A stretch of 64,000 nt of DNA from Candidatus Aminicenantes bacterium. Its GTDB lineage: Bacteria > Acidobacteriota > Aminicenantia > Aminicenantales > Aminicenantaceae. Shown here piece by piece: positions 1 to 64,000 of this stretch (its first letter is position 1; each line of letters opens with the position of its first letter). The notes below the pieces were generated by a model. The model searched no databases. It was not told the origin of the DNA and saw only the letters and a program-made list of their open reading frames with translations. The stretch lies in the NCBI GenBank assembly GCA_011049545.1, contig DRHQ01000069.1:11180-75179 (forward strand), in the 5' to 3' direction. Made by a program: the position numbers and the translations under genes.

Positions 1-1
1 G

Positions 2-985
2 CTTTTCCTCGGGATGCCGGGTATGCATGGGAGAGTTGCCGCCAATTATGCCTTAACCGAATGCGACCTTCTCATCGCCATCGGCACCAGGTTTGATGAT
101 AGAGTGACCGGCGATTTAAAAACGTTCGGAAAAAATGCAAAAATTGCCCACATTGACATTGATCCTGCCGAAATCGGCAAGAACGTAGAAACAGATATTC
201 CCGTTGTTGGTGACATTCAAAATGTTCTTAATGACCTTTTGGGTATGATAAAACCACGGATTCCCAATGAGTGGAACAGGACGACAGCAGGGTGGAAAGA
301 AAAATATAAATTAGGCTACAAACAACAAAAAACGGGCGAAATACTGCCGCAATATGTCGTAGACCGCATCAGCCATCTTGCGGAGCAAAACGCGATCATC
401 GTCACGGATGTTGGCCAGCACCAGATGTGGGCTGCCCTCTACTGCAACCACAAGAAACCGCGTTCTTTTTTAAGCTCCGGAGGATTAGGGACAATGGGAT
501 TTGGCCTGCCTGCTGCCATGGGGGCTTCCATGGCTTATCCTGACCGTATGATCATTAACATTTCAGGAGATGGCAGCATTCAAATGAATATTCAAGAACT
601 TGCAACATGTGCCATAAATGAAATACCTGTAAAAATTGCGGTTCTAAATAACACATACCTAGGGATGGTTAGACAGTGGCAGGAATTATTCTGGGATAGA
701 AACTACTCTAAGACCTGCTTAAAACAGACCCTTCACTGTCCGCATGATTGCAAAGGGCCTGGAAAGGATTGTTCCCAAGTATATCGGCCTGATTTCGTAA
801 AAGTTGCCGAAGCCAATGGAATTATTGGCCTCAGAGCCGCTAAGCCATCTGAGGTCGACTCTGTCATAAAGGAAGGTTTTAGGACAAAAGGACCGGTTCT
901 GATGGAGTTTATGGTCAGACGGGTTGAAAGCGTTTATCCCATGGTTCCTGGTGGAAAGCCAATAAATGAAATGATAATTGGGTGA
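2..985 (+). CDS. ilvB: Acetolactate synthase large subunit, 5'-truncated by the window edge
   Basis: Frame open from base 2. FAD-domain motifs (GMHG, GTRFDDR, HIDIDPAEIGK), TDVGQHQMW, SGGLGTMGFGLPAA, ThDP motif GDGS...NN, LGMVRQWQ. Followed by ilvN. Confidence 0.97.
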   Translation, partial: LFLGMPGMHGRVAANYALTECDLLIAIGTRFDDRVTGDLKTFGKNAKIAHIDIDPAEIGKNVETDIPVVGDIQNVLNDLLGMIKPRIPNEWNRTTAGWKEKYKLGYKQQKTGEILPQYVVDRISHLAEQNAIIVTDVGQHQMWAALYCNHKKPRSFLSSGGLGTMGFGLPAAMGASMAYPDRMIINISGDGSIQMNIQELATCAINEIPVKIAVLNNTYLGMVRQWQELFWDRNYSKTCLKQTLHCPHDCKGPGKDCSQVYRPDFVKVAEANGIIGLRAAKPSEVDSVIKEGFRTKGPVLMEFMVRRVESVYPMVPGGKPINEMIIG

Positions 986-1467
986 AAGAAATGGAAAAAC
1001 ATACGATCATTATCACCGTTGCCAACCGGATCGGAGTGCTTGCTCGCATTGCGGGGCTTCTTTCCTCTAGGGGGTTTAACATCGATAGCATAATCGGAGC
1101 CCCTACGGAAAATCCTGATATCTACAAAATCCACCTTGTTGTTGGTGGAACAGAACAGAGAATAGAACAAGTGACAAAACAGCTCAATAAGCTCATCGAT
1201 ACTGTGAAAATCGTGGACATTTCTCATAAAAAGAACTACATTGTCCGCGAGTTCATACTGATAAAGGTTAAGGCCCAGAAAAACCGTTCAGAAATTCTTG
1301 AACTTATCAATGTATTCAAGGCAAAGGTCGTTGATATGACGCGGACTCACATAACCATAGATATTTCTGGCCCAACACTTAAAATTGAAAGATTCATTGA
1401 TTTATTAAGGCCATATGGTATTAAGGAATTTGTGCGAAGCGGAAAGATTGCTGTTAGCGAAGATTAA
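982..1467 (+). CDS. ilvN: Acetolactate synthase small regulatory subunit
   Basis: ACT domain (NRIGVLARIAGLLSSRGFNIDSI), QVTKQLNKLIDTVK, C-terminal EFVRSGKIA. Overlaps the ilvB stop; ATG alternative at 991. Confidence 0.96.
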   Translation: MKEMEKHTIIITVANRIGVLARIAGLLSSRGFNIDSIIGAPTENPDIYKIHLVVGGTEQRIEQVTKQLNKLIDTVKIVDISHKKNYIVREFILIKVKAQKNRSEILELINVFKAKVVDMTRTHITIDISGPTLKIERFIDLLRPYGIKEFVRSGKIAVSED

Positions 1468-1571
1468 GGTTCAAAGTTTTCCTTGATACCAAGATTGGGG
1501 CAGAAATAACGATCAATGGTGATCAAATAGAGATAGGGAGCAAAAAGTTCCAAAAATTATGAGGTAAGGGA

Positions 1572-2636
1572 ATGAACTTAGATAAAATCCGAGAGCAGGT
1601 TGACTATATCGATTATGAGATACTAAAGCTTCTCAACGAAAGAATGGAGCTGGGGCTCAGGACAAAAAAATTTAAAAATGCGATACAGGACAAAGATAGA
1701 GAAACTCAAATCCTGGAACAACTGAAAAAATATGCTCATGCCTACAACCTGATTAAGCCTGATTTTGTCGAAAAACTCTTCAAGGCGATCATGAGGGAGA
1801 GCAGGAAGAACCAGAAACCCAACAAAAAACTTATCGGGTTTCAAGGAGAACACGGTGCGTTCGGAGAAATGGCGGCCGAGTATTATGACCAAGAACTCGC
1901 AGCCATTCCCTGCGCAGAGTTTGCGGATGTCTTTGAGGGAGTCGAAAAAGGGAATCTGGAACTTGGGATTGTGCCAGTAGAAAATTCACTAGGTGGTGCG
2001 ATTACCCAGGTCAACGAGTTGCTGATCAGAACTGATTTAAAAGTAATCGGAGCCGTAAAGCTCCGGATCAATCACTGCCTTTTGAAATCTCCCGAGTCGA
2101 ATTACCAAGAAATCAGAATTGTATATTCCCATCCACAAGCCTTATCCCAATGTCGTGATTTTCTGAACCGGCAACAGCTGGAAGCGCGCTCCTTTTACGA
2201 TACTGCCGGTGCAGCCAATATGCTTGCAAAGGAGAAACCCAAGATGGCTGCAGCCATAGCGAGTAAGTTCTGTGCCGAACTGTATAACCTTGAAGTGATA
2301 AAAGAGAACATCCAAGACCATAAAAACAATTTCACGAGGTTCCTGATTCTATCAAGAAGGGAGCAAGAAAATTCTGCAGATAAATGCTCGATTATTTTTT
2401 CTACATCTCATAAGGCAGGAACTCTGTTTGCGGTCCTTAAAATATTTGCTGAGGAGCGTATAAATCTAACCCGCATTGAATCCCTTCCTTACCGGAATGA
2501 TCCTGGCACCTATGTCTTCTTTCTTGATTTTCAGTGTGATGATATCCATAGTCGAGTCAGGAATATTCTTAACAAAGTCAAGCTAAAAACTAAAATGCTT
2601 AAGTATCTTGGCTGTTATAAGGAAGAGGTCTTTTGA
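1572..2636 (+). CDS. pheA: Bifunctional chorismate mutase / prephenate dehydratase
   Basis: N-terminal CM (IREQVDYIDYEILKLLNERM), PDT motifs FQGEHGAFG, VPVENS, SHPQALSQC, NFTRF, and ACT domain NLTRIESLP. Confidence 0.95.
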   Translation: MNLDKIREQVDYIDYEILKLLNERMELGLRTKKFKNAIQDKDRETQILEQLKKYAHAYNLIKPDFVEKLFKAIMRESRKNQKPNKKLIGFQGEHGAFGEMAAEYYDQELAAIPCAEFADVFEGVEKGNLELGIVPVENSLGGAITQVNELLIRTDLKVIGAVKLRINHCLLKSPESNYQEIRIVYSHPQALSQCRDFLNRQQLEARSFYDTAGAANMLAKEKPKMAAAIASKFCAELYNLEVIKENIQDHKNNFTRFLILSRREQENSADKCSIIFSTSHKAGTLFAVLKIFAEERINLTRIESLPYRNDPGTYVFFLDFQCDDIHSRVRNILNKVKLKTKMLKYLGCYKEEVF

Positions 2637-2718
2637 TGAAAATTGCAGTTCCAGAAACCGCATTCATTTTATCGTTCTCATGAGAGCTCAACGGATTTTG
2701 TAAGTCAAATAATTTTAC

Positions 2719-2747
2719 TTGCTAATTATCTGAGTATAGGGTATAGT
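2719..2747 (+). promoter_or_regulatory. Putative sigma70 promoter of the helicase gene
   Basis: TTGCTA-N17-TATAGT, 114 nt upstream of the ATG at 2862. Confidence 0.5.
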
Positions 2748-2861
2748 ACAAAATCAAACATATGGCAGGAAATGATCAAAGCAAATTGTTTTTCCCTTCC
2801 GAACGATAATTTACTCTGACATTCATCCCCTCATGTTTTAATCAAATAAAAGGGTAAATAA

Positions 2862-4148
2862 ATGAATTTTAACGAATTGAAACTCGAGTCCCGTCTGCTG
2901 CATGGAATCGCGGACAGAGGATATAGAGAGATGACAGCGGTCCAAGAACAAACTCTGGCAAAAACACTTCAAGGTTTGGACGTGGCCGTTCAGTCCCAAA
3001 CCGGAACCGGCAAAACAGCCGCGTTCCTGGTAACGTTGTTTGAACGCATGCTCTTTGATAGAGCGCTCAAAGGAAAAATAGCGTTGATTATTGTGCCGAC
3101 CAGGGAACTGGCTGTTCAAATTGAAAAAGAAGCGAAGCTTTTGAACTTCCATCTGGGGTTTGTGATCGGCAGCTTTTATGGCGGCGTGGGCTACGATCGC
3201 CAGCTGTCTTTATTGAGAAAAGGCCTGGACATAGTCATCGGTACGCCAGGAAGGTTGTTGGATTTAAGCACAAAAGGCTATTTAAACCTGAGAAATACCG
3301 GAATCCTGGTCATCGACGAGGCCGATCGCATGTTCGACATGGGATTTCTCCCAGATATCAAAAAGCTTCTTCAAAAAATGCCTCCCCGTCAAGCCCGGCA
3401 GAACATGCTATTCAGCGCGACATTGAACCGTGTCTCCAGAAAAATTGCCATCGAGCACATGAACCATCCAATATTCCTTGAAGTCACTCCGGAACAGCTG
3501 ACGGTAGATACGATTTTTCAAGAACTCTACTATGTGAAAAGTCATATCAAGATGAATCTCATGCTGGGCATTCTCAAGGCTCAAGCTCCCCACAATGCCT
3601 TGATTTTCACGAATATGCGGTATGTCGCTTTTCGCGTGGCCAAGAAACTACAACGCAACGGGTTCCGCAGTCAGCATCTGACCGGGGACCTTCCCCAGAG
3701 CCGAAGATTGAAGATAATTGAGGAATTTATGGCTGGAAAGTTCGCTCTTCTGGTCGCAACGGATGTTGCTGCCCGAGGGCTCCATATTGATAACCTGGAT
3801 ATGGTCATTAATTACGATCTTCCCCTGGATCGCGAAAATTATGTGCATCGGATCGGGCGGACGGCCCGCGCTGGAAATTCTGGCAAGGCTATATCATTGG
3901 CCAGCGAAGGCACGGCTGATCACCTCGAGGCCATCGAATCTTTTATAGGAATGAAGATTCCCGTTCAAACGGCGGACATTGATCTTTTTGCCACGGACAT
4001 GAGCTTAGGATTCAGCCCCAGAAATAAACCTCGAAACGGTGGATCAAGAAAAAATTATCGATCCAATTTCAACTCCAAAAATCGGCAGAGGACAAATAAT
4101 CGAGGCAGATCAAAATTCTTTGGGGCTGAAAAACTAATAAATCAGTGA
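2862..4148 (+). CDS. DEAD-box RNA helicase (RhlB/RhlE-like)
   Basis: Q motif, QTGTGKT, PTRELA, GTPGR, DEAD, SAT, TDVAARG, HRIGRTAR; basic R/N/G-rich tail. Confidence 0.96.
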   Translation: MNFNELKLESRLLHGIADRGYREMTAVQEQTLAKTLQGLDVAVQSQTGTGKTAAFLVTLFERMLFDRALKGKIALIIVPTRELAVQIEKEAKLLNFHLGFVIGSFYGGVGYDRQLSLLRKGLDIVIGTPGRLLDLSTKGYLNLRNTGILVIDEADRMFDMGFLPDIKKLLQKMPPRQARQNMLFSATLNRVSRKIAIEHMNHPIFLEVTPEQLTVDTIFQELYYVKSHIKMNLMLGILKAQAPHNALIFTNMRYVAFRVAKKLQRNGFRSQHLTGDLPQSRRLKIIEEFMAGKFALLVATDVAARGLHIDNLDMVINYDLPLDRENYVHRIGRTARAGNSGKAISLASEGTADHLEAIESFIGMKIPVQTADIDLFATDMSLGFSPRNKPRNGGSRKNYRSNFNSKNRQRTNNRGRSKFFGAEKLINQ

Positions 4149-4149
4149 A

Positions 4150-6498
4150 TTAACGGTTACGAGTCTTTGATTCTGCCAATTGCTTACCTTTCCGTGCATA
4201 CTCCAGCGATAAGGCCTGATTGCCAAGCCGGTTGTAAAGGTCGGCTAAGAGGAAATAGCCTATAGGAAGGTCCTTTTTTTCAGGTTTTAGCTCTATTCCT
4301 TTCTTCGCTAACGAAACAGCTTCATCATACTTTTCTCCCCGGTTCAGGTAAATTCTTGCAAGGTAAAAATAGCTCATGGGGAAATAGGGATTTATTTCTA
4401 AGGTTTTCTCAAGATAAAATTTTTCTTTCTCGACTTCGTCTAAAAGCCGGTAGGCTCGAGAAAGATTGAAACTTGCCATGAAATTATGAGGGATATAATC
4501 AAGCTCAATCTTATACTCATCTGCCGCTCGGAGTAAATTCCCCTTTTTCTCAAAAAGTTGGGCGAGATTATAATGAAGACGCCTCAACTTAGGATTGCGC
4601 TCTAACGCCTCTTGAAGATATCTTTCTGCTTCATCCAAATTGCCTTGAACAACATAAATACCCCCAAGAGCATTGAAGGCTGAAGCCGAGGAAGGATTGA
4701 GCTTCATGCATTCCTGATAATATTTAATGGCTTCTTCATATTCCTTTTTTAAATTTTTGATATTTCCAAGGATGAAATAGACTTGCGAATCTGGAAGCAT
4801 AGAATCTAGGGCGCTCAAAACAAATTTCTCTGCCTCATCAATTTCTCCCAGACCCATGTAAGAATTGGCAATGTTGATAACAGTGAAAGCATCGCTCGGT
4901 TTTTTTTCGAGAACTTGAAAGAAACTCTTTAAGGCGTTCTCGAATTCCCGCATTTTAAAATACAAGTTTCCCAGAGTAAAGTAAGCATCAATGATGTCAG
5001 GATCCTCTTCAATAATCTTATTGATTAGCTCGATGGCTTGCTCGAATTCTTCCTTAAGCATCATTTCTTTGGCCTTTGAAAGCTGGTTAAACACAACGAT
5101 TTTTTCCTTAGGATCGCCCAATCTCTTGCCTTCTAGGGAAGATGGATCCGCAAAACTACCGATGTATCCCAGAGCGGCAAGTTTCTGCCGGGCTTCCTCA
5201 TCGATATGGCGGTAGTCAAGCTCAAAAGATCCCTGGCTGGATTCTTCAATGAATTGATCGGCTATTCCCACTAGTCTTCTTATTTCTTCAGGATGAGTGG
5301 AAACCAGGTTGGTTCGTTCATCGGGGTCATCGACCAGGTCATACAACTCAAGTTCTGGAGCGATAATCAGCTTGAACCTCTCTTCCTGGATACTTTTCAA
5401 TTCACTCCAACCATAATGAAACCGTGGATAAAAAGACTCCGCATAAGCAAAATTCTTTTTTGACTTCTTCTCTTCAAAAAACAAAGGAACAAGGCTTTTT
5501 CCTTGTACCTGAGGTGGAATTGGAATACCGTCCATTTCAAAAAGAGTAGGCATAATATCCACGAGCGAAACCACATTGGTCCGGCTTATCCCATGTAGTT
5601 TTTCAAAAGGCGTGACGAAAATAAGGGGGACATGAATCCCTTCCTGATAAATAAAAAACCCGTGTGTGCTTTCCCTGTGTTCACCCAGACTTTCGCCATG
5701 GTCTGAAGCAAAAACAAGAACAGTACTATCAATAAGCCCGTTCTCTTCCAGATAATTCCATAACCTCCCTAACTGAGAATCTGTGTAGGCAATTTCTCCC
5801 ACATAAGGTCTATTGGGATATTTCTCTTTAAAAGGTGAGGGCGGTTCATAGGGCGTATGGGGATCATAGAGATGAACCCAGGTGAAAAACTTCTCATGCC
5901 TGTGCTGATCCAGCCAGGTGATGGCTTCATCTATAACCTCATCGCCCCTGCGCTGAACATTTCCAAGCGAAATAGATTTGTATTTGCTTAAATCGAACCG
6001 ATCAAAATAATAATCGAAGCCCTGATTTAAGCCCCATTTGGAATCAAGAACATAAGCAGCAACAAAAGCGGACGTCTGATAATCTTTTTCTTTAAAGAAC
6101 TCGGCAAGCGTGATGAGTTCAGGGGAAACAAGAAATCCTCCATTGTCCCGTACTCCATGAAAAGTAGGATGCATGCCTGTCATGATGGATGTATGGGAGG
6201 GCAAGGTGAGGGGAGTTGGAGCAATGCACTTTTCGAACTTGATACCTCGAGAAGCGAAAAGGTCCATAAAGGGAGTGTCTATCCCGGAGAACCCATAGCA
6301 ATGGATACGATCAGCCCGAAGAGTATCGACAGTAATCAAGATGTAATTCAACTCTTTGCCATTTTTCAGGCGAGAAAATGATGGACGCTTTGGAAGGAGA
6401 AATAAATAAGTGAATAGAAGCGTGAAAATCAGAACGAATGTAATAGGGAGAATAACTTTAATAGCAGGAATTTTTTTTCCTGCTTTAGTTTTTTTCAT
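4150..6498 (-). CDS. Membrane-anchored sulfatase-fold (AlkP superfamily) hydrolase with C-terminal TPR repeats
   Basis: N-terminal TM helix; VDTLRAD, PLTLPSH, HLYDPH, SDHGE motifs; TPR repeats in the C-terminal ~320 aa. Confidence 0.9.
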   Translation of the reverse strand: MKKTKAGKKIPAIKVILPITFVLIFTLLFTYLFLLPKRPSFSRLKNGKELNYILITVDTLRADRIHCYGFSGIDTPFMDLFASRGIKFEKCIAPTPLTLPSHTSIMTGMHPTFHGVRDNGGFLVSPELITLAEFFKEKDYQTSAFVAAYVLDSKWGLNQGFDYYFDRFDLSKYKSISLGNVQRRGDEVIDEAITWLDQHRHEKFFTWVHLYDPHTPYEPPSPFKEKYPNRPYVGEIAYTDSQLGRLWNYLEENGLIDSTVLVFASDHGESLGEHRESTHGFFIYQEGIHVPLIFVTPFEKLHGISRTNVVSLVDIMPTLFEMDGIPIPPQVQGKSLVPLFFEEKKSKKNFAYAESFYPRFHYGWSELKSIQEERFKLIIAPELELYDLVDDPDERTNLVSTHPEEIRRLVGIADQFIEESSQGSFELDYRHIDEEARQKLAALGYIGSFADPSSLEGKRLGDPKEKIVVFNQLSKAKEMMLKEEFEQAIELINKIIEEDPDIIDAYFTLGNLYFKMREFENALKSFFQVLEKKPSDAFTVINIANSYMGLGEIDEAEKFVLSALDSMLPDSQVYFILGNIKNLKKEYEEAIKYYQECMKLNPSSASAFNALGGIYVVQGNLDEAERYLQEALERNPKLRRLHYNLAQLFEKKGNLLRAADEYKIELDYIPHNFMASFNLSRAYRLLDEVEKEKFYLEKTLEINPYFPMSYFYLARIYLNRGEKYDEAVSLAKKGIELKPEKKDLPIGYFLLADLYNRLGNQALSLEYARKGKQLAESKTRNR

Positions 6499-6739
6499 GA
6501 GAAAATTCTATCATAAAGGATTATGCATCAGAAAGGGAAAAAAAGAGTGCGCATCTTTTTACGGTTCCTCGGGGTTAGACTCTGCCGGGAAGGAGAGCAT
6601 ACTATATGCCAATAATCCTCTGGATATCCCCGTGATAGAGCCTGACCCTGGAGGATTGCCCCTTGAGAAGAAATCAATGCCTGAATCGAGATGACTTATA
6701 GGGACACACCGCTTAAATCAAAAGATGCCAGGGAATCCT

Positions 6740-6870
6740 TCAGAAATATTCGCCCCTCTCCTCGGCTGCCATCAAGAGCTTATGTTGCATAACCTTAGGC
6801 GGAGGAGGGCGTTCGGCCATGAAAGTGAATTGAGGTGAGCGATAATCTTGTCGATGACTTTATGGCCTTC
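6740..6870 (-). pseudogene. C-terminal remnant of a probable IS91-like transposase, frameshifted
   Basis: Minus strand reads EGHKVIDKIIAHL, then after a frameshift TFMAERPPPPKVMQHKLLMAAEERGEYF*. From recall, this resembles the IIxHL...RxPP tail of IS91-type Y2 transposases. No intact gene nearby. Confidence 0.55.
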
Positions 6871-6943
6871 TGAATTTAGCAAAATAATGGCAAACCACAC
6901 GGTAGAAAACAGTCCTCTCCAGATGATGACCATCAAAAACTAT

Positions 6944-6977
6944 TTGACAAGTTAGTACAAGCAGATTGTACTATAAC
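6944..6977 (+). promoter_or_regulatory. Promoter region with palindromic operator candidate
   Basis: TTGACA at 6944-6949, followed by the perfect inverted repeat TAGTACAA-gcaga-TTGTACTA (6953-6973), upstream of the aminotransferase. Confidence 0.5.
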
Positions 6978-7045
6978 TGGTAAAACTAATAATGATGGTT
7001 ATTATAACTATTGCTGAATTGCAGTAGCCATAGGAGAAAGTCAAA

Positions 7046-8185
7046 ATGGAACAATATTCTAATGATTTCGGACCCTTTTCATCTATCTGGATAAATACAT
7101 CCCATCAAGGAGCCCTTCCCAAATCGGCCGTGGCTGCACTCAATGAGGCAGTCCAGTGGAAGATATCCCCGCATCACCTGGCAAACAGCAGCATATTCAA
7201 CAGTGTGCCCGGTCGATTGAAAGATGTCTTGGGCAGCCTTATTAATGCGCCCCCAGAGGATATCATCTTGGGCAACTCAGCATCCTATGGCCTTCATCTT
7301 CTAGCTAACGGGATTAAATGGTCTTCAGGAGATGAGATTCTCCTGGTTGAGGGTGATTTCCCCTGCGATATCCTACCCTGGCTCAATTTGAAAAAACAGG
7401 GTGTTAAAATCCGTGCTGTCAAACCAAAAGGTATGGGGTTGCAGCCTGAAGAAATCCAGGAAAATATTGGAAATGCGACAAAACTTCTGTGCACCTCTTG
7501 GGTCTATTCTTACACAGGACATATTATCAACCTTCCTGCCATAAGTGAAATATGCCGGAAAAAAGGGATAAAACTTGTGTTGAACTGTTCCCAAGCCATA
7601 GGGACACAGCCATTCGATATTACATGGAGATGGGCTGACGCTATCACCTGTGTGGGCTTCAAGTGGTTGTGTGGGCCATATGGGACGGGTTTCTGCTGGA
7701 TTGATCCTGAACTTCGCGAGGATCTGGATTATAATCAAGCTTACTGGTTGGCCATGCAGACAGCTGATGATCTAAAAACATCCAAATCGTGGCCCGATAT
7801 CAAAGAAAATCTGGGTGCGCGCAAATATGATGTTTTTGGAACAGCGAATTTTTTTAATTTTGTTCCATGGACAGCGTCAGTGGCATATCTTTTAGAAAAA
7901 GGAATCAAAAGAATCAAAGCATACAATGATGAACTAATCAATCACTTGAGAGAAGGCCTTTGCCCGGATAAATATGAGGTTTTGACTCCAAAGGGTGATT
8001 CGGATAATTCAACAATTCTGGTAATCTCCCATAAAGATAAATCCAGGAACGAAGAAATTTTCGAGCTGCTAAAAAAGCAGAACATTTACATTTCTTTAAG
8101 AAGGAAACATCTTAGATTTGCACCTCATCTATATAACACTCTGAGTGAAATTGAGGAGACCCTTTCTGTGCTGAATTCTGTTTAA
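7046..8185 (+). CDS. PLP-dependent class V aminotransferase (cysteine desulfurase/kynureninase-like fold)
   Basis: INTSHQGALP, LGNSASYGL, PLP-lysine motif CVGFKWLCGPYG, C-terminal LRFAPHLYNT. Confidence 0.9.
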   Translation: MEQYSNDFGPFSSIWINTSHQGALPKSAVAALNEAVQWKISPHHLANSSIFNSVPGRLKDVLGSLINAPPEDIILGNSASYGLHLLANGIKWSSGDEILLVEGDFPCDILPWLNLKKQGVKIRAVKPKGMGLQPEEIQENIGNATKLLCTSWVYSYTGHIINLPAISEICRKKGIKLVLNCSQAIGTQPFDITWRWADAITCVGFKWLCGPYGTGFCWIDPELREDLDYNQAYWLAMQTADDLKTSKSWPDIKENLGARKYDVFGTANFFNFVPWTASVAYLLEKGIKRIKAYNDELINHLREGLCPDKYEVLTPKGDSDNSTILVISHKDKSRNEEIFELLKKQNIYISLRRKHLRFAPHLYNTLSEIEETLSVLNSV

Positions 8186-8248
8186 GATCACTATTACCAT
8201 ATAAAAACAGAGGACAGAATTTTTAAAACAAGAAGTATTAGAACTTTA

Positions 8249-8353
8249 AACTTTTTCGCAGGAAGGCTCTGTCTTGATTTTGCCAATACCCTGGGGATGC
8301 ATGCAAGTGAACAAACGCATGAATTCCTGCGGTCTTACTTTGACCTGACATAA
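8249..8353 (+). pseudogene. N-terminal remnant of an ABATE/CGNR zinc-finger family protein
   Basis: Unannotated frame NFFAGRLCLDFANTLGMHASEQTHEFLRSYFDLT* matches the GxLxLDFxNT...L.sy.DL start of ABATE domains. No start codon; premature stop. Confidence 0.6.
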
Positions 8354-8395
8354 TAGAATTTTTTCTTTATTTCCTAATGTTACTGGAGGTGAAGC

Positions 8396-9676
8396 GTGAG
8401 TATGCACAGAAGGGATTTTCTGAAAATATCAGCCGGAGCTGCAGGAGCGGCCTTTGCATCTGTATCCTGTGGCACTCAAAAGGATAAGTCTTCTGCCGGT
8501 TCAGGTCAGGACATGTTCAGTGAGCTCCGTCCGATGACGGAAGATGTCGTTCCCATCTCAGATGAGGAGCGTCAGGGAAGACTTGAAGAGGCCAGGCGTC
8601 TCATGGTCGCCACTGCCATCCGGGCTATCTATCTGGAAGCAGGTACATCGATGTTTTATTTCACAGGAGTCAGATGGTGGAATAGCGAGAGGATGTTTGC
8701 CCTCGTTATCCCGGTAAAAGGTGATATCGGCTGGGTCTGTCCTGCTTTTGAAGAAGATAGAGCTTACGAACAGATCCGTTTCGGGAAGGATATCCGGACC
8801 TGGGAGGAGGATGAAAGTCCTTACAAAAGGGTTGCTGAGATTCTGAGAGACCGAGGCATTCAAGAGGGGAAAGTCGGAATCGAGGAGCGGGTTCGTTTTT
8901 TTCTCTACAACGGGATTAAAAAGGAGGCTCCACACCTCGAGTATGTCAGTGCCGATCCCGTCACTATCGGATGCCGGGTGATTAAATCCCCAACCGAGAT
9001 CGCATTGATGCAGAAGGCCAATGACATCACAATTAATGCTTACAAAGCCTCCATAGCCAGACTTGAAAAGGGGATGACCAAAAACGATTTCCGGGCTATT
9101 TCCTCTGCCGCCCATAGGGCCCTCGGTGTGGATGGCGGAATCGGAGCTCAAATTGCCGAGGCTTCAGCCAATCCTCATGGAAGCATCAAATACATCGAAT
9201 TGAAAGAGGGAGATATCGTCCTTATGGATGGCGGATGCGGTGTTGACGGCTACAGGTCGGACATCAGCCGGACTATCGTGTTTGGAGAGCCATCAAAACG
9301 ACAGAAGGAAATTTGGGCTCTGGCCAAGAAGGCCCAGACCGCTGTCTTTGCCAAAGCCGGCGTGGGAGTTCCTTGTGAGGATGTGGATGCAGCTGCCCGC
9401 CAGGTTTATATCGACCACGGCCTTCCTGGAGGATACGAACTTCCAGGGTGCCCCCACAGAGCGGGCCATGGCATCGGACTTGACGGCCATGAATGGATTT
9501 ACCTGGTCAAAGGGAATAAGAAGCCCATGAAACCCGGGATGTGCTTCACCAATGAACCCATGCTTGTCATTCCCGGTGAATTCGGAGTCAGGCTGGAGGA
9601 TGATTTCTACATAACAGAGGAGGGCCCCCATTATTTCACAATGCCCAGCCCGTCGATCGATCAGCCTTTTGCTTAA
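8396..9676 (+). CDS. Tat-exported Xaa-Pro dipeptidase/aminopeptidase (M24B), probable lipoprotein
   Basis: HRRDFLK twin-arginine motif and VSC lipobox; metal ligands MDGG, YRSDISRT, GHGIGLDGHE, TNEP, RLEDD. Confidence 0.93.
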   Translation: MSMHRRDFLKISAGAAGAAFASVSCGTQKDKSSAGSGQDMFSELRPMTEDVVPISDEERQGRLEEARRLMVATAIRAIYLEAGTSMFYFTGVRWWNSERMFALVIPVKGDIGWVCPAFEEDRAYEQIRFGKDIRTWEEDESPYKRVAEILRDRGIQEGKVGIEERVRFFLYNGIKKEAPHLEYVSADPVTIGCRVIKSPTEIALMQKANDITINAYKASIARLEKGMTKNDFRAISSAAHRALGVDGGIGAQIAEASANPHGSIKYIELKEGDIVLMDGGCGVDGYRSDISRTIVFGEPSKRQKEIWALAKKAQTAVFAKAGVGVPCEDVDAAARQVYIDHGLPGGYELPGCPHRAGHGIGLDGHEWIYLVKGNKKPMKPGMCFTNEPMLVIPGEFGVRLEDDFYITEEGPHYFTMPSPSIDQPFA

Positions 9677-9743
9677 TAGAGTTTAATTATTCGTAGCGAA
9701 GAGTGCTGAAACGAGATTGCCTCATCTCGATCGCAATGTAATT

Positions 9744-10910
9744 CTATTTACTTTCCAGTTGCCTTTTGGCTGTATCCTGTTTTTGTTTTATCAGTTTTCC
9801 CAGCTCCTGGGCGGCGTTTTGAGGGGCGGTTTTATCCCCAAGAAGTTTTTTTATTCTTCTGAATTGGGTTATCATTCCTGATCTTTGTTCTTCAGAGTCA
9901 AATATCTTCTTTATTTCTTCGAAAATATTCTGAGGAGTAAAGTCTCGCTGTATCAGCTCAGGGATAATCCTCTCTCCGGCAAGGATGTTGACTATGCTGA
10001 AATTTTTTATAGTGGCCAACCTGTGTCCAAAAAAATAGGTGAGGGGCGAGATGCGATAAAATGAAACGAGCGGAGTCTCAAGGAGTGCAGCTTCTAAATT
10101 GGCTGTTCCACAGGCAGAGAGAACGAGATCGCTTGAGGCTATCGCTTCATAATGATCTTCACTTAGAATTTTTAGGCCCTTAAGCCAGGGAGGAATAAGG
10201 CTTAAGAGAAAATTCTTCTCAAAACTTTCAGCTAGAAGAAGAACAAATTGCGTGTCCCATTCATTTTTTATTCTCTCCAGAGCCTCGGCGAGGACCGGTA
10301 GGTGATATTTTAATTCGCTTCGCCTGCTTCCGGGGAGGAGAGAAATAAGCTTTTTTTGAGCACTCAACCCGTGCTTCTCCAAGAATTCATTTTTGGTGAG
10401 AGAGGTTTTTACTCTTTCTTTAAGGGGATGTCCTACATAGACAGCCGGAATCCCGTAATCTTCGTAGATCTTCTCTTCGAAAGGGAAGATCAGCATCATT
10501 TTATCTACTGTTTTTTTTATGGTTTTCAGCCTCCCTTTTCTCCAAGCCCATACCGTAGGGCTTATGTAGTAGAGGACGGGAATTGATAGTTTTTTGAGTT
10601 TCTTGGCTAGACGAAGGTTGAAATCTGGAGAATCGATGAGAACTGCTGCTGAAGGCTTTTGGCGTTTTATTTCTCTTTTGATTTTGTTGAAGATCTTTTT
10701 TATACGGGGAAGATGAGAGATGATTTCGAATACCCCAACAACAGCCAGCTCTTCTACCGGGAAAAGAAGATTAACTCCCTCTCTCTCCATGTGCTTTCCA
10801 CCGATACCAAAAAAGGAGAGAGAAGGATGGAGTTTTTTAAACTGATGGACGAGGTCAGCGCCGTATTTTTCTCCAGAATTTTCTCCAGCTATGATGAGGA
10901 TGGAATCCAT
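9744..10910 (-). CDS. lpxB: Lipid-A-disaccharide synthase
   Basis: IAGENSGEKYG, IDSPDFNLRLA, YYISPTVWAWR, YVGHPL, LLPGSRRSE, GTANLE motifs. Confidence 0.97.
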   Translation of the reverse strand: MDSILIIAGENSGEKYGADLVHQFKKLHPSLSFFGIGGKHMEREGVNLLFPVEELAVVGVFEIISHLPRIKKIFNKIKREIKRQKPSAAVLIDSPDFNLRLAKKLKKLSIPVLYYISPTVWAWRKGRLKTIKKTVDKMMLIFPFEEKIYEDYGIPAVYVGHPLKERVKTSLTKNEFLEKHGLSAQKKLISLLPGSRRSELKYHLPVLAEALERIKNEWDTQFVLLLAESFEKNFLLSLIPPWLKGLKILSEDHYEAIASSDLVLSACGTANLEAALLETPLVSFYRISPLTYFFGHRLATIKNFSIVNILAGERIIPELIQRDFTPQNIFEEIKKIFDSEEQRSGMITQFRRIKKLLGDKTAPQNAAQELGKLIKQKQDTAKRQLESK

Positions 10911-11434
10911 CAGCGCTTTTCTGTTTCCCCATAATAGACAATCTCCGGCATTTTTTCAGGGTCGAAGCCGTAGTAGAATAGCCATTTATCGTAGGTTTCT
11001 TGGTCAAAGTAGATCTTTATAGATTTATCTGGGGATGAGCTAACAACTCCGATAATCCTTGGATTGTCGACCGAAGAGAGAGCACTCTGAGGCACCACCA
11101 GAATTTTTTGAGTAGCTCCTTCTCGTCGTCCTGAGGCTCCTCCATAAGGAACGATAACATCCCATTCCCCGTGTTCGGTCATAGGATCCTTAAACATTTT
11201 GCGGAGGCATCTCTCTTCCACTAATTCTTCGAAGGATTTGGGAAAACTGCCCGGGTATTTTATCTGGAATAGTCGAACTGCTTCTACATACTGCTTTCCC
11301 CTGAAAATCAACTCTTCCTCTTTTTCGCGCTGAATCTGTGTCTTCCAGATCGGCGTGGCAATAAGAAATCCAATCGCCATAATAAAGACAGCTACCATGA
11401 GGATAATTAGTATGTAGCCTTCTTTTCTATTCAT
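10910..11434 (-). CDS. Type II secretion/type IV pilus minor pseudopilin-like protein
   Basis: MNRKEG|YILII class III signal lacking Glu+5; REKEEELIFRG and LRKMFKDPMT segments shared with the neighbouring pseudopilins. Confidence 0.75.
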   Translation of the reverse strand: MNRKEGYILIILMVAVFIMAIGFLIATPIWKTQIQREKEEELIFRGKQYVEAVRLFQIKYPGSFPKSFEELVEERCLRKMFKDPMTEHGEWDVIVPYGGASGRREGATQKILVVPQSALSSVDNPRIIGVVSSSPDKSIKIYFDQETYDKWLFYYGFDPEKMPEIVYYGETEKR

Positions 11435-11468
11435 GAGTCATAAAAAGAAAGGTTAGGGTAACGAGAAA

Positions 11469-11888
11469 TCACCACGTGCTGTAGAGTGTTCCGTCCAAAG
11501 ATTTCATTTCTGATCCGGATAAAACGTCTGATATTCCAGGCTCCACGGCTAATATCAGATCTTCCTCAGATTGTATTTCTGGCATTTCTATCCAGGTTTC
11601 TGAAGCGCGGGTTATAGGGTCTATGGGTATTGCTCTTAAATACTTTTCATCTACAAGAGCCTGGAGAGAGTAGGGGTATTTACCCTTATCTGCGTAATAC
11701 TGGTCTATCAATGTTCTCATCTGGAAGAGATTTTCCTTTAAAACAGATTCTCTCGCTCGTTTGGTGGCATATTTATACTGAGGAAGTCCCATACCAACTA
11801 GAATTCCAATAAGAGCAAAGACAATTAGCATTTCGATGAGAGTAAAGCCACTATTCCTATTCTTATGGGTCAAAAGCTTTCTTGTCAT
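11469..11888 (-). CDS. GspG-like pseudopilin (start moved from 11993 to 11888)
   Basis: NSG|FTLIEML prepilin motif, ARESVLKENL, YLRAIPIDPIT. ATG at 11888 lies 4 nt after the upstream stop. Confidence 0.85.
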   Translation of the reverse strand: MTRKLLTHKNRNSGFTLIEMLIVFALIGILVGMGLPQYKYATKRARESVLKENLFQMRTLIDQYYADKGKYPYSLQALVDEKYLRAIPIDPITRASETWIEMPEIQSEEDLILAVEPGISDVLSGSEMKSLDGTLYSTW

Positions 11889-11892
11889 ATCT

Positions 11893-12381
11893 CTACCATT
11901 CTCTGTATTTAGTTCCATCCAGAGCAGTGCCCGGGTTTCTCGTATAAATATCATAGATATTTTCTCCTCCCCAGACATCTGAATCAGGCTCATCCTGGTA
12001 AGATCTTAATCCCCATTCATGAGATTTTATCATCGGGTCTATGGGAATTCTTCTCAGAAACTTCATGATCTTTGTATCTGAGTCTTCTTCTCCCTCTTCT
12101 TCAATTTTTAATTCAACTCCTTCAACTAAGGTTTCTAAATCTGGAGGGTAGCCTTCAGTGTCTTCTTCAACATCTATCTTTTTTTCATCAGCAAGCTTTT
12201 TGTAGGCATCTATAGCTTCTCTTATTATTCTTAAGTTCCGTTTTAGCTCAATCTCTCTTTCTCTTCTTATGGCAGTTTTGGCCAGAGGCATGACTGCTGC
12301 TGCTAGAATTGCCAGAATAGTAAGGGTGACCAGCATTTCGGTTAGGGTAAATCCTTTCGCTCGAGGGAATAATTTGCTCAT
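11893..12381 (-). CDS. GspG-like pseudopilin
   Basis: AKG|FTLTEML prepilin motif, REIELKRNL, FLRRIPIDPM. Confidence 0.85.
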   Translation of the reverse strand: MSKLFPRAKGFTLTEMLVTLTILAILAAAVMPLAKTAIRREREIELKRNLRIIREAIDAYKKLADEKKIDVEEDTEGYPPDLETLVEGVELKIEEEGEEDSDTKIMKFLRRIPIDPMIKSHEWGLRSYQDEPDSDVWGGENIYDIYTRNPGTALDGTKYREW

Positions 12382-12406
12382 GCTCGCTGATTCCCTTTTA
12401 AATGAA

Positions 12407-14569
12407 TTAAGATTTATCTTTATGATCCCGGTTTTGATAAAAATCAGAATTTTTTGGCTTAGGTGCGAGAGGATCAGATCGATGATAGGAATTGGATTCC
12501 AAGGCCTTCTTGCTCAATTTGAGCTTGTTACCTTCGTCAATAGCCATAACTTTAACACGGACTGTTTGTCCCATTTTGAAAACATCCCTGATATTCCTGG
12601 TTCGCTGATGAGCGATTTCAGAGATATGAAGGAGACCAACCAAGTTGGGGAGGATTTCAATGAACGCTCCATACTCCTCAAGACGAACGATTTTCCCTGT
12701 ATAGATTTGGCCAACCTCTGCTTCCTGGGTTAGTTCCTTTATCATTTCTATCGCTTTTTCTACTGACTCAGGATTAGAGGAGGCAATAGTGATCTTCCCG
12801 CTGTCTTCGATATCAATTTTAGCGTTTGTTTGGGCAATGATTTTTTTGATGATCTTTCCGGCTGGTCCGATAACATCTCCTAATTTCTCTGGGTTGATCA
12901 TTATGTTTATGATTCGGGGAGCATAAGGAGAAATATCCGGTCGAGGTTGCGCAATTGCCTCTTTCATCTTGGAAAGAACCTTTAAGCGAGCGTCTTTGGC
13001 TCTTAAAAGTCCTTCCTTTAAAATCTCGACAGGAATCGAAGGGGCTTTTAAATCCATTTGAATCGCTGTGATTCCTTTTTCTGTCCCAGCAACTTTGAGG
13101 TCCATATCTCCGAAATGGTCTTCAAGGCCTTCAATATCAGTTAGCAAAGCATGGCGGTTATCTTCTTTAACCAGCCCAATGGAGATTCCTGCGATAATCG
13201 TAGAGAGAGGGACTCCTGCATCCATCAGGGCGAGGACGCCCCCGCAAACAGTAGCCATCGAGGAAGAACCATTCGATTCTAAGATGTCGGAGACAATACG
13301 GATAGTATAGGGAAAATCTTCCTCACCAGGAATAGAGGGGAGGATAGACTTTTCGGCAAGAGCACCGTGGCCGATTTCGCGTCTTCCTGCACCTCTTAGG
13401 AAAGCAACTTCCCCCACACTAAAAGGAGGGAAGTTGTAGTGAAGCATGAACCTTTTTTCAGCCTTTTCTCCAAGTCCATCCAATCTCTGGACGTCTTCAA
13501 ATGTGCCTAGGGTTACGGTGGCAAGACATTGAGTCTCTCCTCGTGTAAAAAGTGCTGAGCCATGCGTACGAGGCAGAATCCCGACCTCAATAGACAACGG
13601 TCTTATTTCGTTGAAATCTCTTCCGTCAGATCTTTTATTCTCATTTAAAATCAAATCTCTGGTTAATTTTTTATGGATAGAATGGAATATGTCTTTAGCT
13701 TCGTTGATTTCGTCTTCGTTTTCCTCGGGAATGGTTTCTAGCAGGTCATTCAGGATTTTTTTTGTTGCTTCTTCTCTTTCTTTTTTATTTTTGGCCAGGA
13801 TAGCGTTGCGCAGAGAAGAAGAAATATTATTTTCGATCTTTTCCAGCTTCGATTGATCAATTTCTTTAACACTGAATTCTCTTTTTTGTATGTTTAATTT
13901 ACCGTAGAGATCTTTCTGCATTTTGATAATTTCATCTATAGTCTTTTGAGCTAAGATAATACCTTCTACGATCTTCTCTTCTTCAACTTCAGTGGCGCCT
14001 GCCTCTATCATAACTATTCCTTCTTCCGTACCCACGACCATCATGTTGAGAGGGCTCTCTTCGAGCTGCTTCGTAGTGGGGTTGATGATAAATTCGTTAT
14101 TGAGGTAGCCGATTTTCACTGCTCCCACAGGAGTCGTGAACGGAATGTCAGAGCAATAGAGGGCGGCCGAGGCTGCGATAACACCGAGAGCGTCAGGTTC
14201 ATTCTCTAGATCAGCAGAGAGAAGAAGGGCAATAATTTGAGTATCATAATGATAGCCTTCTGGAAAAAGAGTTCTTACTGGTCTGTCTATTAGACGGCTG
14301 ACAAGAATTTCCCTTTCTGAAGGTCTCCCCTGTCTTTTAAAGAAGCCGCCGGGTATTTTTCCTGCCGCATATGTATTTTCTCTATAATCAACTATCAAGG
14401 GAAGAAAAGGCTTCACCTCTTTCATTTCTTTCTTGGAGGTTGCGGTGGCAAACATGATTGTATCTCCGTAGCGGAGAAAAGCTGAACCATCAGCCTGTTT
14501 GCCTATTTTATCTATTTCTAAAGATAGAGTGCGGTTATTTATTTCTATGCTGGTTTTATTGTCAGGCAT
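12407..14569 (-). CDS. pnp: Polyribonucleotide nucleotidyltransferase (PNPase)
   Basis: Two RNase PH domains (GKIPGGFFKR, RTHGSALFTRGETQ, RREIGHG, ESNGSSSMA, DHFGDMDLKVAG), KH and S1 domains; follows rpsO. Confidence 0.98.
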   Translation of the reverse strand: MPDNKTSIEINNRTLSLEIDKIGKQADGSAFLRYGDTIMFATATSKKEMKEVKPFLPLIVDYRENTYAAGKIPGGFFKRQGRPSEREILVSRLIDRPVRTLFPEGYHYDTQIIALLLSADLENEPDALGVIAASAALYCSDIPFTTPVGAVKIGYLNNEFIINPTTKQLEESPLNMMVVGTEEGIVMIEAGATEVEEEKIVEGIILAQKTIDEIIKMQKDLYGKLNIQKREFSVKEIDQSKLEKIENNISSSLRNAILAKNKKEREEATKKILNDLLETIPEENEDEINEAKDIFHSIHKKLTRDLILNENKRSDGRDFNEIRPLSIEVGILPRTHGSALFTRGETQCLATVTLGTFEDVQRLDGLGEKAEKRFMLHYNFPPFSVGEVAFLRGAGRREIGHGALAEKSILPSIPGEEDFPYTIRIVSDILESNGSSSMATVCGGVLALMDAGVPLSTIIAGISIGLVKEDNRHALLTDIEGLEDHFGDMDLKVAGTEKGITAIQMDLKAPSIPVEILKEGLLRAKDARLKVLSKMKEAIAQPRPDISPYAPRIINIMINPEKLGDVIGPAGKIIKKIIAQTNAKIDIEDSGKITIASSNPESVEKAIEMIKELTQEAEVGQIYTGKIVRLEEYGAFIEILPNLVGLLHISEIAHQRTRNIRDVFKMGQTVRVKVMAIDEGNKLKLSKKALESNSYHRSDPLAPKPKNSDFYQNRDHKDKS

Positions 14570-14589
14570 TTTTACTCCGAGACCTTAGC

Positions 14590-14859
14590 CTATTTTCTGA
14601 GCTTAAGCTTTTTGATCAGATTTTCGTATCGACTGGGGTCTTGCTTTTTTAGGTATTCCAGGAGTCTTTTTCTCCTCCCGACCATTTTTAAAAGGCCCGT
14701 CCGGGAGTGGTGATCTTTTTTATGTGTTGAAAAGTGTTCAGCTAAATAACTTATTCTATTGGTTATAAGAGCTACCTGGACCTCTGGTGAACCTGTGTCA
14801 GAAGGTTTGATTTCGTTTTCTTTGATGATTTTTGTTTTTTCTTCTTTACTCAGTGTCAA
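14590..14859 (-). CDS. rpsO: 30S ribosomal protein S15
   Basis: [38 protein letters not shown]. Confidence 0.99.
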
Positions 14860-15120
14860 AATCAGCTCCTTAGGAATTATTTTGTAATAGTAGCAAAAAA
14901 GCCATGGAATGTAAATTATTATTTATCTATAGCTTTAAAGGCAAAACGGCAAATATGAGAGGTTTTATAAAGCTTTCATTTCCCGCTCTTCAAAGTCTTA
15001 AATATCTATTATCCTGAATAATCCAGGTTAGTCGAGCTAATGGGAAAAAAGCGGTGACCTTATTTGTTTTTTCTTTCTTGAAGATTCCAGTTTTAAACTG
15101 GGGCTAATACTTTGTATGTT

Positions 15121-15975
15121 TTACTTCAAGGAGTTTAGATAATTTTTTCTTAGGATAAGGTGCTGCGCATATTTAGAATCCAAGCCTCCCATTTTAATCT
15201 TGACATCTTCTAATTTTGCTTCGATCTCGGCAAGAGTCATTTTATTAATCTTTTTTTTCTTGGCAGGGGGGGCAGAGGGTGCAGCTTCAGGTTTTTCTGG
15301 TTTTGGAGGTTTTTCTACCGCAGCGGGCTTTTTTGGCACTTCTGGTTCTTCCGCCTCTTCCGGTTTTTCTGTCTCGGGTGGCATTTCTGGTTCAGAAGGA
15401 GCTTCTGCTTCAGGGGGCTTTTCTCCCTCGGCTGGTTCTTTAGGCTCGGGTGGCTTTTCTAGCTCTTCTGCCTCAGGCTTTTTTTCAGGCTCTGATGGCG
15501 CCTCTAACTCAGGAGGTTCTGCAGGCTCAGCTGGTTTTTCAGGTTCTTCCGGTTTTTCTGTCTTGGGTGGCATTTCTGGTTCAGAAGGAGCTTCTGCTTC
15601 AGGGGGCTTTATAGGCTCTGTTGGTTGTTCTGGTTCGGGAGGCGCTTCTTCCTCAGGAGGCTTCTCTCCCTCGGCTGGTTCTTTGAGTTCTGCCGGTTTT
15701 TCTACTTCAGCTGGTTCTTTAGGCTCGGGTGGCTTTTCCGGCTCAGCTGGTTTTTCCATATCAGGCGGGGCCTCAGGTTTGGCTTTTGCTTTTTCCTCTT
15801 TTTCAGGTTTTTCTTTTTTGACTTTCTCTGCGGAGGAGGATTTTGCCTTTTTTAATTTTTTTTCAGCCTTAGCGGAAACTGCGGCTTTTGCTTTCTCTTC
15901 TTTCTTCTTTTCTTTTTCTTTTTTAAGATCTTTTTTGTTTTTGGCTTCAGTTGATTCTTTTTTCTCTTCAGTCAT
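15121..15975 (-). CDS. Low-complexity Lys/Glu- and Pro/Glu-rich repeat protein with a short C-terminal helical domain
   Basis: 284-aa ORF with EKPxEP/PEAEAPSEPEMPP repeats and a non-repetitive tail KKKKINKMTLAEIEAKLEDVKIKMGG. The antisense ORF 15200-16009 is its shadow. Confidence 0.75.
   Translation of the reverse strand: MTEEKKESTEAKNKKDLKKEKEKKKEEKAKAAVSAKAEKKLKKAKSSSAEKVKKEKPEKEEKAKAKPEAPPDMEKPAEPEKPPEPKEPAEVEKPAELKEPAEGEKPPEEEAPPEPEQPTEPIKPPEAEAPSEPEMPPKTEKPEEPEKPAEPAEPPELEAPSEPEKKPEAEELEKPPEPKEPAEGEKPPEAEAPSEPEMPPETEKPEEAEEPEVPKKPAAVEKPPKPEKPEAAPSAPPAKKKKINKMTLAEIEAKLEDVKIKMGGLDSKYAQHLILRKNYLNSLK
15357..15609. repeat. Intragenic ~64-bp direct duplication, 189-bp period
   Basis: CTTCCGGTTTTTCTGTCT(C/T)GGGTGGCATTTCTGGTTCAGAAGGAGCTTCTGCTTCAGGGGGCTT at 15357-15420 and 15546-15609; further shorter copies to ~15740. 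Confidence 0.9.
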
Positions 15976-16105
15976 TTTTTATCCTTTTACAATGAATGCA
16001 TATCATTGAATATAAATATCTCTCTTGTAGACTATCAAAATTTGGGGCAGAAGAGCAATTGTTTTTTTCAGGGACGTCTCTCGGAACGGAACGCCCCCAG
16101 GAATA

Positions 16106-16134
16106 TTGCACAAGAATAAGGAATTTAGTATAGT
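16106..16134 (+). promoter_or_regulatory. Putative sigma70 promoter of waaA
   Basis: TTGCAC-N17-TATAGT; ATG only 8 nt after the -10 box, no Shine-Dalgarno. Confidence 0.55.
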
Positions 16135-16142
16135 CATCGAAC

Positions 16143-17414
16143 ATGTACGTCTTCTATTCATTCCTTCTCTTGATATCTTTTTTGATATATATCCCTGTTA
16201 ATTTTGTGCGAATAAAGCTGCTAAGAAGAGAGAGCTTTTTTTTGAGAGATAGATTAGGGCGAGGGCTTAATGATAACTGTGCCAAGAAACAATCACTTTG
16301 GATTCATGCTGTTTCAGTAGGGGAAGTTATCTCGCTCCAGAATTTAATCAAAAAAATTAAGGAGAAGCACCCTGCTTGGACTATTCATTTTTCTACTCTT
16401 ACAAACACAGGCATGAGAGTAGCCAAGGAGAAATTGACTGATGCGGATAATATATTTTTTGTTCCTTTAGATTTCAAATATGTTGTTCGTAAATATTTTA
16501 ATACACTTAGACCAAGAGTGTTTGTTTTGGCTGAATCGGAATTGTGGCCCAATCTCTTAAGAGAAGCAAAAAGACAGACAAAAGGTGTTCTCCTTATTAA
16601 CGGCAGAATTTCTTCGCGTTCTTTTAAAAGGTATTCCAGGTTTAAGTTTGTAGCGAAAAAAATATTAAAAAACATAGATCTCTTTCTTGTTCAAACAGAA
16701 AAAGATAAGGAAAACTTTGAAAAAATAGGTGTGAATTCAGGTGTGGTTGAAGTGGTCAAAAACTTGAAATCCGAGGTTAATCTGCCCATCTTAACCGAAG
16801 AGGATCTTCTAAAATTAAAAAGTAATTTGAGCATTCCCGCGACAAATAAAGTAATCGTAGCCGGAAGCACCCGGAAGGGAGAAGAGAAGGAACTGATTGA
16901 AGCGTATTCAAGGGCAAAAAGTGTAAAAGAAAACCTCCTGTTGATTTTGGCGCCCCGTCACCCGGAAAGATTTGATGAAGTGGAAAGAATTTGCCAGGAT
17001 TTTCCTTTTAAAGTGATGAGGAGGACACAGGTTTCGCCGAATAAACAATGGGATATATTGATCCTGGATACAATAGGCGAACTGGCTCATTTTTATGCTC
17101 TTTCTGATGTTTCGTTTGTCGGAGGAAGTTTGGTGCCCTGGGGAGGTCAAAATTTACTCGAGCCCGCTTTTTACAAAAAGCCTATCTTTTTTGGGCCTCA
17201 TATGGATAATTTTGCCTTTTTAGCGGAGAAATTTGTCCAGTCCGGAGCAGCTAGAATAATAAATAAAAATAAAGATTTGGATGAGATGTTCCTGATTCGA
17301 GACGAGGAATCCTTGAAAAAAATGGGAAGAAGCGCCAAGGAAACTTTAAATTCATTGCAGGGAGCAACAGAAAAAACAATCAAGGCTATCGAAGCTATGA
17401 TGGCAGATTCTTAA
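16143..17414 (+). CDS. waaA: 3-deoxy-D-manno-octulosonic acid (Kdo) transferase
   Basis: WIHAVSVGE, FVPLD, ESELWPN, NGRISSRS, AGSTR, LAPRHPERF, DTIGEL, GGQNLLEPA. Confidence 0.96.
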   Translation: MYVFYSFLLLISFLIYIPVNFVRIKLLRRESFFLRDRLGRGLNDNCAKKQSLWIHAVSVGEVISLQNLIKKIKEKHPAWTIHFSTLTNTGMRVAKEKLTDADNIFFVPLDFKYVVRKYFNTLRPRVFVLAESELWPNLLREAKRQTKGVLLINGRISSRSFKRYSRFKFVAKKILKNIDLFLVQTEKDKENFEKIGVNSGVVEVVKNLKSEVNLPILTEEDLLKLKSNLSIPATNKVIVAGSTRKGEEKELIEAYSRAKSVKENLLLILAPRHPERFDEVERICQDFPFKVMRRTQVSPNKQWDILILDTIGELAHFYALSDVSFVGGSLVPWGGQNLLEPAFYKKPIFFGPHMDNFAFLAEKFVQSGAARIINKNKDLDEMFLIRDEESLKKMGRSAKETLNSLQGATEKTIKAIEAMMADS

Positions 17415-17426
17415 CGAACACGTCAG

Positions 17427-18263
17427 ATGAATAATCTTCCGAAAAACCTGTGTGTTTTCATCCTCCTTAGTATTTTATTTTTTTCTCCCTCTCAAAGTAT
17501 TCTTTTGGCAGAGACATCTTCTGATGATGAGGACAAACTCAACAAGGAATTTTTATTAAATTTTGGAGATGATTTTGTCGATGTTCTTGCTTCCCCAAAA
17601 AGCTGGAAGGGAGGAGATTTTTTAAGTTTCTCAGCTGTCCTAGGGGCAGGACTCCTTCTTTATTCTGTTGACCAGGATATTCAGCAATGGGCCCGGGATA
17701 ATCGCAGTTCATCATCAGAAGATTATTTTAAAACTATTGGTCATCTTGGCAACGGAATCGTTTTATTAGGTTTGGTGACAGCTTTATATGTTTCCGGTGA
17801 GGTTTCTGATAACAACAGCCTGAGGAAGACAGCTCTGTTGAGCCTGGAAAGCTGTTTGACAACAGGGATAATTGTCAGGGGTTTAAAGTCTGTTGTAGGG
17901 AGAGCTCGGCCCTGGACGGGTGAGTCCAGTCACAGTTTTCATCCATTTTCTACGAGGTCAAGCTTTGCTTCCTTTCCTTCGGGTCATGCCTCTACGGCAT
18001 TTGCAATGGCAACTGTAATAGCCGATCAATCGAAGAAAGCTTATATCGATATTATAGCGTACAGTCTGGCAACCATGGCTGCATTTTCAAGGGTTCATCT
18101 TGACAAACATTGGGCATCCGATATTCTGGTAGGCTCTGCTATTGGCTACTTTGTCGCCAAGAAAATATCAGCCCTAGATAGAAACCGGGATTCAAAGAAA
18201 GTGAAACTCAGCTTCCAATTTTCTCGACAAAGGCAAGCCTTCTCTCTTACTTATTATTTTTAG
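17427..18263 (+). CDS. PAP2-family membrane phosphatase
   Basis: C1 KSVVGRARP, C2 PSGH, C3 SRVHLDKHWASD; 12 nt after waaA. Confidence 0.9.
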   Translation: MNNLPKNLCVFILLSILFFSPSQSILLAETSSDDEDKLNKEFLLNFGDDFVDVLASPKSWKGGDFLSFSAVLGAGLLLYSVDQDIQQWARDNRSSSSEDYFKTIGHLGNGIVLLGLVTALYVSGEVSDNNSLRKTALLSLESCLTTGIIVRGLKSVVGRARPWTGESSHSFHPFSTRSSFASFPSGHASTAFAMATVIADQSKKAYIDIIAYSLATMAAFSRVHLDKHWASDILVGSAIGYFVAKKISALDRNRDSKKVKLSFQFSRQRQAFSLTYYF

Positions 18264-18405
18264 ATTAATTTTTAAGCTAGAGCCAACCTAAACTAAGCCT
18301 AGAAAAAATGCGGAAAAAGTGGGATTAGATCCCGATAATGATCCCGCTGGACATCTTTTTGCTGATTTTATATATTACAGACACTTCTGTTATTAAGGAG
18401 AGGAG

Positions 18406-20106
18406 ATGAAAAAGACAATCACGCGAAGAAACTTCCTTAAGAAATCATCAAAATTCGTTGCAGCAGCCGGTTTTGGTGGCTGCGGGATCCTGCTTAAAGG
18501 GTGCGCCTTAAAAAAGGATTTTGACCTCATCATAAGGGGAGGCTTTATCTTAGATGGATCAGGAGGAGAAGCGTTTGAAGCTGATGTTGGAATAAGCGGA
18601 GATTACATCAAAGAGATAGGACAAATATTGAGTGTTAGGGGAAAGTCTGTAATCGAAGCAAAAGACTTTGTTGTCTGCCCTGGTTTTATAGATGCTCACG
18701 ATCATACTGATGTAGGGCTCTTGGCCAATCCCAAAGCAGAGAGTGCAATCCGGCAGGGCATCACCACTCTCGTCAGCGGAAACTGTGGTAGTTCGCCTTT
18801 TCCTGTAGCTGAGGAAATATATGAAGAATCCAGGGAAAATTTAAAAGAACTTTTCCAGCTTGATTTAACATGGAGGGATATCAACGGTTTTTTCTCAAGA
18901 CTAGAGGAGAAGGGCATAGCTTTAAATTATTCCACTTTGGTCGGGCAGGGTGCAATCAGGGGAGCTGCGATGGGATTCAATGATCGCCCGCCAAGCCAGG
19001 AAGAACTCGAAAAAATGAAGAAGATGGTGGCCGAGAACATAAAGTCTGGAGCTGTAGGATTATCCTCCGGTCTTGAGTATACACCGGGTAGTTATGCTAA
19101 AGCTGATGAGATAACCGAATTATGCAGGGTTGCTGCCCAATATGGTGGAGTCTATGCCACTCATATGCGGGATGAAGGAGATGAATTGATCGAGAGCCTC
19201 GATGAGTCAATAGAGGCTGCCCGCAAGACTGGTGTGAGTCTTCAGATCTCCCATTATAAAATTGCTTATCCTCAGAATTGGCATAAGATTGATGCTGCTT
19301 TAGCTAAAATTGAAGAGGCAAAAAAAGATGGTATTTCGATATCCTGTGACAGATATCCTTATATAGCTGGGTCAACCGGGCTCAGCTTTTATTTTCCTCT
19401 TTGGGCAAGAGAGGGAACAACTGATGAGTTTTTGGCCAAGCTAAAAGATCCTGCTCTCGAAAGCCGCCTCCGGGCTCATCTCGCCGAACAGGAAAAGAAA
19501 CTTGGATCCTGGGATAAGGTTGTCATTTCATCTGTTGTTACCGAGAAAAACAAAAAATTTGAGGGCAAGAGTGTTCTGGCAGGAGCTAAAGAAACAGGAA
19601 AAAGTCCTTATGATTTTATGAAAGACCTCCTGATAGAAGAAAAAAGCCGGGTTGGTATGGTTATTTTCATGATGAAAGAAGAGAATTTAAAGAGAATTCT
19701 GGCACATCCGCTTGTGGGAGTCGGAACAGATGGCTCGGCTGTTGCTCCCTACGGCATCTTGCATAGAGGAAAGCCACATCCACGGCATTATGGAACTTTT
19801 CCGAGGGTGTTGGGAAAGTACGTTCGAGAAGAAAAAATTGTTCCCCTGCCTGAGATGATGAGAAAAATGACCTCTATACCTGCTCAAAAATTTGGCCTTG
19901 GGAAGAGAGGAGCTCTTAAAAGCGGATATTTTGCCGATATCGTAATATTTGATCAAGATAAAGTTATTGATAAGGCTACTTGGACGGATCCTCATCAATA
20001 TCCAGAGGGAATTGAGTATGTTCTCGTCAATGGAAGGGTAGTTATCAAAGAAGGAGAGCATACTGGAGATTTGCCTGGAAAAGTCTTGAGAAAAGAGAAG
20101 GTTTGA
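18406..20106 (+). CDS. N-acyl-D-amino-acid deacylase (amidohydrolase), Tat signal
   Basis: TRRNFLK; PGFIDAHDH, GNCG, STHMR-like ATHMRDE, ISHYK, GTDG, HPRHYGTFPRVLG. Confidence 0.92.
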   Translation: MKKTITRRNFLKKSSKFVAAAGFGGCGILLKGCALKKDFDLIIRGGFILDGSGGEAFEADVGISGDYIKEIGQILSVRGKSVIEAKDFVVCPGFIDAHDHTDVGLLANPKAESAIRQGITTLVSGNCGSSPFPVAEEIYEESRENLKELFQLDLTWRDINGFFSRLEEKGIALNYSTLVGQGAIRGAAMGFNDRPPSQEELEKMKKMVAENIKSGAVGLSSGLEYTPGSYAKADEITELCRVAAQYGGVYATHMRDEGDELIESLDESIEAARKTGVSLQISHYKIAYPQNWHKIDAALAKIEEAKKDGISISCDRYPYIAGSTGLSFYFPLWAREGTTDEFLAKLKDPALESRLRAHLAEQEKKLGSWDKVVISSVVTEKNKKFEGKSVLAGAKETGKSPYDFMKDLLIEEKSRVGMVIFMMKEENLKRILAHPLVGVGTDGSAVAPYGILHRGKPHPRHYGTFPRVLGKYVREEKIVPLPEMMRKMTSIPAQKFGLGKRGALKSGYFADIVIFDQDKVIDKATWTDPHQYPEGIEYVLVNGRVVIKEGEHTGDLPGKVLRKEKV

Positions 20107-20277
20107 TACTCCCGATTCCATTCCAAGGATCATTTATTTCTATCAGCGGATACAAGATCCGCTTTTTAAGAAGAGGGGAGCGGATTTCCGCTTATGCTCA
20201 TTCATGGCTTGGGTGGATCGTTGGCATTGTGGCAGGTCAACATGGATGCCCTCTCCCAGGAAAATTTAACAAGTTAG
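20103..20277 (+). pseudogene. Frameshifted N-terminal remnant of an alpha/beta-hydrolase
   Basis: ISGYKIRFLRRGE, then after a frameshift GFPLMLIHGLGGSLALWQVNMDALSQENLTS*. This is the typical PxxLIHGxG(G/S)..W start of the fold. Confidence 0.65.
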
Positions 20278-20304
20278 AGCTTGGTTTTTTGAAGTAGTAA
20301 AGCA

Positions 20305-21198
20305 ATGAAAAAAGTCTTCTTACTTTTTCTCCTTTTTATTTATCTGAACCCGATTTTTCTTTTCTCTCTGCAAGAAGAGCAGCTCTTGACTCCCTCTGGA
20401 GTGACTGTAGATTTTGTCTGCAGAGCTTTCAAGCCGGGTGAAGTCATTGTTGTGGCCATAAAAGATGACTCGAGTGTAAAGAATGCTTGGATCCGGTTCT
20501 TAGAAAGAAGATATCCTATGGGGAAAAGCGAAACGAACGCCGGGCTTTTGACTTTCATAGGCCTTGATCTTGGCCTTAAGCCGGGCTCTTATGAGATGGA
20601 AATCTTCATAGATAAGGCGCTGGGTGAAAGGGAGTACATAAAAAAGCAAATTTCTATTCTAGCCAAGGAATTTCCTTTAAAGAAATTGTGGGTAGATGAG
20701 AAATTCGTAACTCCTCCACCGGAATTCAATGAGAGAATAAGAAGGGAAGGGAAAATCCTTAAAGTTATTTATGGAATAACCACTGAGCAGTGGCTGGGAA
20801 AAGGCTTTTTTATCCTTCCTTCTTCGGGAAAAGCCACGCCCAATTTTGGCGAAAGGAGAATCTTTAACAACAAGCCTCGTTCTCCCCATAGGGGGATTGA
20901 CATCAAGGTTCCTTATGGAACACCTGTTAAAGCCTCGAATTCAGGAAGGATTGTTTTGGCGAGTGATCTCTACTTTGCTGGAAAAACAGTTATTATCGAT
21001 CATGGAATGAGTGTCTTTACTATGTACTGTCATTTTTCAAAAATCAGGGTAACGAGGGGCAGGCTGGTCAAGAAGGGAGAAATTATCGGAGAAATAGGAG
21101 CCACAGGCAGAGTGACAGGGCCACACCTTCACTGGGCAGTTAAAGTGTCTGGGATTAGTGTAGACCCTTTTTCTATCTTGAGCCTCACCTTTGAATAA
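20305..21198 (+). CDS. M23-family metallopeptidase
   Basis: Signal peptide; HRGID and HLH zinc motifs, YCHFS. Confidence 0.93.
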   Translation: MKKVFLLFLLFIYLNPIFLFSLQEEQLLTPSGVTVDFVCRAFKPGEVIVVAIKDDSSVKNAWIRFLERRYPMGKSETNAGLLTFIGLDLGLKPGSYEMEIFIDKALGEREYIKKQISILAKEFPLKKLWVDEKFVTPPPEFNERIRREGKILKVIYGITTEQWLGKGFFILPSSGKATPNFGERRIFNNKPRSPHRGIDIKVPYGTPVKASNSGRIVLASDLYFAGKTVIIDHGMSVFTMYCHFSKIRVTRGRLVKKGEIIGEIGATGRVTGPHLHWAVKVSGISVDPFSILSLTFE

Positions 21199-21215
21199 AA
21201 TCTGACGCCATTAAT

Positions 21216-23252
21216 TTATTTCAAGTATTTAGCGAGCCACTCATGGACAGTTTTCCACCAGAGCTCTGCGTTTTGTGGCTTCTGCACAAAATGGTCCTCA
21301 TCAGGAAAATAAAGCATTTTTGATGGGACTTTCATCCTCTGGAGGGAAGTAAAAAATTGAAATCCCTGGGTGACAGGAACTCTAAAATCGTTCTGACCGT
21401 GGATAACCAGACAAGGAGTTTTAAAATTTTTCACATAGAAACTGGGCGACCATTTTTCGTACATCTCCTTGTTAGTCCAGGGAGTTCCTTTTAAATCCCA
21501 TTCCGGAAACCAGAACTCCTCAGTCGCTCCGTGCATGGACCGCAGGTCGTAAACTCCAGCATGGGAAATGAGACAGTTGAACCTGTTGTTATGGCCTTCA
21601 ATCCAGCTGACCATGTACCCGCCGTAAGAGCCACCAGCAGCTGCCAGCCGGTTCTTGTCTAGGAAATCGTACTTTGCGAGAAGGTAATCCAAACCTCCCA
21701 TGATATCCTCATAGGGATTTCCTCCCCAGTCTCCGCTTATTGAATCTGTGAATGATTGACCGTACCCGGTACTGCCGTGGAAGTTGATCATGGCCGTTAC
21801 ATAACCTGGCGCGGCAAACATCTGGGCATTCCAGCGGAAATGGAAATTATCAGACCATGCTCCTTGCGGGCCCCCGTGGATGAGCATAACCAAAGGATAT
21901 TTTTTTGATGGATCAAAGAAAGGAGGCTTGACCAGAAAACCGTGCACTTTATCTCCTTCTGCACCCTCAAACCAGAATTCTTCAGCGCGATTCATCTTTA
22001 GTTTTGAGAGAAGTTTGCTGTTCATCGTAGTCAGTTGATTTAGCTTTTTTGTTCTTAAATCAAGGGAGAAAACTTCTGCAGGCTGATTGATAGCTTGTTT
22101 GAGGAAGACGAGCTTTCTTCCGTCAGGCGTAAGGCTGGGTGAACCGATGTGGTGGCCTTCCAGAATTCTCTCTGTCTTTTTGTTTTTAGGCGAAATTCGG
22201 GCTAAAGAAATTCGGCCTTTTTCTTCAAAAGTGATATAGAGAGAAGTGCTATCATGAGACCAGAGAATTTCATTCACTGATCGATCCAGGTTTTCTGTTA
22301 AGTTTATCTCTTTCTGATTATTTCGGTCATAGAGGATAAGGCTGTATTTGTCCGCTTCAAATCCTGGCCTGGCCATTGCCCTGTAGGCGATATACCGTCC
22401 ATCTGGAGAGTAATGAGGAGAGTTGTCGTTAGCTCTATTCTCTGTGACTCTTTCAATCTTTCCTCCTTGGACGGAAGTTACGAAAAGATCATTGTTTGTT
22501 CCGAGTGAGATTTTCAATTCCGGATCAATATTCCGAACAAAACAGATTTGTTCGCCTTTAGGAGAAAAGGCGTAGTCAAGACGGCTTCCCAGAGAGATGG
22601 GTGGAGTATCGAAGTCACCTGGTGTGACATCGACGGCTTTGCCCCCTTCGGCCGGGACAACAAAAAGATGGCTTCTTTTTCCATCTTGCCATGAATTCCA
22701 GTGCCTAAAAAGCAGATGGTCGAAAATTTGGGCCTTGACCAGACTTTCCTTTTTCTTTTTCTCTTTTTCTTTGTTGCATTCATCGCTCTTACAATCCGGG
22801 TAGATAGAAGAGACAAAAGCCAGGTTTTTTCCGGTTGGGGACCAGGTGACACCACTGGCTCCTGTCGAAATAGTCGTAAGTTGATAGGCTTCTCCTCCCT
22901 TGGGATCGATCATCCATATTTGAGGAGAGTCTTTTCTTGCGGAGATAAATGCAATTTTCTTTCCATCAGGAGACCAGCGAGGATTGCTGTCGGCTTTAGG
23001 GCTTGAGGTGAGTCTCCACGGTTCTCCTCCTCTGGAAGGAATGATCCAGATATCGCTATTGCTTGTGTTTTCCTCTTTATTCATTTCCGTGACTACGAAG
23101 GCGATTAGATCTCCCTTCGGGGAAATTTGAGGATCACTGACTCGCTTGAGGCGAATGAAGTCATCAAAGGTTAGCGGCCTGGTGCTGGGGGCACTCTGGA
23201 TATAAAGGGCTATCAGCAAAAGCATTAAGATGAATATGTTTGTTTTTTTCAT
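21216..23252 (-). CDS. S9 (acylaminoacyl/dipeptidyl) peptidase with PD40 propeller
   Basis: Signal peptide; repeated WSPDG; IHGGP, GGSYGG nucleophile elbow, NDFRV, EDH. Confidence 0.95.
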   Translation of the reverse strand: MKKTNIFILMLLLIALYIQSAPSTRPLTFDDFIRLKRVSDPQISPKGDLIAFVVTEMNKEENTSNSDIWIIPSRGGEPWRLTSSPKADSNPRWSPDGKKIAFISARKDSPQIWMIDPKGGEAYQLTTISTGASGVTWSPTGKNLAFVSSIYPDCKSDECNKEKEKKKKESLVKAQIFDHLLFRHWNSWQDGKRSHLFVVPAEGGKAVDVTPGDFDTPPISLGSRLDYAFSPKGEQICFVRNIDPELKISLGTNNDLFVTSVQGGKIERVTENRANDNSPHYSPDGRYIAYRAMARPGFEADKYSLILYDRNNQKEINLTENLDRSVNEILWSHDSTSLYITFEEKGRISLARISPKNKKTERILEGHHIGSPSLTPDGRKLVFLKQAINQPAEVFSLDLRTKKLNQLTTMNSKLLSKLKMNRAEEFWFEGAEGDKVHGFLVKPPFFDPSKKYPLVMLIHGGPQGAWSDNFHFRWNAQMFAAPGYVTAMINFHGSTGYGQSFTDSISGDWGGNPYEDIMGGLDYLLAKYDFLDKNRLAAAGGSYGGYMVSWIEGHNNRFNCLISHAGVYDLRSMHGATEEFWFPEWDLKGTPWTNKEMYEKWSPSFYVKNFKTPCLVIHGQNDFRVPVTQGFQFFTSLQRMKVPSKMLYFPDEDHFVQKPQNAELWWKTVHEWLAKYLK

Positions 23253-23461
23253 TATTCCTCCTTTTTTTCATTTTCAAGAGATATTCCTACTTAACATAAT
23301 TTCTAGCATATTTTCAATAGGGCTTAGATCAAAAGACCTGATTTTTTTTCTTCTTTTAGGGCGTGGCTTATTATATTAACATCCCATAAAACTCAACTTT
23401 TCTAATTCTAACCTCATTTATAGTGATTCTGTAAAACTCAAATTTTGCAAATCTGACCCCA

Positions 23462-23490
23462 TTGACATACACTTTCTTCGTTTCTATAGT
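23462..23490 (+). promoter_or_regulatory. Sigma70 promoter of the permuted iPGM
   Basis: TTGACA-N17-TATAGT, followed by GAGGA RBS and the ATG at 23515. Confidence 0.7.
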
Positions 23491-23514
23491 ATAGGCTTAA
23501 TATGAGGATAATGG

Positions 23515-25128
23515 ATGGATAAGGATATAAATCTCGCCTGGAATTCTCCTTTAATAAGAAGCATGAAAAAAGCTTATCATGCTGGTCAAGAAGATGAAGC
23601 TTTAGATCCCATGGTCATGGTTGATACCTCAGGCCGGCCTTCGGGAAGACTCGGGAAAGGAGAATATGTCATTTTTTATAACATACGAGGTGAGAGAGAG
23701 GTTGAACTAACCGAGTGTCTCATAAACAGGGATTTCACTCAGTTCCCCGTAGAGAAAAATTTGCACCTGAATTTTGTAACAATGATTGAGTATAATTCCT
23801 CCCTCAAGGTTAGGGTTGCTTTTCCCCCGGAGGGAAGAATCAAGAACACTTTCGCTGAAGTTCTTTCTGAAGCGGGGATAAGCCTCCTCAAGATCTCCGA
23901 ATCTGAAAAAGAAATACATGTCGGTTTTTTCATGAACGGCAAAAGTGATGAGATCTTTCCAGGAGAGGAAAGGATAGTCGTCCCTTCACCCGAGGTAGTT
24001 TCCTCTTATGCTCTCAAGCCTGAGATGAGTGCCAGTCAGGTTACAGGAGAAATATCTTTAAAACTTAATGATCCTTCTTATCGAGCTATTGTGGCCAATC
24101 TGGCAAATGTGGATGTTTTGGGACACATTGATGATAAATCTGCAGCGCTTAAGGCTGTGGAAGAAGTTGACCGCCAGTTAGGAAGGATCATCGAAGATTG
24201 CCGCACTCAGGGCATAACACTTATTGTCACGTCTGATCATGGAACAGTAGAAGAATGGCTCTATTCGGATGGCACGGTAAATACCGGCCATACGAAGAAT
24301 CCAGTTCCTTTTGTGCTTGCAGATTTTTCTGCTGAAGCGCAAGAGAGCTGGGATTTGAAGCGGGAAGGGGAGCTTGCTGATGTTGCTCCAACTCTATTAG
24401 TCCTGCTGGGCCTGGCGAAGCCCGTGGAGATGAGCGGTGAAAGCTTAATCCTTCATTCTCCCCAAGAGGGAAACGAAGAGAGAAGAGTGCTCCTCCTGAT
24501 TCTTGACGGATGGGGAATGAGAGAAAAAAAAGAAGCAAATCTAATTGCTGAAGCTGAGACTCCAAACTTTGATAAACTATGGGCTCATTTTCCCCGTGTC
24601 CTGCTTAAAGCTTCGGGAGAAGCAGTGGGAATGCCATCCAACACTGTGGGCAATTCTGAAGCTGGGCATCTTCATCTAGGGGCTGGAAGGCGAATCCTGC
24701 TTGATCGGGTGAGGATAGACCGAGCCATAGAGGAAGGGAGCTTTTTCCGCAACGAGGCTTTTCTTTGGGCTATGCAGGCGGCTAAAAAAGATCATAAGCC
24801 TCTTCATCTTTTGGGAATTGTTTCTAAGTATAGTTCTCACGGCACTATCAAGCATCTTTTTGCTTTGCTTCGCTTGGCTAAACAGCTCGATGTGAAGCCC
24901 GTTTTCGTTCATTCTTTAATCGGTCGAAGAGGGGAGAAACCTGAGAGCGGTGCAGCTTATGTAGCCAAAGTGGAAGAGATGTGCCAATCTCTTTCCATAG
25001 GTGAAGTCGTCACTGTAATGGGAAGATTCTGGGCATTAGACAGAGAGAAGAACTGGAATCGAGTTGAAAAGGCTTACAGAGCTTTGGTTTATGGTGAGGG
25101 AATTCGTATTTCTCATTACAATAAATAA
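23515..25128 (+). CDS. gpmI: 2,3-bisphosphoglycerate-independent phosphoglycerate mutase, circularly permuted
   Basis: All iPGM motifs present but halves swapped: NIRGER, ESEKE, PEMSA, NVDVLGH, SDHG, GHT come first; LILDGWG, ASGEAVG, GNSEAGH, GAGR, GRFWALDRE follow. Confidence 0.9.
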   Translation: MDKDINLAWNSPLIRSMKKAYHAGQEDEALDPMVMVDTSGRPSGRLGKGEYVIFYNIRGEREVELTECLINRDFTQFPVEKNLHLNFVTMIEYNSSLKVRVAFPPEGRIKNTFAEVLSEAGISLLKISESEKEIHVGFFMNGKSDEIFPGEERIVVPSPEVVSSYALKPEMSASQVTGEISLKLNDPSYRAIVANLANVDVLGHIDDKSAALKAVEEVDRQLGRIIEDCRTQGITLIVTSDHGTVEEWLYSDGTVNTGHTKNPVPFVLADFSAEAQESWDLKREGELADVAPTLLVLLGLAKPVEMSGESLILHSPQEGNEERRVLLLILDGWGMREKKEANLIAEAETPNFDKLWAHFPRVLLKASGEAVGMPSNTVGNSEAGHLHLGAGRRILLDRVRIDRAIEEGSFFRNEAFLWAMQAAKKDHKPLHLLGIVSKYSSHGTIKHLFALLRLAKQLDVKPVFVHSLIGRRGEKPESGAAYVAKVEEMCQSLSIGEVVTVMGRFWALDREKNWNRVEKAYRALVYGEGIRISHYNK

Positions 25129-25236
25129 AATATGGTATAGATGAAAGATCTAACTCAAGAAAGGAAGGATTTCCAATTCCGAGAATATGAAGAGATCAGG
25201 CTGGGTGATTGAGAAAACCGTGAGCAAGGCTGAGCT

Positions 25237-25381
25237 GGGGTCAGACTTTATCATGAAGTGATGTTCAGAGATGATATTTAGCCCAATTCTCAACATGATG
25301 TCAAAGTCTGACCCCGAGCGAAGCCTGTATCCGAGTTCAGAAAAGGGGGACAGTCCCCCTCTAAAAAAGGGGACAGTCCCC
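25237..25381. repeat. REP-like palindromic cluster
   Basis: 13-bp inverted pair GGGGTCAGACTTT (25237-49) / AAAGTCTGACCCC (25303-15), then two tandem GGGGAC-A-GTCCCC palindromes (~25346-58, 25369-81). Confidence 0.7.
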
Positions 25382-25534
25382 TTTTTCTATGAGTGTTTTC
25401 GAAACACCCAGCTTGATCAAACATTATGTTTTCTACCGCGGAAAAAGAAATGCTTGCTTCAAGAAACTTTTTCTTGTAAATTATCGTATTTATTAAAAGA
25501 ACTAAGGATAATATATTAGGATAATAAACAGAAG

Positions 25535-26443
25535 ATGAGCATTGAAATTAAGGATATCCATTTCAGCTACGGAAAAGTGAAAGCTCTGGAAGGAGTAAGT
25601 CTTGATTTGTCTCAAGGAGCTGTTGGTCTTTTGGGCCCCAACGGAGCCGGGAAGAGCACGCTAATTCGTATCCTCCTTGGATTTCTTTCTCCGGATAAGG
25701 GTGGAGGTCGTGTCCTTGGCTATGACATCAAAGATGAACAGCCTAAGATACGGCGCTATGTAGGTTATATGCCCGAAGATGACTGCTTTATTCCCGGATT
25801 GGATGCAGTTTCTTTCACCTCTTATCTTGGCGAGTTATCGGGGATGCCGCGCCAGGAGGCCATGAAGCGCGCTCACGAAGTCCTTTATTATGTAGGTCTT
25901 GAGGAGAGCCGTTACCGTAAGTTAGAGACTTATTCGTCAGGGATGAAACAGAGACTCAAGCTCGCCCAGGCACTTGTCCATGATCCTAAACTTATTTTTC
26001 TCGATGAGCCCACAACCGGCTTAGATCCAAATGGGAGAAGGGAAGTATTGGAACTTATAATGGATATCTCTTCAAAGAAAGATATTCAAGTCTTGATCTC
26101 TTCTCACATTCTTCCCGATATAGAATTGACCTGTAGTTATGTGGTGATTTTAAACAAAGGGAAACTTGCAGCCCAGGGCGATATCAGCGAACTGAAAGAA
26201 ATAAGAGATCTTTATGAAATGAAATTAAAAGGTGAAACTGGCGGTTTCCTCCGTAGGTTTAAGGATATGAAGTGTAAACTGGAAGAAACGGAAGAGGGAA
26301 TTTTTAAGGTTTACTGGCCCCCTGATCAAGACAGGCAGGAAATTTTCAGGATTGCTGCTGAAGAAAAGATTCAACTAAGACATTTTGTAAAAAGCGAGAC
26401 TTCACTCGAAGATCTATTTGCTGAAGTAGTAGGAGTGGATTAA
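25535..26443 (+). CDS. ABC transporter ATP-binding protein
   Basis: GPNGAGKS, YSSGMKQR signature, LDEP, SSH. Confidence 0.96.
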   Translation: MSIEIKDIHFSYGKVKALEGVSLDLSQGAVGLLGPNGAGKSTLIRILLGFLSPDKGGGRVLGYDIKDEQPKIRRYVGYMPEDDCFIPGLDAVSFTSYLGELSGMPRQEAMKRAHEVLYYVGLEESRYRKLETYSSGMKQRLKLAQALVHDPKLIFLDEPTTGLDPNGRREVLELIMDISSKKDIQVLISSHILPDIELTCSYVVILNKGKLAAQGDISELKEIRDLYEMKLKGETGGFLRRFKDMKCKLEETEEGIFKVYWPPDQDRQEIFRIAAEEKIQLRHFVKSETSLEDLFAEVVGVD

Positions 26444-27312
26444 TGACTATCAAAGAGAAAGGTTACAGCCATTGGGACGGAGAATTTATTGTCAAAAAGT
26501 TTCCTTGGTGGCCGATCACCAGGTATGGGATTAAGCTAACCTTCATGAGAAGGTTCTTTAAGTTTACCCTCCCTATGAGTCTTCTTCCTGCCGTATTCTT
26601 TCTAACCGGAATATATATTTCAGAGAGATTAGAGGATTTCCCCTTCTTAAGAGGAGAAACCTCACAGTTCCTTCAGATTAACCCGGGCTATTTTAAAACG
26701 TATTTCACTCTGGGTTTTATGCTTTTTATTATGCTCATGATAGTGATTTTCTGTGGTGCAAGTCTTATCAGCGATGATCTCAAACATAATTCTCTTCAAC
26801 TGTATTTTTCTCGGCCCATAAAGAAAAAAGACTATTTGTTGGGAAAGATCGCTGTTATTGTCTTCTTCTTATTTATTATTACCCTGATTCCCGGCCTCGT
26901 CTTTTTTATCATGAAGCTTGTTTTCTCAGGCAGTCTCAAATTTTTTCTCTCCTACCCTTGGCTTCCTCTTTCGATCATCGCCTATTCGATCATCGTAACT
27001 GGATTTTTCTCGTTTTATGCACTTCTTCTCTCCTCTTTGAGTAAAAACAGCAGATTAGTGGCTATTCTTATTTTTGGAATTTACATGCTCTCTGACATTA
27101 TTTATTTGATTTTTCGCTCGGAATTCCGGAGTCACTATTTTTCGCTTGTTTCCCTGAGAGCGAATCTGCAGCAGGTGGGTGCCCATATTTTTGGTCAGAA
27201 AACTCCGTATGATATCCCCTGGATTTTTTCCTTCCTGGTTCTTTTATGTATTTGTGTTTTAGCTGGTTTTGTTTTGAAAAGTAAAGTCAAGGGAGTTGAA
27301 GTTATAAAATGA
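26443..27312 (+). CDS. ABC-2 type transporter permease
   Basis: About 6 hydrophobic helices; LQLYFSRPIKKKDYLLGK motif. Confidence 0.88.
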   Translation: MTIKEKGYSHWDGEFIVKKFPWWPITRYGIKLTFMRRFFKFTLPMSLLPAVFFLTGIYISERLEDFPFLRGETSQFLQINPGYFKTYFTLGFMLFIMLMIVIFCGASLISDDLKHNSLQLYFSRPIKKKDYLLGKIAVIVFFLFIITLIPGLVFFIMKLVFSGSLKFFLSYPWLPLSIIAYSIIVTGFFSFYALLLSSLSKNSRLVAILIFGIYMLSDIIYLIFRSEFRSHYFSLVSLRANLQQVGAHIFGQKTPYDIPWIFSFLVLLCICVLAGFVLKSKVKGVEVIK

Positions 27313-28235
27313 AGCCGATTGTCGAAACCAAAAACCTTTCCAAATGGTACGGGAATGTTCTGGGGCTGAGTGACGTCACCCTCCAGATTGAGCCTGGGAT
27401 TACAGGGATTCTGGGGCCAAACGGTGCAGGGAAATCCACTTTTTTAAAGCTCATAACCGGACAGATAAAGCCAAACATCGGTACTGTTAGAATAAAAGGA
27501 CAAGAAATTAGGAACAATTACAACTTATTCTCCATCATAGGATTCTGTCCAGAACAGGATTTCTTCTATGATGAGATGACGGGCTGGCAGTTTGTTACCA
27601 GTCTTTTAAAACTTCATCATTTTTCTGAACCTGATGTAGAAACCAGAGCTCAAAAAGCTCTGGAAATCGTTAAATTGGTCGAAGATAAAGATAGAGTTAT
27701 CAGGTCTTACAGCCGTGGTATGCGTCAGAGGCTAAAATTTGCGCAGGCTATTGCCCATGATCCGGAAATTATCGTCCTTGACGAACCCTTGAGCGGCCTT
27801 GATCCTCTGGGAAGGCGGAAGATTATTCACCTTATAAAATCATATAAGGGAGAGGGAAGAACTATCATCGTCTCAAGCCATGTCCTGCCTGAAATCGAAG
27901 CTATGACCAAGCGGATTATTCTTATCCATCAGGGTAAGATTTTTGCCCAAGGTGATATTCATTACATCCGGGATCTGATCGATACTCATCCCCATATTAT
28001 ATCTATTAAGTGCAGTAATGCCCGCCAGCTCGCCTCGAAATTCATTCAACAAGACTATGTTTTGAAAGTTCATTTCGGCTCGTCGAATGATTCTCTTCTT
28101 ATCGAGACAAATAACAGGGATAAGTTATTCAGCCTTTTGCCCTCTCTTTTTATAGAGAACAAAATCAAAGTGGACGAAATCACATCGCCTGATGACAACC
28201 TTCAGGCCGTTTTTGATTATTTAGTAGGAAGGTAG
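27309..28235 (+). CDS. ABC transporter ATP-binding protein
   Basis: GPNGAGKS, YSRGMRQR, LDEP, SSH. Confidence 0.96.
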   Translation: MKPIVETKNLSKWYGNVLGLSDVTLQIEPGITGILGPNGAGKSTFLKLITGQIKPNIGTVRIKGQEIRNNYNLFSIIGFCPEQDFFYDEMTGWQFVTSLLKLHHFSEPDVETRAQKALEIVKLVEDKDRVIRSYSRGMRQRLKFAQAIAHDPEIIVLDEPLSGLDPLGRRKIIHLIKSYKGEGRTIIVSSHVLPEIEAMTKRIILIHQGKIFAQGDIHYIRDLIDTHPHIISIKCSNARQLASKFIQQDYVLKVHFGSSNDSLLIETNNRDKLFSLLPSLFIENKIKVDEITSPDDNLQAVFDYLVGR

Positions 28236-28236
28236 G

Positions 28237-29049
28237 ATGATTCAAAAAAATACGCGGAGATTGTCTTTTTTCCTGGACTCAGTGAAAAATGTTTATTCCA
28301 TCTTCTTTTCAATGGGAAGAAGGGCGAAGAAGACAAAAATCTTTTTCTTATTCAGTTTTTTACCAGTTGTGATTGCCTTTATTATTAAATTTAATCAAAT
28401 TTTTTCGGGCCGCAGCAACGTCCAGGGAATTTATATATTTTCCAACTTGATTGTAGTCTTCTATCTTCAATTTCTTATCCTAATCCTGGCGCTTTTTTTC
28501 GGGACCTCGGTTACTTCAGAGGAAACAGAAGGACAAACACTGGTCTATTTGACAACGCGGCCGATTTCTAAATCCGCAATCGTCCTCGGAAAGTATTCGG
28601 CCTACACGACTCTGGTCATATTGATGATGAGTGTTGGGGTGCTTTTATCGTTTCTTATCTTGAACGTGAATAACCTGGGTAATTTTTCCTTGTATAAGAT
28701 TCTTCTGAGAGATGTGGTTGTTTTAGGCTTGGGCCTTATCTGTTATACAGCATTTTTTACTTTTATCGGGGCTTTTCTAAAGAAATCTATCATAGTCGGG
28801 CTAGTTTTCAGCTTTGGCTGGGAAAACGTGATCCAATATTTTCCAGGCTCCACCCAGCGCTTTTCCATCATTCATTATCTCAAATCCTTGCTGCCAACTT
28901 CTAGCTCAGGAAGGTTTTCCTTTCTGATGTTCAGGCTGGAGCCAAGTCCTATAGGGACCTCTATCTTCATGCTTTTTCTTATTACGGTCATTTTTCTCTG
29001 TTTAGCCTGCATTCTTTTTTCTCAGAAGGAATATATTCTTGGAGATTAA
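28237..29049 (+). CDS. ABC-2 type transporter permease
   Basis: About 6 TM helices; EETEGQTLVYLTTRPISK motif. Confidence 0.88.
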   Translation: MIQKNTRRLSFFLDSVKNVYSIFFSMGRRAKKTKIFFLFSFLPVVIAFIIKFNQIFSGRSNVQGIYIFSNLIVVFYLQFLILILALFFGTSVTSEETEGQTLVYLTTRPISKSAIVLGKYSAYTTLVILMMSVGVLLSFLILNVNNLGNFSLYKILLRDVVVLGLGLICYTAFFTFIGAFLKKSIIVGLVFSFGWENVIQYFPGSTQRFSIIHYLKSLLPTSSSGRFSFLMFRLEPSPIGTSIFMLFLITVIFLCLACILFSQKEYILGD

Positions 29050-29100
29050 TAGAAGAAGATTCCAGTCCATAAAGGCGAGAAAATCGAGTAGAGAAAACTA

Positions 29101-30219
29101 TTAAATATCCTTTTTTTCCTTTTTCGTCTTCTCCATTTTGAGCTTATCAATGATTGTCTGAGGGAGATCTTCGGGAAAACTGGTGTAAATATTTACATGA
29201 TCTGGGAAGGAGGTAATCTCTATCCTATCTAAAATCTCTGCCATGTTTAGATCCTGAATCTGGATCAAAGCTCCCAAGCTTTTATACCCGTTCAAGTTAT
29301 CAGCCAACTCTTGGTTCTTCGTCGGATCGTTGCTCATGATTTTTATGTCAGCAATGATGTTTTTATTTTTATAATCAAGAGAAACAGAGGCAGCATTGAC
29401 GGCTTCCAGGATGACGAGTTCAGGCTTTTCCGATATAGCCTCTTTTATCGCATCAGTGGGGATAAAAGCAGCTCCCCAGAAGATGGCCTCTTTATCAATT
29501 TTCGTGAGCAAAGAAGAAAATCCTTCGTTTTTAAAAACATTCTCTTTCTTTTTTTGTAAAACATCTATCACAGATTTGACTGAATTTTCATTTCCTACAG
29601 CGATGTTCGAATCATCAAGGAATGAAAAGCTCCCACCTTTTTCATGCTTTTTTCCATGCTCTTTCTCTTCTTCCCCGTGTTCTTCTTCTTCTTCTTCTTC
29701 ACATTCTTCTCTAACTGTGTAAATAGTAAAGCCGTTGTATTCCTCTTCAATCAACTCATGTTCTTCTTTTCCCTCTTCTTCTTCCCCATGTTCTTCTTCA
29801 TTTTCTTTCGCTAATTCTTCTTTAATCGTAGAGAGCAAAAGATCTTTATTGTAGGTGAGGTTTATGATTCCGACGCCTTCCTTCTTTCCTTTTTCCGTCT
29901 TTTCTTTTATAGCCCCAACGATGAAATTGATATCCTTGGCGGGATCAATTCCTGTCTTTGCTTTAAATTCCTGAAAATCCGTTAATTCATCTGACGTCTC
30001 ATCGCTTTCTTTCTCATTGATTAGATTATTTATAAAATCAATTGTCATTAATCTTTGGGTATCTATAAAGAAGACAGCTATTACATCTTTGGGAATGAGC
30101 TTAAGCGCGTTTTCAGCATCGGCAGGGCCAGCCTTTGAAACAAACAAACCTCCTTCACAAGATGTAAAAGAACATATAGCGAAAATAACCATAATTCCAA
30201 TCACCGCAAATTTTTTCAT
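29101..30219 (-). CDS. Hypothetical lipoprotein with Glu/His-rich inserts (start moved from 30264 to 30219)
   Basis: AGGAGG RBS before 30219; signal ending FTSC; inserts EEEHGEEEEGKEEHE and EEEEEEEHGEEEKEHGKKHE. Confidence 0.75.
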   Translation of the reverse strand: MKKFAVIGIMVIFAICSFTSCEGGLFVSKAGPADAENALKLIPKDVIAVFFIDTQRLMTIDFINNLINEKESDETSDELTDFQEFKAKTGIDPAKDINFIVGAIKEKTEKGKKEGVGIINLTYNKDLLLSTIKEELAKENEEEHGEEEEGKEEHELIEEEYNGFTIYTVREECEEEEEEEHGEEEKEHGKKHEKGGSFSFLDDSNIAVGNENSVKSVIDVLQKKKENVFKNEGFSSLLTKIDKEAIFWGAAFIPTDAIKEAISEKPELVILEAVNAASVSLDYKNKNIIADIKIMSNDPTKNQELADNLNGYKSLGALIQIQDLNMAEILDRIEITSFPDHVNIYTSFPEDLPQTIIDKLKMEKTKKEKKDI

Positions 30220-30451
30220 TGTTTTTCCTCCTCTATTAGCTAATAAATTTTTTAAAAAACCCAAAAGCTTTAAGCACTATACCAAAAAATTCCTGACATG
30301 GGCAACTGCTTTGTAGCTTACTCGAAAGCTTTTAGCCTGGGTTCACTAGTGTAATACGAAAAAAAAGACTTAAAAGTTTCTAAAATATTCTTTTTTCTGT
30401 TATAAATTAGAGGAAATAGTACCTTGATATTTGGATTGGAACGGAGGAATC

Positions 30452-31765
30452 ATGTCTAAAGAAAGAAAAACCGTTCTTCTCGTATCTTTTCTTATTTTGG
30501 CGCTTCTTCCCGTTTTGTCTGGAAAGGAAGAGACGCCTTCTATTCTCAGTATGCGGGAAAGAAATGCCGTTGTTAATAACTGGTTAAAAATTCGCCTGGA
30601 AACAGTTCTTCCTGAACTGATGAGGCGGGAGAAATTTGATATGTGGGTAGTTATCTGTCGTGAGTACAATGAGGACCCTGTCTTTTTTTCCTTGGTCCCA
30701 TTTAACTCCATCGCTGCTCGTCGTCTAACAATGCTAGTCTTTTATGACAGGGGAAAAAAAGGTATGGAAAAGCTGGCTGTTAGCCGTTACGGGATCGGAG
30801 ATTTTTACGAAGGAGTATGGCAGCCTGATAAAATTGAGCAGTGGGAATGCCTGGCAAAGGTAATAAAAGAACGAAATCCCAAAAGAATCGGGATAAACGA
30901 GTCTGATACATTTGCTTTTGGTGATGGTCTCTCATCCTCATTGAAAAAAAAGCTTCTTCGAATTCTTGGACCCGAATACTCTTCGCGACTTCATTCAGCA
31001 GATGAACTTGCTGTCGGGTGGCTGGAGAGGCGAATACCCGAAGAGCTTGAAGTCTATCCCCATGTTGTAGCCATAGCCCATCAAATCATCACCGAAGCTT
31101 TCTCCCGGGAAATCATCACGCCAGGGGTGACGACAACTCAGGATGTCTCCTGGTGGATCAGGGAAAGGTTCCGGGAGCTGCGATTGAGCAACTGGTTTCA
31201 TCCTTCCGTGTCTTTACAGCGCTTTAAAAAAAGCAATAATAATGGAGGTGTTATCTTAAGAGGAGATCTTTTGCACTGCGACATCGGAATAACTTATCTC
31301 CGACTTAACACAGATACGCAGGAACACGCCTATGTCCTGCGGGAGGGAGAATCTGATGCTCCTCGTGGCTTAAAAGAGGCGTTGAAGCTGGGAAATCGGC
31401 TCCAGGATATTTTGATCGGGGAGTTCAAGGAGGGAAGAACCGGAAACGAAATTCTTGCTGCTGCTTTGAAAAAAGCCAAGGAAGCTGGCCTGAAAGCCAG
31501 CATCTACAGCCATCCCTTGGGCTTTCATGGTCATGCAGCAGGACCAACCATTGGCCTGTGGGATAACCAGGTTAACGTACCTGGAAAAGGAGATTACCGC
31601 CTCAACTATGACACCTGCTATGCAATCGAACTGAACATCAAAACAAACCTTGAAGAGTGGGGAGGTCAGGAAGTTCGTATTGCTCTGGAGCAGGATGGAA
31701 CCTTCACCAGGAAAGGAGTATACTTCATTGACGGACGTCAGACCAAACTCCACATCATAAAATAA
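30452..31765 (+). CDS. Secreted M24-family (Xaa-Pro) aminopeptidase
   Basis: GGAGG RBS then ATG at 30452; signal peptide; HCDIG...NTDTQ, HPLGFHGH, AIEL, LEQD ligands. Confidence 0.88.
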   Translation: MSKERKTVLLVSFLILALLPVLSGKEETPSILSMRERNAVVNNWLKIRLETVLPELMRREKFDMWVVICREYNEDPVFFSLVPFNSIAARRLTMLVFYDRGKKGMEKLAVSRYGIGDFYEGVWQPDKIEQWECLAKVIKERNPKRIGINESDTFAFGDGLSSSLKKKLLRILGPEYSSRLHSADELAVGWLERRIPEELEVYPHVVAIAHQIITEAFSREIITPGVTTTQDVSWWIRERFRELRLSNWFHPSVSLQRFKKSNNNGGVILRGDLLHCDIGITYLRLNTDTQEHAYVLREGESDAPRGLKEALKLGNRLQDILIGEFKEGRTGNEILAAALKKAKEAGLKASIYSHPLGFHGHAAGPTIGLWDNQVNVPGKGDYRLNYDTCYAIELNIKTNLEEWGGQEVRIALEQDGTFTRKGVYFIDGRQTKLHIIK

Positions 31766-31773
31766 AAAATTAG

Positions 31774-32355
31774 ATGATAGAGAAAAAACAAGAATCCAAA
31801 AATCCTTTTCAGCAGCTTGTCGAGGGCCGGAGGAGTATCCGCCGCTACCTGGAAAAGCCTGTTGAAAGAGAGAAGATTTTGACCTGCATCGAAGCTGCCC
31901 GGTTGGCACCGTCTGCAGATAATGTCCAACCCTGGAGGTTTTTAATTATTGACGATCCAGATCTTAAGGCTCGATTTGCTAAAGAGGTTTTTTCAGGAAT
32001 ATATTTCATCACAAAATTTGCAGCCAAGGCTCCGGTTATCATTGTGATACTGGCTAAGCTGGATATTATTGCCAACAGAATAGGTAAACAAATACAGAAC
32101 ATCCAATATTACTATATTGATTCGGGAATAGCTGGTGAACATATCGTGCTTCAAGCCGAGGAACTCGGTCTGGGCACGTGCTGGATTGGCTGGTTCAATC
32201 CCAGAAAAACCAGGAAATTTTTAAAAATTCCTCGTAAATATAAGATCGTCTCGCTTATGGCCATGGGCTACTACGAGAAAAAACCTTCGGGAGAAAAGAA
32301 AAGGAAGAAACTCGAAGAAATAGCCTGGTTCAACAAGATTAAAGAAAAGGACTAG
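31774..32355 (+). CDS. Nitroreductase family protein
   Basis: RRSIRRY, APSADNVQPW, GLGTCWIG. Confidence 0.93.
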   Translation: MIEKKQESKNPFQQLVEGRRSIRRYLEKPVEREKILTCIEAARLAPSADNVQPWRFLIIDDPDLKARFAKEVFSGIYFITKFAAKAPVIIVILAKLDIIANRIGKQIQNIQYYYIDSGIAGEHIVLQAEELGLGTCWIGWFNPRKTRKFLKIPRKYKIVSLMAMGYYEKKPSGEKKRKKLEEIAWFNKIKEKD

Positions 32356-32488
32356 GGGAAAAACCTGGTTTAACCCTCATCCTCTTTTGATGCGTTTCCT
32401 AAAACAGGGAAAATCAGAACTGTTCGCAATTCTTCTTTCCCATTTTTCATATAATTTTCATCAGATAGTCGTCTCCATAGCTTTATGA

Positions 32489-33352
32489 TTATAAAAAGCT
32501 ATAGCTTAATCCAAACGCAATAGCCTGCTTGATTTGGCGTTTATTGGAGATGTCTTTGTCATAGAATAACTTAAAATTAATATTTATATTAATGTATTTG
32601 GAGATCATTATAGTGAAAACGTTATCCCAATTTACGTCTGTTTCATCAAAAGCCTTAAATGCGTAAAAAAGCTCTAATTTAGAGGTAAAAAGTGAATTTT
32701 TAGTGATTTTCCAACTTATATCAGTCACCGATTCAGCTCCGAATTCATTCTTTGTTTTCTCAATTTTATCTACAGTATCCGGGTCATCGGCATACGGTAT
32801 GGGATAATCGCTGGTGATGGTCTGTTTGAGTGCAACACCCAAACGACTTTTTACGATATCGTTTGGTTGATAGCCGACACCAATACTTTCCCGGAAATAT
32901 CCCGGGTCCATAAAAGACGATATCTGCGTTTTTGGCTCCGTACCGTAATTGTAACCTGGTCCAAATTGAGTTTCGGCAGTACAGGCAACGTAAGGATTAA
33001 TAAGTTTTCCAAATTTATACGTAAGGACGCTTTCCAATTTAATCTCATCGATGGACTTGCGGAATTCCTGATCACCGATCTTAGTTGAACCATAGGTAAG
33101 CTTACCGGAGTTAGCCCAATTAAGCCTTTCCTGGTTATTTATAAATTTGAAATTAAAATTTAGCTGCCAGGCGAGAGAATTCTCACCTCCCTGGGTCCAA
33201 TTGCTTAAACTGGTTTGAGTTAAGTTGATCCCTCCAACCATCTCTTTTCGCCAGCCATATTTTGGCTGTTTCTCTGTTTTTTCCTGTGCAAAAACATACG
33301 TTCCCCAAGAGATTGATAGAAACAATACAAGCACAACTGATTTCAATTTCAT
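32489..33352 (-). CDS. DUF3078-like outer-membrane beta-barrel protein
   Basis: Signal peptide; NLTQTSLSNWTQGGENS, RKSIDEI, MDPGY; ends in an aromatic strand (LSYSFL). Confidence 0.75.
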   Translation of the reverse strand: MKLKSVVLVLFLSISWGTYVFAQEKTEKQPKYGWRKEMVGGINLTQTSLSNWTQGGENSLAWQLNFNFKFINNQERLNWANSGKLTYGSTKIGDQEFRKSIDEIKLESVLTYKFGKLINPYVACTAETQFGPGYNYGTEPKTQISSFMDPGYFRESIGVGYQPNDIVKSRLGVALKQTITSDYPIPYADDPDTVDKIEKTKNEFGAESVTDISWKITKNSLFTSKLELFYAFKAFDETDVNWDNVFTIMISKYINININFKLFYDKDISNKRQIKQAIAFGLSYSFL

Positions 33353-33571
33353 GATATCCTCCGTGATTGAAGATTTATTTAAATATCTTTATTAGGTGAT
33401 TCCTCTCAGGTGTCTTGTCGAGTTCCATTCCGTTTATCATAGCGAACTTAGACCTGAGATCTTCTGCCATGCCTGCCTCTCTGGCTTATATCATGGGAAA
33501 AAATTGAATTCAAATTCGGCAAAAAGCAACAGGTAACTGGATCAAGACCTTAAAATAAAAGGATTAAAAGG

Positions 33572-34423
33572 TCAGATTTGGACTTTGAAAATGCCCTTTA
33601 AGACGAAGCCAAGGATAATAGAAAGAGCGAAATAAACCACAAGCCAGGGAGGGATACCAAAGAGCCAGGGGATGCTCCAGCCAAAAAGATTCATATCCTT
33701 GGATTGATATTTCACTTCTATAGCTTTTATCGGCGAGTCTCCTGGAAAGGGAGATTCTCCTGGATTGATAAGTTCATTGATGAAGTTACGTTTAACTTTT
33801 AGAGGAGAAATCTTACTCAGGGGTCTTTGAGCGACAGACACTTTTTTTGTGAATTTTTGACCGTTAACTATAAACGTTAAATCATGAACACCTTTTTCTC
33901 TTGCCTGGAGACGCCAGTTTATCTCCCTTTCTTCTTCAATCCTGAGGGGAGGAGTTTGGATGTCAAAACCTGAGGAGGGTTCGAGAGAAATATCGATGTC
34001 AAGAGGGTTGTGACCTTCTTCCAGTTTAACCTTTAAGATTGTTTCTTGCCCGGGAGTTAAAGCCTCGTAGCCGAACCAGAAGTTAAGCTGGATAAGTATC
34101 AGAATGAGAGGAATGATCATCACCAGCATTGGTTTTGTCGAGTAGCTGATGTATCTTAAATTATAGCGGAGAATGTTTCCCTGCGCCTTAAAAGAGAGGC
34201 TCATACTATCCTTGAACAAGCGAAGCTCGAGGAGATGGGCTTTTATTTTATTCTTGACTCTCTTTATTCCTTCTTGGTTTGAAGTGAAGCGAAAGACAAA
34301 AAGCATCAAGAGCGCTGTTAAAACTGAGATGAGTATCATGCCAATCCAGGGGTTCATGCTTCGGAAAAGGAAAAAGATGAAATCAAAGATTTTGCCGAAA
34401 ACAGAATTAAATATCCACATCAT
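33572..34423 (-). CDS. Membrane protein resembling DUF106/EMC3/TMCO1 (Oxa1 superfamily) with an inserted beta-rich domain
   Basis: Amphipathic N-helix, TM1, basic coiled coil, TM2 KPMLVMIIP, ~130-aa soluble insert, terminal TM WLVVYFALS. Confidence 0.6.
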   Translation of the reverse strand: MMWIFNSVFGKIFDFIFFLFRSMNPWIGMILISVLTALLMLFVFRFTSNQEGIKRVKNKIKAHLLELRLFKDSMSLSFKAQGNILRYNLRYISYSTKPMLVMIIPLILILIQLNFWFGYEALTPGQETILKVKLEEGHNPLDIDISLEPSSGFDIQTPPLRIEEEREINWRLQAREKGVHDLTFIVNGQKFTKKVSVAQRPLSKISPLKVKRNFINELINPGESPFPGDSPIKAIEVKYQSKDMNLFGWSIPWLFGIPPWLVVYFALSIILGFVLKGIFKVQI

Positions 34424-34435
34424 CTTTTTTAATAA

Positions 34436-34627
34436 TTACGAAATGTATCCAAGTCCTTTAAGCTTTTTTTTGATTTCCTCTTCTGAATCGGATTCTTCGA
34501 GTTTTGCAATCTCTTTCTCCAGGCAATGGGTGATGAACTCCTCTGGAGAAGAATAGCCAGCCATTTTGGCGTATTTTTTGACTTTATCCATTAAATCTTT
34601 ATCCAGTTTTATTTTGCCTTTTCCCAT
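34436..34627 (-). CDS. Small 63-aa protein, ribbon-helix-helix-like N-terminus, C-terminal KLKGLGYI motif
   Basis: GGAG RBS; tightly packed between the AlkP gene and the membrane-protein gene; pattern KIKLDKDLMDKVKKYAKMAGYSSPEEFITHCLE. Confidence 0.8.
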   Translation of the reverse strand: MGKGKIKLDKDLMDKVKKYAKMAGYSSPEEFITHCLEKEIAKLEESDSEEEIKKKLKGLGYIS

Positions 34628-34644
34628 TTTTTATCTCCTGAAAT

Positions 34645-36627
34645 CTAAAATATCGGTTTCCCTTTTATTTTCTTTGGTATTTCTACACCGAAGATTTTGA
34701 GTATTGTCGGCGTTAGATCATGAAGAGCCGGAGCTTTGGCCTTTATCTTGCGGTTAGTGAGAATAATTCCAGGAACAACTTCTGGATCCATGCAGTGGTC
34801 TCCACTCCATTTTTCAGTGTTATCCTCAAGAATCTCTTTGGGGATTCTTCCTAATGGAGTAGCCCAGGACGTGCGGTAGCCATGGTTGTAGCCGACAATG
34901 ATATCCGGAGCCAGGTCCACATACGGACCTTGGTAAACATCCTTGGCAATATATGCCCTTAAAACCGGTCTTTCCCCTGTTTTGGGGTCGTGGAAATTTT
35001 CTAATTTAGAAGCGATTTCTCGAACGAGAGCTTCCTTTTCTGAGCCAAGGTTGACAGCGCCTTCAGCTTCTCTTCCCTTTTGGTTAATGTAAAGACTGTT
35101 CAGACCAAAAGAATAAGCTTTGGTTCTAGACCAGTTAGTGTTCATGAAAAGATCTTCTCGACCTTGTTTCCAGGGATTAATTAAGGTATGGTAGCCGCTT
35201 TCTTTAAGCCATGTGTTTAGATTGAAAGCGCGGCGGAAGGAAGAGAATCCGTGATCAGACATGACGATGAACACCGTATCCTTATCCACCTTTTCCATGG
35301 CTCTTGCCAGTAACTTATCCATCTCTTTATAGATATTTTCAATCGTGTTTCCGTATTTTTTTGCTAGGGTAGGATCGTAAGCAGGGTGTTCTTTATCAAT
35401 ATGGCGCCAGAACATGTGCTGGCGTTGATCAGTGCTGGAGAAATAATAGAAAAGAAGCCCGGAGGAAAACCTTGCCAGTTCATAATCGAACATATCCAGC
35501 CTTTCTCCGAGGGCAAGATCGTCCTGCTCAAGGAACTCGCCATCATCCAGAACGTCATTGTCAAGAGCTTTGGTATCAGCCGGAAGACCCTTGGTAAAAA
35601 ATGGACCGAACCTTTTCTCCAGCTCTTCAGAGTATCCCTTGGGAGTGGAGATGGGCAGGACAGCTCGACCGGGGTCAATATTGATTGGTGAAATATAAAG
35701 CTTGAAGTTTGGCCGAACCTGTTTAAGGTAAAACATGCAGATTCCGTTTACACTTTGGGTGGGGATCATCCTGAAGTTAATTCTTTTCCATGAACTCCAC
35801 TCTCTTTCTTTGAGGATAAATTCGTGATCTTGGAACGAAATTTTTACCACCGGATTCACCGGGTCGATAAAGACCTTGAATTCTATTGCTGATTCCGGCC
35901 TATCCTTTTTGAACGCATTCACAGGCCCGAGAAGCTTCGCTTCGACTCTATTGCCGATGACATTGACCGGATGTATTCTTCCTCCACCTATATTCTCCTT
36001 GAGTTCTTTGGCTTCTGTTGTGTAGTAATTGAATATACCGTAGCTTCCGAGTATATCTGGTGTTCCCATGCCGGATATTGTTCTCTGTTTTGTAGGGACA
36101 GGAGGATAGTTAGCCGGAATTTTAAAAATAGTTGCCGGAATATCATAATCTTCGAGAATCTGCCAGAAAGCTTTTCCTTGGCGCATGTTATTTACTTCTC
36201 CTCCTGAAAGGGGAAGCACAAGGTTTCCGATTTGAACTGTTTTTTTTGTCTCTGTAGTTTCGGATGCAGAAAACACAGGGAAGTAGCGGCTAGGATCTCT
36301 GTGGATAAAATCAAATATGGCATGCCCGCCGGGGTTCATTCCAGTGATAAAATTTGACCAAGCCACGGGACTCTGAGGTGGAATGCTTGTTCGGAGGGGC
36401 ATAAAATCTCCCTGGCGCGCCAGCCTCTGGAAATTAGGTAGTTTTCCTTCTTTCATCCATAGCTGAAGAAGGCGAGGATCTATCCCATCAAGTCCAAGGA
36501 TAAGGACTTTTTGGGGAGTCTCCCTCTTTCCAAAAGCTTTTGTAGCCAGGTCTGAGCTTCCCAAAGTCAGAAGAGACCCCGCAGCCAAGCTTAATTTGAT
36601 AAATTCTCTTCGGTCTATGTGGTTCAT
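34645..36627 (-). CDS. Tat-exported AlkP-superfamily (COG3379-like) phosphodiesterase/phosphotransferase
   Basis: DRREFIK Tat motif; LGLDG, PPQSPVAWSNFITGMNPGGH, TDQRQH, MSDHG, WSGDH. Confidence 0.88.
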   Translation of the reverse strand: MNHIDRREFIKLSLAAGSLLTLGSSDLATKAFGKRETPQKVLILGLDGIDPRLLQLWMKEGKLPNFQRLARQGDFMPLRTSIPPQSPVAWSNFITGMNPGGHAIFDFIHRDPSRYFPVFSASETTETKKTVQIGNLVLPLSGGEVNNMRQGKAFWQILEDYDIPATIFKIPANYPPVPTKQRTISGMGTPDILGSYGIFNYYTTEAKELKENIGGGRIHPVNVIGNRVEAKLLGPVNAFKKDRPESAIEFKVFIDPVNPVVKISFQDHEFILKEREWSSWKRINFRMIPTQSVNGICMFYLKQVRPNFKLYISPINIDPGRAVLPISTPKGYSEELEKRFGPFFTKGLPADTKALDNDVLDDGEFLEQDDLALGERLDMFDYELARFSSGLLFYYFSSTDQRQHMFWRHIDKEHPAYDPTLAKKYGNTIENIYKEMDKLLARAMEKVDKDTVFIVMSDHGFSSFRRAFNLNTWLKESGYHTLINPWKQGREDLFMNTNWSRTKAYSFGLNSLYINQKGREAEGAVNLGSEKEALVREIASKLENFHDPKTGERPVLRAYIAKDVYQGPYVDLAPDIIVGYNHGYRTSWATPLGRIPKEILEDNTEKWSGDHCMDPEVVPGIILTNRKIKAKAPALHDLTPTILKIFGVEIPKKIKGKPIF

Positions 36628-38843
36628 TTTTTTTCTTCCTTTCTATTTTTATCCAAGGAAAAATTCTGGGCATCTAGCAGTGCCAGCCCGTCCATGTGCG
36701 AGGGCACCTGGAGGCCAAATAATTCGAGTGCTGTAGGAGCGATATCCATTATGGAAGGATTCTTGGTGTTTATTTTTTCGCTGCAGAAAAATATGCCGGG
36801 GACAATCCTGGGATCGATGCAGTGGTCTCCACTCCAGGCTTTGATGTTATCTTCAAAGACAAGGTTGTTGACTTTTCCAGTTACTGAATCCCAGGAAATC
36901 CTGTATCCTTCATTGTATCCTACAACAAGATCAGGACAATTATCTAGATAAGGCCCAGATGGAAGTTCATCCCGGTCGAATACTTTATTGATGGCTACAG
37001 AGTTTCTTTCTTCGTCTTTTAGACCATCCAGCTTTCTTATGAGCTCTCTCTTTAAGCCTTTTGTTTCTTCACCGGCATGAATAGTCCCCTTTGCTTCCCT
37101 GCCTTTCTGGTTTATGTAAACTCCCCCAAGACCCAAAGCATATGCTTTGGTGTGTTCCCAGTCGACATCCTTAAACCACTCATCGCTTCCTTTTTTTCCT
37201 TCCTTAAGGGAGAGATAGCCATTCAGATAAAGCCAGGAATTGAGATTCACTCCACGGCGGAAGGACTTAAAGCCATGATCTGACATGATGATTACAACGT
37301 CTTTTTCATCTGTTTTACCGAGAACTTTCCCCACCAGTCCATCCATTTTTTGATAAAGGTCTTCGATGACCTTGGCGCTCATTTTAGCCTGTCCGCTTTC
37401 GAGCGCAGGATGGCTCTCATCAAGATACCGCCAGAACATATGCTGGATGCTGTCCGTGGTCTCAAAAACACAGGTGATCAAGCCTTTTTTTGTTTTATGC
37501 ATAGCGTTGAAAAGCATGTTTTCCCATTCTTCATGGTTTGAATAAGTCAATTCTAAGAAGGCTTCTTCGCTGAGAACTCCTTCGTTCAGGGCCCAGGTAT
37601 CGTTTGCTTCCCCAAGCGTTATGAAGCTTCCCAGGAGCTTTGCCAGGTAGACAGAATAGATAAAGGGATGGGAAATAGGCAGAGCTGGTTTTTCCGGGTC
37701 TAAATTTAGCGGAGTGAGATACATCTCGAAATGAGGCTGAATTTGAGAAATATAAAAACGACAGATAGCTCTTATTTTTATTCCCAGGCCAGGGCGGAAT
37801 GTCAGTTTTTTCCATTCTGAGAATGTATGCTTTCCCAGCTTGAATTTTTGGCCAGAGACTTCCAGTAAAGCTTCTTCTTTATTTTTATCGATGGAAATTC
37901 GAAGAGGGAGGCGAATTTCTTCATCATTGTGCAGAAGGGTGTTTTCTGGGCCTGATATGTAGGTTTCAATTTTATCGCCATTTAGGGTCACAGGGATGTT
38001 CATTCCGCCTTCCCGCTTTTTTATTCTCTCTTTATCTGAGGTGTAAAAAGAGAAAGTTCCCTGGCTTCCTTGTAGGTCAGGAGTACACATGCCAGAGAGG
38101 AGATGTCCATTGAATTTTTCTGGCGGAAAGGTTATTGGTACTCTCAGAATAGTGCTGAAAATGCCTTTCTGCCCTAATATTTTCCAAAAAGGAATGCTCT
38201 TCCGCAGACCTTTGATTTCAGGTTTTGAAAGGGGAATATTGTATTTTCCTAGAGACAGAGTTTTCTTAGGCTTTCCGATCCGCGCAGAGGAAAGATCTGG
38301 AAGGTATGTCTTTGGATCGCGGCTGAGAAAATCAAAGATGTTGTGTTTGGAAGGATTGGAACCTGTCATGAAAGAAGACCAGGCGACCGGAGATATGGAC
38401 GGAATAGTCGTTTGAAGTTTAGCGTATGTTCCTCTTTTTTTTAATTTTGAAAAATTGGGAAGTTTCCCTTCGGACATATATTTTTCGACAAGAGTCGGCT
38501 CCAGACCATCCAGCCCGATGATTATAAATCTATTGATACTGCTTTTCTTATATGCTCTTTGCCCTTTTATGACCCGCAAGAGAAAACGAAAAGGCCATGA
38601 GAAAAAGGAGAAAAGAGCCAGGAAAAAAGTTAGAAAAAGGATAAAAAAGGAGCTAAGAAAAGCAAATCCTGCTCCTGGACCGATATAAGCTTGGAGGGGT
38701 AGAGAAAAAGCAAGTAAAAGAATGAAAAAAGGAAAAAAAAGCGAAAGGCCACTTTTAGAGAAAAGGGGACAGGCTACTTTTTCTGGCAAAGGTTTTAGTT
38801 TGCCAAGATGCAGGATCCGCATAGAAATAGCGGCCTGTACCAT
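36624..38843 (-). CDS. Membrane-anchored AlkP-superfamily (COG3379-like) protein; start uncertain (38843 or 38822 preferred over 38939)
   Basis: Signal ending LQA|YIGPGAG then a TM helix; IGLDG, PSISPVAWSSFMTG, TDSIQH, MSDHG, WSGDH. Confidence 0.86.
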   Translation of the reverse strand: MVQAAISMRILHLGKLKPLPEKVACPLFSKSGLSLFFPFFILLLAFSLPLQAYIGPGAGFAFLSSFFILFLTFFLALFSFFSWPFRFLLRVIKGQRAYKKSSINRFIIIGLDGLEPTLVEKYMSEGKLPNFSKLKKRGTYAKLQTTIPSISPVAWSSFMTGSNPSKHNIFDFLSRDPKTYLPDLSSARIGKPKKTLSLGKYNIPLSKPEIKGLRKSIPFWKILGQKGIFSTILRVPITFPPEKFNGHLLSGMCTPDLQGSQGTFSFYTSDKERIKKREGGMNIPVTLNGDKIETYISGPENTLLHNDEEIRLPLRISIDKNKEEALLEVSGQKFKLGKHTFSEWKKLTFRPGLGIKIRAICRFYISQIQPHFEMYLTPLNLDPEKPALPISHPFIYSVYLAKLLGSFITLGEANDTWALNEGVLSEEAFLELTYSNHEEWENMLFNAMHKTKKGLITCVFETTDSIQHMFWRYLDESHPALESGQAKMSAKVIEDLYQKMDGLVGKVLGKTDEKDVVIIMSDHGFKSFRRGVNLNSWLYLNGYLSLKEGKKGSDEWFKDVDWEHTKAYALGLGGVYINQKGREAKGTIHAGEETKGLKRELIRKLDGLKDEERNSVAINKVFDRDELPSGPYLDNCPDLVVGYNEGYRISWDSVTGKVNNLVFEDNIKAWSGDHCIDPRIVPGIFFCSEKINTKNPSIMDIAPTALELFGLQVPSHMDGLALLDAQNFSLDKNRKEEKK

Positions 38844-38921
38844 TTTTTTTCTTTTTCTTGGAAAAAGTTGAGTTCTCCAAGATTTAAATTGCACGAAGAA
38901 AAAATAGCCTGTCCTCATTTT
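38761..38921. repeat. Inverted REP-like pair at the AlkP gene junction
   Basis: AAAAGGGGACAGGCTACTTTT (38761-81) and AAAAATAGCCTGTCCTCATTT (38900-20); same GGGGACAG core as the 25.3-kb cluster. Confidence 0.6.
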
Positions 38922-40221
38922 ATTTACTTGAAAAGTCATCCAGGATTATCTTGGCTAAATCAGAGATGGAGAGGTCCTGGCCTTGTTCTTTTTTTGAAAA
39001 GAAAAAAGCGTCATCCCATGTGTGCATGCCTTGCAGTTTTGAGTGGCCAAAGACTTCCTTTTTCTTTACTGAACCCTTCATATCAAAGCCACATTCTGAG
39101 AGCACGATTAAATCTGGGCCCTCGGCAAGATAGGGACCCGAGTAAATTTCTTCAGCATCAAACACACATCTCACAACTTTTTTCCCTTTGTATTCAAGCT
39201 TATCCAATTTTTTGCTGATTTCTTCTTTTAGAGCTTTTTTTTCTGATTGTTCAACGCAACCTTCAGGGAATTTTTCTTTCAAGTTCAGGTAGATACGGTT
39301 TGGCTCCATGACAAAGGCTCTCGATGAAGGAGAGATCTCGGCCAGGCTTTCGGGAGAAGGATTATTGAACTTTAAATAGCCCTGCTCCTCCAGCCAAGTA
39401 TTAAGATAGACTTCCTGTTCGATCTTGGCAAATCCGTGATCTGAAAGAAGATAGAGACCTTTATCATTGTCAGTTAACTTCCGAAAAGACGTAACGATTT
39501 CGTCGATTACTCGGTCGATCTGACTGTAGTAATCTAGGAAGTTTTGATGATACACATGGCTTTCATCTTCATAAGCATCCCACTGGAAATGATGGAGGCG
39601 GTCCGTGCCGGTGATGACAAATTCAAAATAATCCCAATCTTCCTTCCAGAAGAGATTAAAAGCATTCAGGCGTGCACTCAGGGTTTTAGCCAGATCCTTC
39701 CAGAGAAATTCAGTATTTTCTGCTGATTTTTGGGTGTCAATATCGATCTCGTAGCCCACCCTCTCTAGAGGAGCTTGGAAAGAGGGAGGATAAACTGCCT
39801 TAGAGAGTTCAATGGCTACAAAACCTGAAATCAGAATTCCGTTAATTTTGCGGGCGGGATAAGTTGAGGGTTGATTGATGATGATGCATTTTTTCCTTTG
39901 GTCTCCCAGCTTATCCCAGAATGTCTCTTTTTTTAGATCCAGGAAATTCGGGAAGCAAAGGTCATAAGAGTTCTTTTTGAAGTCTGTAAAGCCAAAGATG
40001 CCGTGAGTTCCGGGATTTGTTCCAGTCATGAAATTTGTCCAGCTTACAGCAGAAATTTCAGGAAGGCTTGCCTTCATCCGCTGAATGTAGCCTGAGTCAA
40101 TAAGCTTTGAAGTTGTGGGCATGATACCTTTTTGAGCGAGCTCAAGCAGGAGAGAGTAGGGAACTCCATCCAGGCCTATCACTAAAACTCTTTCTTTCTT
40201 TTTTTTCTTAAAAAGCGACAT
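38920..40221 (-). CDS. Cytoplasmic AlkP-superfamily (COG3379-like) protein (start moved from 40296 to 40221)
   Basis: IGLDG, PEISAVSWTNFMTG, TDRLHH, LSDHG, GMHT; no signal peptide. The promoter lies inside the longer predicted ORF. Confidence 0.87.
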   Translation of the reverse strand: MSLFKKKKKERVLVIGLDGVPYSLLLELAQKGIMPTTSKLIDSGYIQRMKASLPEISAVSWTNFMTGTNPGTHGIFGFTDFKKNSYDLCFPNFLDLKKETFWDKLGDQRKKCIIINQPSTYPARKINGILISGFVAIELSKAVYPPSFQAPLERVGYEIDIDTQKSAENTEFLWKDLAKTLSARLNAFNLFWKEDWDYFEFVITGTDRLHHFQWDAYEDESHVYHQNFLDYYSQIDRVIDEIVTSFRKLTDNDKGLYLLSDHGFAKIEQEVYLNTWLEEQGYLKFNNPSPESLAEISPSSRAFVMEPNRIYLNLKEKFPEGCVEQSEKKALKEEISKKLDKLEYKGKKVVRCVFDAEEIYSGPYLAEGPDLIVLSECGFDMKGSVKKKEVFGHSKLQGMHTWDDAFFFSKKEQGQDLSISDLAKIILDDFSSK

Positions 40222-40231
40222 GAAGCTCTTT

Positions 40232-40259
40232 ATTATAACAGGGGACATGGTGATGTCAA
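40232..40259 (-). promoter_or_regulatory. Consensus sigma70 promoter of the AlkP operon
   Basis: TTGACA-N16-TATAAT with extended TGn; ATG 10 nt downstream. Confidence 0.75.
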
Positions 40260-40327
40260 TTTTTGCCAGCTTGAAGAAAATGGGGGCAGGGCCCATTTAT
40301 TCTGGGCAAAAGCAACGTGTTTTTTAA

Positions 40328-42499
40328 CTATATAGCCTGAGCCTTTCTGGATCCGAGGATGATCCTGGCATCGACGATAGCACAGCCTTTCCCTCTCTCA
40401 TAGACAAAAAGAGGGTTTATATCCAGTTCTTTGATTTCCTCAAGGTCTGTAACGAGCTGAGATAGTCTTTTCAAGCATTCAGCTACAGCCTTTATGTCGT
40501 AAGGCGGCTCACCTCTAAATCCTTCCAGGATTTTATGAGTTTTTGTTTTTGCGATCATCATGTCTGCTGTACGCTCACGAATAGGAGCAAGGCGGAAACT
40601 GACATCCTCCAGGACTTCAACATAAATTCCTCCCAGGCCAAACATCAGAATTGGGCCAAACTGAGGATCTCTGCTCATTCCCAAAATAATTTCTTTTCCC
40701 TGAGAGGCCATTTCTTCTACAAGTACACCTCTAATTTTTGCCTTAGGTTTTTTAGATTTGATATTCTTAAGCATTTCTTGGTAGGCCTCACGGACTTCGT
40801 TTTTATTCTTTAAGTTGAGTTTGACTCCGCCGAAATCAAATTTATGGAGGATATCAGGAGAGGCGATTTTCAGGACTACAGGAAAGCCGATTTTTTGGGC
40901 TGCATTTGCTGCTTCTGTTTTGGTTCTAGCCAGAGAGGATTTGACTAAAGGGAATTGATAAGCCTTAAGAACCTCGTAAGATTCATGCTCTAACAGGAAA
41001 AGCCGGCCCTCTTTTTTAACAGAATCTATGATTTTTTTGGCCCTGGCTTTATTTACGCTGAATTTTTTTACTCCAGTTTTTGGCCGGTTGAGCCACAAGT
41101 TGAACTTGGTCATCTCAGAAAGCACCCGGGCTGCTGATTCAGGAAACCTGTAAGAAGGAATTCCGTTTTCTTCCAGGATCTCGATTCCCGTAGAGACATC
41201 ATAAACTCCCAAAAAACTGCATAAGACCGGCTTTTGGAATTTTTTGGTTGTTTTGACAATTGAATCGGCAATTTTATCCACGTTGGTGAAGGAAGTAGCA
41301 GTCAGGATAATGATGGAAGAATGAACGTTTTTGTCTTTCAATATTTCCTTTAAAGTTGCCTCATACTGTTCATGCTGGGCATCTGCGATCAAATCAATAG
41401 GATTATTTAAACTTGCCTGGGGAGGCAGGATCGTCTTTAAAGTTTTTACTGTATTTCGGCTAAGGGGGGCAATATTCAGGCCATGGCGAATGCAGGAATC
41501 AGTGGCTAATATTCCTGGTCCTCCTGAGTTTGTGATGATGGCGACATTATCTCCTTTGGGTAAAGGCTGGCTGGAGAAACCCTTGACATAATCGAAGAGC
41601 TCTTCCAAAGTTTCTCCCCTGAGCACTCCACTCTGGCTAAAGATGGCATCATAAACTCTGTCCGAACCAGCCAGGGAGCCGGTGTGAGATGAAGCTGCTT
41701 TGGCACCTAACAGAGTGCGCCCTGCTTTAAGGGCGATGATAGGTTTGGGATTCGTAGGGCTGCTGGTGATATCGTGGGCTATTTTCATGAACTCTCTTCC
41801 GTTGACAAGGTCTTCAAGATACATCAAGATGACGTCTGTTTTCGGGTCATTTTTCAAGTAGAGCAAAAGCTCATTCTCAGTCAAGCCTGCTTTATTCCCC
41901 ATGCTGATAAATTTGGAAAATCCGATGTTGGACTCTTTGGCATAATCAAGTACTGCCACACAGAGGGCGCCGCTTTGAGAGATGAAAGCAATATTTCCTT
42001 CTTTGGACATCGGTGTGCCGAATGTAGCGTTCATAGATGACTCAAGGTCGGTGTTCATAATGCCCAAACAATTCGGTCCTACAAGGGAAATATCATACTT
42101 CTGAATAATCTTTTGGACCTTTTTCTCCAGTTCTATTCCCTTTCCTCCTATTTCCTTGAATCCGGCTGAAATAACGATGGCTCCTTTGATCTTCTTCTTT
42201 CCGCATTCTTCTAGAATACCGGGGACAAAGCGCGAAGGAACTATGACGATTGCCAGGTCCAATTCATCAGGAATATCCATCACTGTGGCATAGCATTTTA
42301 TTCCGAGAATTCCTTTGGCTCGTGGATTAACAGGATAGACGATTCCCTGGAAGCGGCTGTCGATTATGTTGGCGAGAAGGGCTTGGCCAACAGAACCTTG
42401 CTGTCTTGAAGCACCGATGATAGCCATGGTTTTAGGATAGAAAATCGAGCTAAGTTTGCCGGCGGTCTTATCTAGTGTTTTTGATTTTTCCATTGGCAA
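40328..42499 (-). CDS. ADP-forming acetyl/acyl-CoA synthetase, fused alpha-beta (ACD)
   Basis: CoA-binding IIGAS, GPNCLG, SQSGA, phospho-His ASSHTGSLAG, TNSGGPG, ATP-grasp HKFDFGGV...LDINP. Confidence 0.93.
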   Translation of the reverse strand: MPMEKSKTLDKTAGKLSSIFYPKTMAIIGASRQQGSVGQALLANIIDSRFQGIVYPVNPRAKGILGIKCYATVMDIPDELDLAIVIVPSRFVPGILEECGKKKIKGAIVISAGFKEIGGKGIELEKKVQKIIQKYDISLVGPNCLGIMNTDLESSMNATFGTPMSKEGNIAFISQSGALCVAVLDYAKESNIGFSKFISMGNKAGLTENELLLYLKNDPKTDVILMYLEDLVNGREFMKIAHDITSSPTNPKPIIALKAGRTLLGAKAASSHTGSLAGSDRVYDAIFSQSGVLRGETLEELFDYVKGFSSQPLPKGDNVAIITNSGGPGILATDSCIRHGLNIAPLSRNTVKTLKTILPPQASLNNPIDLIADAQHEQYEATLKEILKDKNVHSSIIILTATSFTNVDKIADSIVKTTKKFQKPVLCSFLGVYDVSTGIEILEENGIPSYRFPESAARVLSEMTKFNLWLNRPKTGVKKFSVNKARAKKIIDSVKKEGRLFLLEHESYEVLKAYQFPLVKSSLARTKTEAANAAQKIGFPVVLKIASPDILHKFDFGGVKLNLKNKNEVREAYQEMLKNIKSKKPKAKIRGVLVEEMASQGKEIILGMSRDPQFGPILMFGLGGIYVEVLEDVSFRLAPIRERTADMMIAKTKTHKILEGFRGEPPYDIKAVAECLKRLSQLVTDLEEIKELDINPLFVYERGKGCAIVDARIILGSRKAQAI

Positions 42500-42543
42500 T
42501 AAACCTCGCTAACTTATCATTTGAGGAATCAAACCTTTTCTGC

Positions 42544-43269
42544 TTATTTTTGGCTTTGAGATTTCAGGGCTTTTAACACATGCTCAAGAAATGTTTCTTC
42601 TGGAACGGCACCATCTATGAAAATATTCTCGTTTATTACTGTCTTTGGAACTCCGAAGACATTGTACTTATGTGAAATATGAGGAAATTCTGTGGATTCG
42701 ACCATGTCAGCCCTTATTCGAGGAGACTCTAGAGCAAATTGATGACCTAAGTGGACGACCTGAGGGCAATAAGGGCAGGTGGGAGTCACAAAGACCTGAA
42801 TGTGGATATCCTTGTCAATAGTTTTTAAAGCTTCTCTGGTTTTTTGACTCAGTCCAGTCTTTCCCTTGGAAACATCAAGGATGGCTTCAATAAGGCTTGT
42901 GTACTCGTATCCAGAGGGGATGCCGAAAAATCTTAGGCCATAATCTTTCTGGCCCAAGATGATTGTAGCCGGGATCTTGTCGATTCCATACTCGGCTGCT
43001 TTTTCTTTATCCCCACTGAAATCGTAGATTACAAGTTCTATTTTATCAGAGAGAGCGCTGACTTCTTTCAGCAATTCTCTTGTTTCCTTGCAAAAGACAC
43101 ATTCCTGTCCTTTTAGATGATCAGGAACGGTCAGTCGACTTGGTTCTTGGGTAAAAAGGAGAAGAGTTACTTTCTCTTTCATCTCCTCATCGAATTTTTT
43201 CCTTGTCGCTTCTACGACTTCTTTGTTTAATATTTCCATATTTTTACTTCCACATTCATTTTTAAACAT
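42544..43269 (-). CDS. Protein disulfide oxidoreductase (PDO, double thioredoxin fold)
   Basis: CVFC and CPYC; GIPSGYEYTSL; GVP. GGAGG RBS favours a start at 43269. Confidence 0.9.
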   Translation of the reverse strand: MFKNECGSKNMEILNKEVVEATRKKFDEEMKEKVTLLLFTQEPSRLTVPDHLKGQECVFCKETRELLKEVSALSDKIELVIYDFSGDKEKAAEYGIDKIPATIILGQKDYGLRFFGIPSGYEYTSLIEAILDVSKGKTGLSQKTREALKTIDKDIHIQVFVTPTCPYCPQVVHLGHQFALESPRIRADMVESTEFPHISHKYNVFGVPKTVINENIFIDGAVPEETFLEHVLKALKSQSQK

Positions 43270-43418
43270 TGTAATTCCCTCCGCTCGAAAAATCAACAAA
43301 TCGATGGGAATCGATGAGTTCGCCCATTAAGATATTGGCTATGAAGCTTGCCCCGAAAAAAACTGTGTGCTATATTTTAGCTCTTTTATATCAAGTCATT
43401 TTTCAGTAAGGAGGAAAG

Positions 43419-46400
43419 ATGAAAACGAAAGTGTTTTTATTTATATTTTGCATTTTATTACTGTTTTCGGGTATTACCTATGCTTCACAAGAAGCTCGCG
43501 TACTTCGCTTCCCATCTATCCACAATGATCAGATTGTATTTACCTATGCTGGCGATCTGTACACAGTTTCCTCTGTAGGAGGTCTTGCCCGAAAGCTTAC
43601 GAGTCATAATGGGTTTGAAGTTTTTGCCCGTTTTTCACCCGATGGAGAGTACATAGCTTTTACAGGTGAGTATGACGGAAACCGTGAGGTCTATTTGATT
43701 CCCAGCTCAGGTGGAATACCCAAAAGACTAACCTACACTCCCACTCTCGGTCGTGATGACGTATCAGATAGGATGGGACCGAATAATATAGTGATGACCT
43801 GGAAACATGATAAAAAACATGTAGTTTTTCGTTCACGCATGAGGGAATGGAATAGCTTTAACGGCCAGCTGTATTTGGCTTCTGTTGAGGGGGGAACACC
43901 CGAACAGCTTCCTTTGCCCCGGGGTGGATTTTGTTCGTTTTCTGCCAATGATAAAATGATGGCCTATAATCGAGTTTTCCGCGAATTCAGAACTTGGAAA
44001 CGTTATCGGGGCGGCATGGCAGACGATATCTGGATTTATGATTTTGAGACAAAGAAAGTCAAAAACATTACCAATAATCCTGCTCAGGATATTATCCCCA
44101 TGTGGAGCGGCGACAGTATCTATTTTCTTTCAGACAGGGATGAGAATAAAAAGATGAATCTATTTGTCTATGATCTTACGACCGAAAAAACCAGGAAGCT
44201 GACAAGTTTCGATGATTTCGATATTAAGTTTCCTTCCCTTGGCCCGAAGGCCATTGTTTTTGAAAATGGAGGCTTTATCTATCGCTTTGACCTTGAGAAA
44301 AAAGAGGCTAAAAAAGTTCCTGTTAATATCTCCGATGATATGATGTCCAGCCGCGACAAATTTGTCAAAGTCGGTGAGAAGGTAACAAATTATGAAATCT
44401 CTCCAGATGGAAAGCGAGCCTTATTCGGTGCACGCGGAGAGATTTTTACTGTACCGGCTAAACATGGAAACACACGAAACCTGACCAACACTTCTGGGGT
44501 TCATGAGAGGAATTCAAAATGGTCTCCTGACGGGAAGTGGATTGCTTATATTTCCGATCAAAGTGGCGAGGATGAAATTTGTATTATGTTGCAGGATGGC
44601 TCAGGAGCACCAAGGCAAATCACAAAAGAAGGGGACACATACAAATATCAGATTTACTGGTCTCCTGATTCAAGAAAAATTCTCTGGGGTGATAAGCTGC
44701 TTCGCCTCAATTATGTTGATGTTGAGGCGAAAAAGATTGTTGAGGTCGCAAGGGCAAAAAGCTGGGAAATAAGAAACTACGCTTGGTCCCCTGATAGCAA
44801 TTGGATTTCTTACGAAAAGCCTGAAGCAAAATCAATGACAAAAATTTATCTTTACAACTGCACAACAAAAAAAACCTATGAAGTCACAGAGGGGTGGTAC
44901 TCTTCCTATTCACCTTCCTTTAGTTCGGATGGAAAGTATCTCTTTTTTATATCAGACAGAGATTTCAGTCCTATCTACAGCGAAACAGAATGGAATCATG
45001 CCTATTTATCCATGGCCAGAGTCTACCTGGTTACCCTTTCCAAAGATGTGAAGTCTCCCTTCGAGCCGAAGAGTGATGAGGTGACTGTAAAGAAAGAGAG
45101 CGAGAAAAGTCAAAAGTCTAAAAAAGGAGCAGAAAAAGACAAGGAAAAGGGAGATAAGGAAAAGAAGAGTGCCCAGAAAAAAGGGGCATGGATAAAAGTT
45201 GACCCTTCCGGCTTAAAAGATCGCATCATTGGCTTGCCAATCGGAGTTGCTAATTACCGGCACATAACCTCTGTTGGAGAGAAAATCTACTACATGATGA
45301 GAAGTGACGGGGATAGGAAGTCTTCTTTGAAAATGTATGATCTGAAAGAGCAGAAAGAGACAGATCTTGGAAATATCCGCGATTATGAGATCTCCCATGA
45401 TCAAGAGAAGATGCTGGTCTCTCAAGAGAAATCCTATGCCATTGTCGATCTACCAAAAGCTCCCCTGAAAATAAAGGATAAGCTGGATTTATCCAACATG
45501 GAGACCAAAGTGGACTTAAGGCAGGAGTGGAACCAGATTTTCAACGAATGCTGGCGTCAGATGAAATACTTCTTTTATGCACCGAATATGCACGGAGTGG
45601 ATTGGGAGGCGATGAAAGCACGCTACAAACCCTTAGCAGAGGCTGTTAGCCATAGGGCAGATTTAACCTACGTTATTGGAGAGATGATAGGTGAATTGAA
45701 TGTCGGGCACACTTATGTTGGCGGCGGTGATATACCCCAGCCAAAACGAGTTCCTGTGGGGATGCTTGGTGCTCAGTTTAAGCGTGATGCAAACTCTGGC
45801 TATTACAAAATCAAGAAGATCCTGAAAGGAGAGAATTGGAATAAATCTTTGCGGTCACCTTTGACTGAAGTTGGCATCAATGTGAAAGAGGGAGATTATT
45901 TAATAGCCATCAACGGAAAACAGACAAACAAAATGGCTGACTTGTATGAAGTTCTGCTCAACACTGTTGGAAAACAGGTGACACTCCGGGTGAACTCGAA
46001 GCCTGTAGAAAAAGGAAGCAGAAAAGTGATTGTTGTTCCTATTAAAGATGAGCTCTCGCTCGTTTACTACAATTTGGTCCAGAACAACATGGAGAAGGTT
46101 GACAAAGCAACAAAAGGGAAAGTCGGCTATATTCATCTTCCTGATATGGGACGCCAAGGATTGAACGAATTTGCCAAGCATTTTTATCCTCAGCTGCGGA
46201 AAAAGGCTCTCATCATCGATGTGCGTGGTAATGGCGGTGGAAATGTTTCACCAATGCTTATAGAGCGACTGAGGCGAGAGATAGCGATGATAGGTATGTC
46301 CCGTGATACAACAATCCCCGGACCTGATCCTGAAGCCATAATGCTAGGACCTAAAGTTTGTTTGATGGATGAATTTTCTGCCTCTGATGGAGACCTTTTT

Positions 46401-46727
46401 CCCTATCGTTTTAAAAAGCATAAGCTCGGCAAATTGATTGGAAAGCGCACGTGGGGTGGTGTTGTCGGAATTCGTAGCCCTCTACCGCTGGTTGACGGTG
46501 GCTCTCTCTATAAACCCGAGTTTGCCTCTTACAGTGTTGATGGAAAAGAGTGGATTATTGAAGGGCATGGTGTTGAGCCGGATATTTATGTGGATAACGA
46601 TCCAGCTAAAGAATATGAAGGAGAGGATCAACAACTGAATAAAGCCATTGAAGTTATTCTTGAAGAGTTGAAAACAAAAGAAAAAAAACTTCCTCCAATT
46701 CCTCCCTATAAGAAGAAGGACAAATAG
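43419..46727 (+). CDS. Tricorn-like protease (S41B) with signal peptide
   Basis: Two beta-propellers, VGHTY (His), PDZ, DVRGNGGG, FSASDGD (Ser), RTWGGVVG. Confidence 0.96.
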   Translation: MKTKVFLFIFCILLLFSGITYASQEARVLRFPSIHNDQIVFTYAGDLYTVSSVGGLARKLTSHNGFEVFARFSPDGEYIAFTGEYDGNREVYLIPSSGGIPKRLTYTPTLGRDDVSDRMGPNNIVMTWKHDKKHVVFRSRMREWNSFNGQLYLASVEGGTPEQLPLPRGGFCSFSANDKMMAYNRVFREFRTWKRYRGGMADDIWIYDFETKKVKNITNNPAQDIIPMWSGDSIYFLSDRDENKKMNLFVYDLTTEKTRKLTSFDDFDIKFPSLGPKAIVFENGGFIYRFDLEKKEAKKVPVNISDDMMSSRDKFVKVGEKVTNYEISPDGKRALFGARGEIFTVPAKHGNTRNLTNTSGVHERNSKWSPDGKWIAYISDQSGEDEICIMLQDGSGAPRQITKEGDTYKYQIYWSPDSRKILWGDKLLRLNYVDVEAKKIVEVARAKSWEIRNYAWSPDSNWISYEKPEAKSMTKIYLYNCTTKKTYEVTEGWYSSYSPSFSSDGKYLFFISDRDFSPIYSETEWNHAYLSMARVYLVTLSKDVKSPFEPKSDEVTVKKESEKSQKSKKGAEKDKEKGDKEKKSAQKKGAWIKVDPSGLKDRIIGLPIGVANYRHITSVGEKIYYMMRSDGDRKSSLKMYDLKEQKETDLGNIRDYEISHDQEKMLVSQEKSYAIVDLPKAPLKIKDKLDLSNMETKVDLRQEWNQIFNECWRQMKYFFYAPNMHGVDWEAMKARYKPLAEAVSHRADLTYVIGEMIGELNVGHTYVGGGDIPQPKRVPVGMLGAQFKRDANSGYYKIKKILKGENWNKSLRSPLTEVGINVKEGDYLIAINGKQTNKMADLYEVLLNTVGKQVTLRVNSKPVEKGSRKVIVVPIKDELSLVYYNLVQNNMEKVDKATKGKVGYIHLPDMGRQGLNEFAKHFYPQLRKKALIIDVRGNGGGNVSPMLIERLRREIAMIGMSRDTTIPGPDPEAIMLGPKVCLMDEFSASDGDLFPYRFKKHKLGKLIGKRTWGGVVGIRSPLPLVDGGSLYKPEFASYSVDGKEWIIEGHGVEPDIYVDNDPAKEYEGEDQQLNKAIEVILEELKTKEKKLPPIPPYKKKDK

Positions 46728-46787
46728 ATATTTTATTAATGGAGGGATTTGATTCATCAAATCCTTGCGTATTGAATTGGATTATTT

Positions 46788-46873
46788 GTAGGGGCTTGAT
46801 TCATCAAGCCCGCTGATTTATTGTGTAAATGGGGGCAGACCTGCAAAACTTGAATTTTTGCAAGTCTGACCCC
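46788..46873. repeat. GTAG-type REP palindrome plus a second hairpin
   Basis: GTAG-GGGCTTGATTCATCAAGCCC (46788-46811) and GGGGCAGACCTGCAAAA...TTTTGCAAGTCTGACCCC (46832-46873); half copy at 23443-60. Confidence 0.75.
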
Positions 46874-46886
46874 AGAGGATGAAACA

Positions 46887-47324
46887 TTGGAAGAAAAGGT
46901 AAAGGTGGGGTGCTCTAACTGTGGGGCTACGAATAACTATCCCCTAGGTGTTAGCGGGAAAAAGGTTGTCTGCGGTCGCTGCAAATATTCCCTTCCAGAG
47001 CCAGGGAGTGTCCTTGAACTTCCTGCAAGCCAGGCTTCAGTCTTTTTCCAGAATTCTAAACTCCCTATTCTTGTAGATTTTTTCTCGCCGACTTGTGGGC
47101 CTTGCCATATGATGCATCCTGTGGTGGACAGCTTTGCCAAGAGAAGGGCGGGAGAAATAATGGTGGTTAGGATTAATGTGGACGAGAATCCTCAAGTGGC
47201 GTCCGAATTCAAGGTGCAAGGTGTTCCGACATTTGTTATTCTTCATAAAGGTTACGAGAGGGGCCGAACAAGCGGCGCTCTTCCTGAGGCAGATTTTGCG
47301 CTATGGGTGGCGAGTAAAATATGA
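46887..47324 (+). CDS. trxC: Thioredoxin 2 (TrxC-like, zinc-finger N-terminus)
   Basis: TTG start; CSNC...CGRC zinc site; TCGPC active site; GVPT. Confidence 0.8.
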   Translation: MEEKVKVGCSNCGATNNYPLGVSGKKVVCGRCKYSLPEPGSVLELPASQASVFFQNSKLPILVDFFSPTCGPCHMMHPVVDSFAKRRAGEIMVVRINVDENPQVASEFKVQGVPTFVILHKGYERGRTSGALPEADFALWVASKI

Positions 47325-47428
47325 ATAGGATATGAAAAAAAGTAAAAAAAAGTTTTAAAAAAGAAAATTTCCAAATATAATATATGTCACGAAAGAGAAA
47401 ATTATGAGACAAATTCAGGAAGGAAAAT

Positions 47429-48436
47429 ATGAGAAAAAGCAAAATATTGACTTTTAATCGCCGTGAATTTATCAAAGGATCTGTTGTAGGTTTGGCAAGC
47501 TTGCCTGCCTTAAGCTTTAAACCTCTGATGGCAAAGGAAACCAGCAAGAAAGCTAAAATCGCACTTTTTAAAACCAACGATAGGAAGGAAGGAGTTCAGA
47601 AAGTTTTAGAACTTTTAGATTTCGCCTCTGTAGACGGTAAGAAAGTTATGCTGAAACCTAATTTCAATACGGCTGATCCGACACCTGGCTCAACTCATAA
47701 CGATACTTTGAGCCAGTTGATTAAAGAACTCCAAGAGAGGGGAGCTTCGGAGATTACAGTCGGCGAAAGAAGTGGCCCACCCTCAACCAAGAGTGTTTTG
47801 AAAGATAAAGGGATTTTCGACCTGGCCCAAGAATTAAACTTCAAGATTATAAATTTCGAAGAACTGGAAGAAAAGGATTGGGTTCACTTTAATCCGCCTG
47901 GAAATCACTGGAAAGAGGGATTTTATGTAGCACGCCCAGTTGTTGAGTCTGAGTATGTTGTTTCTACCTGCTGTCTGAAGACACATCAGTACGGAGGTGT
48001 CTTTACTTTGTCAATAAAATTAGCGGTAGGATTAACACCCAAGAAACTGATGAGAGAGCTTCATGGTGAAAGGGATAATGCCATGAGGAAAATGATAGCT
48101 GAGATAAATCTCGGCTATAAACCTCAATTAATTGTTCTTGACGGAATAGAAACTTTTGTTGATGGAGGTCCTTCGAAAGGAACCAGAAAAGAAGCCAACG
48201 TTTTCATAGGAGGAAGCGACCGTATTGCTGTGGACGCAGCAGGAGTGGCTATCTTAAAAGAGTTGGGCTCGAACAAAGCCATAATGGAATGCAAAATCTT
48301 TGAACAAGAGCAAATTAAAAGAGCAGTTGAGTTAGGCTTGGGGATAAGCAAGCCTGATCAGATTGAGTTCATCACCCCTGATAAAACAAGCCGCGAGTAT
48401 GCAAAAAAATTAAAATCAATTCTTGCCCAGGATTAA
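47429..48436 (+). CDS. Tat-exported DUF362 protein
   Basis: NRREFIK; LKPN, LKTH, TLSIKLAVG, DRIAVD. Confidence 0.85.
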   Translation: MRKSKILTFNRREFIKGSVVGLASLPALSFKPLMAKETSKKAKIALFKTNDRKEGVQKVLELLDFASVDGKKVMLKPNFNTADPTPGSTHNDTLSQLIKELQERGASEITVGERSGPPSTKSVLKDKGIFDLAQELNFKIINFEELEEKDWVHFNPPGNHWKEGFYVARPVVESEYVVSTCCLKTHQYGGVFTLSIKLAVGLTPKKLMRELHGERDNAMRKMIAEINLGYKPQLIVLDGIETFVDGGPSKGTRKEANVFIGGSDRIAVDAAGVAILKELGSNKAIMECKIFEQEQIKRAVELGLGISKPDQIEFITPDKTSREYAKKLKSILAQD

Positions 48437-48556
48437 TTTCCTGCAGGAACCTTTTCCAAAACCTTTTTATTTTCCTTTACAATCTGAATATATTTTATTA
48501 ATATCCGTAAAAAAATAAGCAGAACCTTAAAAAATCTGTGAGATACATAAAAAAAG

Positions 48557-49132
48557 ATGAGCTTATACGAGTTGATTCTTTCAAGAAGGTCGATACGTCA
48601 GTTTAAGCCTGAGCCTGTTTCCAAGGAAATTCTAGAAAAACTTGTCAACGCTGCAAGATTAGCTCCATCAGCATCCAATCTTCAACCTCTTGAGTTTATC
48701 GTTGTCGCTGAAGCAGGGCTTAGAAAGCAGCTCTTTCCCTGTTTAAAATGGGCAGGATATATTGCGCCAGAAGGTAATCCCAAACCGGGACATGAACCTG
48801 TTGCTTACATTGTCGTTATTGTAAATTTGCAGGTGAAAGATAAAGGATATGAGTGGGACGCAGGAGCAGCAGTTGAAAACATGATCCTTACTGCTTGGGC
48901 AGAAGGAATCGGGAGCTGCTGGCTCCTGTCCGTGGAAAGAAAAAATATTAAGGAAATGCTGAAAATTCCCATGAATTATAAAATTGACTCTGTTTTGGCT
49001 TTAGGATACCCTGATGAGAAACCTGTAGTGGAGGATATGGAGGGCTCCTTAAAATATTGGAAAGACAAGCAGGAATGTCTTCATGTCCCTAAGAGAAAAT
49101 TAAAGGATATCATTCATTTTAATATTTTTTGA
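48557..49132 (+). CDS. Nitroreductase family protein
   Basis: RRSIRQF, APSASNLQP, GIGSCW. Confidence 0.92.
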   Translation: MSLYELILSRRSIRQFKPEPVSKEILEKLVNAARLAPSASNLQPLEFIVVAEAGLRKQLFPCLKWAGYIAPEGNPKPGHEPVAYIVVIVNLQVKDKGYEWDAGAAVENMILTAWAEGIGSCWLLSVERKNIKEMLKIPMNYKIDSVLALGYPDEKPVVEDMEGSLKYWKDKQECLHVPKRKLKDIIHFNIF

Positions 49133-49211
49133 TTGATTGCCCATGATGGCTATATCACGCTTAAACAATGAAAATGAATTTATGATAAGCTTTCTTAGAT
49201 TTAATACAGGT

Positions 49212-49270
49212 GGGCTTGATGAATCAAGCCCCTACATAAATATACATGGGCATGATAAATCAAGCCCATA
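49212..49270 (-). repeat. GTAG-type REP doublet
   Basis: 49212-49235 is the exact reverse complement of 46788-46811; degenerate copy at 49248-49270. Confidence 0.8.
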
Positions 49271-49332
49271 TAGAATTGATTATTATAACTGGGGGGTATT
49301 AAGGGATAAAGAGGGTAGGAGGAGGAGAAGAA

Positions 49333-49497
49333 ATGCGCATTCTTGGCCTGGTTTTCCTGATCGGAGGTTTTCTTATAAGGTTAGCAACACAGCTAAATCC
49401 TTCAATGCAGTCCCCAACCTTGTCCATCCTTGCTTGGATATTGATGGTTTTGGGAGTTGTAATTGTTATTATTTCTTATTTGACTAAGAAAAAATAA
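49333..49497 (+). CDS. Small 54-aa two-helix membrane protein (absent from the ORF track)
   Basis: Strong RBS GGAGGAG; MRILGLVFLIGGFLIRLATQLNPSMQSPTLSILAWILMVLGVVIVIISYLTKKK*. Confidence 0.65.
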   Translation: MRILGLVFLIGGFLIRLATQLNPSMQSPTLSILAWILMVLGVVIVIISYLTKKK

Positions 49498-49729
49498 AAA
49501 AGAAAAAAATAATAGATTACATTCTTACTGCCCGGCTTCGGTCATTTTGCTGGTCTTAATTATCTGACCGAGGAGGGTAATCCAAAAGTCGAGATTATTT
49601 CTAACTATTTCCACATCATGCAGGATTCACCCAGATTCCCGGGGATGATTATTCGTGAAGCAGGATAGACGGTTTCTCTTTCTTCAACCCATAAGTTGAA
49701 TTATTTTGTGGGAATATCCCTGAAAATAA

Positions 49730-52700
49730 TTAGATTTTGGTGCTTTTGAATCCAAGGAGGGATTTGGTCTTAGTCCTCACTGTATCCGAGATGGAGTAAA
49801 AAGTAGGCAGGAAGATCAACGTAAAGAAAGTTGAGGTGGTCAGCCCGCCGATAATGGCCACGGATATAGGTGCCCACATCTGTGCTCTCCGTCCTGCAGC
49901 CTGAAAAAACTGGGGTAGAAGGAAGGGGAGCGCCAACGGCAGCACCCCGAAAATAGTCGTGATGGCCGTCATGACGATCGGTCTCATTCTGTCTTTACCG
50001 CCCTGGACGATAGACTCGTTCTTTCCCATCCCGGATTTTCGAAGGGTCTGGATGTGATCGATAAGGATTATCCCGTTGTTCACCACAATCCCGAACAGAA
50101 CCAAAAGCCCTAAATAGGAGGTAGTATTCAAGGTGATATTCGTGAGGGAGAAAAATACAGCAACTCCGAACAATGCTAAGGGAACAGTCAGAAGAATCGT
50201 AAAAGGATACACGAAGGACTCGAATAGAGAGGCCATAATGATATAGATAAAGATAAGGGCGAGGATGATGGCCATATTGGATTCTCCCCGGGATTCACGG
50301 AAACGCCTCCACCCGGATCCCAGGCTCCATGTGTAGCCTTCGGGGAATTGGATGGTACTCATGACCTGGCGAACGTCGCTGGAGATAGCCATCATGCCCT
50401 CTGTTTTTGTATTGATCCGTATGTTCAATTTGGATTTTTTATTTTCTTTTTGGATGGAAGTCGATCCTAAACGGTAAGAAATAGTCGATATTGCTGAGAG
50501 GGGAATCCGTTTGGAGCGGGTTCGCAGGCTGATATTCCGGAGGTCCTCTTCGGTAAACCCATCCTCTCCCCGGATTTTCAAGATGATGTCGATCTCCCGG
50601 TTTTCTGTTTTGAATTTTCCGATAGCCCTTTCAGAAATAGAAGAGGAAATGGTCTGTGCTACCATTCGGCTGCTCACACCTGAACTTTCCGCCTTGGCAC
50701 GGTCCACTTCGACCAAAAGCTGCGTGTCTCCACCCTCCAAGTCACTGGTAATATCCTCCACATTTTCGACCGTCCGCAGTTTTTCGATTACCATCGGAGC
50801 CAACTCGGTTAGTTTTGTGTAATCCAAACCGATCAATTCCACAGAAATTCCGCGGTGGAATCCGTGACGGCCCCAGCGCTGCCCGTATTCGTAGGTGATG
50901 CCGGCCCGCCTGGGAAGCAGGTTCTTAAGCTTTTCTTTGATTTCGGTTACTGACGCTCCTTTTTCTTCCAATTCCAGTTCTATTGATCCGCGGAATCGTC
51001 CTTGCCTCATATGTTCCACGCCGAATTCGGTTTCCAGATATTTGATGGCAAGTTCGTCCTTTCGAGAAAGGAGGATATCCTCGATATTAAAGAAAAGGGA
51101 TTTCATCTCGTTCAGTGTGAAACTGCGCGGCATAAAGACCGAGATGTCTATTTCCCGCTGGTCACTGCTCGGCATGAACTCCTGCTCGATGTTTTTGAAA
51201 ATCTGGAAGGAGACGAAAAAGATCCCGAAGGCCAGACCAACAACAAGAAGCTTGGTCCTCCAGTTTTTAATAGTGAAGCTGATGATACGCTCGTAAATCG
51301 TTGTTAATTTTACCAGCCAGCGAGCTTTCTCCTTGGTTTTACCGGCCAGAAATCTGCTTGCTGCTAGCGGAATGAACGACAGGGAAACCAGCAGGGAGGC
51401 AATCAGGGCCAGGGAGATAGTCAGAGCAAAGTCCTTCATGAAGCGCCCGAATCCCGACCGCGCCATGAAACCCAGTGAGATAAAAACGACCAAAGTAGTC
51501 AAAGTGGAAGCGGTGACAGCCATGGCCACCTCACTGGATCCTGTCATAGAAGCCTTTATGGGGGAATAATTCTTCTCCTGACGCAGTCGGAATATGTTCT
51601 CCAGGACCACTACACTGTTATCCACCAGCATTCCCACCGCCATCATAAGTCCGCTGAGGGATATGATGTTGATGGTAATATCAGCGCGGAAAATGTCGCG
51701 GTAAAGGTACATAAAGCTGAAAGTAAAGACTATGGCCATAGGGATGGCCATGGCGATAATGATGGTGGAGCGCAATTTTCTCAGGAAGAAGAGAAGGACG
51801 AATACAGCTAAAAGGCCGCCGACGATTCCGGAAAGGCTCAGATCTCTGAGACTCTTTAAAATATCCTTCGATTGATCGCGGTAGAATATTATGGTCATAT
51901 CTTTAAGCTCAGGCTCTGTCTCTTTGATCCGTGCCATAGCCACTTTGACATTGTTGCATACATCCACGATATTGGCGTTGGAAGCACGGTAGATCTGGAA
52001 GCGAACAGTTTCTTTCCTGTCCAGGCGGTTATATTCTTCTTTGGGAGGGTAATCGTAGGTTACGCGTGCAACGTCGGCGATAGTAAGACCTTTGTTGCTG
52101 ACAGGGAGGTTTTTCACATCCTCAAGAATCTTCAGTTCCCCCGGAATGCGTGTCACTAAGCGCAGGGGGCCTTCTTCCACATAACCGGCTGATATGTTGA
52201 TGTTGTTGTTACGGATAGTGTCGATAAGATCCACGATACGGATAGATGAGGAGTAGAAAACCTCGGGCTTAAGATAGATGGTCAACACTTTATTACGGAT
52301 CCCCCGGGTTTCCACGTTGGCCACGCCCTCTATCCGTTCCAACTGCTGCATGATGTAATTTTCGGACCAATAATACATGTTTTCCAGGTTGCCGGACAAA
52401 GCCAAACTGAATTGGATCACAGGCCGGTCGCTCATCGAAAAGCGGCGGATTCTAATATTTTCGATGTCATCGGGGAGGTCGTTCCGGATTTGGTCGATTT
52501 TGTCCCGGATCTGCATTGTAGCCAGGTCCATGTTTGTGTCTCCCTTGAACTGAAGATGGATACGGGAGGATGATGAGGATGAAGTAGATCTGAGATTCTC
52601 GAGATTGTTGATAGTGGCCAGGATATCTTCCATGGGTCGGGTAATGGTGCGCTCCACCTCTTCAGGAGAGGAGGAAGGATATGGAATTTGTACCATGAGT

Positions 52701-52831
52701 CCCGGGAAGGAGATGTCGGGCATCATTTCCAGCGGAAGTTTGAGTATGGATATCACCCCAATGGTGATGAAAATAATCATGACTACGATAATGGAAACAG
52801 GTTTTTTTATGGAAAATTCAGGTAAATTCAT
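49730..52831 (-). CDS. RND efflux permease subunit (AcrB/MdtB-C like)
   Basis: Two large periplasmic loops; GMLVDNSVVVLEN, GIVVNNGIILID, RMRPIVMT. Confidence 0.95.
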   Translation of the reverse strand: MNLPEFSIKKPVSIIVVMIIFITIGVISILKLPLEMMPDISFPGLMVQIPYPSSSPEEVERTITRPMEDILATINNLENLRSTSSSSSSRIHLQFKGDTNMDLATMQIRDKIDQIRNDLPDDIENIRIRRFSMSDRPVIQFSLALSGNLENMYYWSENYIMQQLERIEGVANVETRGIRNKVLTIYLKPEVFYSSSIRIVDLIDTIRNNNINISAGYVEEGPLRLVTRIPGELKILEDVKNLPVSNKGLTIADVARVTYDYPPKEEYNRLDRKETVRFQIYRASNANIVDVCNNVKVAMARIKETEPELKDMTIIFYRDQSKDILKSLRDLSLSGIVGGLLAVFVLLFFLRKLRSTIIIAMAIPMAIVFTFSFMYLYRDIFRADITINIISLSGLMMAVGMLVDNSVVVLENIFRLRQEKNYSPIKASMTGSSEVAMAVTASTLTTLVVFISLGFMARSGFGRFMKDFALTISLALIASLLVSLSFIPLAASRFLAGKTKEKARWLVKLTTIYERIISFTIKNWRTKLLVVGLAFGIFFVSFQIFKNIEQEFMPSSDQREIDISVFMPRSFTLNEMKSLFFNIEDILLSRKDELAIKYLETEFGVEHMRQGRFRGSIELELEEKGASVTEIKEKLKNLLPRRAGITYEYGQRWGRHGFHRGISVELIGLDYTKLTELAPMVIEKLRTVENVEDITSDLEGGDTQLLVEVDRAKAESSGVSSRMVAQTISSSISERAIGKFKTENREIDIILKIRGEDGFTEEDLRNISLRTRSKRIPLSAISTISYRLGSTSIQKENKKSKLNIRINTKTEGMMAISSDVRQVMSTIQFPEGYTWSLGSGWRRFRESRGESNMAIILALIFIYIIMASLFESFVYPFTILLTVPLALFGVAVFFSLTNITLNTTSYLGLLVLFGIVVNNGIILIDHIQTLRKSGMGKNESIVQGGKDRMRPIVMTAITTIFGVLPLALPFLLPQFFQAAGRRAQMWAPISVAIIGGLTTSTFFTLIFLPTFYSISDTVRTKTKSLLGFKSTKI

Positions 52832-55800
52832 GGTTTTTTCGCTTTAGCCTTAGCTGAAGACGGGGTCATTTTGAAGCTCTTCAGGAAACCCAAGAAGGGA
52901 GTTTGCTTCTCTTCGGTAACCTTTGCCTCCCTGACTATCATGCTGTAGACCAAGGGGATAAAGATCAGGGTTAGAAAGGTGCCGAAGACCAAACCTCCGA
53001 TCAATGTCAGGGCCAGGGGGATACGGATCTCGAACCCCTCATTAAAATCCAGTGCCATGGGCAAAAGTGCCAGCACTGTCGTAATCGAGGTCATGATGAT
53101 CGGCCGCCACCTTACCTGCGCAGCGGTTTTGATGGCTTCCATCTTAGACATTCCTTGTTTCTCGAGCTTTCCGATGTAATCGACCAGTACGATGGCGTTG
53201 TTCACGATGATACCGGAAAGAATGATCAGGCCGATGAGCACGATCACGTTGATTGACATGCTGAACACGAGTCCGACGATAACGACCCCGATGATAGCGA
53301 GTGGGATGGTGAACATGATGATAAACGGCTTTTTAAAGGATTCGAACTGGGAGGCCATGACCAGATAGACCAGAAACACGGCTAGGAAAATGGCGAAAAT
53401 CATGGAGGAAAAGGCCACGTCCTGCTCCATGCTCTGTCCGGCCAGGTAGATCGAGCATTCGGGACCACAGTCTATGGACGCGGCTGCTGCCATGACTTTT
53501 TCCTTGGCGGTATCCAGGGGAATTCCGGAGATGTTTCCGGTGATGACCGCAGATTTTTGCTGGAGGATACGGCGTATTTCTGCCGGACCTTCTTTAATTC
53601 GGATCTCTGCCAGCGCTTTCAACGGCACCATCATGCCCAAACCGTTGCGGATATTGATCCGGCCGATCTTATCCACGCGGTCCCGGAAACGCTCCGAGAG
53701 GCGAACCCGGATGTCTATCTCACGGTCGCTTTCGATAAAGCGTGTTGCGACATCTCCCTCGATTTTACTCCTGATCTGGGTTCCTACCGAGTTTATGGTC
53801 ATGTTTTGAGAAGCAAGCAGGGCCCGGTTGAAAATGATCTGGATTTCCGGATAGCCTTCTTCCATGCTTGATTTCAGGTCGATGATTCCTTCCACACCCC
53901 GGATTTTCTCCAGGAGTTCTTCTGAGACCTGTTTGATCATCTCGAGGTCGTTTCCCAAGACTACAACTTCGAGAGGAGCTTTGAAAGAGAACAAGCGGGG
54001 TTTGTAGACTTTGACTTTGGTTGTTGGAAACTTTTCCAGGTCGGCTCTGACCAGATCCATGATCCGATCTTCCTTTTTTCCCAGGATTCCCGGTTTCAAG
54101 CGGAGGGTGAACTCGGAGAGGTTTTCCCGTTCTTCTTGAAAGGAGATGCCGCCCCTGGAGCCTTTCCCTATGAGCTCGTAGATGCTGTCTATTTCTTTGT
54201 GTTTTTTTAGGACTTCATATATATCTGTGATTATAGCGGTGTTTTCTTTGAGGGCTGTTCCAGGCTTAAACTCGACATTGATTAAAAATTCTCCCTGTGA
54301 AATGACCGGGATCAATTCCTGTCCCATGAAGCTGGACATGAAGATGGCTGTGAAAAAGAGCACTATCACAGTAATGAAAACGGTTTTTCTATGCCCAAAG
54401 GAGAAATCCAGGATCTTTTTATAAGAGAGATAAAATTGGTTGTAAATCTTATCCAGTGGTTTAAAAAGTACTTTCAGCCATCCGGTCAGCCGCTCCTTAG
54501 AATTTTCACGGCGCAGGGTTGCATTGAGCATCGGAACGAGAGTCAGGGACACTGCTAAAGAAGCCAGCAGAGAGTAGGTCACCGTAAGGGCCATATCTTT
54601 AAAAAGCTGACCCGCAATTCCCTCCACGAACACAATCGGAAAAAATACCGCTACCGTTGTGAAAGTGGAGGCAGTTACGGCGCCAGCTACCTCGGAAGTG
54701 CCCTGCAAGGCGGCCTTGTACAAGTCTGCGCCCTTTTCCCTGTAACGCTGGATAGACTCCAAGACAACGATGGAGTTGTCAACCAGCATCCCGATCCCGA
54801 GCGCTAATCCTCCAAGCGAGATTATGTTTAAGGAGATATTAGAGGAATACATGAGAAAGAACGTAATGACGACGGAAATAGGTATGGCAGCCCCGATTAT
54901 CAGGGTGCTGCGGAAGTTTTTCAAAAAGTAAAGTAAAACAAGGATGGCCAGTATGCCCCCGATAATGGCGGTTTGCTTGACTTGATGGATGGTGTTTTTG
55001 ATGAATTTTGACTGGTTGGTGATAATCAAATAATCCATATTCCTGGGCTTCAGGATATTTGCTTGAACTGCCTTCAGCTTGTCGGTGACAGCATTCGCTA
55101 CTGCGACAGTGTTGGCATCCGCGGCCCTGTAGATAGCAGCTTCGATACATTCTCGACCATTGATGCGCGAGATGACTTTCCGTTCTTTATGGCCACGGTA
55201 CACATCCGCAATGCTACCCAGGGTGAGCTGGACATCGCCCCGTTTTTCGATGATGATATCCTTAATTTCCTCCACAGTTTTGAACTGGTTAACAGTCCGA
55301 ACCAGAAACTGGCTGTCTTTTTGTTTTAGGATCCCGGCAGAGAGGTTTACGTTTTCTTGTGCAAGACGGTTGGCCACAGAAGTGATGAGGATGTTGAGAA
55401 GGCTGAGTTTCTGTTCGTCGATGTCGATGTGGATTTCATCTTCCAGACCTCCTGATATGGAGCAAGCTGCAACTCCCTCGATGCTCTCCAAGGCCTGTTT
55501 AACTTCCCTCTCTGCGATATAACGGATGCGGGCTAGATCAGTATCTCCGGTCAATCCCAATCTCATGATGGGTTCCTGGTTAGGATCGTACCTAAGGATG
55601 ACCGGCTTAGTTGCGTCCCTGGGAAGGCGAAGCAGGTCCAGCTTTTCTCTGAGTTTCAGGGTAGCAAAATCCATGTTGGTGTGCCAGGCAAACTCGACCG
55701 TGACCTCGGAGAGTTCCGCACGGGAAACCGAAGAGATGCGCACGACATTGTCAACAACTCCGCAGGTCTCCTCAATCGGCTTGGAGATGATGTTCTCGAT

Positions 55801-55974
55801 TTCCGAGGGGGCGGTGCCCGGGTATTCCGTCCGGATGGTAAGAGTGGGATAGGAAATCTTTGGCAGTAAATTCAGGTTTAGTTTGGAATAGGAGATAAAA
55901 CCAAAGATGATTGCGGCAACAGTGAACATAATGATGGTTACCGGACGATTGATGGAAAACTTAACGATTTTCAT
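52828..55974 (-). CDS. RND efflux permease subunit (AcrB/MdtB-C like)
   Basis: GMLVDNSIVVLES, GIIVNNAIVLVD, RWRPIIMT; 4-nt overlaps with both neighbours. Confidence 0.95.
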   Translation of the reverse strand: MKIVKFSINRPVTIIMFTVAAIIFGFISYSKLNLNLLPKISYPTLTIRTEYPGTAPSEIENIISKPIEETCGVVDNVVRISSVSRAELSEVTVEFAWHTNMDFATLKLREKLDLLRLPRDATKPVILRYDPNQEPIMRLGLTGDTDLARIRYIAEREVKQALESIEGVAACSISGGLEDEIHIDIDEQKLSLLNILITSVANRLAQENVNLSAGILKQKDSQFLVRTVNQFKTVEEIKDIIIEKRGDVQLTLGSIADVYRGHKERKVISRINGRECIEAAIYRAADANTVAVANAVTDKLKAVQANILKPRNMDYLIITNQSKFIKNTIHQVKQTAIIGGILAILVLLYFLKNFRSTLIIGAAIPISVVITFFLMYSSNISLNIISLGGLALGIGMLVDNSIVVLESIQRYREKGADLYKAALQGTSEVAGAVTASTFTTVAVFFPIVFVEGIAGQLFKDMALTVTYSLLASLAVSLTLVPMLNATLRRENSKERLTGWLKVLFKPLDKIYNQFYLSYKKILDFSFGHRKTVFITVIVLFFTAIFMSSFMGQELIPVISQGEFLINVEFKPGTALKENTAIITDIYEVLKKHKEIDSIYELIGKGSRGGISFQEERENLSEFTLRLKPGILGKKEDRIMDLVRADLEKFPTTKVKVYKPRLFSFKAPLEVVVLGNDLEMIKQVSEELLEKIRGVEGIIDLKSSMEEGYPEIQIIFNRALLASQNMTINSVGTQIRSKIEGDVATRFIESDREIDIRVRLSERFRDRVDKIGRINIRNGLGMMVPLKALAEIRIKEGPAEIRRILQQKSAVITGNISGIPLDTAKEKVMAAAASIDCGPECSIYLAGQSMEQDVAFSSMIFAIFLAVFLVYLVMASQFESFKKPFIIMFTIPLAIIGVVIVGLVFSMSINVIVLIGLIILSGIIVNNAIVLVDYIGKLEKQGMSKMEAIKTAAQVRWRPIIMTSITTVLALLPMALDFNEGFEIRIPLALTLIGGLVFGTFLTLIFIPLVYSMIVREAKVTEEKQTPFLGFLKSFKMTPSSAKAKAKKP

Positions 55975-57257
55975 TGAATCACGTCGACTCTTTGGCCGTC
56001 TTTGAGCCCTTCGATTCCAACTATTACGATGACTTCGCCTTCATTCAGCCCTTCTGTCACTTCTACGTGATCTTCCTCGAGTAGGCCGAGAAAGACCTCG
56101 CGCTGAGACACTTGGCGCCGATTCAGAACAAAGACATAACTCTTGTTCTGCTTGTAAAGGATTGCTTTCCGAGGAATAATCAAGATGTTCTCTTTCACTC
56201 CGATGGCTATCTGGACTTTCACGAACATCCCCGGTTGCAGACGGAGGGAATTGTCAAAGATCTCGACGGTGACTTTGACTGTTCCGGTCTCGACATCGAT
56301 CCGAGGGTTGATAAGCTTGACCTTGCCTTCGAACCTTAATCCCTTAAGAATATCGGTGGTCACTTCCGCGGACATACCAAGAGCGAGATTGATAGCATCA
56401 GACGTGGGGACGTACACACGGATAAGCAAAGGATTGAAATCTTCGATCGTATACACCTGCGTGTTGGCGTTAACGCGATCTCCGGCTTCGATGAGCCGCT
56501 CGGTGATATAGCCTTCGGAAAGTGCCCGAATTTTAGTCCAGTCCAACTGGAGATTGAGATTATTGAAATTCTCCATACGGCTCTGGTACTCCAACTGGCT
56601 TTGCTTGAACTGCGCTTCGGTAGCCTGGAAATCCTGTTCGGAAACGAGCGAGCGCTTGACAAGCTCCTGACTGCGGACGTAGTTATTTTCTGCTTCCTCA
56701 AGATTTAGTTTGGCCTGGTCCAGTTGGATCTTTGCCTGGTTGTAGCTGATCATGATTTCCTTATCATCGAGTTGGGCCAGGACATCATTTTCTTTGACGT
56801 AATCTCCTTCCTCCTTCACGATCTTCTTGACATAGGCGGAAAGATGAGAGTAAATCTCGACTTTCCTTTCGGGGTCGACGATGCCGTTGAGGACGAGGTA
56901 GGAGTTCAGATTTTGGCGCTGGATAGGCATCACGCTCACTGGGATTGCCGCACTTCCACCACCCTTAAATCGGGCAATGATCCGCGGGATCTGGTCCTTC
57001 GGGATGCGCCCTGATTTTATGGCCTCTTTCATGTGGTCGGGAATATCAAGCTTATCGACATCGATCTCTTTGCCATCCTGAGATTTGGCTCCAGGCTTTT
57101 GGCCAGGCCTGCCTTTATTATCTGGATTTTTCTCAGCCTGTTGTTTTTCTGCCGGCTTCGTCCCTTTGTCCATGCTGCCGTCGCCCGATTTTCCACAGCT
57201 CACAGCAAGAGCCAGGAATGCGATCAGTATGATGATGGTTAATTTTCGCATAATCAC
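55971..57257 (-). CDS. RND membrane-fusion (periplasmic adaptor) lipoprotein
   Basis: Lipobox LAVSC; hairpin coiled coil; INPRIDVETGTVKV, LQPGMFV. Confidence 0.94.
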   Translation of the reverse strand: MIMRKLTIIILIAFLALAVSCGKSGDGSMDKGTKPAEKQQAEKNPDNKGRPGQKPGAKSQDGKEIDVDKLDIPDHMKEAIKSGRIPKDQIPRIIARFKGGGSAAIPVSVMPIQRQNLNSYLVLNGIVDPERKVEIYSHLSAYVKKIVKEEGDYVKENDVLAQLDDKEIMISYNQAKIQLDQAKLNLEEAENNYVRSQELVKRSLVSEQDFQATEAQFKQSQLEYQSRMENFNNLNLQLDWTKIRALSEGYITERLIEAGDRVNANTQVYTIEDFNPLLIRVYVPTSDAINLALGMSAEVTTDILKGLRFEGKVKLINPRIDVETGTVKVTVEIFDNSLRLQPGMFVKVQIAIGVKENILIIPRKAILYKQNKSYVFVLNRRQVSQREVFLGLLEEDHVEVTEGLNEGEVIVIVGIEGLKDGQRVDVIQ

Positions 57258-57659
57258 TCACTTAACGATACATAATAAATTATTTTTCGCGGTACATTTT
57301 CTCTTACCAGCTCGGTTATTACGGTAACTATCTGAACTCCTTAATTTTTCACTCCGTTCTTCTTGAACAGGTAGAATTGTACTCTAAGCAACTTACATAT
57401 TTAGACGAAAAGGGTCGTAATTTCTTCCATAATTTTATCTATAATTTATATATAATTTATAATATAAAATTCAGCCTTCTTATACAAATCCCTTTAGACA
57501 GTCAAACCTTCCTGATCTTATCCGCCCGGTTTGGGGGGGGGACCTGTCGTAAATCTTCTTCTATCATCGGGAGATTATTATCTTCTTAGAAAATGTAGAT
57601 GCTAATAGAAGTGCATTCTTGTCCCTGAGGTATGAATGCCGCTTTGGATCTATTTGCAG

Positions 57660-57763
57660 GGCAATTGACCTTGCCGTTTTGGGTGTGATATGTCTATTTT
57701 AGGGCGTCATCCAGTGAAAATTGCAGAGAATTGCGAGGGATTTGCGGCGAGCACAAAAAGCAA
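57660..57763 (+). repeat. ~104-bp non-coding direct repeat, copy 1 (possible IS terminus)
   Basis: GGCAATTGACCTTGCCGT(T/C)TTGGGTGTGATATGTCTATTTTAGG...TTGCGAGGGATTTG(C/T)GGCGAGCACAAAAAGCAA; second copy at 62395-62498. Confidence 0.85.
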
Positions 57764-57815
57764 TTTCTTAGATGATGATGTGATGCAAGTCCTTTCTTTA
57801 ACGCCTCCTTTCTTT

Positions 57816-59915
57816 TTATCTCACTTGAATTTCTGAGCTTATTTGAGATTTTGATTTAGTTTTTAGCTCTTCTACAGTCAGGTTTAAAAAGTACTTCCCG
57901 GGCTGTAATTCAGGAGTTTGAAACTCGATTAAAAGTATAGATATTTCTTCTTTCTTTTTGGTTGGTAGAGTAGAAAATGATAATGGAATTTTTAGTCCAG
58001 AAGAAGGCTTAGTAAGACTGGCGGAAAGGTGAAATTCAGGTTCTCGGATATCAATAATTGTATAACGCATCACAGCTAAAAGTTTCGATATACCCTTATT
58101 TAATTCCTTAACAAGAGGTGAATATTGATTAGGATCAAAAGGATATATATCAAATAAATTGGTTGATTTCCCTTGCTCTTCATTCTTCTTTGTCGATAGC
58201 TCTTTTAAATAAGAAGCGTTTTTTTCAGGAACAAGCAATAAAGGCGGATAGAGTATCACCCCGGATTCAGGAGCCTCGGAGATGAAAACTGATGAAGAAG
58301 CAACCGCTCCTTTTCCTGTCTCGAGGTCTCTAATGACGATCTTGCAATCATATTCGCCAGGAGAGAGAGATGAAGTGGCATAATAGAAGACATTACCCTT
58401 GGCAAATTTTGATGAAGTGACTTCATCCCTGTTAAACTTGACTATTTCATTTTGATTATCAAAGATGAGAGTAACAATCTCTACCTTCTTTCCTGCAATT
58501 TCTTTTATTTTTTCTGCGGGTATTTCTGTAAGCAGGAGAAGCTTTGATTTTTCTTGAATAGAATAAGGCAAGGTGATCAAAGGAAAATGGAGTGGTTCCT
58601 GAAAATGAGGTCTATCGCTTAAAGCTAAATCGATGAGATGGAGTAGCTTTTCTGTTTCCGTGTATTCAGTAAAAGGCTTTGGGTTGAAATATCCTCTCTG
58701 ACCGGAGACAATGTATCCTTTTCTTTTGACTTTGACTTTTATTTTGTGATACTTACCGTCCCATTTTTTATCAATATAGTATCCTAAGACATAATAGTTG
58801 CTAGTTACACGCTGAATCTGTTCTATAGCCTTCTTATAATCCATTGAATTGCTAAAGTATTTTCCACCTGTCGTCTTGGATAACTGTCTTAATGAGCTGT
58901 CTCCCATCATATCTCTACTCCCAGGACTTATTCTAAGTTTTGGTCCTTCTACGTTCACTGCGTACACCGCGCTATTCGATGCAGCCAATTCTTTGGTCAT
59001 TCTTTCGTATATTGTGCGCAATAAAACAGATCCATATCGATCCTCCTTAGAATCAAGCATCCCCTCTGGCAAACGTCTTCCATATAATATAAAATCAGCA
59101 ACTCCTTTCGAAAAGAGAATAATATGTTTATAACCAGGAATGTAAATAAGAGATCTAGCAAAATTTATTATCTCAGAGCAAAATCGAGACACATCATGTT
59201 TATAAGCTCTTTTCTCGGCTATCCTTATATTCCTTTCCATTCTCTTATCCCATCCACCTGTTAGCCCACTTGATTTATTTAAGTTAAGGTCCTTAGGGCT
59301 GACTTGCTCGATAGAACCGGAAGTAACATCTTCCAATCTCTCTGCTCTTCCGAAAACATTTCTCAACCCAAGTCCTTCTACAATCTGGCGAACCTTTTGA
59401 TAGTCGGTAGTAAGATATTCATGAAGAGTTAAACCTTTTCTTGCAGAGTAAGAAATAACACTTATCTCATCGGTCGGATGGAGCTGGGTGTCGATAAAAT
59501 ATAAAGCTGCCTTCTTTGATTTCAAGATCCCCTGGGTGCTATTAAAAGCAAAATCAAAGAAAAGAAAAAACTTACGATTCATTCGGGAGGGAGTTTCTGG
59601 CCTAGGAGCTGGCTTTATCTCTTGTGCTTTTTTCTCAGGCAAGGTTAAGATGTGTTTTTCAAATTCTGTAATTTCTACAGGCTTACGATTATCGTAAAGC
59701 TCAAAATCAGACTGAGTTAAATCTGTAACAGGCTTTCCTTTCTTATCAGTCACATAAACATGAATTAATTTTAAAGTTACAGTGACTTCATACTGAAGAG
59801 ACTCTTGCTTGTCTGCAGTTTTTTTTGTTTGAGGAAGTAATGGTTCAATAAAGATGAGTTGAGAAAAGAGAAAAAAATAAATACAAATTCTGATAACGAG
59901 ATTGCCCTTAAGCAT
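57816..59915 (-). CDS. Secreted VWA-domain protein (Acidobacterial VWFA-related type)
   Basis: Signal peptide; VTVTLKLIHVYVTDKKGKPVTDL, FFDFAF, LSKTTGG, YYVLGYY, GYFNP. Own promoter TTGCAT-N17-TATAAT at 59961-59933. Confidence 0.85.
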   Translation of the reverse strand: MLKGNLVIRICIYFFLFSQLIFIEPLLPQTKKTADKQESLQYEVTVTLKLIHVYVTDKKGKPVTDLTQSDFELYDNRKPVEITEFEKHILTLPEKKAQEIKPAPRPETPSRMNRKFFLFFDFAFNSTQGILKSKKAALYFIDTQLHPTDEISVISYSARKGLTLHEYLTTDYQKVRQIVEGLGLRNVFGRAERLEDVTSGSIEQVSPKDLNLNKSSGLTGGWDKRMERNIRIAEKRAYKHDVSRFCSEIINFARSLIYIPGYKHIILFSKGVADFILYGRRLPEGMLDSKEDRYGSVLLRTIYERMTKELAASNSAVYAVNVEGPKLRISPGSRDMMGDSSLRQLSKTTGGKYFSNSMDYKKAIEQIQRVTSNYYVLGYYIDKKWDGKYHKIKVKVKRKGYIVSGQRGYFNPKPFTEYTETEKLLHLIDLALSDRPHFQEPLHFPLITLPYSIQEKSKLLLLTEIPAEKIKEIAGKKVEIVTLIFDNQNEIVKFNRDEVTSSKFAKGNVFYYATSSLSPGEYDCKIVIRDLETGKGAVASSSVFISEAPESGVILYPPLLLVPEKNASYLKELSTKKNEEQGKSTNLFDIYPFDPNQYSPLVKELNKGISKLLAVMRYTIIDIREPEFHLSASLTKPSSGLKIPLSFSTLPTKKKEEISILLIEFQTPELQPGKYFLNLTVEELKTKSKSQISSEIQVR

Positions 59916-60038
59916 TTTTGATTCCCAACTTTATTATATAAAAGCTGTAAACTTCATGCAAAGCAATATCAGATTATGCCAAAAGCTTGAAATCGCTTTT
60001 TTAATCAAGTGGCAAATTTTCGCCTCTAGATTAGTTTA

Positions 60039-60065
60039 AGCTAGCTCATCTTAGACTTGTTAGCT
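60039..60065 (-). other. Degenerate/truncated attC site after relE
   Basis: R'' AGCTAAC 3 nt after the relE stop; only 13 nt to GCTAGCT, so the inner stem is lost. Confidence 0.45.
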
Positions 60066-60068
60066 GGC

Positions 60069-60404
60069 TTATAATTTAACATCTAGAACTCTTTTCAGAA
60101 GAATATCTTCAATATTTTGCCTAGAATCCAGAACAGCTAAAACATATACTTTGGCCTCTTGTACCCTGTACATTAGTCTCCATGGAGCTACCATTAATTC
60201 ACGGTATTGATAAATTCCATTTTCTTGCAACTCAGGAATGATCCGACCACGTTTAGGCGAATGATTAAGATTTGCGGCCTTTTCCTTTAATTTATTTAAT
60301 ACTTTTAGCGCATTCGCAGGACTGTTATTGGCTATATATTCAATTATTCTGGCAAGATCATTTTCTGCAATGCTGGCCCAAATAACTTCATATTTATTAT
60401 TCAC
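60069..60404 (-). CDS. RelE/ParE-family toxin
   Basis: YEVIWASIAENDL, PKRGRIIPEL, YRELMVAPWRLMY, VLAVLDSRQN; 8-nt overlap with the antitoxin. Confidence 0.92.
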   Translation of the reverse strand: MNNKYEVIWASIAENDLARIIEYIANNSPANALKVLNKLKEKAANLNHSPKRGRIIPELQENGIYQYRELMVAPWRLMYRVQEAKVYVLAVLDSRQNIEDILLKRVLDVKL

Positions 60405-60675
60405 TTTTCTTCAATTTTTTCTTAAGATTTGCGAATACTTCTGCTTGGGGTTTGGTTTTACCTTTTTTAATTTCCTCCTCGCTTTGAGCTATCAATTTAA
60501 GTAGGCCTATGGCATTTCTCATATTCTCATAGCTCTTGGGGTCTTGCAAAACTGCTTTAGGCTCACCGTTTTGAGTAATAATCACAGGTCTATGCGTGTC
60601 GTTAATCTGTTTTAATAGATCAGCGGCTTTAGATTTAAGGTAAGTGATAGACTTTATATCTTCTGAAATGTTCAT
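60397..60675 (-). CDS. Phd/YefM-family antitoxin
   Basis: IKSITYLKSKAADLL, RPVIITQNGEPKAVL. Own promoter TTGATA-N16-TATCAT (60724-60697) overlapped by a GGTC...GACC inverted repeat. Confidence 0.92.
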   Translation of the reverse strand: MNISEDIKSITYLKSKAADLLKQINDTHRPVIITQNGEPKAVLQDPKSYENMRNAIGLLKLIAQSEEEIKKGKTKPQAEVFANLKKKLKKSE

Positions 60676-60746
60676 GTTTAAACCTCCGGTCTTTTTATGA
60701 TACCATATTTAGACCGACTATCAAGTTCTTTTTATCAAGGTTTGAC

Positions 60747-60817
60747 AGCTAACGTCAAAATCGCCTGCTTTTATGAAGCATAGCGGAATTAAAGTCAGGT
60801 GCATTATATTGTTAGCT
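60747..60817 (-). other. attC site (71 bp)
   Basis: AGCTAAC-aatataatgcacctgacttt...aaagcaggcgattttgac-GTTAGCT. The methyltransferase stop TAA lies inside R''. Confidence 0.85.
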
Positions 60818-61369
60818 CTTTTTCAAAACTGCTGTTTTGCTAAGAAGCACCTTCGGCCTTTCTACAAGTGTAAGTCCTACGTTTCGGGCTTGGCTGATAG
60901 TTTCTTCAAAGGCCGACTTTGATACATGGAATGGTGGTTCTACTACGAGAACTTGCCCTTTGGGTTTGAGTATTACTCCTATCTCATTAAAAAACTCTTC
61001 TTGATTGGGAACTTCGTGTACCACATAGAAAACTAGAACAAAATCAATCTCCTCTGATACGCCTATTTTGTTCTCTTCGCATTTATGAAGTGTGATACGT
61101 TCCTCAAGTTCAGTTCCCTGAATCTTGTCTCTTAGCTTTTGAAGCATCCCTTCCTGCAAATCAGCAGCAATAACTCGACCGGATTTGCCGACCATTCGAG
61201 CCATTTCAATAGAGAAAAAGCCTGGACCACAACCCAGATCAAGGACTGTCATCCCTTCTTCAATATAGGGTCCCACTATTTTATGAGGGTTTTGTAACCA
61301 TCTTCGAATTCTGTTATCGAGCCTGCCCGCTCTTTCAACCGGGCATACACGCTTGTTTCCATCGCTCAC
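60812..61369 (-). CDS. Class I SAM-dependent methyltransferase (gene cassette)
   Basis: VLDLGCGPG, AADLQ, VVHEV; AAGGAG RBS with GTG start; flanked by attC sites. Confidence 0.92.
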   Translation of the reverse strand: MSDGNKRVCPVERAGRLDNRIRRWLQNPHKIVGPYIEEGMTVLDLGCGPGFFSIEMARMVGKSGRVIAADLQEGMLQKLRDKIQGTELEERITLHKCEENKIGVSEEIDFVLVFYVVHEVPNQEEFFNEIGVILKPKGQVLVVEPPFHVSKSAFEETISQARNVGLTLVERPKVLLSKTAVLKKS

Positions 61370-61389
61370 TATACTTTTCTCCTTTCAAA

Positions 61390-61447
61390 GGCTAGCGGCT
61401 GCAAATAACCTGCGCTGAAAGCGTCGGGTTAATTTGCATTGTTAGGC
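61390..61447 (-). other. attC site (58 bp)
   Basis: GCCTAAC-aatgcaaattaacccgacgc-tttca-gcgcaggttatttgcagcc-GCTAGCC; imperfect hairpin with unpaired bases; R' is GCT rather than GTT. Confidence 0.85.
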
Positions 61448-61550
61448 CGTACATTTTTAGGTCATAAACTGTTGATTTTAATTATAACTTATATGCAATG
61501 ATTCCAATACTTGTATTGAGTTCTGATACAAATTGGTATTAGGTTTATTT

Positions 61551-62012
61551 TTAATTCCACATGACCCGGAAAAATTTCCAGGAGTTGTTGGGTTGCTTCC
61601 TTAAAATCATTAATGATATGCCAGAAGAAATAACCGGTTCTGTTGATCCCACCAGAATCGCTGAAAACGAATATTTGACCAATGCATAAGCAATGTCACC
61701 GCAACCATCTATCTCCATAATTTCAGGTGTGAAAGATAAGACCGTATCAATGGCTTCTAAACCTAGCTGAATAGCTTTTCTGCCTTGAATCGGATCACCA
61801 CCTGGTGGAAATCTAATCGCATCTTCAGTATAAAGAAGAGCATCTGCGGCCCAATCGGCAGAAAGAGCGTTTTCATCATGTGATTTGAAAAATGAGTGAA
61901 TACTGGCAATATCCTGATCAGACAATCCATTAGTATCAGGATTAGGTCTTTGGCAAGCGATGAATATAATCATTACAAAAATAATTGTTAGTGTAATGCT
62001 TCGATGTAACAT
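61551..62012 (-). CDS. SnoaL/DUF4440 (NTF2-like) lipoprotein (gene cassette; start moved from 62099 to 62012)
   Basis: GGAGG RBS; signal ending FIAC; LYTEDAIRFPPGGDPIQGRKAI, LRKQPNNSWKF. Confidence 0.85.
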   Translation of the reverse strand: MLHRSITLTIIFVMIIFIACQRPNPDTNGLSDQDIASIHSFFKSHDENALSADWAADALLYTEDAIRFPPGGDPIQGRKAIQLGLEAIDTVLSFTPEIMEIDGCGDIAYALVKYSFSAILVGSTEPVISSGISLMILRKQPNNSWKFFRVMWN

Positions 62013-62053
62013 CTCACCTCCAAACAAGCTTAATTTAAAAATGCCTTTATGCG

Positions 62054-62123
62054 GCCTAACATATATTACACAGCCGTTTTGCTTGTGCAAATACGGCATT
62101 TAGCGCAGTCTATTGCGTTATCC
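62054..62123 (-). other. attC site (70 bp) closing an ORF-less mini-cassette
   Basis: GGATAAC...GCCGTATTTGC-acaa-GCAAAACGGC...GTTAGGC. R'' is the exact complement of the preceding GTTATCC boundary (62147-62141). Confidence 0.65.
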
Positions 62124-62215
62124 AGTTTGAACGAAGCAGGGGATAACTTATTGAATATAATCCGTCTTGTCGGAACAATCCACTTTTTGCCGTTTATGTT
62201 TTGCAGCATTTCTTG

Positions 62216-62296
62216 CTGTCTAAACGGATGTTACCAATATTACCGGTCAAAATCAATATTGCTTTCTGCGATTCTAAGAGGTGGATTTATTTCAAT
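62216..62296 (-). promoter_or_regulatory. Putative Pc promoter/attI-like element, copy A (points into the cassette array)
   Basis: TTGATT-N17-TAACAT with TGn, then GGTAAC-atccg-TTTAGAC; 73/81 identical to the inverted copy at 63600-63680. Confidence 0.55.
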
Positions 62297-62394
62297 CTGA
62301 AACTGGGTTGGGAAATTTTTTTTTCTGAATGGTGGGTGGAGTCTATCTTATTGTTGACCGTTTTGCTGTCTTTGTTGCTTTGTCTCTGTTTTTT

Positions 62395-62498
62395 GGCAAT
62401 TGACCTTGCCGTCTTGGGTGTGATATGTCTATTTTAGGACATCAGCCGGTGAAAATCGTGGAAAATTGCGAGGGATTTGTGGCGAGCACAAAAAGCAA
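62395..62498 (+). repeat. ~104-bp non-coding direct repeat, copy 2
   Basis: Same element as 57660-57763. Confidence 0.85.
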
Positions 62499-62636
62499 AT
62501 TATTATATTTTTAGGAGCTGGCTTTTGTTATTCGGATTGGTCGTTTAACGGGCTGGATTTCCTGCGGACGCAGACTCGCAGGATGGCCAAAATATCTGAA
62601 AGCAGAGGACAAAATGAGTAATAAAAAGGAGGAAAA

Positions 62637-63504
62637 ATGAAAAAGAAGATTATTCTTGTGTGTATGACTTTCTTTCTCATGGCATTTGTTGCCAGAGCAG
62701 AGAAAGGACTCAAAGTGTTTATCTCCGTAGACATGGAGGGTGTCGGAGGAGTCATTCATTGGGAAGATGTCAGCCGGAACGGCAAGGATTATTCTCTCTT
62801 TCGCAGGCTGATGACAGACGAGACTAACGCAGCCGTAGAAGGGGCGCTTGAGGCCGGAGCCACTGAGATTCTTGTGCGGGATTCTCATGGAAGCGCGCGC
62901 AATATTCTTCCTGACCGACTCCATCCTGAGGCTATACTTCTCAGGGATTGGTCGGGTGGCCTCCTGAGTATGATGGAGGGGATTGATGAGACCTATGATG
63001 CTGTGATCTTTGTTGGCTACCACGGCCAGGGAGGGCACACCTAATGGCGTGCTCAAACACACTATGACCGGCACCATGGATGTTTTTATCAACGGGAAAA
63101 ACATGCCAGAAGCCGGAATCAACGGCGCGATTGCCGGGTATTTTAATGTCCCAGTGGTTATGGCAGCTGGCGATCTAGCTTTCGTCAAACAGGCCCAGGA
63201 GCTTTTCCCCGGAGTGAAGTGTGCGGCTGTCAAGGAAGGAATAGGTAAGGCAGCCAAAATGCTCCATCCCACAAAAGCTCAGGAGATGATAAAGAGGAAA
63301 ACCAATGAAGCCCTAACAAACCTTAAAAAATTCAAACCTTTTAAACTCACCACTCCCATCACCATGGAAATCCGCTACAAGGATGAAAACGATGCAGCCA
63401 AAATTTCCTGGTTCCCGGGAGCCAAACGGACAGGAGAGAGGACAGTCGCTTACACTCATAAGGACTTCATGGAAGTCCTGAAATTCTTCATGTTCGCCGA
63501 GTGA
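62637..63504 (+). pseudogene. dppA: D-aminopeptidase DppA (peptidase M55), split by a +1 frameshift
   Basis: ISVDMEG, DSHG, GYH; an extra G at 63024-25 (CACGGCCAGG) breaks GYHAREGTPNGVLKHT, which resumes in ORF 63010-63504. Confidence 0.88.
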
Positions 63505-63599
63505 AAAAAGAGTGATATCAGCTTAATTTTGGTGATGATTTTTTCTTGGTCTAAAATTTTGGAATGTTTCGGATTTTAGGGAGGTACTTCAAGTCCAGT

Positions 63600-63680
63600 A
63601 TTGAAATAAATCTATTTCTTAGAATCGCAGAAATCAATATTGATTTTGACCGGTAATATTGGTAATATCCAGTTAGATAG
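63600..63680 (+). promoter_or_regulatory. Putative Pc promoter/attI-like element, copy B
   Basis: TTGATT-N17-TAATAT with TGn, then GGTAAT-atcca-GTTAGAT (GTTRRRY core at 63672-78). Confidence 0.55.
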
Positions 63681-63725
63681 TGAGTAGTTCGGCGTAAGTT
63701 ATTTTAAAGCAAGGAGAAAATAGAC

Positions 63726-63830
63726 ATGGGTGACAAGGGAAAAAAAGATAAAGGAAAAAGGGAACATCAGAAAAAAGCCAAGCTTAGTCCAAAGGAAAAA
63801 CGAAAATTGAAAAGAGAAAAGAAGGAATAA
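63726..63830 (+). CDS. 34-aa highly basic small protein (absent from the ORF track)
   Basis: AAGGAG RBS; MGDKGKKDKGKREHQKKAKLSPKEKRKLKREKKE*; first ORF after the GTTAGAT core. Confidence 0.65.
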   Translation: MGDKGKKDKGKREHQKKAKLSPKEKRKLKREKKE

Positions 63831-64000
63831 ATGCCCAGTGCTGTCCGGTGACCTTAAACCAAGCACGGAAGTTGTGGACCAGTTACCTGATTAAAAACGG
63901 AAAAGCCAGGTGAATAGGATGTGTCGTTTGGCTGCGGGACGGAAAAAGCTAGCATTCGAGAATTCAGCGTAGAGAGTGTTTGTTAAGTTATTTATGATAA

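Follow-up and report, generated by a model that had tools for sequence, protein, structure and literature searches.

Gene cassettes and attC sites

Three gene cassettes lie on the minus strand of the window, the whole stretch of 64,000 nt that was analysed, which belongs to contig C69 of a 161-contig metagenome-assembled genome (G000, completeness 89.7%). The source lineage, Aminicenantes, comprises abundant uncultured sediment bacteria related to the Acidobacteriota. Cassette 1 (61396–62059) consists of an ORF (61551–62012) for a putative lipoprotein of the NTF2-like family DUF4440 (Pfam), with a signal peptide and a Cys in its translation, and of an attC site. Its left edge, TTAGGC, complements the GCCTAA of its own R'', and its far edge is set by the start of the methyltransferase cassette that the window has in common with L094. 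Cassette 2 (60753–61395) encodes a class I SAM-dependent methyltransferase (60812–61369; Pfam Methyltransf_31/25/11) and also ends in an attC site. The stop codon of this gene (TAA, 60814–60812) falls within R'' (AGCTAAC, 60817–60811). Cassette 3 (60054–60752) carries phd/yefM (60397–60675; PF02604, 63.7 bits) and parE/relE (60069–60404; PF05016, 62.5 bits). The two genes overlap by 8 nt and both Pfam families were matched, which identifies a type II toxin-antitoxin pair. A promoter-like site of its own was found at 60724–60697 (TTGATA-16-TATCAT, with TG). The Pfam matches bear out the gene contents given in a preliminary description of this DNA, which had also placed the methyltransferase stop correctly inside R''. 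No resistance genes were found in the array, and it has no medical relevance.

The methyltransferase cassette recurred with the same edges in L094 (95.7% nucleotide identity), L095 (Elusimicrobiota, 84%) and L097 (Deltaproteobacteria, 81%). In each of them the attC match began 5 nt before the gene end, and in the Elusimicrobiota and Deltaproteobacteria metagenome-assembled genomes the cassette sat in attC arrays with identical geometry. This small SAM-methyltransferase cassette thus moves between phyla, at about 80–95% identity. Cassette 3 was found in a congener (G005, contig C219), with 95% identity over 60054–60789, a different cassette upstream and a full 70-nt terminal site downstream. 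In the window, homology to the G005 cassette breaks off at 60054, and the cassette ends in a 12-nt attC stub, AGCTAACAAGTC (60065–60054). Of the "decayed attC" proposed earlier at 60065–60039, AGCTAACAAGTC is the only attC-derived part; the 27-nt stretch as a whole folded no better than shuffled sequences (z +0.63). The most distal, presumably oldest cassette is thus common to G000 and G005, and the cassettes nearer the head of the array differ.

The attC sites were searched for with two covariance models, R1, built from five attC sites of contig C47 of the same genome, and R2, for which 48 sites from several phyla were used. Neither model contains window sequence; both are home-made, and their E-values are rough. 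As a positive control, they found arrays beside intI genes in other phyla, for example L035. The model structure had 82.7% of its cells paired, versus 27–38% when the partners were slid, and compensatory changes were present in 10 of the 12 L-stem pairs.

Both models matched two places in the 64-kb window. The attC of cassette 2 (60747–60817, minus strand, 71 nt, AGCTAAC...GTTAGCT) scored 34.9 bits with R1 (E 1e-6) and 30.3 bits with R2 (E 1.8e-5), the genome-wide E-values being 5.7e-5 and 9e-4. Its invariant AAC/GTT cores are intact. The attC of cassette 1 (61390–61447, minus strand, 58 nt, GCCTAAC...GCTAGCC) had modest scores of about 20–22 bits (R1 22.4 bits, E 0.0027; R2 19.9 bits, E 0.009), and its R' core is GCT instead of GTT. 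At the orthologous cassette start, L094 has GTTAGCC where the window has GCTAGCC. The hairpins reported earlier at 61447–61390 and 60817–60747 were thus confirmed as attC, also by the folding of their bottom strands, in which an internal loop separates the R stem from the L stem and the 3' arm has two bulged bases. These bases were T and A in 61390–61447 (DNA fold −14.2 kcal/mol, z −3.7) and T and C in 60747–60817 (z −1.8), the second one differing in both sites from the canonical G.

Besides these two sites, there was no window match at E<0.8 with either model. Genome-wide, the matches clustered at the C47 integrase and at the window locus, with two singletons elsewhere. A weak palindromic match at 30723–30785 sits within a 444-aa ORF and was therefore rejected as chance. 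The Rfam scan of 57000–64000 returned nothing, and terminator-like T-runs were found at neither attC site. A hand-written R''/L''/L'/R' scanner was discarded as both too strict and noisy: it gave 336 matches genome-wide and missed both window sites. The same scanner exposed the C47 arrays, later the seeds of the models.

The attI-like module

The array is headed by an attI-like module on the minus strand (62054–62299, core 62054–62237), which is conserved, multicopy and ~190–245 nt long. Its 3' end reads ...GGCTGTGTAATATAT G|TTAGGC, which would place the crossover between 62060 and 62059. We aligned 21 module copies from eight relatives: all could be aligned up to ...TATAATATATGTT(A), with complete divergence beyond. 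In all copies examined, the cassettes join at one and the same nucleotide. In five of seven copies the junction 7-mer was the exact reverse complement of R'' in the first attC downstream, and in the other two it agreed at six of seven bases. The junction in the window, GTTAGGC, does not differ from the empty-site sequence of the closest relative (G001), which makes this rule less informative here than elsewhere.

Two hairpins lie inside the module. The first pairs GTTATCC (62147–62141) with GGATAAC (62123–62117) and can be recognised, in the same place, in most of the 21 copies; the second is GCCGTATTTGC/GCAAAACGGC (62097–62072). Two claims of the preliminary description had to be reassigned here. 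Its boundary pair GTTATCC/GGATAAC is the first of these hairpins and marks no cassette edge, and its attC at 62123–62054, matched by neither model and without an R-box stem, is the 3' end of the module. The other boundary pairs proposed, each between a unit's left edge and its own R'', held for GTTAGGC/GCCTAAC and GTTAGCT/AGCTAAC, which are exact, and for five of seven bases in GCTAGCC/AGCTAAC. Neither attC model matched the module, and the 184-nt unit 62054–62237, tried as one long attC (TGGTAAC...GTTAGGC), was rejected, as it folds into separate local hairpins.

Promoter-like boxes aimed at the cassettes were found at two places in the module, TTGATT (62256–62251) with TAACAT (62233–62228), and TTTGCA (62091–62086) with TAATAT (62068–62063). 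Both pairs are weak (8/12 matches) and below the scan threshold, so we treat them as putative promoters. The module had several copies per genome in G016 and G020, and is therefore not a unique site. It adjoined intI or its tail in G006, G001 and G016, which is not the case in the window.

It is possible, although we stop short of calling it probable, that the module represents an undescribed lineage-wide attI family, with a promoter-like box abutting the crossover, present in several copies and sometimes within arrays or as mirror pairs around intI. The window would then hold a decayed example, with dppA in the place of intI. If so, mirror-image modules would let one integrase head two diverging arrays, as "two-armed" integrons. 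A two-armed layout was seen in G006, and also on contig C47, there with a different site type. A literature search for integrons with two cassette arrays gave nothing relevant. The module also offers a concrete substrate for studying primary-site choice by integrases other than those of class 1.

Flanks and the missing integrase

In G000 and in G001, its closest relative at 93% identity, the locus has the same position, with an RND efflux operon on one side and a small conserved ORF on the other. In G001 the segment corresponding to 57540–62053 is absent, and homology resumes at 62054, exactly at GTTAGGC. This difference was seen in two genomes, and insertion and deletion are both compatible with it. 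The comparison with relatives gave no fixed synteny, which the preliminary description had named as a refutation: the cassette genes were either absent from the closest relative or recurred in other arrays. Taken as snapshots of stages, G001 would represent the empty site and G000 the decayed end state.

Upstream, the 5' part of the module overlaps the left arm (62203–62296) of an inverted repeat, 94 nt long and 85% complementary to the right arm at 63600–63693. The right arm, which precedes a small Lys-rich ORF of the plus strand, is followed by no cassette array, and the models gave no attC match from there to the contig end. Between the arms there are a D1 repeat and a frameshifted dppA-like gene (Peptidase_M55), at the place where relatives hold intI or its tail.

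As the preliminary description had stated, the window has no IntI ORF, and the same applies to the rest of C69. TIGR02249 had no match on the contig at E≤10, and tblastn with IntI gave only E>2 in the window and nothing on the remainder. By comparison with G001, in which the IntI tail ends where the module begins, only the last three codons and the stop of intI are recognisable, at about 62295–62287. The whole-genome search found one intI, on C47 (TIGR02249, 403 bits versus a cut-off of 265), with its own cassette arrays around it. This gene has an in-frame TAA and is a pseudogene, unless the stop is an assembly error. With the genome in 161 contigs, C47 and C69 might come from different cells. 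An intact IntI (464 bits) was found in G006, of the same genus, between two inverted modules of the window type, each with a cassette and a strong attC behind it; the C47 IntI is only 47% identical to it.

Origin of the array and comparison with known systems

Three cassettes without intI make the locus a CALIN or, more exactly, an intI-less integron arm. We called a CALIN where at least two attC sites were clustered (within 4 kb) and intI was absent nearby; here two model-supported attC sites lie about 570 bp apart, with no intI in the vicinity. A complete integron has intI adjoining attI and the array, and the locus lacks the first of these. Since the attI-like head (62054–62299) is still present, we regard the locus as an integron arm with intI deleted and not as a stray cassette cluster. 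The locus is very probably one arm of a sedentary chromosomal integron whose own integrase gene was lost. The earlier reading as an integron relic, a cassette array without integrase, was right in this respect, and the attC model matches, the cassettes of relatives and the breakpoints all agree with it. The breakpoints of relatives at G|TT cores indirectly suggest that the attC sites were recombined by an integron integrase.

The order of events proposed here draws on known integron mechanics and the junction data for the build-up, and on the comparison with relatives for the decay. IntI would have inserted circular, single-stranded-folded cassettes successively at the G|TT of the module (62060/62059), so that each cassette would have the TTRRRY of its attC at the start and the attC itself at the end. 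The newest cassette (DUF4440) would then lie beside the module and the oldest (phd-parE, common to a congener) farthest from it. As for the decay, the relatives show that the intI beside the module was lost and that the repeat and the frameshifted dppA-like gene took its place. The R' core of the first attC mutated from GTT to GCT, and the last attC was cut after 12 nt; at this point a replacement introduced a VWA-domain gene. The cassette genes are probably still transcribed, from the putative promoters of the module and from that of the toxin-antitoxin pair, and the array itself appears to be largely frozen.

The array could instead still be active, a working reservoir whose cassettes are excised and reshuffled in trans by an IntI encoded elsewhere, on C47 or on an unassembled copy. 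CALINs often share a genome with an IntI gene and may be used in this way (PMC4889954). The attC at 60747–60817 and the G|TT of the module are intact, G006 shows that the genus has an intact IntI of the matching type, and, at 89.7% completeness, about 10% of the genome is missing from the assembly. Against this stand the in-frame TAA of the only IntI found and its distance from the G006 enzyme. Moreover, with GCT for the invariant GTT in one attC and truncation of the last, at most one composite excision product can be expected: DUF4440 and the methyltransferase would leave jointly, by recombination of the module G|TT with the attC at 60747–60817, and would need IntI in trans. We therefore consider an active array improbable.

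Still less probable is that IntI inserted the cassettes at a secondary chromosomal GTT site unrelated to any attI, the module being a promoter or leader repeat whose final GTT is a coincidence. CALINs are known to arise by insertion at secondary sites (PMC4889954), the module is multicopy, and one G016 copy lies within an array with no intI remnant beside it. However, in three genomes (G006, G001 and the G016d copy) the module directly follows intI or its tail on the 3' side, and its constant junction, which obeys the attC R'' rule in the copies examined, is what a dedicated primary site would show. That the hairpins are ordinary terminators or REP-type repeats resembling attC by chance is hardly credible: short inverted repeats are common, and two of the hairpins first described (62054–62123 and 60039–60065) proved not to be attC, but independent models matched exactly at the two attC sites (E 1e-6 to 9e-3), attC arrays of other phyla contain the methyltransferase cassette, the breakpoints seen in relatives coincide with the predicted crossover, and the attC sites have neither an Rfam family nor a terminator-like T-run.

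The intI-deleted arm is of an ordinary array type, in a host lineage that is uncultured and little studied. Our literature search found no published integron description for Aminicenantes, and real integron cassettes with exact boundaries are now documented there.

CALINs are clusters of attC sites lacking an integron integrase (Cury et al. 2016, PMC4889954), and integrase loss from a complete integron is one proposed route to them (PMC4889954). The window array resembles them in its two attC sites about 570 bp apart, its cassette genes on one strand and the absence of intI nearby, and it is most simply derived by integrase loss from a once complete integron. It differs in the mutated core of one attC, in the truncation of the last attC and in keeping the attI-like head, so that it looks more like an integron minus its intI than like a fragment moved from elsewhere.

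Sedentary chromosomal integrons with decayed integrases occur for example in Xanthomonas, and the Vibrio superintegron carries toxin-antitoxin cassettes. The window locus shares with such integrons a fixed position in the genus, a toxin-antitoxin cassette, attC sites that resemble others in the genome and in relatives, and cassettes that vary between close relatives. Unlike them, it has only three cassettes, has wholly lost intI and belongs to the Aminicenantes.

The module can be compared to the class 1 attI1 site with Pc/P2. Like attI1, the module would be a dedicated double-stranded site beside intI with G|TTRRRY at its end, the point at which cassettes are integrated and from which their transcription starts, and the upstream GTTA-type boxes may be extra IntI binding sites. 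The module is not similar to attI1 in sequence. In G001, G006b and G016d it follows intI on the 3' side and points the same way as the cassettes. Two copies can also flank intI as mirror images, some genomes have several copies, and a conserved TATAAT-like box is placed 5 nt away from the crossover.

Array layout and attC sites

The array is entirely on the minus strand and is described here 5' to 3' along it. It opens with a block of conserved, non-coding sequence (62299-62054), hereafter the module. Next comes cassette 1, with a DUF4440/NTF2-like gene whose product has a signal peptide and a Cys (ORF 62012-61551) and a 58-nt hairpin site (61447-61390) as its attC. Cassette 2 consists of a class I SAM methyltransferase gene (185 aa, 61369-60812) and a 71-nt hairpin site (60817-60747), and cassette 3 of a phd/yefM-parE/relE pair (60675-60069). 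The stub of the last attC, AGCTAACAAGTC, begins three bases past the parE stop. As stated in the preliminary description, the methyltransferase stop is inside R'', its TAA being part of AGCTAAC. The cassette boundaries are exact.

For an attC test independent of the window sequence, two covariance models were used. R1 was built from five aligned sites with R''-L''...L'-R' anatomy, located by a crude structural scan and a motif scan around the integron integrase gene (intI) on C47, another contig of the same genome. R2, broader, was built from 48 array sites located next to IntI genes in other phyla, the window contributing none. With filters off, R1 gave exactly two matches at E<1 in the 64-kb window, both on the minus strand, and R2 matched the same two places. 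R1 and R2 scored 34.9 bits (E 1e-6) and 30.3 bits (E 1.8e-5) at 60747-60817, and 22.4 bits (E 0.0027) and 19.9 bits (E 0.009) at 61390-61447, the models being home-made and the E-values rough. Over the whole genome, R1 matches were confined to C47 and the window locus, and R2 found the C47 arrays, the window locus and two singletons. These singletons lie outside both integron loci, at C59:1236-1310 and C83:62215-62270 (36.2 and 25.5 bits). As a positive control, R1 recovered attC arrays adjoining IntI genes in other phyla, e.g., in a Steroidobacteraceae MAG, where eleven 88-nt sites lie upstream of intI and diverge from it.

The modelled attC structure was supported by covariation, with 82.7% of cells paired versus 27–38% when the partners were slid, and compensatory changes in 10 of the 12 L-stem pairs. 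When folded as single-stranded DNA, each of the two bottom strands gave an R stem and an L stem separated by an internal loop, and two bases bulged from the 3' arm. Together, model matches, covariation and folds show that two of the hairpins proposed earlier, 61447-61390 and 60817-60747, are genuine attC sites.

Two further proposed sites were rejected. The one at 62123-62054 matched neither model, had no R stem in its fold and is part of a dispersed repeat. Its supposed boundary pair, GTTATCC/GGATAAC, is an internal module hairpin that can be recognised in most copies at the corresponding position, and thus does not mark the edge of one particular cassette. The 27-nt “decayed attC” at 60065-60039 folded no better than shuffled sequence. 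Homology with the congener G005 ends at 60054, so that the window keeps only 12 nt of the last attC.

The attI-like module

Searched against the DNA of 40 relatives, the module (62054-62237/62299) proved to be a dispersed repeat, found in at least eight related genomes, often in several copies each. The 21 aligned copies agree as far as ...GGCTGTATAATATAT GTT(A), beyond which divergence is complete. At the module junction, the 7-mer was the reverse complement of R'' in the next attC downstream, exactly in five of seven cases (GTTATCT, GTTAGGC twice, GTTATAC and GTTCTGC) and at 6 of 7 positions in the other two, the footprint expected of an attC-bearing circle recombining at G|TT.

In G006, from the same genus, two inverted module copies enclose an intact integron integrase of 353 aa (TIGR02249, 464 bits) on contig C18 (locus L072, C18:4500-9500; positions 1277-3945 of the locus). 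Each copy is followed, in matching orientation, by one cassette (one cupin-like, one of unknown function) and a strong attC (52 and 41 bits). In G001, the closest relative (93% identity), a 58-residue IntI tail ends exactly at the module start, and a similar tail lies beside one of the module copies of G016. Given the G|TT junction footprint, we interpret the module as a primary site of attI-like type and place the putative crossover at 62060/62059. The module has promoter-like boxes facing the cassettes, and in most copies a TATAAT box lies upstream of the crossover G, its start 11 nt and its end 5 nt away. The boxes of the window module were below the promoter-scan threshold, and expression from it is therefore something we infer.

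The C47 locus is a two-armed integron (C47:16234-30564; L009 and L010). Its intI (C47:23301-24500) lies between ~150-bp inverted repeats ending in GTTAGCC. Arrays of attC sites extend to the left (minus strand) and to the right (plus strand), with at least five sites on each side, and the left junction GTTAGCC exactly matches the first attC's R'' GGCTAAC.

Probable order of insertion and cassette relatives

Locus comparison across relatives, a check suggested in the preliminary description, revealed an empty site and cassettes recurring in other arrays. The phd-parE cassette is 95% identical in G005, where a different cassette, whose attC has GTATAAC as R'', precedes it and a complete 70-nt site comes after it. 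Past this site lies an IS91-transposase fragment, the same that directly follows GTTAGGC in G001, which indicates that G001 shows the empty site. The oldest, most distal cassette (phd-parE) is common to G005 and the window genome, and the latter has two extra module-side cassettes; this order is as predicted by insertion at attI. In the window, 57540-60053, with an Acidobacteria-type VWA gene (TIGR03436) and a repeat, stands in place of the remaining last attC and the IS91 fragment.

The methyltransferase had >5,000 homologues, >100 of them forming clusters at 77–94% identity, and MAGs labelled as Elusimicrobiota, Planctomycetota or Deltaproteobacteria are among the sources. In L095, an Elusimicrobiota MAG, the gene lies within a run of attC matches and adjoins a BrnT/CopG pair; on a Deltaproteobacteria contig (L097) it adjoins an RHH/PIN pair, followed by two attC matches. 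A toxin-antitoxin pair was its neighbor in two of the four contexts fetched. At both loci an attC match begins 5 nt before the gene end, as in the window, and nucleotide homology of the window to such copies extends from the predicted cassette start through to R''. This pattern is consistent with a cassette that travels widely.

A further copy of the cassette (L094), 95.7% identical, has GTTAGCC and GGCTAAC, versus GCTAGCC and AGCTAAC in the window. The latter pair, described earlier as nearly complementary, is indeed so, and L094 shows that just two point changes separate it from an exact pair. One of these changes abolishes the invariant GTT of the first attC. L094 itself, an ENA contig of 4903 nt, repeats its own content about every 2.9 kb (Aminotran_5, a 114-nt dispersed repeat, the cassette, a small ORF and a dppA fragment). 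A tandem duplication may explain the repetition, as may a circular or collapsed assembly.

Integrase loss and present state

Profile and protein-versus-DNA searches detected no IntI in the window, as the first reading had it, or on the rest of its contig (C69). The proposed genome search (TIGR02249) gave one gene above cut-off, on C47 (403 bits, cut-off 265), with an in-frame TAA in the assembled sequence; this stop and the C47–C69 linkage rest on the assembly of a 161-contig MAG. In the order, IntI-like matches occurred in 17 of 121 genomes, only 6 above the family cut-off, and many were fragments or had stops. Integrase decay is therefore common in the lineage and, judging by these genes, seems to be the rule.

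A 94-nt inverted repeat (62203-62296/63600-63693) surrounds a copy of the 114-nt dispersed repeat and a frameshifted dppA-like gene, and the position it encloses holds the IntI tail in G001. The dppA-like D-aminopeptidase gene (Peptidase_M55, 62637-63504, plus strand) is split into ORFs 62637-63044 and 63010-63504, further deleted in L094 and missing from G001. The 114-nt repeat occurs twice in the window, in direct orientation (57660-57773 and 62395-62508, 89% identical), with other copies on C51 (two), C129, C56, C125, C44 and C14; many relatives have copies as well. The repeat resembles a promoter followed by a leader (TTGACC-17-ATATGT). One copy is located ahead of the dppA-like gene, and another is directed into the VWA gene 3' end. 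A small Lys-rich ORF (63717-63830, plus strand), starting MGDKGKKDKGKREHQKK, lies 3' of the right inverted-repeat arm and is conserved at the DNA level in several relatives.

The array was probably built by serial IntI-mediated cassette insertion at the module. The module may drive transcription, as may the promoter-like site belonging to the toxin-antitoxin pair itself. Toxin-antitoxin cassettes stabilise arrays in Vibrio, and the pair may do so here. Today, intI is absent, R' is mutated in one attC and the last attC is truncated. The array would be near-immobile, with joint excision of cassettes 1 and 2 possible if IntI were supplied in trans.

We found no description of integrons in Candidatus Aminicenantes in the literature. 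Less ordinary are the attI-like module and the two-armed arrangement that G006 and C47 display. The integron relic of the preliminary description stands, and the element is of a known kind, an attC cluster lacking an integron integrase (CALIN) or decayed sedentary integron.
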